NCBI GenBank assembly: GCA_002269645.1
Contig: NIVC01000105.1
Coordinates: forward strand, 597,992 to 661,991
Direction: 5' to 3'
Source of the DNA: Macrostomum lignano
Taxonomy: Eukaryota
DNA: 64,000 nucleotides
The notes under the pieces were generated by a model. It made no database searches. It was given only the letters and a program-made list of their open reading frames with translations, and had not been told where the DNA came from. Both the position numbers and the translations under genes were made by a program. Positions 1-64,000 of the stretch are shown here, piece by piece (positions within the stretch are counted from its first letter, which is position 1; every line of letters begins with the position of its first letter).

Positions 1-1160
1 ACGGATAAGTCTCAGAGCTATCTTTGAGATGAGAACTTGGTTATTTTACGCCCCACGGGCAAATGACTCAAGAAATACTACGGCTGAACGTTAACGAATG
101 AAATTAATGGCTAATTTAATAATGCCGGTTATTATTGAGCTCGGTTTAAAATAAAAAGCAGGCGAGCACGGAATAAAGATAATATTATTACTAATGCACG
201 AGAGATGGATTCGCTTGCTGCGGCGCCGGTGCGCTAGGTCGAACTTAATAAACGGAACGGTTAATTAATGAAAACAACTATTAAATTGAAGGAGACGAAA
301 ATAACAGGAAGTGGTCGTAGTGGTGGAGGAAGGGCGGAGAAAGAAGTTGAGGAAAAACAGGGCACAAAAAGCGGCATAAATAATCAAAAGGGGACGCTGA
401 CAAACACTGGAAACAGACGTTGGGCAACAAAATTCACGGGATGGAATAGGCTCAAATACGTTGGGACACCGCGCGGATAAACAAAATTCAACATAGGGAA
501 CGACGAAAAACAGTGAAGGGACGCGACCGGGCCACGGAAAGGAAGGGGAGCTGGGCAAACGATGGACAAAAATTGGGGTGAAAAGACAGCGGATGGGACG
601 GTATATTATAGTTTTGAATGTGCTTCATATTATTAAAAATTAGGTTCATAGTTACTTACTAACTACTGAATTCACGCCTCAGATTTCACGCCCAAAAATG
701 ATGAAACTGAAACAGTGAAAATAAATAAATAAACGATTGCGCAAGTTATATAACCTTTGCGCACACAATCACAGGCCTAGACGTGCTAAAATAAGGGAGA
801 AAAAAAAGGTATCTAAAAAGGGTATCTAGATTGAATGGATTAATTGGTGTGATAAGAGGTACTTTAGAAGGAATATACGAATGGTACGCTCCTGCATCGC
901 TTCTCTGATTATAGTATTTACGATGGACATATGGCCCATCTAGGGGTTCTTTTTTCTCCTGGGTTAATGAGAGTACCTAAAGGAGGAACTACGAGTAATG
1001 TCGAGTATTCATATACTTGGCTCAGTCTATAAGAGGAGATCTCACGTTCCGTTCGTAATCACGTGACAATTACAAATAATCAAGCTTCTGATTATCTAAC
1101 TCTCGCTGCTTGGAGTCTATCTTATAGAACTCTGGTCTGAGAGGTTACCTGGTTTTACCA

Positions 1161-1350
1161 CTGCTCGAACGATGGGCGCTGCTGCTCGCACGACGGGCGC
1201 TGCTGCTGCTGCTCGCACGATGGGCGCTGCTGTTCGCACGGCGGGCGCTGCTGCTGCTACTCGCACGATGGGCGCTGCTGCTCGCACGACGGGCGCTGCT
1301 GCTCGCACGACGGGCGCTGCTGCTGCTGCTCGCACGATGGGCGCTGCTTC
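1161..1350 (-). repeat. GC-rich 21-30 bp tandem repeat inside the MULE, encoding (A)nPIVR/PVVR repeats on the minus strand
   Basis: Units GCTGCTGCTCGCACGA(T/C)GGGC; ORF 1117-1476(-) reads AAAPIVRAAAAAPVVRAAAPVVR... Confidence 0.85.
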
Positions 1351-1585
1351 TCCAATCAGCAGCTGCTGCTGCGGGTCCAATGACTGGGCAGATTGGCCGA
1401 CTGGCGCTGTCGCAAATGAAGTGGTGAAGACCGTGGCTGCTGCAGACCTCGAGGGTGCCGCCATTGACGATCCCACGGCATGCTTTTAATTAGGCTGAAT
1501 GGTGAGCGCTGACTTAGGTGAAGCAGCCAGGCGTTGAATTCCTGCGTTTAACCAGTAGATAGTTTCGCAAGGGTTCTGCAGTCCA

Positions 1586-3807
1586 TCACATTAAGTACAT
1601 GTAAGTATCAGTAGAGGCAGCAGCATTTTTGGTCTTACTGTCGGCTGACATTCTAATAAAATATTTTCCAACAGTAGCGCCGATGGGTGGTGGATGACCA
1701 ATTCGCTTGTTAACGATGACGCTCCGCGACGATACTGCTGCTGTATCGTTCAGGCTGTTGCGCACGGGCGTGTGAACATTTGCCACTCAGCTGCCGGCTC
1801 AGCAATTGGACTGGCACTTCGAACTGAACCGAAACCCTGCAGAAATGAAGTGGCGTAAACTGAGCAATGCGAAGGTAACGCACCAAGTAAGTAAGGTAAG
1901 ACTGTAGAATAAAAAAAGGCTTACAGTGCCTTCATCCATAGCGTCCAAGTCAATATCGATTTCGATTCCAATACTCTTAAGCCGATAAACAAGACGTCCT
2001 CTGGTGAACTCTTCCAACAGTGGTAAAAATTCGAGCATAGACTTGGAGCGGCCGCCAAGCACGTCGCGCCTCACTGTCCGGTGGTACACCTCGACACTTC
2101 CTTCGCTGTTACGGAAGTCACGCGTGAATGCAGTGCCAGTGAAGTAGCGCTGCGCGTCAACCATCATTCCACTAAAGAGTGGAAAATAGGCATACATGTC
2201 AACAACACGTTTTGCCAATCTCTCGTTCACATACGCACTCTGTATAGCCATGGCGCGATCATGGCCACGTTGACAGTCAGCCTTGATTTGCTGCAGTAAA
2301 AGAGTCGCGTGCGCGAAGAACTGCGACGAGTCACGAATTTTTGCCGAAGGCTCTGCTCCAATTTGAGAAAATTCACATTCGTCTTCAACGTCAGTTGTTT
2401 TATCTTCACCAGACAAGAGGGCTTCAATTACGGGTTGCGCCTATCGAGCATCGATCTGAAGCAAAACAAACAAAAAACTTTGCAGATGGCGCCGACCTTC
2501 AGCCGCATCTTGACTTGCCACAATGTTGGCAAAGCCACGCATGTACACTGTACGAATTGCAGGTTCTGCGCATTTTACTTCCTGCCAATTGCGAAATTCG
2601 TTAATGACATGGCTCCGGCCAAGGACAATTGCAGTGCGCTGCTTAACTTGCTCCAATGTTGCTCTTAAAAATTTTGGCACTCCTGCTTGGCCGTTGGCTG
2701 ACTCTAGGCTGATCAGGTAGCACCATCGAATGTACTCCTTAATATCAAGACCGCAGAACACTATGATGAGGGAATGCAGCGTAGGCCAGTTGAAATCGGT
2801 AACGATTTTCGCTATTCTTAGCTTTCCACAACCAGGAACTTGCTCTAAATCTTGACGCCATTTAGCTAACATGCAAAGCAGTTGAGCTGTTGTGTGGTGA
2901 CACGATACCGCATCAAGGACGGATACTTGATTCAATCCTTTGCCTGGATCACCTGGAAGTACAAGAGCGTAGTGGTACAACGCCTTGTCTGGCATCCCAC
3001 CAGGCCAATGGCAGATCGAAGCTCCAGTTTAGTCTATGACTAGATTGATGGGGATCTTTAAACGTTTCATCGTCTGCAAAAGTTCCGCCAGCAACTTCAC
3101 GTGACATAAGTTGAACACTGACGGAGTGGGGCCATCAAATTCAATCTTGACGTAAGAGCGAAGACGTTCATCATTTTGAACTTTGAGCAGCTTTGAGCAG
3201 CTTTCAACATCACTGTCCTGGCATTGCTTTTCTTTAGACTTTTTGTAGTTTCTGATGTTCAGTAGCGTTCTTTGGGACGGCATCTGCCGGAAATCATCGA
3301 CAGACGCGGCAATAGATGCTTGAGCTGCAGCAATGGATCCCGTCTTGGTTTTCGCCTTAACTGCAGAGTCACGCACCTTTCCTGCGATGAGTGGGTGGGT
3401 GGGAACCAACTGTATCTTGGTTGCTATGTATTTGCTGCCAGAGGCTATTAAGGCCTTCTAGTTGGATGGGTGGCCATGTCGGTTCCTCAGAGTCTTCAAG
3501 CAAAGCATCATTGACAGCTTCAGGCTCTTCCATGATTTCACATTCAAGCAGGACTTCTTTGGCTGCATCAAGAAAGAACACGACATCTATTCTGCTGCAA
3601 ATCGCACCTGATGATTTTTATATTGCTTTCCGTGTACGCGGACTCACTTAAAGAGTTCATTTCATGTAAGAGCCTGTCGAAAACCTTTGAGCGAGCAACA
3701 CCAGACTCGTGCATGAGAGCATCAATTGTAACAGCATCTTTAAGATTTTTCAGCGCTCGCAGAAAATCTTCATCACGACGCACACAGCTGCGTTCCTGAA
3801 AGTGCAA
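1586..3807 (-). pseudogene. MULE/NOF-like DDE transposase pseudogene
   Basis: ORFs 3029-3409, 2441-2995 and 1799-2416 share one frame, separated only by single in-frame stops (TAA 3029-3031, TAG 2441-2443). Motifs: LVID*TG (first catalytic D), LYHYALV, IVTDFNW (second D), VLGRSHV (CxxH-like), FPLFSGMM, NSEGSVEVYHRTV (E). Upstream pieces 3369-3581 and 3568-3807 are frameshifted, and one shift is explained by an extra GGGT unit near 3391-3403. A likely intron (GTAAGC...TGCAG) follows the catalytic domain. Confidence 0.65.
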
Positions 3808-4132
3808 TGTATAGGCTCCATTTTATTCAGACAAAAATGCTTATCAATAAAATAACAGCAGCTGTTAGGATGAAGTTCTGCATTTTATCCTAGATTTTCA
3901 CAGCATCAACTAACCTTCAGCGAATTCTGTATGGAACTTAAAACAATGAGATCAGAAGCATAGACTATGAAGAAAAAGAATTTCATGGCTTTCATAATAG
4001 CAGGATGAGCTAAAATTTAGCAAATTGTGTACTAAGCATAAATTTAATGGGATCTCTTCTATGACGTCATAAGGGACAATAAATGAATAATGCATTAAAC
4101 TTAAAATTTAGTTGAATAACTTAATGTTAATG

Positions 4133-4535
4133 TTTTAGGTCCCTAACAGAGGCTAGCAATAAAAACAAATGCAGAAAACACAATTGAATCTGTATATTGT
4201 GCCAGTAGCTAAATTGGCTTTTTCTGAACTAAATGCTAAGCCCACTGACTGTTTAAAATAAAATCAATCAATATTTAGTAGTAAATAGTATATGCCAATT
4301 GTGCTTTTAGGTCCCTGATAAAGGCTAGCAATGAAAACACATAAAACACAATTGAATCTATATATTGTGCCAGTAGCTAAATTGACTTTTTTGAACTAAA
4401 TGCTAAGCCCACTGACTATTTAAAATAAATCAATCAATCAATATTTAGTGGTAAATAGTACATGCCAATTGTGCTTTTAGGTCCCTGACAGAGGCTAGCA
4501 ATGGAAACACTGAAAACATAATTGAATCTATATAT
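4133..4535. repeat. About 171-bp AT-rich direct tandem duplication (about 2.3 copies) inside the MULE
   Basis: TTTTAGGTCCCT(A/G)A..GAGGCTAGCAAT...CAATTGAATCT.TATATTGTGCCAGTAGCTAAATTG recurs at about 4133, 4305 and 4475. Confidence 0.85.
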
Positions 4536-7178
4536 ATTAAAGAAGTTTAAAATTTGGATATTTGGGGGCATTGGCTAACATAAGCATAAGTTAGCCACTA
4601 TTGTTCTTCTGTATTACTTTATATAAGCAAGAGCACTGTTTATCAAAGCAGATGTCCCCATATAACATGTTAAACTCAAATGAATATAGATAGGAGCCAA
4701 AGAATAGCTAGGCCCCTTAATCTATATATTAAACTGCATTAGAATATATGTCTAACTCTAACATTGATATTTATAATTATAACTCTTGATTTATTTTAAT
4801 GTCAATATTTACTGTAACTTAATAGGCAATGCTTTGCTTTAGTAGTATTTAAATCAACGAATGAGTGCTTGGAGAGTTTACAAGTTATGCTAGTGCTAGA
4901 CTAGGCAAGATTGGAAGAGTCTTAATATTAATATAAGTAGGTCTATAGATAATGAAAAGCTTTTACAACATGTTGTGCTAACATACATACATTCTTGTGC
5001 TAAAAGTGACATTGCAGATCCATTTCAGCAATAATGTACTAAGAATAAGTGAATAACCACAAGTAAAGTAAATCATATTGCTAAGAGTACAATCATTATT
5101 TACTTACTATTTAATTACTAACTAATTAGCAATCACTATCTACATACTAACTATTTATTATTTCACTTTTAGTGATATTTACGCTCACTTAATTGCTCAA
5201 GTATGCAATAGACAATATGTGTTTAATCTCATGATGCAACACAGGTTCGAAGAATCCAATACCATACCATATATACAGTAGTTAGTGATCAACCTCAACT
5301 GCTCGGCGAGCCTTTACAGTGGTCTTGCGCACGGAATTTAAATGGGTGCTATTTTTGTTAAAGTTATAAATATTCCATTGATATTTACAAACTTTGTAGA
5401 ACATATAAATCAAATCGGATTAGTACGCATGGTTGCGCAATGATTAGTGAATAGAAATTATAGAAGCTCAATACATGCGCAATCTCTGCTGCGATTAAAA
5501 TTTGATCACTCCCTTTTCACTCCATTATAAGAACACAAAAACTTTTTTTCTCCCTTATTTTAGCACGTCTAGGCCTGTGATTGTGTGCGCAAAGGTTATA
5601 TAACTTGCGCAATCGTTTATTTATTTATTTTCACTGTTTCAGTTTCATCATTTTTGGGCGTGAAATCTGAGGCGTGAATTCAGTAGTTAGGGTGCGTTCG
5701 AGTGACTTAAAATGACTTAAACTGCCATTTGAACGTCCTTAGTAAAACAAATGTTAAGCAGACTAAATGTAAAAATAATCTAGGTAAATGATAGTCAAAT
5801 TACAATTGAGAAATAATTCAATTTCTAAAACCGGTCTAAGATTAAAAAACGTCGCCTATACTTCTTCCAACTCAACCTGAACGCCTAGGCACCGTTTTAA
5901 CTTCGCTCGCAATTACCACATTTAATCGTAATTGAATATTTTGTATTCTTCACCTTTGTTCTATCATTTGCTTTCACGTCTTTTTGCTCAGTTCGCTGCC
6001 CGTCATTATAGTCTTTGAATAATTGCTTAGTACTAATATTGTTTATTTATTAATTGTTATTACGTAGTAGTTTATTTGGACTTGGAATATAGTCACTATT
6101 ATTGTTGCTACTGTTATTATTTTTCTATTGGAGTTTTGTACTTTTTCAGCTTGGTTCTTATTCTTCAATATAGTATCTGAGTGAACTTCATGTTATAGTT
6201 TTGTCTTTCTATTTATTCCGTAGCTATTGTAATACCAAGGAATTATTCACTTTGGTTAAATCATATTATTTTATTGCTATCTGGCCTATTTTTTTCTCAA
6301 TGAATAGTTGACTGACTTACCTTGTTTTTTATTCTTCTGCTTGTTTGAATATAGTAATTAGCTCCTTATTTATTATCTTTATTCATCACAGTCGACTTAT
6401 ATAAACCAAAAAAAATATTTCTTTCAAATATACCTCTGCATCAATAAGTTTCATATATTTTTTGTATTTTGTGCCAATCTCTGTAACTTTGTTTACAGTT
6501 TCTCTTGTTGCATATACTCATTTTTTGCAAGTAGTGTTAATCTGCACCGCTGGATAACAATGCCTGTATTTGATGTTTTCATAGAAAATGGTGGACAATT
6601 GTGTAGGCTTCTTGTGGAGTCGACTAATTACGACACCGCCGTGCAGTATTTGGTCGGAGGTAGGCAACTTTTTGTTTCTGAAATGACTACTATATAGATT
6701 ATCTGAGTAGATGCTGCTATATAGATGCTGCCCCTTCGTACATGTAGTTGAATATATCCTGCTTGCATACACCCAGCAACTGCAACGCAAGATAATGGAT
6801 TGCTGAGGCTAACACTGAAAGATGTTGAGACAACAACTCGAATTGTCGATGTTTTTGACAACATCGATGACTCTCGCATTCCATTTGCGACTAATGAGTT
6901 TCAACGTCAAGGTACTGTTCGACTCACATCGGTTCATGTGATGTTCAGTTCATAGCATTCGCGTTACCATTTGCCAGTTTCAAATGGCAGCATGAATTAA
7001 ATGATTTCTCGTTGATCTTCTGTTTCAACTGTTTAAATATGAAATACTTGTTCTGCTCTACATATATAGCCTTATGCAAAAGAGCTACTGCGTATGTGTG
7101 CTTTGTGGACATATTGGATTGCAATCAGTGTACTTTTTTAGCATCAGTCTATCAACTAATTCAACCTTATTTTCTCAG

Positions 7179-8306
7179 CGCAGTGCCGAGGTCACGAAGA
7201 GCATCCGGTTTGGTCACAGTGCCATGCTCGAGAAGAGCAACCGGCCAAGTCACATAGCACGGGGCAGGACGAGGAATCAATTCCGACAAAGTTGCATCAA
7301 ACATGGGGACTTGCAGAGAGGGAGGCCTTTCTGAAGCTTGCCATTGAGCACAATCTAAAGCAATTGGATGGTGTTCGTCCGGCCGAAAAGTATGACACCA
7401 TAGCCCACGAGATGCGTGAAATGGGCTTCTATCGTGAAGTCTCGCAGTTGAAGGCTCAATGGTACAATGAGAGGAACAGATTCTGGTACGCACGATCGAA
7501 TGGGGCTGCAGTTGCAGATGTAATTTTAAAAAAATTGTTGCTGATAAAGTTTACTTAACTTTTGTGTTGCATTTCAATGAATAATTTCAATAGGCAGTTC
7601 AAGCATCCTCCAACTTGAGTCAGTCATCGGAACGAGTTAACCGGTCTCCAGCTACAAAGAAAAGTGCCGGTAAGATTATTTTATCTTTGACATGAGGTTA
7701 TGTGATCTATCGCTGTTTGGTCATTATTTCTGTGGGTTACATACAGATACGCAAGCAAAAATTTTTGCATTTATAGATCCTCGCATTAGTGCATGTCGAC
7801 AGTGGCAAGCTTTGCTGTCGGACGAGGAGAGAGATCACGCAAGTACAGCTCGTGTGGAACAAGGTGGTCCAACAGCAACAGCTCCTACAGGTATACATGT
7901 AAGTTCTTGGTCAAATATTTTAATTCCCTTGAAATATGGATCATGTTCATGTACACGAGAGTGCGCATTCTATTCTAATTCGAATTTTCAGACATCTAGG
8001 AAAAGAAGGAGTGGTGCATCCGAATTGGTGCAAACCATTCGGGGGTTTCAAGATTCTACGACCACGGTGATCTTGCGTGTAACCTCTCGCGCCACAGAAG
8101 TCGAAATGTCTAACAAGGAGTTGATGTCTGGTCTACTTGACCGCATCACTCGTGTAGAGGAAACCCAGCTAGAAATTCAGCGTGAGAGAATCGCTGTAGA
8201 ACGACAGCGTTTGGAAAAAGAACGACACGCTTTGGAAGTGAGAGAGAAAGAGGTGGAACTGATGAATAGGATGCTTGAGTTTTGTAACAGAAATGGGCAA
8301 AAATGA
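7179..8306 (+). CDS. Harbinger Myb/SANT-like (trihelix) DNA-binding protein with C-terminal coiled coil; 5' exon(s) not resolved
   Basis: Exons 7179-7519, 7594-7669, 7777-7898 and 7992-8306 splice in frame with GT/AG ends. TWGLAEREAFLKLAIE...YDTIAHEMREMGFYREVSQLKAQWYNERNRF is a trihelix Myb/SANT pattern. The C-terminus (RVEETQLEIQRERIAVERQRLEKER) is coiled-coil-like. The start codon was not identified. Confidence 0.8.
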
Positions 8307-8579
8307 AACAGAATCGGAATTGAATCCGACTAAAGTAACGACTTTAGTAAAGCAATGTAAATGTTTACAAGTTTGCTATTTGAAATCATCAATGAAGCAT
8401 TGTTTCAATGTTCAGACAAACAGTTATGTTGTATGTTTTATGTTATAAATGACTATGTTGTAGTTATGTTGCAACGTAAGCGTTTTGAACTATCAAAATT
8501 ATATCAAGATGCTTCTATCAAGCATCAACCAAACAAGTTAGAAAGATTAGTAAGAATTAAAACGGATTAACAATTAACG

Positions 8580-9566
8580 TTAATTGTACTTCAGAGAGAA
8601 ATTGTGCAGGCAGCATATTGATTCAATTAGCTTGCAGGTGGACTCCATGCTGTCCGAATTTATGTAATTGATTCGTTGCCATCGACTTGATAAAATTCCA
8701 AAAGTTCTCTCGACACACTGACGCAGTTTACTAAGCTTCTTATTGAACTGTTTTTTCCCCGGAGAAAGATTGCGTCCCTTATATGGTGTTAGCAAGTAGT
8801 CGGAACATGGATATGCCGAATCACCAATCAGAAGAAATCCCCACTGGACGTGTAAATGCTGTATTTCTTGTCGAGCAGAAGAATATTGAAAAGCTCTTGC
8901 ATCGTTCGAACTACCGGGCCAGCCAATGAAGTAGTCAATGATGTAGGTCGAACTGGTGCTAATTACCTGTAACTTGACGGAATGAAATTGCTTCCTGTTG
9001 TAATATGACTCGCCATTGTCAGACGGACATCTTATTTTGACTTCCTTTACGTCAATGGCACCAATAATACTTGCTGTAAAGAAATTTCTAGATCGCTGAC
9101 TGAATACCTGAGCATGCTTGTGGCACTCTTCATAGGATGGAAATCGAACCAGATCTCTGCAAAATCCACTCTCGGACATTGCACTTAGAACCCTTCGGAT
9201 TATAAGACAAACCGTGCTCTTAGATAAGTCAAAAACTGTTCCAATAGATTCGTAGGACTCCTGGGTTGCTAAATAGCGAAGAAAAACCAAGACCATTGAA
9301 ATAGCGGTCGTTCCTTTTGGCGAATGCAGAGTTAGGAACGTTGCTAGTTGCAGAACTAACGACTGGACAGCAGTTCGAGGCAATCTAAAATAATCTCGGA
9401 ACTGGTAGTCGTTGAAGTGGTAAACAGTAGTCTCAACGAACTCGGCTACTTTTGCTCTAGGTTCCTTAATGGACCTGGCTACAATAGCTTGAACTTCACT
9501 TACAGAGTCACATTGTTGCTGTACAAAGTCACGAACTTCACCAGTAAAAGAATTTGCTGGTTCCAT
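8580..9566 (-). CDS. Harbinger transposase (HARBI1-like, DDE_Tnp_4 family), 328 aa, intact
   Basis: Uninterrupted ORF from ATG at 9566 (MEPANSF). Motifs FRDYFRL, IIGAID, YYNRKQFHSVKLQ, GWPGSSNDAR, LIGDSAYP, FNKKLSKLRQCVERTFGILSSRW and CCLHNF, with acidic catalytic residues present. Confidence 0.93.
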   Translation of the reverse strand: MEPANSFTGEVRDFVQQQCDSVSEVQAIVARSIKEPRAKVAEFVETTVYHFNDYQFRDYFRLPRTAVQSLVLQLATFLTLHSPKGTTAISMVLVFLRYLATQESYESIGTVFDLSKSTVCLIIRRVLSAMSESGFCRDLVRFPSYEECHKHAQVFSQRSRNFFTASIIGAIDVKEVKIRCPSDNGESYYNRKQFHSVKLQVISTSSTYIIDYFIGWPGSSNDARAFQYSSARQEIQHLHVQWGFLLIGDSAYPCSDYLLTPYKGRNLSPGKKQFNKKLSKLRQCVERTFGILSSRWQRINYINSDSMESTCKLIESICCLHNFSLKYN

Positions 9567-12500
9567 TGCAAAATTTAAATAATAGAGGACAGCAATATAC
9601 AATCTATAGACAATATGATTTGGTATACTTCGTATATAAGTTGACTGTGATGAATAAAAAATAGTGACAATTAATTTCAACCAATCAAGAAACAAGTCAA
9701 CAGAAGCAAAGAAATATGACAAATTAAGCACAATATATAAATTAATAACTAGTAATGTCCAATGACAATGAATGAGAGCTAATTACTATATTCAAACAAG
9801 CAAAAGAATAAAAAACAAGGTAAGTCAGTCAACAATACATTGAGAAAAAAATAGGCCAGTTAGCAATAAAATAATATGATTCAACCAAAGTGAATAATTC
9901 CTTTGTATGATAGAAAGACAATACTATAGAAAACTATAGATACTATATTATAGAATACAATATACAATACTATACTATAGATACAATACTATAGAATAAA
10001 TAGAAAGACAAAACTATAACATGAAGTTCACTCAGATACTATATTGAAGAATAAGAACCAAGCTGAAAAAGTACAAAACTCCAATAGAAAAATAATAACA
10101 GTAGCAACAATAATAGTGACTATATTCCAAGTCCAAATAAACTACTACGTAATAACAATTAATAAATAAACAATATTAGTACTAAGCAATTATTCAAAGA
10201 CTATAATGACGGGCAGCGAACTGAGCAAAAAGACGTGAAAGCAAATGATAGAACAAAGGTGAAGAATACAAAATATGGACGAACACCATCCAATTGCTTT
10301 AGATTGTGCTCAATGGCAAGCTTCAGAAAGGCCTCCCTCTCTGCAAGTCCCCATGTTTGATGCAACTTTGTCGGAATTGATTCCTCGTCCTGCCCCGTGC
10401 TATGTGACTTGGCCGGTTGCTCTTCTCGAGCATGGCACTGTGACCAAACCGGATGCTCTTCGTGACCTCGGCACTGCGCTGAGAAAATAAGGTTGAATTA
10501 GTTGATAGACTGATGCTAAAAAAGTACACTGATTGCAATCCAATATGTCCACAAAGCACACATACGCAGTAGCTCTTTTGCATAAGGCTATATATGTAGA
10601 GCAGAACAAGTATTTCATATTTAAACAGTTGAAACAGAAGATCAACGAGAAATCATTTAATTCATGCTGCCATTTGAAACTGGCAAATGGTAACGCGAAT
10701 GCTATGAACTGAACATCACATGAACCGATGTGAGTCGAACAGTACCTTGACGTTGAAACTCATTAGTCGCAAATGGAATGCGAGAGTCATCGATGTTGTC
10801 AAAAACATCGACAATTCGAGTTGTTGTCTCAACATCTTTCAGTGTTAGCCTCAGCAATCCATTATCTTGCGTTGCAGTTGCTGGGTGTATGCAAGCAGGA
10901 TATATTCAACTACATGTACGAAGGGGCAGCATCTATATAGCAGCATCTACTCAGATAATCTATATAGTAGTCATTTCAGAAACAAAAAGTTGCCTACCTC
11001 CGACCAAATACTGCACGGCGGTGTCGTAATTAGTCGACTCCACAAGAAGCCTACACAATTGTCCACCATTTTCTATGAAAACATCAAATACAGGCATTGT
11101 TATCCAGCGGTGCAGATTAACACTACTTGCAAAAAATGAGTATATGCAACAAGAGAAACTGTAAACAAAGTTACAGAGATTGGCACAAAATACAAAAAAT
11201 ATATGAAACTTATTGATGCAGAGGTATATTTGAAAGAAATATTTTTTTTGGTTTATATAAGTCGACTGTGATGAATAAAGATAATAAATAAGGAGCTAAT
11301 TACTATATTCAAACAAGCAGAAGAATAAAAAACAAGGTAAGTCAGTCAACTATTCATTGAGAAAAAAATAGGCCAGATAGCAATAAAATAATATGATTTA
11401 ACCAAAGTGAATAATTCCTTGGTATTACAATAGCTACGGAATAAATAGAAAGACAAAACTATAACATGAAGTTCACTCAGATACTATATTGAAGAATAAG
11501 AACCAAGCTGAAAAAGTACAAAACTCCAATAGAAAAATAATAACAGTAGCAACAATAATAGTGACTATATTCCAAGTCCAAATAAACTACTACGTAATAA
11601 CAATTAATAAATAAACAATATTAGTACTAAGCAATTATTCAAAGACTATAATGACGGGCAGCGAACTGAGCAAAAAGACGTGAAAGCAAATGATAGAACA
11701 AAGGTGAAGAATACAAAATATTCAATTACGATTAAATGTGGTAATTGCGAGCGAAGTTAAAACGGTGCCTAGGCGTTCAGGTTGAGTTGGAAGAAGTATA
11801 GGCGACGTTTTTTAATCTTAGACCGGTTTTAGAAATTGAATTATTTCTCAATTGTAATTTGACTATCATTTACCTAGATTATTTTTACATTTAGTCTGCT
11901 TAACATTTGTTTTACTAAGGACGTTAAAATGGCAGTTTAAGTCATTTTAAATAATATATTGGCCATACAGGCTAATAGCCTGAGCCAACTTCTTACTACT
12001 ACTACTACTAGAGCTATTTAAGTCACTCGAACGCACCCTTAGTTTCATACTTCAATTACTTTTGGCATCCCGCCTGCCAATGCCAAAGAGACCCCTCTCC
12101 GGGTGCTAATATTTCAAAGGCTCCTTATGCCCCCTGCATATGCCACTAGGTCCGATTTAGTGATATATAATTAATAATAATGTATAATTATTTAAATAGG
12201 GCCTACCTTGCTTTCAGACAATGTTTTCAATTAATCTCTTTTGAAAAAATTAACAATAAAGGCTAAAGCATGAATTTGCATTGAAATTTTGAATAGTGTT
12301 TTAAATACATAGACCTAGGTCCTAGGCCCTAGGTCTAGGATCTTTTTATTAAAGCAAATTATTAATCATTAAAGCATTCCTTTTGGCCATAGACATCATT
12401 TTCTGGCGTGTCATTAGGCCCTACATTGACTGATTGACGCACCATTTAAAACTAGAAAATAATATTGCAAAACAAACTGGAAGATCGCCAGAAAAAATTA

Positions 12501-13313
12501 TATGGTTTATATTAAATAGTAGATAATCATAATTTGTAGCAAAATAATAAATGTCTAAGATAGGAATAGCTAATTATATAAAAGCCTATTGTAAAATTAT
12601 ATTTATTATATTATTTTCTTTGGTAAATTAATGTAATGAAGATAAAGACTATTTGTTATCTCTAAGTAATAATAATTTTGGTCATTCTTTCAAGTTTCAA
12701 TGATATTGACTTCTAAATATTGAATGCTTTAATAATATTTTTGATACAGCATTTTCTAAAAAGTAACATAAGCCTAGTGCTTTATTTATATTTATTAGTA
12801 GGCCTAAAATAGAGTCAAATGCATTCAATTTATAATATTAGAATATTTTGCTTTTTAAAAAACAAAAAATTATACATTACTGATGCCTTGAAATAAGATA
12901 AATATAGGGCATATAATCAAATAGTTATTTTTTTATTTCTTAATTATAAAATTGAAAGCTTGCTTTTAAATGTGTATTTTCTTTTCAGTTTAGAATTGAG
13001 GGTTGGTTGATTTTGTAACTAGATTAGCTAAGTGCTTGTATATAGAAATATTAATATATATATCTATTTCTATATGCATATTTTATATTGAATATAGACA
13101 TTATAACATTGACACTAGCTAGAAAGTTTTATTAACTACATTGCCATGGTCTGGACTGTTTGGGTTTTGGCTATACAATATGAAAAAAATCCTTTTTTAG
13201 AAGTCAACTATAAATTTCCTTAATTTATAATTATTTAAATGTTAATATTATTTGAAAACCAGTGTTTAAATGTTTAAATTCATATTGCAGCTGTTGCTAG
13301 CTGGGGTGCATAT

Positions 13314-16300
13314 ATGCTAGACCTGCTAGAGCAGCTGCTAGTTCATGGTGACTTGTCAGTTGGCAGTCAGCTGTTCAGCTTAGACAATGAGATTGTCCTC
13401 AGCGAGGCTGATGAAGCTCTGGCTTATGTGCGATTGCAGTGTCTCAATGGTACATTGGCAAGCAATGGTGGCTGCAGTCAGGGGCAGAACCTTGCCCTGA
13501 CACCTGGTCAAGTGAGCCCTTTAATTCATTAGTATGATTCCTCCTTGTGACTGTATTCCTCTGGATGCATTGATCTCAACCCCTCATTCTCCCTCTTCAG
13601 TCCAGCGCTGTGGAACTTTGCGTTGCAAGAATCTGTCGCTCATTGAAAGAGACTGGCAAACTGGAGGCTCACCTGCCTGCCCTGCTCAAGCTGCTGGCCA
13701 GATGTGCCGAATTGCCATTGGCTGGTAATGTGTCAGGCTCTGATGGCTGCGGAAGCGACCCTCTACCAGTTAGACTGGCCAGCGATCTGCTGTCCTGTCT
13801 GTTCCAGGTAACTGCAATGCTGATAGTCACCTCTAGTGATCCTTGACCCCTTCCCCATCCTGCAGATCCCTCACTGATTCTTTTCCCACCCTGCAGATCC
13901 TTCACTGATTCTCTTTTCCCACCCTGCAGATCCCTCACTGATTCTCTTTTCCCACCCTGCAGATCCCTCACTGATTCTCTTTTCCCACCCTGCAGATCCC
14001 TCACTGATTCTCTTTTCCCACCCTGCAGATCCCTCACTGATTCTCTTTTCCCACCCTGCAGATCCCTCACTGATTCTCTTTTCCCACCCTGCAGATCCCT
14101 CACTGATTCTCTTTTCCCACCCTGCAGATCCCTCACTGATTCTCTTTTCCCACCCTGCAGATCCCTCACTTAGTCCCCTTCCTTATTCTGCAGATCCCTC
14201 ACTTAGTCCCCTTCCCCATCCTGCAGATCCCTCACTGAGTCTCCCCATCCTGCGGATCCCTCACTGAGTCTCCCCATCCTGCAGATCCCTCACTGAGTCT
14301 CCCCATCCTGCAGATCCCTCACTGAGTCCCCCCATCCTGCAGATCCCTCACTGATTCTCTTTTCCCAACCTGCAGATCCTTCACTGAGTCCCCTACCCCA
14401 TCCTGCAGATCCCTCACTGAGTCCTTTTCCCCATCCTGCAGATCCCTCCCTGAGTCATTTTCCCCATCCTGCAGATTCCTCACTGAGTCCTTTTCCCCAT
14501 CCTGCAGATCCCTCACCGAGTCCCCCATCCTGCAGATCCCTCACCGAGTCCCCCCATCCTGCAGATCCCTCACTGAGTCCCCTTCCAGATCCAGCGGGTC
14601 TCCCCGACCCCAATCAAAGCAGAATGCTGTCTAACTCTTCCCTAAACGAACCATCCGCAGGCGCGGCACAGCAGCTCCATGCTGTCCTCATCTCTGCCTG
14701 TGCTGGTGAAGCTGCTCAACTGTCCGAACTCATCTTTACGGCGCACAGTGAGCAGCTACCTCAGCCTGGCCAGCGCTGGCCGAGCACAGCTTCTGACCAG
14801 CCATGCTACACCTCTAATTATTGCCGCCTGCGAAGGCAACCTGAGCTTAGTTGGCCTGCTGTGCCAGTTGCAGCCGCACTCGCCAGACGCATTTGCCAAG
14901 CATTCCGACGATTTGATTTTGTTGCTTAGGTGCGGACTGGTCTAATTATTCTGAAAACCTTGATTGTTGATGAATTTTTTCCATTTTTCTAACAGACTTC
15001 TTATGCTCCGTTGCCGGAGCCCCTATTTTTAAACAGAATAACCCCGTACTTTTTCTATTTTAAGGATTGCCGCTCTTACACCCTATTAAAGATTGCCCCA
15101 TTCCTACCCCCTTTCTAAGAATATATATTCTTTCCTTTCCAATCGCTATATCGCTATTCTTCCCCCTTTTAAGAATCCTATTCTTCCCCTTTCCAAGAAT
15201 CGCTATTCTTCCCCTTTCTTCTAAGAATCGCTATTCTTCCCCTTTCTTCTAAGAATCGCTATTCTTCCCCTTTCTAAGAATCGCTATTCTTCCCCTTTCT
15301 AAGAATCGCTATTCTTCCCCTTTCTAAGAATCGCTATTCTTCCCCTTTCTAAGAATCGCTCTTCTTCCCCTTTCTAAGAATCGCTATTCTTCCCCTTTCT
15401 AAGAATCGCTATTCTTCCCCCTTTTTAAGAATCGCTATTCTTCCCCTTTTTAAGAATCGCTATTCTTCCCCCTTTCCAAGAATTGCGATATTCTTCGATT
15501 CCAGAAGCCAGCCAGTCCAGGACAGTCGGCAGCTCAAACGCGACCTGCTCCGCCTCCTAGCCGCCATGTCCTTGGCCACGCCCGACTGTCTGCTGCCTCA
15601 CGCTCGAGCCCTGCTAGGCCAGCTGGACGCCGACACGGCTGAGTGCGGCCTCCCAGTTCTCGTTAACATCCAGCGCCGCAACCCGGCGGCCTGCCTGCCC
15701 CTGGTCTCCGCCCTGTCTGCTGTTCACCCTGCTTGGCCTCTGGCTGTCCGCTCCCTAGCTGAAATCTTTGCCCGCCTACTGGCTGCCTACCCCAGTCAGT
15801 TCGAACCGGTTGCCGACGTATTGACCGCGCACCTGGCGCTGGCTAATTCCGGTCGGCTGGCCTGCCAACTGCTGGCGTGTCTGCTGCAACTGGCCCGGCT
15901 CAATCCCAGACTATTTGCCGCTTCGTTGGAAGCTCGAATACCGAATCTTCGAGCGGCCCTAGCAACGGCTGGCTATCGAGTAGAGGCTGCTGCTGCTGCC
16001 GCTGCCGCTGGCGCTTCGAACTCCTCGCTTGTTGAGGCTGGTCAATTGTTAGATAGTTTAGAGTGTTTGGCTATAGACTGCTTGCAGCAGCAACAGCAGC
16101 AGCAGCAGCAGCAACAATTGCAACTGCAGCAGCAACAGGAGCATCACGGCAGTAGTCAGCATGTAGTCAGCTGTTTAATGCTGCCCAATTCCAATCGAAG
16201 TTCGACTGGCGGCGGCGCCAGCTCGCGGCGTATTGATCGGGCCAGATCGCAAGCAATGCCGTCAGCTTCTATGGTGGCCTATTTCGGATCCGGCGCTGCT

Positions 16301-19300
16301 GATGACGCTGGTGAGATATTGGGTATATTTACTGAGTTGGGTAGGGCCCAACAAGACCAGCTTTTGCTATGACTGCGACCAGTTATTATCTCTTATATGC
16401 GATAGTTAAACATCCGGTTTCGGTGTCCTAAAAACATTTCTAAAGCATTCCTAATTTAGCTCCCTAGTGGTCCTTAATTTAGCTCCCTAGTGATCCTTAA
16501 TTTAGCTCCCTAGTGATCCTTAATTTAGCTCCCTAGTGATCCTTAATTTAGCTCCCTAGTGATCCTTAATTTAGCTCCCTAGTAATCCTTAATTTAGCTC
16601 CCTAGTGATCCTTAATTTAGCTCCCTAGTGATCCTTAATTTAGCTCCCTAGTGGTCCTTAATTTAGCTCCCTAGTGATCCTTAATTTAGCTCCCTAGTGA
16701 TCCTTAATTTAGCTCCCTAGTGATCCTTAATTTAGCTCCCTAGTAATCCTTAATTTAGCTCCCTAGTAATCCTTAATTTAGCTCCCTAGTGATCCTTAAT
16801 TTAGCTCCCTAGTGATCCTTAATTTACCTCCCTAGTGATCCTTAATTTAGCTCCCTAGTGGTCCCTAATAAGATTTCTAATGATCCCTTATGAGACCCCA
16901 TGCAGACCCCTAATGACCCAATACAGATCCCTAATGACCCAATGCAAATCCCTAATGACCTAATGCAGATCCCTAATGACCCAATGCAGATCCCTAATGA
17001 CCCAATGCAGATCCCTAATGACCCAATGCAGATCCCTAATGACCCAATGCAGATCCCTAATGACCCAATGCAAATCCCTAATGACCCAATGCAAATCCCT
17101 AATGACCCAATGCAAATCCCTAATGACCCAATGCAAATCCCTAATGACCCAATGCAGATACCTAATGACCCAATGCAGATCCCTAATGACCCAATGCAGA
17201 TCCCTAATGACCCAATGCAGATCCCTAATGACCCAATGCAGATCCCTAATGACCCAATGCAGATCCCTAATGACCCAATACAGATCCCTAATGACTCAAT
17301 GCAGATCCCTAATGACCCAATGCAGATCCCTTATGACCCAATGCAGATCCCTAATGACCCAATGCAGATCCCTAATGACCCAATGCAGATCCCTAATGAC
17401 CCAATGCAGATCCCTAATGACCCAATGCAAATCCCTAATGACCCAATGCAGATACGTAATGACCCAATGCAGATCCCTAATGACCCAATGCAGATACCTA
17501 ATGACCCAATGCAGATCCCTAATGACCCGATGCAGATCCCTAATGACCTAATGCAGATCCCTAATGACTCAATGCAGATCCCTAATGACCCAATGCAGAT
17601 CCCTAATGACCCGATGCAGATCCCTAATGACCTAATGCAGATCCCTAATGACTCAATGCAGATCCCTAATGACCCAATGCAGATCCCTAATGAGACCCAA
17701 TGCAGATCCCTAATAACTCAATGCAGATCGCTAATGACTCAATGCAGATCCCTAATGACCCAATGCAGATCCCTAATGAGACCCAATGCAGATCCCTAAT
17801 GACCCAATGCAGATCCCTAATGAGAACCAATGCAGATCCCTAATGACCCAATGCAGATCCCTAATGACCCGATGCAGATCCCTAATGACCCAATGCAGAT
17901 CCCTAATGACCCAATGCAGATCCCTAATGACCCAATGCAGATCCCTAATGAGACCCAATGCAGATCCCTAATGACCCAATGCAGATCCCTAATGACCCAA
18001 TGCAGATCCCTAATCACGCGAATTCAACACCGCGCTTACAACCCCCGTTGCCCGCAGACAATGAGCCGGTATGGACCGAGCAGCATCGCCAGCAGGCCAT
18101 CACCCTGTCATCCGATGCCGCAGAGAAATTCTGCTCCAAGCACTATCGCAAGCTCGTATCGTTTGTGTCCCGCGCCAAGCTGCGCCTGCCGGCTCCCTGC
18201 GCAATCTGGATGGACGTTAAAAAACGCCGTCTGCTGTCTAATAAGCGCCGGCTATGCTTAGGCTTCCGGTGCGAGGCCAACTCGGAACGGTGCTTGAACA
18301 CCTGCCCGACTACTCCGCTGTTTAGCATGCTCACTGCTCAGCCTCGGCTCTGGCTGCATCTGCTGTTCTTGATTAAACAGGCGGAGCTGGGCCATGCTGT
18401 GTCCCAGCGCCACCCGGACATGCTGCCTATTCGCAGCCTCTGGTGCAGCCTGTTAGATGAAGCTGAGTTCTTGCCAACAGTCACTAGCGCTTTCCCGGCC
18501 TTGAGCCAGCTGGACTCCATGCTCAGAGAGTTGCACAGGAAACGATTCTTTGATCTGTTTGAGTTCAATGGCGCCTACAGCATGTGGTGCTGCTTCGAGT
18601 GCAACCACAGCCCAGCCAGGCCTAGTGGCCCCATGCGCTGCGAGATCAAGAAGAGCGGCAGTCTGGGCGGCTGGCGTGTGTCGCAGATCAGCCTGCAGGA
18701 GGCCGACCAGATGCTGACGGTGAGTTTAGAGATATCCGTAATTGGGATCCGTGTAGTTTTGTTACTAAAATATTCCCTAGTTGGGATTTGCGTAGTTTTA
18801 ATTGCTAAAATATCCCCCAAATGGGATCTATGTAGCTTAGTTGCTAAAATATCCCTTAAGTGGGATCTGTGTAGTTTAACTTTGCTAAAATATCCCTTAA
18901 TTGGGATCTGTGTAGTTTAACTTTGCTAAAATATCCCTTAAGTGGGATCTGTGTAGTTTAACTTTGCTAAAATATCCCTTAAGTGGGATCTGTGTAGTTT
19001 AATTTGCTAAAATATCCCCTAAATAGGATCTGTGTAGTTTAATTTGCTAAAATATCCCCTAAAATGGGATCTGTGTAGTTTAATTTGCAAAAATATCCCC
19101 TGATTGGGATCTGTGTAGTTTAATTTGCTAAAATATCCCACCTAACTGGGATCTGTGTAGTTTAATTTGCTAAAATATCCCTTAAATATGATCTATGTAG
19201 TTTTAGTTACTAAAAATTTTCTAATTGGGATCTGTGTATTTTTTGTTACTAAAATATCCCAACAATACGCTCCTATAATATAATCTGGCTCCTAGAAATT

Positions 19301-21227
19301 TCCCTTGAATGGGGCAACTTCAAACGCTCGAATTCCACTGAATGGGATCAGTTCAGCTTCTACCCCCCCCCTCTCCTAATGAGCTCCCATAAGCTCGGCC
19401 TCTACGCATGACTGACCGATGCGAGTGGAGATATTGGCAGTTTTATTTTTAACAGATTGGATTCCGTCTTTAGCTTGCGACTTCAGCGCAAAAGTACATC
19501 TTGATGATATATTCTCCCTCTACGTGTCAGGCCGCTGACGGTGGGGAGGGCTGGGCCCTGGGACTGCACTTCTGTTTCAATCTGCCCAGGCAGTCTCGTT
19601 AATCTCTGGTTCTTTTAGTCGATATTCTCCGCTCTCTCTCCCCTCTGTCCCCTCTTTTTCTCGCCCTCCCCCCTCCCAATTTGAATGCCTCGCGGGACTT
19701 CGGCGCGTCAAGTCAGTGCGAGTCGCGGGTGTCGTAAAGTCCCCCTGCAACTCTAGCGGGTGCATTTCTAATAATGATATCAGTGTATAAGTAATGATCT
19801 CCCAAACCGTAAATTATGGCTGGCTGGGAGGTTGGCTATTCGGCCTGGCTGACTTCTCTGTCAAGTGTTTTTTTCGTTTTCGACGTTCATTTCAAATTCA
19901 CGAATAATGATGATGGAGCTTAGCGGGCAAGTTTTATAGGGGGGTCTGATGTTAAGCCTCGGTCTGGAAGGCAGTCTGCCAGTTTATGTTGGCAATGAGC
20001 TTCCCAGTGCGTAAAATTCCCTCAAGTATTCTTAGTAACATGAATAAATTTTCTTTCTGTGAGTACGGTACTCTCAATTTTCTCTAAAGGAGTCGCTCTG
20101 AGAATCGCCCCATCTCAATCTCATATGAGAATCTTCCATTTCAATCTCATGTTAGAATCGCGCCTTCTCAATCTCATATGAGAATCGCCCCAACTCAATC
20201 TCATGCGAGAATAACCCATCAATCTCATATGAGAATCTCTCATCAATCTAATTGAGAATCGCCTATCAATCTCATATGAGAATTGCCAAATCTCAATCTC
20301 ATATAAGAATAGCCCGTCAATCTCAAACTAGAATCGCCTATCAATCTTATGAGAATCGCTCATCAATCTCATATGAGAATCGCCCGTCAATCACATATGA
20401 GAATCGCCTATCAATCTCATGAGAATCGCCTATCAATCTCATGAGAATCGCCCATCAATCTCATATGAGAATCGCTCATCAATCTCATGAGAATCGCTCA
20501 TCAATCTCATGTGAGAATCGCCCATCAATCTCATGAGAATCGCCCATCAATCTCATATGAGAATCACTCATCAATCTAATTGAGAATCGCCCATCAATCT
20601 CATCTAAGAATAGCCAGTCAATCTCAAACTAGAATCGCCTATCAATCTTATGAGAATCGCTCATCAATCTCATATGAGAATCGCCCGTCAATCACATATG
20701 AGAATCGCCCATCAATCTCATATGAGAATCGCCCCATCTCAATCTCATATGAGAATCGCCCCATCTCAATCTCATATGAGAATCGCCCCATCTCAATCTC
20801 ATATGAGAATCGCTCATAAATCTCATATGAGAATCGGCCCGCCGCATCCCCGCAGGTGGTGACGCCCCGCGTCACCAAAAGCCTCAGCCTGAAGGCGGTG
20901 AAGCCCAGACGTCGGGCGAATCACGACGCGCCGCGTGAACTGCAACTTGAATTGCAATCTGGCGGCACCCTACGGGTCAGACGAATTCAACCAGTTGAAC
21001 CCGAGCCGCCAGATCGATGTTCCACAAGTGCGACAACAGGCGCCGCGACTATCGACTATCGTTACACTCGAACAGCTTCCAAGCAACAGAATCCTCAGCA
21101 GCATCAGCAGCTTCAAGATGACGCCAACTGGTTTCATTCGATGCAGTGCGCCTTATCCAGGTCACTGTCCGCTCAGTATCTCAGGCACAAGAGGCGGTCG
21201 GCTGCGACTACTGGAGTCGCTGCTTAA
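13314..21227 (+). CDS. veph1: Melted/VEPH1 orthologue (ARM-like N-terminus, C-terminal degenerate PH domain), about 837 aa, 6 coding exons
   Basis: Exons 13314-13511, 13601-13807, 14661-14929, 15505-16310, 18058-18719 and 20856-21227 join with consistent phases (0,0,2,1,0), total 2514 nt. Recalled VEPH1/Melted motifs match: DLSVGSQLFSLD, VELCVARICRSLKETG, RLASDLLSCLFQ, RRTVSSYLSLAS, EPVWTE, LWLHLLFL, RFFDLFEF...WCCFECN. Confidence 0.88.
13858..14590 (+). repeat. 33-bp minisatellite in veph1 intron 2
   Basis: Unit CCCTGCAGATCCCTCACTGATTCTCTTTTCCCA, about 9 near-perfect copies followed by shorter variants. Confidence 0.95.
15140..15490 (+). repeat. 25-bp minisatellite in veph1 intron 3
   Basis: Unit TTTCTAAGAATCGCTATTCTTCCCC, about 13 copies, ending just before the acceptor at 15504. 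Confidence 0.93.
16451..16868 (+). repeat. 23-bp minisatellite in veph1 intron 4
   Basis: Unit TTAATTTAGCTCCCTAGTGATCC, about 18 copies. Confidence 0.95.
16876..18013 (+). repeat. 21-bp minisatellite in veph1 intron 4
   Basis: Unit ATGCAGATCCCTAATGACCCA, about 54 copies; source of the spurious MQIPNDP and CRSLMTQ ORFs. Confidence 0.95.
18742..19262 (+). repeat. About 40-bp minisatellite at the 5' end of veph1 intron 5
   Basis: Unit GGGATCTGTGTAGTTTAATTTGCTAAAATATCCC plus a short linker, about 13 copies, starting about 20 nt after the donor. Confidence 0.92.
20098..20835 (+). repeat. 24-27 bp minisatellite at the 3' end of veph1 intron 5
   Basis: Unit TCAATCTCATATGAGAATCGCCCA containing the 12-bp palindrome TCTCATATGAGA; runs up to the acceptor at 20855. 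Confidence 0.92.
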
Positions 21228-21338
21228 TGTATATTATTATTGTTATTATGGTTTGTTCACTCTTGCTCACTTTGATTGATTTTCGTCTGTGTTATATTGC
21301 TTCATCTTTATAGGGATTTTCGGTCTGGCTTATTGACC

Positions 21339-23181
21339 CCCGCCTGGCCCAATCATCCGGAAATTTCTCCGGGCACAATTCCGAATTTTCATCCGGCTCG
21401 TAATATAAAATTCCCATTTAAAATACCGGACGAAAGCCGGAGGAATTGTTAACATTCCGGATGAGAGTGTGAATTTTGAGTACTTTCATCCGGGTCTAGA
21501 TCCGGGGGTTTATCCGGAAGAATCTCCGGTTTCCCTCCGGTTTTTAGCGGATGTAAATGCGGACGACAAACCGGATCAAATCCGGATCAGCAGTGCAGGA
21601 TGAAATACCGGGTGAATTTCCGGATAAAAAGCCGGACCAACGTGACTGGGTTCCTTAATCGATGAAACGCCGGGTGAATTTCCGGATAAAAATCCGGATC
21701 TCGATAGACGCGGAGATAGATTTGGCAGTATAAATTTGATTACTAATAAGAGAAGAAAAATGGGAAACACGTAACACAGTCTGGAGCAGTTATTCCAGCT
21801 TCAAAATTCACGCCTGGCGAAATACTTCCATTCCTTGCACTCCATCAATACATTCCGTATATTTTTCAAATTCAAATAGACATCAGCGATTTACAGAGGG
21901 CCAGTGCCAGTTCCCTCTCACGTCACCACCTACAATGTCACCATCGTCTACTCTCTCAAGCACCTAAACCATCTCACCCTCTACTCTCTCAGTCTCTCTA
22001 CTCTCACCATCCCTCTAATCTCCCACCTTCCCTCTACTCGATCACATTCCTTATACTGTCACCCTCCGTCACAGGACAAACCACCATAGATCGCTATAAC
22101 AGTAGACATTGGGGGCTCCACCACAGATTAAGAGATATATTAAGCACCATATAGACTAACTACAGATTAAGGGCTCTACCTCGGACGCCAAAGGGGACCA
22201 CAAAATTTTATTTTTTAGTTATTGGGTTGTTAGGAAAGTTCTGTCCGTTTTTATACTTTTCTATGCAGAGGATAATGAAGCTGTGTTGGATGCCAGCTGG
22301 CATCCAAAGTCTGCCCTCTCGTTGGCAGAGGGTCATCGATTGCAGTGATGGCAATTATTTTACTGAGTAACACTGCTGCATTCCTATGAAAACTTGCTCC
22401 AACCTATTTCAGCCAAAACGGACGGAAGTTTCCTAACAGTCGAACTTAAAATTCTTCTGTTACTAATTGCGAACTATTAGGTTCAGCATGTCGTCACTCC
22501 CGTCCAGCTCCGATATGTCGACAACATGTCCGAGTACGCCAGAGTCGGACGGCTGGGTGGTGGACGGCTTGTTGGTACCCGGCTTGGTCACTGTGAAGGG
22601 TAATAATGTGACGCAGAACAAAACAGTCCCAAAGAGGGACAAGATCGGAAGGAATTTGCGACACTGACCAGGTGTATGCCAGGGATTGCCTGAGGGGATC
22701 ACCGTATGATGGGGTCATCGGAGGCTCCTTCCATAATCCCCACGACTATTTAGAATAGAAAATCTGCTTCACATAAACCACACTCACTCAAAACTGTAGG
22801 GAGGATATAAGTAAAATTTAATCCGGTATTTTATCCGGTTAGATCCGTCTCGAACAGTGGATAAACTAGTGGATGAAATACCGGATCGATTTCCGGACGA
22901 AAAAACTACTCTCGTCCGGAGGCCGTCCGGATTTTGCTCCGGGTTTTGTCCAATTTGTGTTGGAAAATCAACCGGATAAATTTCCGGGTGAAATAACCGG
23001 ATGAAAGACGTTTGCAAAAAAACTTTTTATCCGGTTTTGGTCCGGAGGATCCTCCAAATTTTTATCCGGACTGTACAACCGGATAAAATCCGGATGAAAT
23101 TTAGCTTGATCCGGAAAACCGCTAAAACCGGACAATTCCGGACCAAATCCGGACGAAAACCGGGTGTTTGGGCCAGGCGGG
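21339..23181. mobile_element. Non-autonomous TIR element, probably CACTA/EnSpm (CMC)-like, 1843 bp
   Basis: 14-bp TIR CCCGCCTGGCCCAA (21339-21352) / TTGGGCCAGGCGGG (23168-23181), with 2-bp TSD CC (21337-21338, 23182-23183). Dense subterminal (AT)CCGG(A) repeats at about 21355-21720 and 22820-23165. The empty site regenerates one unit of the neighbouring 34-bp minisatellite. No transposase ORF seen. Confidence 0.75.
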
Positions 23182-23780
23182 CCATTGGTTTTGAAGGCCT
23201 GTCAGACTTATTGACCCCCTTGGTTTTGAAGGCCTGACAGTCTTATTGACCCATTGGTTTTGAAGGCCTGACAGTCTTATTGACCCATTGGTTTTGAAGG
23301 CCTGTCAGTCTTATTGACCCATTGGTTTTGAAGGCCTGTCAGTCTTATTGACCCCCTTGGTTTTGAAGGCCTGACAGTCTTATTGACCCCTTGGTTTTGA
23401 AGGCCTGACAGTCTTATTGACCCATTGGTTTTGAAGGCCTGTCAGTCTTATTGACCCCCTTGGTTTTGAAGGCCTGACAGTCTTATTGACCCATTGGTTT
23501 TGAAGGCCTAACAGTCTTATTGACCCATTGGTGTTGAAGGCCTGACAGTCTTATTGACCGATTGGTTTTGAAGGCCTGTCAGTTTTATTGACCCATTGGT
23601 TTTGAAGGCCTAACAGTCTTATTGACCCTTTGATTTTGAAGGCCTGACAGTCTTATTGACCGATTGGTTTTGAAGGCCTGACAGTCTTATTGACCCATTG
23701 GTTTTGAAGGCCTGACTGTCTTATTGACCCATTGGTTTTGAAGGCCAGACAGTCTTATTGACCGATTGGTTTTGAAGGCC
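23182..23780 (+). repeat. 34-bp minisatellite
   Basis: Unit CCCATTGGTTTTGAAGGCCTGACAGTCTTATTGA, about 17 copies. Confidence 0.95.
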
Positions 23781-25056
23781 CATCTATGTGAAAGCTATCC
23801 CCGATCGACCCCCCCCCCCAAATTGCGCTTTGCTAGCTTTCAACTATTCCCCTTCCTTACATGATTTTCTACAGTAGCCACAGAATAATGTTTACAATTT
23901 GATTTATTATGCTTGGCTGGGAAAGGACGGGCACCGCACGGACACTAATAATAATATGATGTGTGAGACCTGATATCAATAGCTTCCATAATTTCCCCGA
24001 CTTGATATTGCTTACTCATAATTTGTGATTCCTCACGTTCAGCTCAGCAAACTGGCTGCTTTTGCTAATTGGTTGTATGTTTAATTAATTAATTTTGGCT
24101 ATCAGCTTCATTTTGATCATTGATTTTCCTTGCAGTTTTTTTCATGCTTCAACTAACTCAACTACTAATGTTTAGTAATGAGTAGTAGAATACGCGCTTA
24201 TTAATAAAATTAAAAGCATTTTCGATGTTGATTCTATGCGAATTTCCGTTCACTCCAGCATTGTTTTTTTTAGAAAAATTAGCAATTTTTAGCCGATATG
24301 TTTTGAAAGACGAGTAATATTGTACGTGCTGTAAAAATGCGCTTTAATTTTGAAAGGTAAAAGTACATTGTGTACAATTATCGACATTGGGAAATATCCG
24401 AACCGCACCCTGTTCCTTAACGAGCTGGCTCTCCCTGTGATATCGACCAAAAACTTTGTTTTCTTCAGCTTAAACTATGAGATATTTTAAACTCGCGCCA
24501 TTTCAATGATCAAAATTTTGCGATTTTATTTTCAAAGCTTTTTGCATTTTTATTTTGCTAATTATAAGTTCAGTTCACGCTTGTTTTCCGATCTTGTATT
24601 GTTAATTAATAATGTTCATGCGCGTCATACTCTACTGCTGAATTTTTAAGTAGCGTATCACGCGTATTTTTTATTTAGAAATGGTTCAATCAAAATTTAT
24701 TTCTAATACCGGCAAACAGTATGATAATGGCATCGTTTATTTTTCGAGTCAAATCACCTTATAAACAGCCATGACAGCTGTGTCTGTATTAGCCTGCGAT
24801 ATTACTGTCAGCTTTTAATAGCAGATCACCTTTTTAAATAAAGATTTCGCAGATTTTTTACTTTACGTTTTGGTTATTATTGTCGTTGTATTTTTCTATT
24901 ATTTTATTGTTTCCTGTTTTTCCTTCGAATTGCACAAAACTTAAAATACACTTGTTTACTACTGTTATTACTGTATAAGATGTTTTATTTGCACCCGCTT
25001 AAATGCATGTTGGCTTGCTTTGTTTAAATTGTTATAATTGCTTCACACTGATTATA

Positions 25057-25990
25057 GTAGGTCACTCCTAATTACAGTAGGTCACTCCTAATTACAGTAG
25101 GTCACTCCTAATTACAGTAGGTCACTCCTAATTACAGTAGGTCACTCCTAATTACAGTAGGTCACTCCTAATCACAGTAGGTCACTCCTAATTACAGTAG
25201 GTCACTCCTAATCACAGTAGGTCACTCCTAATTACAGTAGGTCACTCCTAATTAGTATAGGTCACTCCTAATTACAGTAGGTCACTCCTAATTACAGTAG
25301 GTCACTCCTAATTAGTATAGGTCACTCCTAATTACAGTAGGTCACTCCTAATCACAGTAGGTCACTCCTAATTACAGTAGGTCACTCCTAATCACAGTAG
25401 GTCACTCCTAATTACAGTAGGTCACTCCTAATTACAGTAGGTCACTCCTAATTACAGTAGGTCACTCCTAATTACAGTAGGTCACTCCTAATTACAGTAG
25501 GTCACTCCTAATTACAGTAGGTCACTCCTAATTAGTATAGGTCACTCCTAATTACAGTAGGTCACTCCTAATTAGTATAGGTCACTCCTAATTACAGTAG
25601 GTCACTCCTAATTACAGTAGGTCACTCCTAATTAGTATAGGTCACTCCTAATTACAGTAGGTCACTCCTAATTAGTATGTTACTCCTTATTACAGTAGGT
25701 CACTCCTAATTACAGTAGGTCCCTCCTAATTACAGTAGGTCACTCCTAATTACAGTAGGTCACTCCTAGTTACACTAAGTCACTCTTATTTGCAGTAGGT
25801 CACTTCTAACTACTGTAGGTCACTCCTAATTACAGTATGTCACTCCTAGTTATAGTAGATCACTCCTATTTACAGTATGTCACTCCTAATTACACTATGT
25901 CACTTCTAATCTAAGCATGTCACTCAAAAAGTAGACCTCGGTCACTCATAACTGTAGTGGGTCACTCCTAATTAAAGTAGGTCACTCCTC
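25057..25990 (+). repeat. 20-bp minisatellite immediately upstream of the HTATSF1 start
   Basis: Unit GTAGGTCACTCCTAATTACA, about 46 copies. Confidence 0.95.
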
Positions 25991-26048
25991 AGTCAAGTTT
26001 CTGTTTTGTAAAATTGAACACGTAAAAATTCCAGCTCGCCCCAAGGCA

Positions 26049-29038
26049 ATGTCCGAAGCAGACGATAACAACGTCGATTTCGACACCCAACTTCGCCTGG
26101 AACGCGAGGAAGCCGCCGCAAAAGATGCTGCCAATGGCGTCTCGAACCAACGGACGAATGATAATGAGGCCAATAAAAAAACCCGAACTGACGAGGACGG
26201 CACCGTGTTCGATTGGGACGAGGACAAACAGGCTTGGTTTCCTAGAATCGACTCGGAAATGCTCATTCGCTATCAGCTTGGCTACGGCACCTCTGAGCAG
26301 CAGCAGCAGCAGCCGATTGGAGGTCCGGAGTTCGACTCCCTGCCGCCGGAGGAGCAAGAGAAGGCTAGGGAATATTGGGAGCAGTATTATAATTCCCAGG
26401 AGTACAGGGACTGGTACGCTCGGTACAGTGATTCAGCGACTACTGCCGCAACTGCTGGGCAAGGTATGGGATTTTATTTGAGCTATTTTTATCCCCAATT
26501 GTTTGTTAGAGTGTGTAGTACATTGTGATCCCAGTTTGGGATCTATAACACATTTTCATCCCAGTTCGGGATCTATAACACAGTTTGATCCCAGTTTGGG
26601 ATCTATAACACATTCTAATCCCAGTTTTGGATCTATAACATATTCTAATCCCAGTTTTGGATCTATAACACATTCTAATCCTAGTTTGGGATCTAAAACA
26701 CATTCTAATCCTAGTTTGGGATCTATAACATATTCTAATCCCAGTTTTGGATCTATAACACATTCTAATCCTAGTTTGGGATCTAAAACACATTCTAATC
26801 CTAGTTTGGGATCTAAAACACATTGTGATCCCAGTTTGGGATCTATAAAACATTTTGATCCCAGTTTGGGATCTATAACACATTTTGATCCCAGTTTGGG
26901 ATCTATAAAACATTTTGATCCCAGTTTGGGATCTATAACACATTCTAATATCCCAGTTTGAGATCCATCACACTTTTGATCCCAGTGTAGGATCTACAGC
27001 ACTTTTTATCCTAGTATGTGATTTATAACACTTTTGATCCCAGTTTGGGATCTATACTACATCGGGATCCCTTTAGTGCCTGAGTTCCAATGCCATCCAA
27101 TGCCAAACAAATAATTTCCCCCTTAAACCCTTATTAAAACCCCTGCAGACGGTGAGTCTTCAACGGCAAGCCAGCAGCAGCAGCAGCAGAGCAGGAAACG
27201 CGAATTGAAAAAGAAGAAGCCAGACCAGCAGCAGCAGCAATGGTTCGAGGTGCCGCCAGACCAGAACACGCACGTTTTCGTGCAGAACCTGCCGCTAGAC
27301 CTGACCGAGCCGGAGTTCATCGAGTTCATGTCCAAGTGCGGCATGGTGCTGCACGACCCGCTGACGCGCCGGCCGAAGGTCAAGCTGTACACGGACGAAG
27401 ATGGCAATTTTAACGGCAGCGCCAGGTGCGGCTACATCAAGAAGGAGTCGGTGGCGCTGGCCCTGCAGATTCTGGACGGCTACCGGCTGCGAGACTGCGA
27501 GGTCAGCGTGGAGCCGGCCAAGTTCCAGCCCAAGGAGGGGTTCGACCCCAGCAAGCGGAGGAAGCTCACTAATAAGGAGAAGAAGAAGGTGAGGGAGTCG
27601 GGTGTCGGGTTAAAGGGAATAGGGAGCTTTGTTCACTGGGAAAGGGGAATTGGGAAGTATGAGGAGAATGCAGATTAGGGAATTACGGGGTGAATTCAAA
27701 TGAGGGATTTTAGGGAGAATTTAGATTGGGGAATTTAGGGGAGAATTCAGATTGGGGAATTATGGGAAGAATTCAGATTGGGGAATTATGGGAAGAATTC
27801 ATATTGGGGAATTATGGGAAGAATTCAGATTGGGGAATCATGGGGAGAATTCAGATTGGGGAATTATGGGAAGAATTCATATTGGGGAATCATGGGGAGA
27901 ATTCAGATTGGGGAATCATGAGGAGAATTCAGTTTGAGAAATTATGGAAGAGAATTCAGATAAGGGAATCATGAGGAGAATTCAGATTGGGGAATTATGG
28001 GAAGAATTCAGATTTGGGAATTATGAGGAGAATTCAGATTGGGGAATCATGGGGAGAATTCAGATTGGGGAATCATGGGGAGAATTCAGATTGGGGAATC
28101 ATGAGGAGAATTAAGATTGGGGAATTATGGGGAAGAATCTAGATTGGGGACTTATGGAAGAGAATTTCGACTAGATTAGGGATTAGGGAGAATTCAGATT
28201 AGGAAAATCCAGACTCGCTCCAACAGGTCGCATTACCGGCCCGCTACCAAACCCGCAGGTGAAAGAGCAGCAAACCCGCCTGTTGGCCTGGGCGCCCGCC
28301 GATTCCGCCGCCTCAGCAGACGGCGGCCTTGGCGTCAGCGCAGGCGCGAACGCCGCCCGCCGCTCCGACCGAGTTTTGGTGATTTCCAACGTGTTTGACC
28401 CGTCCGAATTCGACTCGGATCCGCTGCTGTTGGAGAAAATCCGCGACGATGTTGTGACCCGCTGCGCCCAGTACGGCCCGGTGCGCAAGGCCGTGGTGCA
28501 CGATCGCAACCCCGACGGCGTCGTGCTGGTCACCTTCGCCGAGTCCGGCCAGTGCAGCCTGGCTCTCAGCCAGCTCGATGGTCGGATGTTCCGCGCCGGC
28601 CGGGTGCTCAAAGCCGCCATCTGGGACGGCCGGACCAAGTACCACGTGGAGGAGACGGAGGAGCAGGCTGCCAGGCGGCGGGCCATCTGGGAGCGCCAGA
28701 TTCTTGGCGAAGATTGTCGACAGACCGGCCTCCCGACTACTGAGAGGCCGCTTGAAGGTCAGCCTGAAGGTCATCCTGAAGGTCATCCTAAAGGGCAACC
28801 TGAAGGTCATCCTGAAGGTCAACCTGAAGGTCATCCTAAAGGGCAACCTGAAGGTCATCCTGAAGGTCATCCTGAAGGTCATCCTGAAGGTCATCCTGAA
28901 GGTCATCCTAAAGGGCAACCTGAAGCTCATCCTGGAGGCCATCCTGGAGGTCAACCTGAAGGTCAACCTGAAGTCGAAGCTGAATCAACCACAGACGAAG
29001 AAGAGCCAATAGCTTCGTCGTCAGATGACGATAATTAA
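26049..29038 (+). CDS. htatsf1: HIV Tat-specific factor 1 homologue (17S U2 snRNP component, RRM + UHM), 544 aa, 3 coding exons
   Basis: Exons 26049-26463, 27149-27588 and 28259-29038 (phases 1,0; 1635 nt). Motifs FDWDEDKQAWFP, NTHVFVQNLPLDLTEPEFIEFMSKCG, KVKLYTD, ESVALALQILDG, SVEPAKFQ, RVLVISNVFDP, LLLEKIRDD, DRNPDGVVLVTF and AIWDGRTKYHVEET match Tat-SF1/CUS2. Confidence 0.95.
26525..27070 (+). repeat. 30-bp minisatellite in htatsf1 intron 1
   Basis: Unit GATCCCAGTTTGGGATCTATAACACATTTT, about 18 copies, with an internal hairpin GATCCC/GGGATC. Confidence 0.95.
27700..28205 (+). repeat. 26-bp minisatellite in htatsf1 intron 2
   Basis: Unit ATTGGGGAATTATGGGAAGAATTCAG, about 19 copies. Confidence 0.93.
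28752..28975 (+). repeat. Coding 12-bp repeat in the last htatsf1 exon (EGHP/EGQP/KGQP)
   Basis: GAAGGTCA(T/A)CCT units in frame before the stop at 29036-29038. Confidence 0.9.
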
Positions 29039-29859
29039 AATGCAAACAAAAATATGTATTATATGACTTATAAACACTACTTGAATGAAAAGTAGTAGCA
29101 GTAGTAAATATGAGTGCATTTTTGCAATAATTTTTTTCATTTATTCCGCATGTGTTCAAAAACTAATGCTTTATTCTATATTAATTTGTAAGCAATTCTA
29201 TTTCTTATCTGTTGTCTGTAAAATATATGAAATTCAATATGGAATGCACAGACCAGTGGTGTGTGCCATCATGTGTGTGTGTGTTAATTAAATCTTTGAC
29301 TTTATCGAATCTTTGTTATTTTATTTCGATTTAGGTTCAATGATGAAGTTTCAGAGAATCTGATTCGCCCACTTGCACAAGCTCAAAGTAACAGTCGGAA
29401 AAATTGCTCAATCGATGTTTTGGGAGTCTGGACTGTTGTTGACCAAGAGATGAAGGGCTGAGATGAGCAGGATTGCGCAATCAGGGCTGAATCAACAGTC
29501 AGAATGGAAGGCTTCCGGGGGTTGGTCAGGGCTCTGTGTAAACACGGCCCCGGACTGTTAAGAGGGCTCCTCTTCAATTATTTCATTTTACTGTTTATTA
29601 ACTCCTTCAAAGTAATCCGGAAATTGACGGTGCCTGAGGGCTCTGCTGGGGTTTGAGAAGGAATTTGGGAAATCAGTGTGCAAGAGAATGTCGCAGGCGG
29701 GCTGTTGAGATTAATGGCTGAGATTGACTGGGATGGATTGAATCGGGTTGCCTGTTAGACGTGTGAAGTCTAGAGACAGTTGAAATTCGTGAATAAATAT
29801 ATTCATAGTTCCTGCCTGTAGGACTCTGAATGGGTTCTAAGGGCATGTATAGCAGTGTA

Positions 29860-30560
29860 CACTGTTAGACACTGAAAGGGATCTACCTGTGCCTGTTAGA
29901 CACTGTCAATGGGATCTACCTGTGCCTGTTAGACACTGTCAATGGGATCTACCTGTACCTGTTAGACATTGAAAGGGATCTACCTGTACCTGTTAGACAC
30001 TGAAAGGATCTACCTGTGCCTGTTAGACACTGAAAAGGATCTACCTGTGCCTGTTAGACACTGAAAAGGATCTACCTGTGCCTGTTAGACACTGAAAGGG
30101 ATCTACCTGTGCCTGTTAGACACTGTAGATTAGATCTACCTATGCCTGTTAGACACTGAAAGGGATCTACCTGTGCCTGTTAGACACTGTAAATAAGATC
30201 TACCTGTGCCTGTTAGACACTGAAAGGGATCTACCTGTGCCTGTTAGACACTGAAAGGGATCTACCTGTGCCTGTTAGACACTGTAGATTAGATCTACCT
30301 ATGCCTGTTAGACACTGTAATTAGATCTACCTGTGCCTGTTAGACACTGTAAATAAGATCTACCTGTGCCTGTTAGACACTGAAAGGGATCTACCTGTGC
30401 CTGTTAGACACTGAAAGGGATCTACCTGTGCCTGTTAGACACTGAAAATAAGATCTACCTGTGCCTGTTAGACACTGAAAGGTATCTACCTGTGCCTGTT
30501 AGACACTAAATAAGATCTACCTGTTAGACACTAAATGGGTTCTGCATGTACCTGTTAGAC
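29860..30560 (+). repeat. About 31-bp minisatellite
   Basis: Unit CTACCTGTGCCTGTTAGACACTGAAAGGGAT, about 22 copies. Confidence 0.95.
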
Positions 30561-31389
30561 ACAATTAAGCCTAAGTGTCCCTGTTAGCACAATGACGCAA
30601 ATCGCTGAAAAAGTGGTTGACAAAGACATTTATTTCGGCTGCTCTTTCACCATTAAGCGCCACCCACCAAGCAGTGAAAACAAAGAGTTACCCAGAGAAG
30701 ATTTCTCGTGTCCGCAAACAAAGCCAAAATGAAAAGCAACTTTCGCAACAGGCGCAGTCTCACGAGAGATGGGAGCAAGAAGTTGCGGGGATTGGGAATT
30801 GCGATAAAAATTCTGGAATTCTCGGGTCTACAGATGTGTGTGCCGAGGCTGATAACCGCTTCCATCACTGTAGCCTTCCCCACTTCCCACCCGCTGAGCA
30901 GCTGAAGGTCGAACTTATCCGAGACTCTTCGAGTTTCCCCGCTCGCTTCCGTATTGTATTGTCAATCATCAGGTTAATCGCTGATAATGTAAGGGAAGAA
31001 TTCTTTCTGGTGCCAAACAAGCTTGGAAACGAAATTGTAACTATAGACAGTTATATATGCATAGTGGGATCTGTTTAACTGACTGGGAAGTGTGTTTAGG
31101 CATCCCGCTGAGTGTCTGTGTCGGGGCTTATCTCCCTATTCTTCAAGGCCAATCCGGCCCTGGCAGTCGGTCATGCAGCACCTCGGAACTTTTAACAAGG
31201 TTAATAAGTAGCTGAAACTTAAGATAAGAAGTTTTTCATGTTGCATTTTGTGCCGCATCATCTTAGTTTACTTCGGTGGTAATTATGGAGTTTGAATAGA
31301 TAAAATATCATTGCAGACAGAAACTGTATAAAACTTGAAAACAAATTTTAAAGGTCGGTTTTAATGGCCTTAAATAGCCGCGATTAAAA

Positions 31390-31898
31390 GTGCTGGCGCC
31401 CCTTGGTGCTGGCGCCCCTTGGTGCTTGGCGCCCCTTGGTGCTTGGCGCCCCTTGGTGCTTGGCGCCCCTTGGTCCTGGCGCCCCTTGGTGCTAAGCCCC
31501 TTGGTCCTGGCGCCCCTTGGTGCTGGCGCCCCTTGGTGCTGGCGCCCCTTGGTGCTGGCACCCCTTTGTCCTGGCGCCCCTTGGTGCTGGCGCCCCTTGG
31601 TGCTGGCGCCCCTTGGTGCTGGCGCCCCTTGGTGCTGGCGCCCCTTGGTGCTGGCGCCCCTTGGTGCTGGCGCCCCTTGGTGCTGGCGCCCTTGGTGCTG
31701 GCGCCCCTTGGTGCTGGCGCCCTTGGTGCTGGCGCCCCTTGGTGCTGGCGCCCCTTGTGCTGGCACCCCTTTGTCCTGGCGCCCCTTGGTGCTAAGCCCC
31801 TTGGTGCTGGCGCCCCTTGGTGCTGGCCCCCCTTGGTGCTGGCGCCCCTTGGTGCTGGCGCCCCTTGGTCCTGGCGTCCCTTGGTCCTGGCGCCCCTC
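31390..31898 (+). repeat. 16-bp GC-rich minisatellite
   Basis: Unit GGCGCCCCTTGGTGCT, about 32 copies. Confidence 0.95.
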
Positions 31899-32332
31899 AA
31901 AAAGTGGAAACAGCGCCATATTAACATAGACACAAAATTAATGCTGTTGCCTGTTACCATGCAATTTTATAAACCTTTCCTAATAACCCCCGCAGTCAAA
32001 ACAACATTTTGACTCCATGCAATAAGCGTCCCAGTACACTGCACATTTACCCAGCCTGCAGCTCAATCAAAAAGCAACCCCCAAGCCCTCCTACATGACA
32101 GCAACAAAATTTCTAAGATTGGCTCTGCAGCTATCTGTGAATCGGAATAAATGGATGACTAGCAGCTGGTGACGCTTGTCCAGGGTTTCTACTGGCGATT
32201 TTTTTAGTAGTCCATGCGCGAACGATGGCACATGGAGCACGAACTGCTGCTCTGTGTATTTTCTACTTACCTATATTTTTAGGACTTTGAAAGTCTCACC
32301 TGCTCCCTTCATGAAATCTGTCACCTCCTCAG

Positions 32333-32698
32333 ATGAAATGGCGCCTCCAGTTGAAAATGGCGCCTCCTCAGAAGTAAATGGCGCCTATTCAGATGAAATG
32401 GCGCCTCCTCAGATGAAATGGCGCCTCCTCAGAAGTAAATGGCGCCTCCTCAGATGTAAATGGCGCCTCCTCAGATGTAAATGGCGCCTCCTCAGAAGTA
32501 AATGGCGCCTCCTCAGATGAAATGGCGCCTCCTCAGATGAAATGGCGCCTCCACAGATGAAATGGCGCCTCCACAGATGAAATGGCGCCTCCACAGATGA
32601 AATGGCGCCTCCACAGATGAAATGGCGCCTCCACAGATGAAATGGCGCCTCCACAGATGAAATGGCGCCTCCACAGATGAAATTGCGCCTCCATCAGA
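32333..32698 (+). repeat. 20-bp minisatellite
   Basis: Unit GATGAAATGGCGCCTCC(A/T)CA, about 18 copies. Confidence 0.95.
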
Positions 32699-33049
32699 TA
32701 AAAAAGTGATGCTAACTGAGGTCCAACTGCTTGATTTGATAAAGTTTTTCACACTTTTCAATTTGAATCTACTGTCAATATATTTTATTTAATCCTTTCT
32801 TCAATTCCGGACTGAGACTCCCCGCGGCTGCAGGTGGTGAGTGCAGGAGCTGTGGATTTCCTTGTTGTCAAGGCCGGTCTCTGGCTTCCTAAATCATAGC
32901 GACAAGATTTTAACAATCTTTGTCTGTCTGTCAAATTGCAGTTTTTCTGCGTTCGTTTCGAACCCTGCTGAGGGCATGACGTGCTGTTTACATTGCTTCC
33001 TAGGGTTTTCGGACGGGATCGCTCAGCATGGTTTCTCCTAGTTATAAAA

Positions 33050-34100
33050 TAGGTGGGTAGATAGAAGAGTGAGAGGAGAGTTGATAGGATGGTAGATAGG
33101 AGGGTAGATAGGAGGGTAGATAGGAGGGTAGATAGGAGGGTAGATAGGAGGGTAGATAAGAGAGTAGATATGAGGGTAGATAGGAGAGTAGATAAGAGGG
33201 TAGATAGGAAAGTAGATAGGAGGGTAGATAGCGAAGTAGATAGGGAAGTAGACAGGAGAGTACATAGGAGAGTAGATAGGACGGGTAAATTGGACAGGTA
33301 AGATAGGACAGGTAAGATAGGACAGGTAAGATTGGACAGGGAAGACAGGACAGGTAAGATAGGCCAGGTAAGATCTGACAGGGAAGACAGGACAGGTAAG
33401 ATAGGACAGGTAAGATAGGACAGGGAAGATAAGACAGGTAAGATTGGGCAGGGAAGATAGGACAGGGAAGATAGGACAGGTAAGATAGGACAGGTAAGAT
33501 AGGACAGGTAAGATAGGACAGGTAAGCTAGGACAGGGAAGACAGGACAGGTAAGATTGGACAGGTATATGTAAGATTGGACAGATAAGATAGGGCAGGTA
33601 AGATAGGACAGGTAAGATAGGACAGGTAAGATAGGACAGGTAAGATAGGACAGGTAAGATAGGACAGGGAAGACAGGACAGGTAAGATAGGACAGGTAAG
33701 ATAGGACAGGTAAGATAGGACAGGTAAGATAGAACAGGGAAGACAGGACAGGTAAGATAGGACAGGTAAGATAGGACAGGTAAGATTGGACAGGTAAGAT
33801 TGGACAGGTAAGATAGGACAGGTAAGATAGGACAGGTAAGATTGGACAGGTAAGATTGGACAGATAAGATTGGACAGGTAAGATTGGACAGGTAAGATAG
33901 GACAGGTAAGATAGGACAGGTAAGATAGGACAGGTAAAATAGGACAGGTAAGATAGGACAGGTAAGATAGGACAGGTAAGATAGGACAGGTAAGATAGGA
34001 CAGGTAAAATAGGACAGGTAAGATAGGACAGGTAAGATAGGACAGGTAAGATAGGACAGGTAAGATAGGACAGGTAAGATTGGACAGGTAAGATAGGACA
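33050..34100 (+). repeat. Compound purine-rich array: 12-bp unit followed by 15-bp unit
   Basis: GATAGGAGGGTA-type units to about 33290, then GGACAGGTAAGATAG (about 54 copies). Confidence 0.95.
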
Positions 34101-34687
34101 ATTATGGTGGAAAAAGACAGAAAGAAGCCAAAATAAGCAAAGCAGCATTGATATCCCAGACGCATGAATGGTTTTCGCAGATCCCTTAATCCGCGTGGGA
34201 GGGAGGAATTACGCTCGCAGTTTAAATCCCGTTCGACTGCAGGACAGAGCGCGCACTTGTCAGTTCCACAGCCGAGTTTAATTGGCCTCTAAAACCAATG
34301 ATGGCGGCTCTCGCGTTGCCCTAACAACTGCGGGGCCAATCTGGCAAGCATGCTATAGCTTGGCAATGCTTCTTATGCAACCACTGGCTGCAGCGCCGGT
34401 GGGCAGTGACCCCATGCTGAGCAGGAGGTCCCGGTCTGCTAATTAGCCGCATGCTTTAGGCTGCCTGCAAGCTGGAATGCTTCATCCAGCGTTTCCACGT
34501 GCCAGTTGCAGTCCAGCTAGGATGCAGCATGTGGGATCAAGCGGGAAGCACGCGGGGGAACTTATTACGTGAGCAGTGTAAGTTTGGAACTGCGCTTAAT
34601 ATGCTGCCACCGCTCTATATAGTGGCCCAGGGACCTCCATGAAGACTTGGACTGGAACCAAACATTACGGAACTAATGTGGCCTGGA

Positions 34688-35045
34688 TTCTCGAGAATTC
34701 TCGTCCCTCATCTGCTGTATCCACCTCATCTGCAATGTCCACCTCATCTGCAATGTCCACCTCATCTGCAATGTCCACCTCATCTGCAATGTCCACCTCA
34801 TCTGCAATGTCCACCTCATCTGCAATGTCCACCTCATCTGCTATATCCACCTCATCTGCAATGTCCACCACATCTATGTCCACAAAATCTAAAATGTCCA
34901 CCTCATCTGCAGTGTCCACTGCATCCACCTCATCTACAATGTCCACCTCATCTGCAGTGTCCACTGCATCCACCTCATCTACAATGTCCACCTCATCTAC
35001 AATGTCCACCTCATCTACAATGTCCACCTCATCTACTATGTCCAC
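34688..35045 (+). repeat. 18-bp minisatellite
   Basis: Unit ATGTCCACCTCATCTGCA, about 20 copies. Confidence 0.93.
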
Positions 35046-35459
35046 CAAGCCTTGAAAATAGTTGTTTCTTAGAATCGAAACGTCTGATCTAAAGGTCTAA
35101 AATTAATCGAAAAGTTCATTTTCATTATCTTGGATCTCCAGCCTCTAGTCCAAGGTATGTAAAGGTCCTTGGTAAACAGCCATGCGACCCACTTAGCATA
35201 GTAATTTAGTTATATAGCTTTCTTTTGAAGAATTCTTAAAGTTAGTTTAACAAGAGCTTAGCTCTAAAGCAATACAATGTTAATTGAAGGTGACACCAGA
35301 TGTAAACAGTCTATGTGGTTTGCGAGTGCTGCGCCCCATAATGTTGATTATCCTGCTATGGGATCTGCCTGAAATATTGATATTGGTTCTGGGGAACATT
35401 AGAGTAATGTGCGCACGCGTTTCGAGCGTCCTCGACCCACTTTTTAAGTTGTGATTCTC

Positions 35460-35990
35460 GATAAAAGCTGTGATTCCTGACCCATTTTTAGAACTGAGAT
35501 TCCTGACCCATTTTTAGAACTGAGATTCCTGACCCATTTCTAAATTTGGGATTTTTGACCCATTTCTAAATTTCGGATTCTTGACCCATTTCAAAATTTG
35601 GGATTCTTGACCCATTTCTAAATTTGGGATTCTTAACCCATTTCTAAATTTGGGATTCTTGACCCATTTCAAAATTTGGGATTCTTGACCCATTTCTAAA
35701 TTTGGGATTCTTAACCCATTTCTAAATTTGGGATTCTTGACCCATTTCTAAATTTGGGATTCTTAACCCATTTCTAAATTTGGGATTCTTGACCCATTTC
35801 TAACTATTGGGATTCTTTACCCATTCCTAAATCTAGGATTCCTGACCCATTTCTAATTATTGGGATTCTTGGCCCATTTCAAAATCTGGAATTCTTGACC
35901 CATTTCTAATTATTGGGATTCTTGGCCCATTTCAAAATTTTGGATTCTGGACCCATTTATAAATCTAGGATTATAGACCCATTTTGAAAC
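35460..35990 (+). repeat. 26-bp minisatellite
   Basis: Unit GACCCATTTCTAAATTTGGGATTCTT, about 20 copies. Confidence 0.93.
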
Positions 35991-36661
35991 TTAGGATTTG
36001 GTACATGATTAGAGCGACTTGTAGAGGCATATCACCTCCACCCCCCTCCCCGGCAATTATCCCTCAGTCTACAACCCCCCCCGAGTAATCTCTCTAAGAT
36101 TCACAAACAAAAGGCATTAACAGATTGAAGTTCCGCAGTTGTCTCTGGACTCTTAGGAATGCTTTCGGCCCATCCTATAAACTATCTGAAAAGACATGCA
36201 GTTTCTGCGGCCAGAAACCAACCAACGACTGACAGGAAATTTTAATGGGTTTCCCTGAAATTGGAAATTTTCAACAACGAAAATGAGAATTTCTCGTTAC
36301 GTTGGTTTGCTTGCGAATGAAATTTTTCGATAATTTTCGGAAGGCTACCCGGCGGCTCGGGGCACCTGCCCTCGCTGTCCGAGTTTCCGTTGGCCGGGGG
36401 GGGGGAGGGGGCACTCCGCTCTGGAATGTCCGGCCCTGTCCGGCCGGGGTTTCGAAAATCCCAGCGTGCGCCTCAAGAATGCGGCGTCGAATACCTTCGT
36501 GGGAGTATCCGGGTAGAGGGGGTGCAGTCAGGAATGGGTGACGCGAGATGAGTGACGTCCGCGGGAAATCACTACCGAGATTGGAGGGAGGACCAAGCCT
36601 CCCTATCTTCCCTATAGAGCTGAAAAATTACTTCGTGAAAATTTTGCCCCAAAATTGCGTC

Positions 36662-37927
36662 GGGTAGAACATAAATTAGTGTCAGGTAGAACTTAAATTA
36701 GTGTCAGGTAGAACATAAATTAGTGTCAGGTAGAACATAAATTAGCGTCAGGTAGAACATAAATTAGTGTCAGGTGGAACATAAATTAGTGTCAGGTAGA
36801 ACAAATTAGTGTCAGGTAGAACTTAAATTAGTGTCAGGTGGAACTTCAATTAGTGTCAGGTAAAACTTAAATTAGTGTCAGGTAGAACTTGAATTAGTGT
36901 CAGGTAGAACTTAAATTAGTGTCAGGTGGAACTTAAATTAGTGTCAGGTAGAACTTGAATTAGTGTCAGGTAGAACTTAATTTAGTGTCAGGTAGAACAT
37001 AAATTAGTGTCAGGGGTAGAACTTAATTTAGTGTCAGGTAGAACATAAATTAGTGTCAGGGGTAGAACTTAAATTAGTGTCAGGTAGAACTTAAATTAGT
37101 GTCAGGTAGAACTTAAATTAGTGTCAGGTAGAACTTAAATTAGTGTCAGGTGGAACTTAAATTAGTGTCAGGTAGAACATAAATTAGTTTCAGGTAGAAC
37201 TTAAATTAGTGTCAGGTAGAACATAAATTAGCGTCAGGTAGAACATAAATTAGTGTCAGGTAGAACATAAATTAGTGTCAGGTAGAACATAAATTAGCGT
37301 CAGGTAGAACTTAAATTAGTGTCAGGTAGAACTTAAATTAGTGTCAGGTGGAACTTAAATTAGTGTCAGGTAGAACATAAATTAGTTTCAGGTAGAACAT
37401 GAATTAGTGTCAGACAGAACATAAATTAGTGTCAGACAGAACATGAATTAGTGTCAGGGGTAGAACATAAATTAGCGTCAGGTAGAACTTAAATTAGTGT
37501 CAGGTAGAACATAAATTAGCGTCAGGTAGAACATAAATTAGTGTCAGGTAGAACATAAATTAGTGTCAGGTAGAACATAAATTAGCGTCAGGTAGAACTT
37601 AAATTAGTGTCAGGTAGAACTTAAATTAGTGTCAGGTGGAACTTAAATTAGTGTCAGGTAGAACATAAATTAGTTTCAGGTAGAACATGAATTAGTGTCA
37701 GACAGAACATAAATTAGTGTCAGACAGAACATGAATTAGTGTCAGGGGTAGAACATAAATTAGTGTCAGGTAGAACATAAATTAGCGTCAGGTAGAACAT
37801 AAATTAGCGTCAGGTAGAACATAAATTAGTGTCAGGTAGAACATAAATTAGCGTCAGGTAGAACATAAATTAGCGTCAGGTAGAACATAAATTAGCGTCA
37901 GGTAGAACATAAATTAGTGTCAGGTAG
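36662..37927 (+). repeat. 22-bp minisatellite
   Basis: Unit TTAGTGTCAGGTAGAACATAAA, about 57 copies. Confidence 0.95.
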
Positions 37928-38414
37928 AGTTGCCATTCGACAAACCTAGGCTACGATGTTTACTGAAGTCCGATAGAGGTGAGAAATGTGTTTAAAAGTT
38001 TCTTGCAAGCAACAGAAAGTTCGACATTGGAACTTCGGGAAAAAACACTGCGTTAGAATTTCAGAGTTAGAGGTGGAAGTTCTTGGGAAGCTTGCTTGAA
38101 TCTGCTTCACACACCCCTCCAGCTTCATTTGCTGCAATGGCGCGAAAAAAAAGTTTTGTATTGCTTCTTTTCTCTCTCCTTCACCGGTGTTTGTTCCCTG
38201 TGAACAGCCGGTTCGACCTGTGTACGAGTATAAGACGTTTTAGGCAGTAGCCATGGAGATTCAAAACTAGAATTCGGTCGCGACTCGCGATATATTTAGT
38301 CTACGTCAAATTGACTGCGGAACCTCTAACTCTTAACGTAACTGTAACCAAAACCCTAAAACCCTAAACTCTAACACCAACCGAAAATCTTACACTGATT
38401 CTTAAACCCTGAAC

Positions 38415-39651
38415 CAGTGGTCGGAAAAATTTTTACATCAAGGGCCAGATAAAGCATTCAGCTAATGGATGCGTAGAAATAGGAGGGAATAGAATATTAG
38501 AGATGAGAGAGGAGAGGCGAGAGACGGGATGAGATAGAAGATAAGATGAGAGAGGGGAGATTGAAGAGGGGATAGGGGAGAGAGAAGAGAAGAGAGACAA
38601 GTGGGGAGAGACAAGAGGGGAAAGAGAAGAGGAGAGAAGAGAGGAGAGAGAAGAGGGAAGAGAGAAGAGAGGAGAGAGAAGTGGGGAGAGACAAGAGGGG
38701 AAAGAGAAGAGGAGAGAGAGAAGAGAGGAGAGAGAAGAGGGAAGAGAGAAGAGAGGAGAGAGAAGTGGGGAGAGAGAAGAGAGGAGAGAGAAGAGAGGAG
38801 AGAGAAGAGAGGAGAGAGAAGAGAGGAGAGAGAAGAGAAAAGAGAGAAGAGAGGAGAGAGAAGAGAGGAGAGAGAAGAGAAAAGAGAGAAGAGAGGAGAG
38901 AGAAGAGAGGAGAGAGAAGAGAGGAGAGAGAAGAGAGGAGAGAGAAGAGAGGAGAGAGAAGAGGGGAGAGACGAGGGAAGAGAGAAGTGGGGAGAGAGAA
39001 GAGAGGAGAGAGAAGAGAGGAGAGAGAAGAGGGGGGAGAGAAGAGGGAAGAGAGAAGTGGGGAGAGAGAAGAGAGGAGAGAGAAGAGAGGAGAGAGAAGA
39101 GAGGAGAGAGAAGAGAAAAGAGAGAAGAGAGGAGAGAGAAGAGGGGAGAGAGAAGAGAGGAGAGAGAAGAGGGAAGAGAGAAGAGAGGAGAGAGAAGAGA
39201 GGAGAGAGAAGAGAGGAGAGAGAAGAGAGGAGAGAGAAGAGAAAAGAGAGAAGAGAGGAGAGAAAAGAGAGGAGAGAGAAGAGAGGAGAGAGAAGAGAGG
39301 AGAGAGAAGAGGGGAGAGAGAAGAGGGGAGAGACGAGGGAAGAGAGAAGTGGGGAGAGCGAAGAGAGGAGAGAGAAGAGAGGAGAGAGAAGAGGGGGGAG
39401 AGAAGAGGGGAGAGAGAAGAGAGGAGAGAGAAGAGGGGGGGGAGAAGAGGGAAGAGAGAAGAGGGAAGAGAGAAGAGAGGAGAGAGAAGAGGGGAGAGAC
39501 GAGGGAAGAGAGAGAAGAGTGGGAAGACGAGACAGGAGAGAAGAGCAAGAGAGCTAAAAAGAGACGTGAGTCATAAACCTTGAGCGAGGCAGGGTGCTAT
39601 TGTGAAGTTTCAAAAAACCCCGCGGCCCGGATCGAGTTTGCCGACGCCTGC
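38415..39651. mobile_element. hAT (Charlie-like) MITE carrying a 1-kb internal polypurine expansion
   Basis: Left end CAGTGGTCGGAAAA...AAGGGCCAGAT, right end AGTTTGCCGACGCCTG (11/14 inverted match). Flanks CCCTGAAC (38407-38414) and CCCTATAC (39652-39659) fit a decayed 8-bp TSD (6/8). The interior 38500-39560 is AGAGAAGAGAGG-type repeat. Confidence 0.65.
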
Positions 39652-40364
39652 CCTATACCTACAAGTACAATCCTAAACCTATCGAGACGAACTGGCTCGA
39701 GATAATCCTTTAAAAAATAAACTTCAGGCTTGCTTAAATTTAACATTAAACTAATATTAAACTACAAACCGAATCTATGTACCAGTCATTGATTTCAAAT
39801 GTACTTTATATAGCTCTATGATTATTAATATTATTAATAAAGTGTGATTATTTGGTGGTAGAGCCACAGGCCGGGGACCCATATAGCAGTGGGACAGTCA
39901 GTGGGACAGGATCCCGGATGCCCCGCCCAACAGCTGACATCGAAGGGTTTTGCGAGGCCGGGCAGCAGCAGCTGTCACCGAAGGAGGCCTGGCACTGCAA
40001 TCAGAGGCGGGGGTCATACATAAGCTGCTTTGCCTTCAATTCAACAGAGACACCAACTGGCGCTCCGTCTCTCTTAAGTCCCGTCTTTTTTTCTGGTCTT
40101 GGGTTGCTTGGGTCTCTGCTTCTTTGCATCCCCGCAATTTTTCGTGTTACCCCAAGGTTCGGCTCCCGCCCGCCCCCGGAGGTTCGATCTCGGAGTTTTT
40201 AGTGCTTCTTTTTTGCTGTTTTTCCTCTTGTCTGACACCGACTGGAGACACTGCGGGACTGGACTGTGCGGCGGGAGATTCGGGAATATGGGAAGTGGGC
40301 GGAGCCGCTGTTGCTGCTTTTGACTGACTGTTAACAGGGCTGTGTTCTTGATTCTACGGTTGAG

Positions 40365-40860
40365 ACTCTCAGGGTGAGATCTTCTTTCAGGATCAGGAGA
40401 GATTTTCAGGGTGAGATTTTTTATATGAGGAGAGATTCTCAGGGTGAGATTTTCTATAGGAGGAGAGATTCTCAGGGTGAGATTTCATTTAGAAGGAGAG
40501 ATTCTAGGGTGAGATTTTCTATAAGAGAAGAGATTCTCAGGGTGAGATTTTCTATTGGAGGAGAGATTTTCAGGGTAAGATTTTCTATAGGAGGAGAGAT
40601 TCTCAGGGTGAGATTTTCTATAGGAGGAGAGATTTTCAATGTGAGATTTTCTATTAGAGGAGAGATTCTCAGGGTGAGATTTTTTATACCAGGAGAGATT
40701 CTTAGGAGAGATTTCCTTTAGAAGGAGTGATTCTAGGGTAAGATTTTCCATAGGAGAAGAGATTCTCAGGGGAGAAGAGATTCTCAGGGTGAGATTTTCT
40801 ATATGAGTAGAGGTTCACAGGGTGAGATTTTCTATTGGAGGAGAGATTCTCAGAGTGAGA
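40365..40860 (+). repeat. About 30-bp minisatellite
   Basis: Unit GGAGAGATTCTCAGGGTGAGATTTTCTATA, decaying toward about 40980. Confidence 0.92.
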
Positions 40861-41749
40861 TTCTAAAGGTTGAGATTTAGTCAGGAAGGCTGGATTATCT
40901 GGGCGAGATTCTATCTATGGGGTGTTATTTTGTCTAGGAAGGCTTAGATTCTCAGGATGAGATTCTCAGGGGTGAGACTTCTAGATGAATTATCCCGTTT
41001 TGCATGCCCACCAGTCTGTTGGTATCCCCAGCTACTTTTGTCGGCAAGGGGCAAAGCAGTCTGCACAGATCTGCAGTGAGTTATGATGCACAGCCGCCCT
41101 TTTCATTCAATCCCAGATCGTCATTGCTTTTTTGTGCAGAGTTTTACTATATCAGATTTAGTAAATTGCCTATATACACATCTACATCGCGTCTTTGTGT
41201 ACCGCATGGGCGCAGCGGGTGGTATCAGGGGATATCACCCCCCCCCCTCCACTGGCTTCTTGTCCTTGGGCTGCCTTGCAATACTGCAAGTTGGTCGTGT
41301 CTCGTTTTATTGGTTAGCTATGGGTACAAAGACCACCGACAACTGTGGCTTGCACGTGGCCACATATCTCCCCAACAGGGATATTGTGTGGGAGGGGAAG
41401 GCCGCCCTGTCAGGTCTGGCGTCACCTGCTGTCATTCCGTTAAAAATCCCCTCCTGTAAGAAAGATGGGAACAGGATATCGGCGACCCCATAACAGACAG
41501 GATATCTTACAGATTCATGGAGGGCCAACAAAAACAGTAAAACAGGGGGGTGGTGGCCGCCAACCACCAACCCAAGGGCACCTGTTGAATTCTGTAATGC
41601 TGAGTGCCCGACTGTCTGCTTTCGTCTATGTTCCATCCATTATTTGTAGGGCCACTGCTTCAGGACACGCGCGTAATGGATCAATCAAAGATAGACACTT
41701 GCCGCGGAGGCCCGGCCTGCATGCACGATCTGTATGTTCCCTATTCCCT

Positions 41750-42380
41750 ATAGTCTATTCCCTATCTATCTAGTCCATTCCCAATATATCTAATCTGTTC
41801 CAAATCTCTACAGTATATTCCCAATATATTTAATCTAATCCCTATCTATCTATAGTCTATTCCTAATTCTATTTAATCTATTCTCAATCTATCTGTAATC
41901 TGTAGTCTATACCCAATCTATCTAGTCTATTCCCAACTCTATCTAGTTTATTCCCAATCTATCTAGTCTATTCCCAATTTTATCTACGGTCGTAGTTTAT
42001 CCCCAATCTATCTAGTTCATCTCAACTCTATCTATTCTATTCCCAACTCTATCTAGTCTATTCCCAACTCTATCTAGTCTATTCTCAACTCTATCTAGTC
42101 TATTCCCAACTCTATCTAGTCTATTCCCAACTCTATCTAGTCTATTCCCAATCTATCTAGTCTATTCCCAATCTATCTAGTCTATTCCCAATCTATCTAG
42201 TCTATTCCCAATCTATCTAGTCTATTCCCAATCTATCTAGTCTACTCCCAATCTTATCTAGTCTATTCCCAATCTATCTAGTCTATTCCTAATCGATCTA
42301 ATCTATCTCGTATTCCCAATCTATCTAGTCTATTCCTAATCGATCTAATCTATCTAGTCTATTCCCAATCTATCTAGTCT
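41750..42380 (+). repeat. 20-bp minisatellite
   Basis: Unit CTATTCCCAATCTATCTAGT. Confidence 0.92.
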
Positions 42381-43486
42381 AGTCCAACTGAAATCTTGTT
42401 AACGAAGAAATGCATGAAAAAAGCAAATAATTTTCGATTCTGCTCTCCTCAAGCATGAAGGGCAAGAGGAGGCCGTTTGCAGTTCCACCTTCCAGTGCAG
42501 ATCTGCAGCACGGAGCAGGCAAGGTTTTTCTGCACCACAAGCTGAGTACTGAACAACTCAATCAAGAGCAAAATCTCTCTTATAGTCTGTTTTCGTCTTC
42601 CAAAGAAGCAGAATAATTTCATTTTTTTACGAATAGCAGCCTTTCCGTTTTTGCCCTGTATACTGTCTTTCGCAACTGCGCCAGAAGCAGCAAGCAGAAA
42701 GCTCGAAGAGACAGAGAGAGCGGCAAAATGTAGGTAAAAAGAACCCCACACAGTATCAATTTCGTCTCAAACGACAAAAACGATCGAACTGCGCAAGGAA
42801 GGAATGAAAGCAATATCTTAAATATGAGACAGGCAGTGCAGAACTGCATGTAGCCATTTGCAATCGAAAATCGAGTTTGAAAACTGATTGATCATTTACT
42901 GTATAGATAGGGCCAAAGTCTGATATATAGCTTGAACGGGTTTATAGTATAAACTTTTAAACACACAAGAAAATGCGTTAATTTATTAACGCTAGCGCGT
43001 TGCTTTCTTTTAGCAAAGCAAAGTTGTCTTAAGTGTTGTTCTCAGCATGTTGTTCCTTAATCCTATCATAGATCCTCTGTAGTCTTCTGTGTTTTATTTG
43101 CAATCACTTTACTAAATCTCGCTTCCGCCATACCTGTGCATTCTTGCTTCAATTGGTTCAGTTCCTTCTCTTTAGACGAGGATAAACAAACAATAATGAG
43201 TGATGAAGCATGCTCAATGCGCCTATATAGTCTCACTTCATACTTTTAGATACTTTTAAAAGAAAGAAAATAAAGGACAGCTAAAACCGGCTATACTGTG
43301 GATTGGGCATCAAAGAGGTCATCTGACCCTCCAGACTGACCAATAAAAAGGGCCTCATGTCATGGCCTGCAGTGGTCGGCTACTCGTCCAGCGAAGCCTC
43401 TTTATCCGCCCTCTTGGGTCCTTGAAACTTCACAATTGGCAATCCGACCTTCTCTCAACGTTTGTCTGTTCTCAGATGTCTTCTTA

Positions 43487-43885
43487 GCTCTCTCCTCTCT
43501 TTCCTCTCCTCTCCTCTCTCTCCTCTCCTCTCCTCTCCTCTCCTCTCCTCTCCTCTCCTCTCCTCTCCTCTCCTCTCCTCTCCTCTCCTCTCCTCTCCTC
43601 TCCTCTCCTCTCCTCTCTCTCTCCTCTCCTCTCCTCTCCTCTCCTCTCTCTCCTCTCTCTCTCCTCTCCTCTACTCTCCTCTCCTCTACTCTCCTCTCCT
43701 CTCCTCTCCTCTCCTCTCCTCTCCTCTCCTCTCCTCTCCTCTCCTCTCCTCTCCTCTCCTCTCCTCTCCTCTCCTCTCCTCTCCTCTCCTCTACTCTCCT
43801 CTACTCTCCTCTCCTCTCCTCTCCTCTCCTCTCCACTCCTCTCCTCTCCTCTCCTCTCCTCTCCTCTCCTTTCCTCTTCTTCCTC
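43487..43885 (+). repeat. (CTCCT)n polypyrimidine microsatellite
   Basis: About 400 bp of near-pure C/T pentamer repeat, about 400 bp upstream of the proposed vestigial start. Confidence 0.95.
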
Positions 43886-44274
43886 TAATCCTCTCCTAAT
43901 CTAATCTAAGAGGAATGATCTTAGATTAGCTCGTATTTTCTAAGAAATTCGTTTAACTTCTGCAAACCTAAAATCGGATCAATATAAATCAAATTAATCG
44001 AATTAATCACGAGCGCCAATAAACTAATTCAAAAGCTGCTCGAGATTTCCCAAGCCAGACTATGGCTGATCCCTCATTGGTTGCCGCAAAAATGCCCGCA
44101 AAGACAATCCCGCCAGCCAACCAGACAAAGCTGGAATCCCCCCCCCCAGCAGAGTTCCCATTCTCGCATTCGGGCCCCACCTCGAGCGGCACGCCATTCT
44201 CTTCACCTGAAATTCTCTTCACCCTCCTCAGTAAATAACTTGCCGGCGAGCCCCCAGACCCAGGCAGTTCAGGA

Positions 44275-49185
<4,911 letters not shown>

Positions 49186-49622
49186 GCTCTGCTTACTCTC
49201 GACTCGTCACTTGAAAACATTTGATCATTCTCTGTTTCAGTTATAAAAATGATAAATAAATGTAACATTTTCTCTCTGATGCTACTACTTCCTGACGTGT
49301 TTGAGTTAGTAGTATGGTAGCAACTTTAGGCAAACTATTTCCTTCTGAGCCGTAGTTTTATAAATTTTATTTTTAAATGGACACCGTTTGGCAGAAATAC
49401 TCTTGACAGCTGTTATAATCTGTATTTTCCTGTTTTACTGTCGCGGCTTTCTCCTGTTCAGTTTCAAATTTTCTCACCCCCGAGAAAAAAACCTGCCTGC
49501 TGCAATAATTTGCTTACTGCTTTGTAACTGTTCTCTTCTGGATTTTTTTCTCTTGTTGTTGAGGTGCGGCCAGTAGGTGATCGTTTCTTGTGTATAGATT
49601 GATTAGATTCATGCCTTTGCTG

Positions 49623-49650
49623 CGGTCTGTCATGCCCTGCTCTGTCTTAG

Positions 49651-49689
<39 letters not shown>

Positions 49690-49702
49690 GTGTCTGTCTG
49701 TG

Positions 49703-49733
<31 letters not shown>

Positions 49734-49811
49734 GTGTCTGTCTGTCTGTCTGTCTGTGTGTCTGTCTGTCTGTCTGTGTGTGTGTCTGTCTGTCTTAGTG
49801 TCTGTCTGTCC

Positions 49812-49885
<74 letters not shown>

Positions 49886-49980
49886 GTGTCTGTCTGTGTG
49901 TCTGTCTGTCTGTCTTTCTGTCTGTCTGTCTGTCTGTCTGTCTATGTGTCTGTCTGTCTGTCTGTCTGTCTATCTGTCTA

Positions 49981-50011
<31 letters not shown>

Positions 50012-50038
50012 TAGTGTCTGTCAATCTGTCTGTCTGTG

Positions 50039-50071
<33 letters not shown>

Positions 50072-50138
50072 TAGTGTCTGTCTGTCTGTCTTAGTGTCTG
50101 TCTGTCTTTCTGTCTGTCTGTCTGTCTGTCTGTCTTAG

Positions 50139-50193
<55 letters not shown>
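49623..50193 (+). repeat. (GTCT)n microsatellite downstream of vestigial
   Basis: Same GTCT/GTCTTAGT motif as 44550-46320. Confidence 0.95.
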
Positions 50194-50629
50194 ATCGATT
50201 CGCACTGCACTGGAATCAATCAAATCAGAGACAGTGTGCTCGCTTACAAGTTCCTTCCTTTGTTCTGTTTCTACAGCGTTGATTTCATTCTGCGGTGCTC
50301 AGTTTTAAAATATACAAAAAAGCGATTGACTTTGAACTTAAAGGGGCAAATTTAGCGACTTCTGTGGCTCTCGTTGCATTGTTGCCAAGGAGAATGGCTG
50401 CCCGCATACGCAGTGCTACAAATGGGTCACGGTATTGGTTTCGAATGCCAGCCAATCAGGACAAAATTTAAAATAATTTTTTAAAGGCAAAGGGGAAGTG
50501 CAGTAGTACTTATTGCGGTGGCTAATCTCTGCTGGGCTGTGAATCCATTTTACGAGCGTATACCGCCTGCTTTGAGCCAAGGTGAGTTTGCGTCTGGTTA
50601 AAATCTGGTACTGCCCTGGCTCAGGGAAG

Positions 50630-51660
50630 TCAGGAGAGTCAGGCGGGTCTGGCGAGTCAGAGTAGTCAAAGCAGTTAGGGGAGTGAAAAGAGTCAGTGGA
50701 GTCAAGAATTTAAAGGAGTCAGCGGGGTCAGCGGAGTCAAGGGGGTCAGGGGAGTCAGGGAAGTCGGAGGGGTCAGGGGAGTCAGGGGAGTCAGCGGAGT
50801 CAGGGGAGTCAGGGGAGTCAGGGGAGTCAGCAGAGTCAGGGGAGTCAGGGGAGTCAGGGGAGTCAAGGGACTCATGAGAGTCAGGGGAGTAAGTGTGGTC
50901 AGAGGAGTCAGGGTGGTCAGGGGAGTCAGGGTGGTCAGGGGAGTCAGGGTGGTCAGGGGAGTCAGGGTGGTCAGGGGAGTCAGGGTGGTCAGGGGAGTCA
51001 GGGTGGTCAGGGGAGTCAGGGTGGTCAGGGGAGTCAGGGTGTTCAGGGGAGTCAGGGTGGTCAGGGGAGTCAGGGTAGTCAGGGGAGTCAGAGTGGTCAG
51101 GGAGTCAGGGTGGTCAGGGAGTCAGGGTGGTCAGGGTGGTCAGGGTGGTCAGGGGAGTCAGAGTGGTCAGGGAGTCAGGGTGGTCAGGGAGTCAGGGTGG
51201 TCAGGGGAGTCAGGGTGCATGGTCAGGGGAGTCAGGGTGGTCAGGGGATTTAGGGTGGTCAGGGGAGTTAGGGTGGTCAGGGGAGTCAGGGTGGTCAGGG
51301 GAGTTAGGGTGGTCAGGGGAGTCAGGGTGGTCAGGGGAGTTAGGGTGGTCAGGGGAGTCAGGGGAGTCAGGGGAGTCAGGGTGGTCAGGGGAGTCAGGGT
51401 GGTCAGGGGAGTCAGGGTGGTCAGGGGAGTTAGGGTGGTCAGGGGAGTTAGGGTGGTCAGGGGAGTCAGGGTGGTCAGGGGAGTTAGGGTGGTAAGGGGA
51501 GTCAGGGTGGTCAGGGGAGTCAGGGTGGTCAGGGGAGTCAGGGGAGTCAGGGGAGTCAGGGTGGTCAGGGGAGTTAGGGTGGTCAGGGGAGTCAGGGGAG
51601 TCAGGGGAGTCAGGGTGGTCAGGGGAGTCAGGGGAGTCAGGGGGGTCAGGGGGTCAGAGG
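50630..51660 (+). repeat. G-rich 9/18-bp minisatellite upstream of the GPCR CDS
   Basis: Units GGGGAGTCA and GGGTGGTCA alternate over about 1 kb. Confidence 0.95.
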
Positions 51661-51734
51661 AGTCAATGAGGCTCAGGGTGTCCAGCTGTAATGAAAGTAT
51701 ATTGTTTGTCCCACACCGCCGCAGCATCTTGGGG

Positions 51735-53591
51735 ATGAATGACTCCAGCCCGAACTCCAGCTCCATCAATAGCAGCAGTCCGTGGCTGCAGACCTGCCCG
51801 GAGCTGGAGCCGCACTACGACTGGACCTTGAGCCGCCCGGAGCTGTTCTTCGCCTTCTACGCCGCCGTCTCGCTGGTGGCCATCGTCGGCAACTCGGCGA
51901 TTCTCGCTGTCACCCGCCGACGCCCGGAGGTGATTCAGCGGCGAACTTATCGACTGTTGACGCAGACTCTGTCCGCCTGTGAGCTGCTGCTGGCCGCTGA
52001 CCTTATCGCGCTGCTGTTCCGGATGGGGGTGGGATTCTGGAACCGGACTGCGCCTCATCAGCAGCAGATGCTGATCAGCCAGGCGTGGAATAGCGAGGAC
52101 GAGAATCCGTTCTATCACAGGTGAGATTTGGGAATCCCTTCTATCACTGATGAGATTTATCAGCTTTGACTCACTTTGAATCACAGCAGAGATTGGGAGT
52201 AGAAATAGTACGAATGATATTCTAAGTATCGCAGGTGAGAGTCAGAGAATCGCAGGTGAGAGTCTGAAAACCGCAGGTGAGAGTCAAAAAATCGCAAGTG
52301 AGAGTCCGTGAATATCACAGGTGAGAGTCCGTGAGAATCGCAGGTGAGAGTCTGAGAATCAGAACAGAGATTTTTAGAATCGCAGGTGAGATTTTGAGAA
52401 TCGCAGATGAGATTTTGAGAATCGCAGGTGAGATTCTGAGAATCACAGTTGAGAATCTTAGAATCACAGGTGAGAGTCTTAGAATCGTATAGGTGAGAGT
52501 CTGAGAATCACAGCTAAGATTTTGAGAATCGCAGGTGAGATTCTGAGAATCACAGGTGAGAATCTTAGAATCACAGGTGAGAGTCTTAGAATCGCAGGTG
52601 AGAGTCTGAGAATCAGAACAGAGATTTTTAGAATCGCAGGTGAGATTTTGAGAATTGCAGATGAGATTTTGAGAATCGCAGGTGAGATTCTGAGAATCAC
52701 AGTTGAGAATCTTAGAATCACAGGTGAGAGTCTTAGAATCGTAGGTGAGAGTCTGAGAATCACAGCTAAGATTTTTAGAATCGCTGGTGAGATCCTAACA
52801 ATCGCAGGTAGGATTCTGAGAATCACAGGTGGGATTCTGAGAATCGCAGGAGAGATAATAGTCACACCCCGAACTTGGCCTCTTTCCACCTCAGAGGCAT
52901 CACCACCCGCAAGCTAATTCTCAGCATCCGGGATGTGTCCATCGGCTACGAGGTGTTCGTCTACAGCCTGCTCGCTCTGGATCGTGTCTTGGCCATCGCC
53001 AAGCCTCTCAGCTCGACTTGGTCCACTCGCCTAGTGGGGCTCATAATTCTAATTGGCTTCGTCTCCATGGCAACAATTGAAGCGATCCTACAAGTCTGGC
53101 TATTAACCTCCGTAGCGGCGGCCGATGAGGCCAACGATGACGGCACCGTGTGCCATCTGCTGGTTCGAGTCGCTTCGAAAAGTTTGCTAGCAAAGTCCGG
53201 CGTTATGATCTGCTTCTACGTGCTCTCGTTGGCAGCATATTTCGCCACTGCCTGCCTGCTGCTGAAGTTGCGATGGAAACAAAACCGACGCATTGTGGTG
53301 GTTCAACCGCAGAAGCCGGCGACGCCCCAGCAACAGCTGGGCAAACCTCTGGCTGCTTTGATCCTGGGAAATCTGCTGCACTTTGTCAGCATCCTGCCCC
53401 TAGCTGTGCATAGCAGCGGCTTGGCCAGGGTGGACTGGGTCAGCTTCTACGCTTTCTTCTGCAACTGCGCTGTGATCCCCTGCTTGGCGATCGCCTTCAA
53501 CGGCTCCATGCGACTGCAGCTGCTGAGAATGATGAAGAATGCCGCGACCTTCTGCTTCAGGAAACAGGACCGAGACAGACAGCCGCGCTGA
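51735..53591 (+). CDS. Orphan class A (rhodopsin-like) GPCR, 360 aa, 2 coding exons
   Basis: Exons 51735-52120 and 52895-53591 join in phase 2. N-terminal NxS glycosylation sites (MNDSSPNSSSINSS), TM1 AIVGNSAIL, TM3 ALDRVLAIAKP (DRY-like), further hydrophobic helices and TM7 FCNCAVIP. Ligand class cannot be assigned. Confidence 0.82.
52225..52860 (+). repeat. About 21-bp minisatellite filling the GPCR intron
   Basis: Unit GAGAATC(G/A)CAGGTGAGA(TT/GT)CT. Confidence 0.93.
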
Positions 53592-53689
53592 ACATATATT
53601 GTAGCATATAATGCCTGCAGTAAAAAATTGGGGGATAACAACTGTTGTGAGGCCTTGAGAAATTTCTGTGGATCCTATCTCTTGACAGG

Positions 53690-54300
53690 TTGGGTCATAG
53701 ACAGGTATGGTCAGAGACAGATAATTTGGTCATAGACAGTTTGGGTCGTAGTCAAGTTGGGTCAATGCGTCATAGACAGACTGGGTCACAGACAGGTTGG
53801 GTTATAGGCAGCTTGAGTCACACAGACAGGTTGCAGGCTCACAGACAGACTGGGTCATAGACAGGATGGGTCATAGCCAGGCTGGGTCACAGACATGTTG
53901 GGTTATAGACAGGTTGGGTTATAGACAGGTTGGGTTATAGACAGGTTGGGTTATAGACAGGTTGGGTTATAGACAGGTTGGGTTATAGACAGGTTGGGTT
54001 ATAGACAGGTTGGGTTATAGACAGGTTGGGTTATAGACAGGTTGGGTTATAGACTGGTTGGGTTATAGACAGGTTGGGTTATAGACAGGTTGGGTTATAG
54101 ACAGGTTGGGTTATAGACAGGTTGGGTTATAGACTGGTTGGGTTATAGACAGGTTGGGTTATAGACAGGTTGGGTTATAGACAGGTTGGGTTATAGACTG
54201 GTTGGGTTATAGACAGGTTGGGTTATAGACAGGTTGGGTTATAGACAGGTTGGGTTATTGACAGGTTGGGTTATAGACAGGTTCAGTCATAGACAGGTTT
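53690..54300 (+). repeat. 16-bp minisatellite downstream of the GPCR
   Basis: Unit AGACAGGTTGGGTTAT. Confidence 0.95.
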
Positions 54301-55614
54301 TAGTTCATAGACGAGGTCAGATTGGTCAAAATAAGAGTTGAGTCATAATATTTATGACATACTACCAATTATAAATTGACATTACTCTGAAATATAGAGG
54401 TCTCAAGTGAATCACTTCAAAGAAAATTTTTACACAAAGTTTTCCATACAGTTCGCGCAAACGTGAGTACTTGGAACTCAAAAAGTGCAGCAATATTTCA
54501 CCAAGACGAACCCGCTAGATTTTATTTGAACGAGTTGGCGATTGCTGAAACAAATGCAAATTGAACTTGCATAACACTATGGAATTCTATGGGAATGCGC
54601 CTGTTTAGAGTGTTTGCTCAGAAACTTTGCTCTAATCAGCCGTGAATCTGGTAAAAAGCAACATCTGCAACATCTGCAGTGTTTGCTCAGCTTTCTGTCC
54701 CACCAGCTTTGACTGACAGACCCAAGGGTTTAGAAGTGTCTCCGTTAAGCGGATTTGTTAAAAAGATAGTCGAGTTGGATGCAGATGAATGTTCAATCGG
54801 GTAGCGTAGGAGATTCTATCTGTACTTCGGTCGGTTTCTTCAAATGATGAATATTTGGCTTGTAGCTGACAGGCCATGTACATGCATCCCTATTTTATAG
54901 GGGCTTGGAAGTAAAAGCAAACGGGGACAGGGAAGGCAAAGAGGACAGAGGCAAGGACAACTAAAGCAGCGTGTATACCGGTATACAGGACGCGACACTC
55001 ACGTTTCTTGGAAAAAGTTTTGAAAGCCACTTTTGTTTCTACGTACATTTCCTGTTCCTAAAAATCATTCAAATGCATGGCACAACTAGAGCAATATCAA
55101 TAGAGCAATAATAAAGGCACAGCATATCAAAAATCAAAAGATAAACATTGGATCTGTCTTCTATCGAAAGCAATAACAATTTTTGTGCTGATAAAATGAT
55201 AACTTCCTATCTCCGTAGTGTATTTTTCGGCGAAAAATGGCCTTCAAAACATTTTCCATAGATTTCGAGTGTCGCCTCCTTTAGTAGTCCTACTTTCGTA
55301 GTCCTTGGGCAGAGTGTGCAGAAGGGGGTCTAGAGAGAGGAAAGAACTGGTGTGACTTTTGGGACTAAAGCAAGTGAGAGAACTGAAGGAAATTATTACA
55401 GGCTATTTGCTAGGCAAAGAAACTGTTCCCATCTTGCGTTATTGGTCGCTACTAATTAGTAATAGTTCGATAGAAATATGATTATACAAGCTAGTTAAAA
55501 TACACTGCAGCATCAAAAGCTTTATACCCATGGATTTTATGGTTGGGGAACCAAACCAAGACATTCTACATGGCTAAATTTCTACATGTACATAATTTTG
55601 AGAATCGGTGTTGC

Positions 55615-55880
55615 AGGCACTCATTGTGGCGCCACAGGCACTCAATTTGGCGCCGCAGGCACTCATTTTGGCGCCGCAGGCACTCATTTTGGCGCCGCAG
55701 GCACTCATTTTGGCGCCGCAGGCACTCAATTTGGCGCCGCAGGCACTCATTTTGGCGCCGCAGGCACTCAATTTGGCGCCGCAGGCACTCATTTTGGCGC
55801 CGCAGGCACTCATTTTAGCGCCGCAGGCACTCATTTTGGCGCCGCAAGCACTCATTTTAGCGCCGCAGGCACTCATTTTT
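55615..55880 (+). repeat. 21-bp minisatellite
   Basis: Unit GGCGCCGCAGGCACTCATTTT, about 12 copies. Confidence 0.93.
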
Positions 55881-56764
55881 TCGGTGGCGACGCCACGCCC
55901 CTACAACTAAGCTATCATGAGAAGCATTTATGCTTTTATTCTAATTGATGACTCGAATAGTCGATAAGGTGCATGGATGCTGAAAATTTTTGGCCAAAGT
56001 GAAATTAAGGCTACGTGAAAGCGCCCTAGCAGATTGCATAGTGTCCCAGTTTTTTCTCTTTATTAATTATTTTATTTAAATTAAATATAAATATTTTATA
56101 TTTAAGACGATATCCCCATGCAAATTCACTGTTACAATTGTAAAGCAAGCATGCATTGATGAGATGAAATAGTCCTGTCTAGTTGGGCCCACATATCCTA
56201 GATTCTACAATGACAAGATAGGCCACTCAACACATTTGCGTGTAAGCTACTTTCAGGTTAGTAGTAAGTTAAACAGAATTAAGCTTGTTAATGTGTTTTT
56301 AAAGCCAAGGCTCATTTATTGGCTCTTACCCCAGCAGCTTCAACCCCGCAACCGGCGTACCTCTCATGACCCGCCCCAATTTTATTGCCTTTCTCGGTCT
56401 AAATTCCAGCCTAAAGCTGCAATATATGTACATTTCAGTGGACTGGCCAATGTACATTATTGCTGAAACAATTGAGGCTTGTTCACACCGCCATCAAATG
56501 AGGCCAATTTTCGAGTGATCACACAAAGTCAAAATTACAGCTGATTACTCGTATTAACGAATTTTTGACAATCACCTCAGTTTTTCACGTCATCAACTGA
56601 TTTTTTGCGAGTGATGGCAAGTATCAACTGACTGATCTGATAGTGAGGAGAATGACTGGACTGGGGTTTACATGTATAAGAGGGTGATGAAGTTTTCCAA
56701 TTAGTTGCGCGAGCAATACTTGTGCGCAGATAATGTACATTATCTTCAGCCTGAGCATGCTTGG

Positions 56765-56930
56765 GCGCAACCTAGGGATTCACCCGGCCGTTTCTATTGG
56801 CAACACAGACATGGAAGTCGCTATTGGATGGAATAGTAGTCACGTGACTTGCTGCTCTCAGCCAATACCGACTTACATGTACATGTGTGTGTTGCCAATA
56901 GAAACGGCCGAGTGATTCCCAAGGTTGCGC
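56765..56930. repeat. 166-bp quasi-palindrome (foldback element or symmetric regulatory element)
   Basis: GCGCAACCTAGGGATTCACCCGGCCGTTTCTATTGGCAACACAGACATG pairs with the 3' arm ending AAGGTTGCGC with about 4 mismatches. Central perfect palindrome AGTCACGTGACT at 56838-56849. Confidence 0.85.
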
Positions 56931-57607
56931 ATGTATCTGCCTGAGCATAAATCGTACATATATTTCTTTCAGCAGATTTGAGAAAACTATTTTGTGCTTT
57001 GGCCTTTGAATTCAATAACAGTGTACAGTCTGTATCAAAGTACAAAGGCCAGCGCTCTTATTGATATGATATGACTTTGTAGATGAAAAACAGCATTATC
57101 TTGTGATGTATTTAAGTAAGTATTACAAAAGAACTAATTAGTAGTAAAGAAACAAAAACATATCAAAATTTATATTGGAATAAATTTCACATTAAATCTG
57201 TGATGCGGGGTTTAAAAAGGCGCCACGCGACGTGAGGCAATTAGTCGTAAATTAGCGCGGTATAATAAACTTGTGGGCCCAAATATGTTCATATTACAAC
57301 ACTTTATGTAAAAATAATAACAAAAAATAGTCCCGGATTCGAGACCCCAAATCCCGGGATTTCGGGATCCCGGGATTGCAATCCCTAATTTGGTCTCTCA
57401 TTTGGTTGCAGTGTGAATGAGCCTTTGCAAGTTGTTTACGCCTGCAAGCTTGGGCTTCTAAAAACTTATCAAAAATCAAAACATATCAAAACCAACTTTA
57501 TTCTTAACTTTCTTCTTATTCTTTGCAACTAAACTGAAAGCAGAAAGCCGCTTTACAAAGTATATACTCAGCAACATTGAAAAGTCGCCACCCTTTGCCC
57601 TAGTGTC

Positions 57608-57842
57608 CAGGGGCGTAGCCAGGAATTTTGATTGGGGGGGCCGTGAGTTAGGGGGCGCCAGCTTCTTATAGGGGGCGCCAGTTTCTTTTAGGGGGGGGCG
57701 CCAGTTTCTTATAGGGGGGGGGGGCGCCAGTTTCTTATAGGGGGGGGGGGCGCCAGTTTCTTTTAGGGGGGGGGGCGCCAAGGCCAGAGTTGGTGATTGG
57801 GGGGGCCACGGCCCCCCTTGCCCCCCTCTGGCTACGCCCCTG
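57608..57842. mobile_element. 235-bp MITE with 15-bp TIR and 9-bp TSD (hAT- or Mutator-type)
   Basis: CAGGGGCGTAGCCAG (57608-57622) / CTGGCTACGCCCCTG (57828-57842), perfect. Flanks CCTAGTGTC (57599-57607) and CGTAGTGTC (57843-57851), 8/9. Internal (G)nCGCCAGTTTCTT repeats. Confidence 0.8.
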
Positions 57843-60800
57843 CGTAGTGTCCACTGTCCAGTGAGCAGTTGTCTTTCGACCAGCGTCTATCTATCATCTG
57901 GCCATTGGCAAAATATTTTGAAAGTAAAAAATGCTTAAAAAAAGCAATGAAAACCGGGCAGAAGCTTCAATCCATTCAATCTTCGCAAGTTGCGTCACTT
58001 AAAAGTCAATTATACTGTGAGGTAGAATTTACTGTGTACTCTCAAAAGTTGAGACTTTTTAATGTAGTTGAGATATACTCGTATGTCTGAGTGTGAGTAT
58101 CTGTAATTTGTTAGGCCAAAGAACGTAGGAAAACCTTCCTCAATACTCTGATTAACACTGGCGGAGAGGGGAGGGCCGAGGGGTATCGCTCTCAGGCTGA
58201 GGCCTGAGGGTTGAACTGGAAAGGCGGGCGTCTGGGCTTTGTCTATCGATTTTTAAGAGACACAGAAGAGCGCGGAGGGCGGGAGTGTACTTAGCCCAGT
58301 GTACACTTGGGTGGGAGGGGGGCTTTCAACTTTTCACTCACCCAACCGAGGCTGAGGGAGGGGGAAGGAGACGAGAGAGGGAAGCTCTGGTCGTCTAGAA
58401 AATAAGTTATATACATTTTAAAAGCTTCTTGCGCACGGCAGCAATGAAACAGATTTTGTAATGCCAACGCAGAAGTAGACTTTGCTTTCTCCAATATAGT
58501 GTTTAGTCCACTCGTTCGTATCTGGACGTACTCATATACACATACTCATATACTCATATCATCGTCTCATATACACAGGTCCCTAGTACAGCAGCTACTA
58601 GAGCAAATCATTAGGTAAGTGGCGATTGCAGATGCAGCTAAACGTTTTATAATGCTTACATTATATTAAGAGTTGTATTCTCGAATACAACTAATGAATT
58701 TAGGTAATTCACAGATAAAGTCAGTGGAATGATTGACAGCTAGAGATTCCAATCTTGGGATCCTAGGATTTGGCCTCTAAAGCCAGGATTTCAGTCCTAG
58801 GATTTTTCATAAATGAATAAATAAATAAATAAATAAATAAATAAGAATAAGAAATCCTGGGATTGCAAATGCAATTTATCATAAAAAATATTTTTTCATT
58901 GTGTCTAATGAAATGTAGGCTATGCCGTCCGGATCATGTTGGCTACATGCCAAATTGTGAAAAAATTGTTTGCACGCCAAGGATGCAAAGTTTTTTGAAA
59001 TTGTACACCAAAGTTGCATATTAGGTAGTGCCAATGAAGGGGCAGCGTGATAGAGAATGTAGCCAATTGTTGATTACTTTGCTGACATTGTATTGTGCAG
59101 CTCTTAGGTAGGCACTTCAGTGAGAAAATTAAATTTCAGAAATTGTTATAGGCTGCTATTTCACTAGATAGATCTTACTTTCCCATTTCCAAAATGGCCA
59201 AACTTTAGTGATTTGGTTGAGTAATAAGGAAACTACAGCTATTTTAGTAACCCCGATTTGTGCCTTTAGCCAATGGAATTTTTACATTACGGTTTGTGAT
59301 CATTTTTGGCCAAAAAGTTGGCTTTTTGTCTTTGAACACTTGTAATTAATTTTCTAGCCAACCAAAATGACTGTGCTTGGTGTCATTTTGTTCAGTTTTT
59401 TAGTGTTAATTGTATGAATTATATATTTTAATATTATTTTATATGCCCAAGTTGCTAAGCTAATTGAAACAGGATGGGTGTATGAAATTTTGACTATTTT
59501 AACCAGATACGTAATGATTGCAATTTTAAAAATACAATAGCATCTGTTCTGCTTGCTTAATTTATACAAGGCTAGTGTCATTTTGTTCAGGTTTTTACCT
59601 ACTATAATACTATTCTACTTCTTGCCCTAAATTTTTAATGCATGACAGACACCCCAACTGCAATGTAATGTGCTGTACAGGCTTTGCGCATGGGTTTATT
59701 AAAAAATGGTTTTGCCTATCGTGTTCAGCATAGCAGAATTAGTTAAATGACACAGAGAACTAGTTTGCCGGAAGGCAGAGTCTCACAAAAAACACGAAAT
59801 ACACGTTTCAATGGGTATTTTACATGTAAACGTATCAAAAAAAGAAACCTCCACAAAATTTTTGCGCCTATAGCTATTGGCAAGCGGTTTTTTTACTGTG
59901 CTTGTATTGTCAATAGGTAATGAAAAATATAAAGAGAAACAATGCAGGAAAAGGATTTCATGGAAAATTTTGGATTTGAAATTTTGCATAGAGCCATATG
60001 GGCATTAAAAGAAAAAAAAATTTTTTTTAACACCAGAAAAATGTTTCTAAATTATCCCTTTACACTATAAAACCTTTGTTTCCATTATAAGAAACACATT
60101 GCAGCTAAGAAAAAGCATTTTCTGAACCACTGTTTTTTTATTCATTTTGGCTTCAATTTTATATTCCTCCTAAAAAATGGTCAACTTTAAAAATAGACAG
60201 TGCAAAAAGTATAACAAAGCTAGACTTGCAGTTGGTGTCATTTGAAAGAGCTCCTTTTTACCTTTTAAATGCATATTTTACTTTCATCCTGGCTTCTATA
60301 GTTTCTTTAAAATCGCCCTTGAAAAATTGGACTTTTTTCTTACTTTTTTTGCCATTGGCACGCACTTCTTATAACTCACTGAAGTCCCTATCTTAGGTCA
60401 GAAAAAATGGCATCCGATGCCCTTTGTATAAAAAAGACATAACATATTTTTCACTTTAAAGAGACAAACTTGCTTCCATTTTTGTATTTACCAAAAAGCA
60501 ATATTAAACAGAACAATTTATTTATTTATATTATTTATAGTCCAATTTACAAAACTTAAAATTTTTTTATAGATTAACAGAACAGAAAATTTTGTTTTAG
60601 TCATGCAAAGTCCATTATATAATTGATTAATATTTATAATTTTAAATACCATGGTCAGGAAGGTGCAGCGTATGCGCAGGAATAACATCCATCAAAGTTT
60701 TTGTTGTGCGCCATGTACGCCGAGAAAAAAATTACTTGTGCGCCATGCGCCCCATAGTCAGGAAGGTGTCCAGTGTACGCCGGAATGAAAATTAAGAAAA

Positions 60801-61639
60801 AATGTTGTGTACGCCAAAATTGAAAAGCCCTAAAAAAGCGCTTTTTGATGTACGCCAAAATTGAATAGCCCAAAAAAGCGTACGCCAAAATTGAGGACCC
60901 AAAAAAACGCTGCAATTTACAGATTTAAAATTTACGTATTAATTACCCATTAAAAAGTTCATTTGTTTTCAGACAACGATTCTGACAGAGACTTATCGGC
61001 TCCGACGAACGGACACCGACTACCCTGTTCCCGGCGCCGATCAATCACTTTGCTAGATTCATACTTCTTGCGAGTGCGGGCTTTGGGGTCGAAGAAGAGT
61101 GGTCCACGGTGTTGCCGCAAGCAAGTCAGGTTATACTGTCCGTTTTTCTACATTTAGCCACATCAATTCTTGGACAATTCCATACGACCATACAGAGAGG
61201 TGTTGATAGATAATTTCAAACGGGTCGGCACTAAACACAAGGAATGTTGGCATTTTAATAAGCAGTCATTGATTTATCTATATTTGCCAGGTAACTTAGA
61301 TATTTGCTTGCTTCACAAGAACGAAAATAATTAAATCATTAGCGAATCACTCCGAACTAGTCAATGAAATAACAATCCAAGAATCATTATAGGCGAGCAT
61401 GAAACACTTCCTGTCTGGCACTCCAGAAAAAAAATGCGCGGCTTCGTCGTAGAAGCCGATTCGGAGGAGGGAGGACTCATAATACGGATATTTGTAGAGG
61501 CTGCCAGTAAAAACTAGCTCTACTCCGGTCACTAGAGCAAACACGAGTTACATGCAAAATGTGGCCTTCAATGACGCAGCAGTTTTTAGGTTTCTTTTTT
61601 GAGTATTTCTGGCTTGCAAGGTCAGCATGGAGCAGGTCA

Positions 61640-61787
61640 CGCAACAAGGGGAGAAAGAAGAGAAGGGGGGAAAGAGAAAGAGAGCTAAGAAGAGACAAAA
61701 CTTGAGCGGGCCGAATTGCTATTGTGAAGTTTCAAAGGACCCGAGGACCAGATAGAGAAGCCCGCGTTCAAAGTTTGCCAACCCCTG
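61640..61787. mobile_element. Right-end fragment of the same hAT MITE family as 38415-39651
   Basis: GAGAGCTAA.AAGAGAC...CTTGAGCG.G....TGCTATTGTGAAGTTT...AGTTTGCCAACCCCTG parallels 39545-39651; no left end found. Confidence 0.55.
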
Positions 61788-62660
61788 CACAATAAAAATG
61801 ATTAAAGCGGTGATTGAGAATTTTTTGTCCAGAAGTATATTTTTTTCAGTCAGTCAGTGAAAACCAGTTCATAGACGCATGGACCTGTACGACCGCAAAC
61901 AAAAAACAATGTGGTAAGAATTCAAGCGGGCTGATGTGGGTGCCCAGCTGCAGTTTCCACTGACTTGGAATTCAAGAGGATGGAAGGACCGATTGACAAT
62001 AAAACTGTCATGGGAACGCAGAGACGCATCGGGCGCTTATGACGCAGTGAATTTATTCATCTTGAAAAATGCGAAAGGCATTTTTAGATGAATGCCGTTA
62101 GATGAACCCTTCTGCCTTTCCGCAAGTTTTTTTACAGACAAGCTTTAAAATAAGTCAAAAAATCTCTAGAAAAAATTTCTAGAAAAAAATACGTAAAAGA
62201 CAGTTTTAGAAACTACAATTAATTACCATATTTTTATTTGTAATTGTCACTGTGCCCTGTAGGAACTGAAAAGCAGACGAGTGTTGAGTGGGAGTGGCTT
62301 AGGAAGGGACATTCTTCACCCACTATCGAACGCAGAGAAGGGGTTGGCTGGGGTGCCATTTTTATAACTGGGAAAGAGGCACAAGATTTTTACTCTCCAT
62401 GTGCAGTCTAGTCTTACTTCGTGGTCTGTGGTGGGCACTCAACATCAATGGGACTTGTCAGGAGAATTCCCTGGACCGGACTGAATTTCCCTGGTCGCGG
62501 ACCATTAGTTGCGCTGCCTCGCGGCACATCGAAAGCACTACTGACGCACCAAAGCTACAATACCTTATCTCTACACCCACAATGGCCACGGCGACATTAT
62601 CTGTCGTGCAGTAGCCACGGGGGATGCCCTCACGCAAAAGCATTTGTAGCAGGAAGCCGA

Positions 62661-63779
62661 CTAGATCTTTTCGGCCCTTACTGCGCTGATAGGCCACATC
62701 GACTCTCCCTGCCTCCTGACGGAGTAGCGCCAGCAGAGCGTCGGTTCGGTCGGCCAAGGGCTCAGTGCCCATAATGGCGGGCTTTTCGATTCCAGCTTTA
62801 TCCGCGAGCGCAGGCCCATGCCCAACTGCCGAGCCCAAGATCTGAGCAGGTGGAAAAGGCAGTTAAGGCCACAGCCACGCCGAACGACGTCTCGAATGCC
62901 GACTTGAAGGACGACCAGCCGCTCGAGCACAGCAGCCGGTGCCATGCTGACGTCGCATGAGTCGTTCTCTCCGTCTTCTTCGTCCTGCCACAGAAAGCCC
63001 GTGTAAATGTCGGTTGGGCTTTTCACGGCGGTTGTGAGTAGACCCATGACATCGCGAAGCATTGGCAGGGGCCAGTTCTGCAGAGTGACGATGGAATTGC
63101 AGCCGCACTGATTGGAAGCCGCCGCCTCGCGCCTGCTGGTTTCAACAGTCAACTGCGCAGCTGAGTGTTTTGACTGGTTCGCAGAGACAAACCGCTCTGG
63201 TCCAGTGTTAACAGGCGACCGATGCGGTGGCTTTTTCAGTGGCAATGCATTCGAACATGCGATGTGCCACTGCCACTGCTCCAGGACGGCGTCGACGCTA
63301 GCGTCTGGCGTGAGCAACCGGCCGACTTCGGCCACTGTCGGTTGCGTCGCGACGCAGGGACTGGCACTGGCTGGCAAATTGGGCCGACTGTGTACGCCGA
63401 CTTCGGCCACTGTTGGCTGTCTCGCGACTCCGGGACTGGCACTGGCTGGCAAATTGGGCCGACTGTGTACGCCGAATCCGGGCACGAGATTCGCGAGCCA
63501 CAGCCACGCGCCGTCCGTTCCGATCCTCTGGCTATACCGGTGTACTAGTTCGGCGACGCTGTTGCATCCGAGGTCAGCGAGAGGAACTTCAGCGCCTAAT
63601 AGCTGTCGGTAGGAGGTCAACACGGACTCGATGCGCACCCGAGGTGCTGGACGGCCCCGATGTGCGGGGTACAGCAGGATGGCACGGAGGTTACTAAGCA
63701 CGTCGGCTAATTTCCGTTTCTTTTCATCGGACAAATCCGAGATTTCGTTGCGATCCATTGTGCTGAAAGGGTGTGACAT
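62661..63779 (-). CDS. LOTUS/OST-HTH domain protein (germline TDRD5/TDRD7/Oskar-type N-terminus); 3' end uncertain
   Basis: N-terminal DVLSNLRAILL...IESVLTSYRQLLGAEVPLADLGCNSVAELV fits the LOTUS pattern (LRS.L...L...Y..L.GE.IP...LG..S..E.L). It contains a 2 x 25-aa duplication (63321-63470). An overlapping frame (62458-62838) may be the true C-terminus. Confidence 0.6.
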   Translation of the reverse strand: MSHPFSTMDRNEISDLSDEKKRKLADVLSNLRAILLYPAHRGRPAPRVRIESVLTSYRQLLGAEVPLADLGCNSVAELVHRYSQRIGTDGAWLWLANLVPGFGVHSRPNLPASASPGVARQPTVAEVGVHSRPNLPASASPCVATQPTVAEVGRLLTPDASVDAVLEQWQWHIACSNALPLKKPPHRSPVNTGPERFVSANQSKHSAAQLTVETSRREAAASNQCGCNSIVTLQNWPLPMLRDVMGLLTTAVKSPTDIYTGFLWQDEEDGENDSCDVSMAPAAVLERLVVLQVGIRDVVRRGCGLNCLFHLLRSWARQLGMGLRSRIKLESKSPPLWALSPWPTEPTLCWRYSVRRQGESMWPISAVRAEKI

Positions 63780-64000
63780 TCGACTTATGCAAATAGCATT
63801 CAGCTTGAACTGTAGGGGACGTAACTATGGTAGTAATGGCTACTTTGATGCTATCGAGGTATCACTTTTCCTTACTGCACATATGTACATAATGATGCGG
63901 AAAATGTATCATTCAATCAACTTGGGGTTCCAGCTGTACGTTAAGTGAACAGTTTTAAAAAAATTATGCTGCACCCAGTACTCAACAGTTTACGAGGTTA

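What the first reader, a model, noticed from the sequence alone, without database searches (positions are those of the whole stretch)
5690..12038. Coding-intact Harbinger turned into a giant fold-back: right end is a 1.69-kb inverted copy of the left end, including the 5' part of its own Myb gene
Seen: 5690-7380 is near-identical to the reverse complement of 10277-12038. I noticed one substitution near the terminus plus a 71-bp insertion, and the arm lengths (1691 vs 1762) differ by exactly 71. The copy includes part of the Myb/SANT exon and the DNA upstream of it, and ends abruptly mid-exon with no microhomology at 10276/10277. Known: Harbinger TIRs are usually tens of bp. Inference: the duplicated Myb upstream region now points along the minus strand toward the transposase (ATG 9566), so one promoter could drive both genes. 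Read-through would also give a kb-long hairpin RNA able to feed siRNA/piRNA silencing of the element. This would be an apparently complete transposon carrying a built-in self-regulating hairpin.
Basis: partly seen in the sequence, partly recalled or inferred. Interest (0 to 1): 0.8.

Follow-up and report, generated by a model that had tools for sequence, protein, structure and literature searches.

The report
Harbinger transposon with extended inverted ends
One copy of a two-gene Harbinger transposon in an unidentified animal genome already had inverted ends of about 0.7 kb, and one end has grown to about 1.7 kb by copying the start of the element's own Myb gene backwards; this kind of rearrangement is already known from other transposons and its effect here is untested.

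Summary
5690-7380 and the reverse complement of 10277-12038 differ by one substitution and one 71-bp indel, and TTA duplications flank both ends. Both genes look intact: a 328-aa DDE transposase and a six-exon, 362-aa Myb/SANT gene.

9633-10276, directly upstream of the transposase, also mirrors left 5936-6403. So the element already had TIRs of about 0.7 kb that reach the TATA box of each gene.

The right end was therefore not replaced. A 1,445-bp inverted copy of 5936-7380 sits inside the old right TIR. One of its junctions is seamless and lies in homology; the other is blunt (10276|10277). Every difference between the arms lies in the outer 317 bp, which fits an original right terminus.

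The best reading is a template switch between the long TIRs during break repair, followed by end-joining. This is TIR extension, as described for Galileo.

The transposase keeps its own promoter copy, so the "one promoter drives both genes" inference is largely moot. A Mu killer-like hairpin RNA is possible but untested. An assembly artefact cannot be excluded, and no other copies could be found. Interest is modest.

The parts
5687..5689 (.). Left target-site duplication, TTA
   Evidence: Sequence. It matches 12039-12041.
5690..5711 (+). Left terminal 22 nt, identical to the right terminus
   Evidence: two matches in the window, 0 expected by chance.
5690..6403 (+). Inferred pre-existing left TIR (about 0.71 kb; segments a 5690-5935, b 5936-6223, c 6232-6364, then the TATA block)
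   Evidence: against the old right end it is 99.4% identical over 517+17 nt, 95.5% over 133 nt and 24/26 over the TATA block. Three indels of 71, 73 and about 115 bp separate the matching blocks.
5690..7380 (+). Left arm of the present 1.69-kb inverted repeat
6378..6403 (+). Conserved promoter block with TATATAA upstream of the Myb gene
   Evidence: Further copies lie at 9633-9658 (-) and 11254-11279 (-).
6560..8306 (+). Myb/SANT-like gene, 362 aa. Six exons: 6560-6659, 6777-6911, 7179-7519, 7594-7669, 7777-7898, 7992-8306.
   Evidence: Manual gene model with all introns GT-AG. Pfam Myb_DNA-bind_4, E=8.8e-7. Exons 1-3 and 6 are conserved at protein level in the relatives L049 and L001.
8580..9566 (-). 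Transposase, 328 aa, single exon
   Evidence: Pfam DDE_Tnp_4, E=2.8e-33, profile positions 1-158 of 158. D172, D249 and E286 are conserved. 74% identical to P0001, with dN/dS about 0.06.
9633..10276 (-). Inner part of the old right TIR, with the transposase promoter block at 9633-9658. It is cut off at 10276.
   Evidence: 9776-9908 matches 6232-6364 at 127/133, and 9989-10276 matches 5936-6223 at 286/288.
10276..10277 (.). Blunt novel junction: old right TIR joined to the reverse complement of position 7380, inside Myb exon 3
   Evidence...CAAAATAT|GGACGAAC..., with no microhomology.
10277..11721 (-). New 1,445-bp inverted copy of 5936-7380: TIR segments b and c, the promoter, Myb exons 1-2 and 202 nt of exon 3
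   Evidence: no differences from the left arm across this stretch; it lies 1,445 bp from the older direct copy at 9982-10276. The truncated Myb ORF is 146 codons plus 24 more before a stop.
11722..12038 (-). Outer 317 bp of the right end, inferred to be the original right terminus. It holds the only differences between the arms: the T at 11926 and the extra 71 bp at about 11951-12021.
12039..12041 (.). Right target-site duplication, TTA
   Evidence: Sequence.

Best explanation
This is a single insertion of an autonomous PIF/Harbinger transposon. Its two genes converge: the Myb-like gene is on the + strand and the transposase on the - strand.

Before the rearrangement the element was about 4.9 kb. 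Its terminal inverted repeats of about 0.7 kb each ran inward as far as the TATA box of one gene.

A break then occurred in or near the right TIR, either spontaneously or after transposase cutting. The terminus-side end paired with the homologous but inverted left TIR, either of the same element or of a sister copy. DNA synthesis ran past the end of the homology, through the Myb promoter and exons 1-2, and into exon 3, up to the position matching 7380.

The new strand then let go. It was joined without homology to the other broken end at 10276.

The result is a 1,445-bp inverted insertion that lengthens the inverted repeat from about 0.7 to about 1.7 kb (TIR extension).

What is shown: the anatomy, the intact reading frames, and the placement of the differences. 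What is inferred: the repair mechanism, and whether the event happened at this locus or in a parent copy.

Likely consequences, also inferred:
- Both termini and both genes are kept, so the copy may still be mobile.
- There is a third promoter copy that would drive a truncated Myb ORF.
- Any read-through transcript could fold into a duplex of about 1.7 kb that now includes Myb mRNA sequence.
For: 1. A third copy of left 5936-6403 sits at 9633-10276, with older-looking divergence: 95.5% over 133 nt and indels of 73 and about 115 bp. So long TIRs existed before the new event.
2. The new segment has one seamless junction in homology and one blunt junction. That is what homology-primed synthesis followed by end-joining would leave.
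3. There are no differences over the 1,445 bp of new copy, and both differences between the arms fall in the outer 317 of 1,762 bp. If the two differences were placed at random, the chance of this is about 0.03.
4. TTA is present on both sides.
5. The TIR-homology block ends at the same TATA motif upstream of each gene.
6. The same class of event is documented elsewhere. Galileo shows TIR extension by recruitment of internal and ORF sequence (PMC3573991, PMC4168063). Template switching during gap filling in TIR elements is described in PMC8277862.
Against: - There is only one copy and no read data. A chimeric read joined to true right-end reads through the identical TIR sequence would give the same pattern.
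- Short-read polishing could have erased real differences inside the arms, which would weaken point 3.
- TTA is one of only two usual Harbinger target sites, so the matching flanks are weak evidence.
- The absence of microhomology at 10276|10277 is slightly unusual. PMC8277862 found microhomology at at least one breakpoint in 67.6% of captured-gene elements (Pack-TIRs), with a median length of 2 bp.
- The closest relative shows no promoter-reaching TIR, so 'native 0.7-kb TIRs' is inferred from this one copy.
Confidence: 0.55

Rival explanations
1. Assembly or read artefact. An inverted chimeric read (for example from whole-genome amplification or a library chimera) created the 10276|10277 junction. 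The assembler then rejoined the true right end through the identical TIR sequence.
For: The arms are perfectly identical over 1,445 bp. The junction is an inverted, non-homologous join of the kind chimeric reads produce. The species is absent from every collection searched and its best match for a conserved host protein is only 53% identical. It is therefore an obscure animal, and low-input sequencing is conceivable, although that is my own inference.
Against: This is not a simple A-then-reverse-complement-of-A palindrome. There is a 2.9-kb spacer, a distinct right terminus (the 71-bp extra segment and one substitution) and a distinct right flank. The longer chimeric path would have had to win over the true reads. 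The only other inverted repeat above 80 bp in the 64 kb is a short 148-bp pair with two junctions of its own, which is not chimera-like.
Confidence: 0.17
2. Two independent copies. A second copy inserted nearby in the opposite orientation, and a deletion then removed the right terminus of copy 1, the spacer, and all of copy 2 except its first 1.76 kb.
For: Local hopping and deletions between neighbouring copies are common (general knowledge). A blunt junction fits a deletion repaired by end-joining.
Against: - It needs three events.
- The deletion end in copy 1 would have to fall so that the outer part of copy 2 continues the old right TIR in perfect register.
- Both differences between the copies would have to fall in the outer 18% of the arm by chance, about 0.03.
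- The outer flanks carry the same TTA.
Confidence: 0.1
3. The 1.7-kb fold-back form is itself a mobile family variant. It arose elsewhere and transposed here as a unit.
For: Both 22-nt termini are intact and TTA flanks both ends. Both genes are intact. In Galileo, extended TIRs are found in transposing copies (PMC4168063).
Against: No second copy could be found in the window, nor any related sequence in the searchable collections. [quoted passage not shown] Arm identity of 100% suggests a very recent event.
Confidence: 0.15

Closest known systems
Galileo (P superfamily, Drosophila): TIR extension by recruitment of internal and ORF sequence
   Same: Both are cut-and-paste elements with TIRs of several hundred bp. 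In both, internal unique sequence, including part of an ORF (more than 500 bp in one D. willistoni copy), is duplicated in inverted orientation and so lengthens the TIR. For Galileo this is attributed to recombination or break repair between the two nearby inverted repeats (PMC3573991, PMC4168063).
   Different: The superfamily differs: this is PIF/Harbinger, with a 3-bp TTA duplication and two genes. Here the 5' part of the accessory Myb gene is recruited rather than the 3' end of the transposase ORF. Here the copy is coding-intact, whereas the longest-TIR Galileo copies in D. mojavensis were never nearly complete. Only one copy is known here.
Mu killer (maize MuDR derivative)
   Same: [quoted passage not shown] Both could give a kilobase-scale hairpin RNA (PMC3440606).
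   Different: Mu killer is a separate, non-autonomous locus that is transcribed from a flanking gene, and it has been shown to make siRNAs and to silence MuDR in trans. Here the inverted duplication sits inside an apparently autonomous copy, in an animal, and there are no expression or small-RNA data.
Ac/Ds inverted duplications from alternative transposition (maize)
   Same: Rearranged copies of a cut-and-paste element that carry inverted duplications are linked to de novo siRNA silencing (bioRxiv 10.1101/2020.01.07.897926).
   Different: Those junctions are made by transposase at element termini. Here neither side of 10276|10277 is a terminus, so the junction was not made by a transposition reaction.
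Foldback (FB) elements
   Same: Both have very long inverted arms able to fold back.
   Different: FB arms are built of tandem subrepeats, and FB is its own family. These arms have no tandem arrays, and the element encodes a Harbinger transposase.
Canonical PIF/Harbinger elements (PIF, Pong, Harbinger3_DR, Turmoil)
   Same: All have a DDE_Tnp_4 transposase, a Myb/SANT-like second gene, a 3-bp TWA duplication and identical termini.
   Different: TIRs of 14-25 bp are reported for plant members (PMC2213677). Here they were about 0.7 kb before the event and are about 1.7 kb now.

Membership tests
PIF/Harbinger superfamily | DDE transposase of the DDE_Tnp_4 / IS5-like type with an intact catalytic triad | tested here: met
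   PF13359, E=2.8e-33, full profile. D172, D249 and E286 are conserved across 10 homologues.
PIF/Harbinger superfamily | A second gene encoding a Myb/SANT-like DNA-binding protein | tested here: met
   PF13837, 29.7 bits against a cut-off of 27; intact six-exon model; relatives conserve exons 1-3 and 6.
PIF/Harbinger superfamily | 3-bp target-site duplication, TWA | tested here: met
   TTA at 5687-5689 and at 12039-12041.
PIF/Harbinger superfamily | Terminal inverted repeats | tested here: met
   the 22-nt termini are identical; the homology extends for about 0.7 kb.
PIF/Harbinger superfamily | Several copies or evidence of mobility in the genome | not testable with these tools
   No other copy in the window. 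The species is not in the searchable collections. The metagenome hits to the terminus are chance matches of 17-23 nt.
Galileo-type TIR extension (a process, not a family) | Internal unique or ORF sequence duplicated in inverted orientation next to a pre-existing long TIR | tested here: met
   the reverse complement of 5936-7380 is inserted into the old right TIR.
Galileo-type TIR extension (a process, not a family) | The extended form is found in copies that have transposed | not testable with these tools
   Only one copy is available.
Mu killer-like hairpin silencer | Inverted duplication covering a TIR plus the 5' part of a transposon gene | tested here: met
   the arms cover the TIR, the promoter and 146 codons of the Myb gene.
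Mu killer-like hairpin silencer | Transcription through both arms, small RNAs from the arms, and silencing in trans | not testable with these tools
   There are no RNA data. No canonical AATAAA lies between the convergent genes, which neither shows nor excludes read-through.
Foldback (FB) elements | Arms composed of tandem subrepeats | tested here: not met
   no tandem arrays between 4535 and 13854.

The most novel reading that the evidence does not exclude
The extended arm makes this copy a built-in, Mu killer-like trigger in an animal. Before the extension, the 0.7-kb TIRs stopped at the TATA boxes, so a TIR hairpin would hold only untranscribed upstream DNA. The new arm adds the 5' UTR and exons 1-3 of the Myb gene. 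A read-through transcript would therefore yield double-stranded RNA that matches Myb mRNA and could silence the whole family in trans. A related reading is that repeated TIR extension is how this lineage came to give both genes the same promoter, since the relative in L001/L049 lacks the shared upstream region.
Probability: 0.08. Interest if true: 0.65.

Novelty: new variant of a known kind. Interest (0 to 1): 0.33.

Why it matters
If it is real, this is a clean, dated example of how long terminal inverted repeats grow. There are two layers: one at about 95-99% identity and one at 100%. The newer layer has a homology-primed junction on one side and a blunt junction on the other. It occurs in a superfamily that is usually described with short TIRs, and in a copy that still looks autonomous.

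It would extend the Galileo observations to PIF/Harbinger. It would also offer a candidate locus for testing whether an autonomous animal DNA transposon can generate its own hairpin trigger for small-RNA silencing.

If it is an artefact, it is a useful warning about inverted chimeras inside elements with long TIRs.

Tried and rejected
Searches that led nowhere:
- Other copies or the species. Exact-protein look-ups of the transposase (328-aa and 383-aa versions) and of a host ORF found nothing.
- A metagenome scan with the 17-nt terminus gave 47 loci. None matched more than 17-23 nt of the element, so they are chance matches.
- The word-indexed homologue search with the Myb protein found nothing. 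The exhaustive search found only four proteins.
- Host identification failed. The best hit to the Tat-SF1-like protein is 53% identical (Macrostomum lignano), so this is an animal, but the species is unknown.
- Rfam found nothing in the window.

Readings considered and rejected:
- Nested insertion of one copy into another. Neither side of 10276|10277 is an element terminus.
- A junction made by alternative or sister-chromatid transposition. Rejected for the same reason.
- A simple missed-adapter palindrome. The 2.9-kb spacer, the distinct right terminus and the distinct right flank rule it out.
- Capture of a free fragment by end-joining at both ends. The 11721|11722 side is seamless and in register with the old TIR.
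- Foldback family membership. The arms have no tandem subrepeats.

Unresolved:
- A test for long TIRs in the nearest relative. The Myb-upstream region (L049) and the transposase-upstream region (L001) share nothing: local alignment score 30, against 451 for the equivalent window regions. This suggests that the 0.7-kb TIR is specific to this lineage. However, the two contigs are short and may not come from one element.
- The coding region inside the neighbouring 148-bp inverted repeat has no Pfam or PDB sequence match.
Full report
**Observation**

The repeat finder reports 5707-7380 against 10277-11950 as 1,674 nt, about 100% complementary. A global alignment of 5690-7380 (1,691 bp) with the reverse complement of 10277-12038 (1,762 bp) shows one mismatch (5731 G / 11926 T). 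It also shows one 71-bp indel just inside the terminus, with the extra bases at about 11951-12021.

The terminal 22 nt, GGGTGCGTTCGAGTGACTTAAA, occurs only at the two ends, and no matches are expected by chance. TTA flanks both ends, at 5687-5689 and 12039-12041. The inner junction reads ...CAAAATAT|GGACGAAC... and has no microhomology.

**What the element is**

The minus-strand ORF 8580-9566 (328 aa) matches Pfam DDE_Tnp_4 over the whole profile (E=2.8e-33). It also gives a weak HTH_Tnp_4 match. In an alignment with nine homologues, the residues D172, D249 and E286 lie in the conserved GAID, GDSAYP and VERTFG motifs. The closest protein is 74% identical. It comes from a 2.7-kb contig (L001) of a sequencing-run assembly. 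Against it, dN/dS is about 0.06, with dS saturated.

On the plus strand I built a six-exon gene by hand, with every intron GT-AG. The exons are 6560-6659, 6777-6911, 7179-7519, 7594-7669, 7777-7898 and 7992-8306, giving 362 aa. Exon 3 carries a Myb_DNA-bind_4 domain. Exons 1, 2, 3 and 6 are conserved at protein level in two contigs of the same foreign sample (L049, L001). That supports the gene model.

So this is a two-gene PIF/Harbinger element with convergent genes, and both genes look intact. The left arm ends at 7380, inside exon 3, after 146 codons.

There is a third copy of the arm. 9989-10276 matches left 5936-6223 at 286/288. 9776-9908 matches 6232-6364 at 127/133. A 26-nt block at 9633-9658 matches 6378-6403 at 25/26. 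That block contains TATATAA. It lies 157 nt upstream of the Myb ATG on the + strand and 67 nt upstream of the transposase ATG on the - strand.

I joined 9600-10276 to 11722-12038 and aligned the result to the left end. This gives a continuous inverted repeat of about 0.71 kb:
- 99.4% identity over the outer 534 nt;
- 95.5% over the next 133 nt;
- 24/26 over the TATA block;
- three indels of 71, 73 and about 115 bp.

So before the latest event the element was about 4.9 kb. It had TIRs of about 0.7 kb, each ending at the TATA box of one gene.

In symbols, the present order is a b c U1 U2 c' b' | U1' c' b' a'. The right end was not replaced. Instead, a 1,445-bp inverted copy of 5936-7380 (now 10277-11721) sits inside the old right TIR. 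Its right-hand junction is seamless and in register with the old TIR. Its left-hand junction is blunt.

**Where the differences lie**

The 1,445 bp of new copy has no differences from the left arm. The substitution and the 71-bp indel both lie in the outer 317 bp, 11722-12038. If two differences were placed at random along the arm, the chance that both fall there is about 0.03.

The pattern is what one expects if the outer 317 bp is the element's original right terminus and the rest is a fresh copy. The old TIRs differ mainly by indels elsewhere too, which fits this reading.

**Most likely mechanism (inferred)**

1. A double-strand break occurred in or near the right TIR. It was either spontaneous (long inverted repeats are fragile) or followed transposase cutting.
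2. The terminus-side 3' end paired with the inverted left TIR of the same element or of a sister copy.
3. Synthesis ran beyond the homology, through the Myb promoter and exons 1-2, and into exon 3.
4. The new strand was released and end-joined to the other broken end at 10276.

Repeated rounds of invasion and release during this kind of repair, and template switching in gap filling of TIR elements, are established (PMC8277862; my own knowledge of the P-element gap-repair literature). The same outcome is described for Galileo in Drosophila. There, internal sequence, including more than 500 bp of ORF, was recruited into a TIR that was already long. The authors discuss break repair or recombination between the two nearby inverted repeats as the cause (PMC3573991, PMC4168063).

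**Rivals**

*Artefact.* An inverted chimeric read, rejoined to true right-end reads through the identical TIR sequence, would give the same picture, and I cannot test this without reads. Arguing against it are the 2.9-kb spacer, the distinct right terminus and flank, and the need for the chimeric path to beat the true reads. I give it about 0.17.

*Two copies plus a deletion.* This needs three events, an in-register coincidence at 11721/11722, and both differences falling in the outer 18% of the arm. About 0.10.

*The fold-back form arose elsewhere and transposed here as a unit.* This is compatible with the same mechanism and cannot be told apart with one copy. About 0.15.

A nested insertion or a junction made by the transposase is excluded, because neither side of 10276|10277 is a terminus.

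The duplicated Myb upstream region does point towards the transposase. However, the transposase already had, and keeps, a homologous upstream region with its own copy of the TATA block directly in front of it.

The new copy (TATA block at 11254-11279, - strand) lies 1.7 kb upstream. It would first express a truncated Myb ORF of 146 codons plus 24 junction-encoded codons.

The hairpin idea has precedent. Mu killer is a partial inverted duplication of mudrA plus its TIR, and it is thought to give a hairpin RNA of about 4 kb (PMC3440606). Inverted Ac duplications are linked to the start of silencing (bioRxiv 10.1101/2020.01.07.897926).

One point sharpens the idea. The old TIRs stopped at the TATA boxes, so only the extension puts transcribed Myb sequence into the potential duplex. 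Nothing here tests transcription or small RNAs.

**Is the 0.7-kb TIR a family trait?**

In the only relative available, the 480 bp upstream of Myb (L049) and the 606 bp upstream of the transposase (L001) share nothing. The local alignment score is 30, against 451 for the equivalent regions of the window element. This hints that the promoter-reaching TIR is itself a product of an earlier extension in this lineage, so there would have been two rounds. The contigs are short, however, and may not belong to one element.

**Context and limits**

The host is an animal. The window encodes a rhodopsin-type receptor fragment, a Vestigial/Tondu motif, a LOTUS domain and a Tat-SF1-like protein. The best match to the Tat-SF1-like protein is only 53% identical (Macrostomum lignano).

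The species is not in any collection I could query. The metagenome hits to the terminus are chance matches. There is no second copy in the window. The key tests, which are other copies, reads across the junction and RNA data, could not be run.

**Verdict**

This is a new variant of a known kind: TIR extension by an inverted templated insertion, here in a coding-intact Harbinger. It has modest interest (0.33) and a real but unquantified risk of being an artefact.

Noticed in passing
window 659-806 and 5543-5690: A perfect 148-bp inverted repeat whose right arm ends exactly at the Harbinger's left terminus and TTA. Read outward, both arms end ...GAATTCAGTAGT|TA|G, and each holds two copies of the motif TTCACGCC. 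The simplest reading is a second young TIR element of about 5.0 kb (659-5689) with a TA duplication. The Harbinger would then have landed on the TTA formed by that element's last T plus its TA. Only the order 'the other element first, then the Harbinger' gives matching TTA flanks. That an insertion should hit this exact boundary is an unexplained coincidence, and a rearrangement linked to the Harbinger end is not excluded.
   Followed up: partly
window 1799-3807, minus strand: A run of open reading frames (79, 70, 126, 184 and 205 aa) lies inside the 148-bp inverted repeat. They look like one interrupted coding region of about 650 aa. There is no significant Pfam match (weak hits only, E of 0.057 or worse) and no PDB sequence match. 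It could be the transposase of the neighbouring element or a host gene.
   Followed up: partly
window 13854-57780 (many sites): The window is unusually dense in minisatellites. There are dozens of arrays with 12-41-bp units and about 10-110 copies, often about 0.3-1.8 kb long, lying between what look like exons. They produce many spurious long ORFs.
   Followed up: no
window 11951-12021: The 71-bp segment found only in the right terminus is unique in the window. It is bounded by TTAAA on both sides and contains a 15-nt palindrome, CAGGCTATTAGCCTG. It moves the two terminal GACTTAAA motifs from 10 to 81 nt apart. This could be a natural left/right asymmetry of protein-binding sites, or a slippage deletion in the left end.
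   Followed up: partly
window 9909-9981: A 73-bp AT-rich stretch rich in ACTATAG-like repeats is present only in the old right TIR copy, between segments c' and b'.
   Followed up: no
window 26049-29038, plus strand: A host gene for a Tat-SF1/CUS2-like protein with two RRM domains. A hexapeptide-repeat tail (PEGH/PKGQ) is encoded by a 12-bp tandem array at 28753-28973.
   Followed up: no
L001 and L049 (Logan sample SRR24204725): A related Harbinger lies in an unidentified sequencing run. Its transposase is 74% identical, its Myb exons are 45-66% identical, and the genes have the same convergent layout. These are the only close relatives found anywhere.
   Followed up: partly
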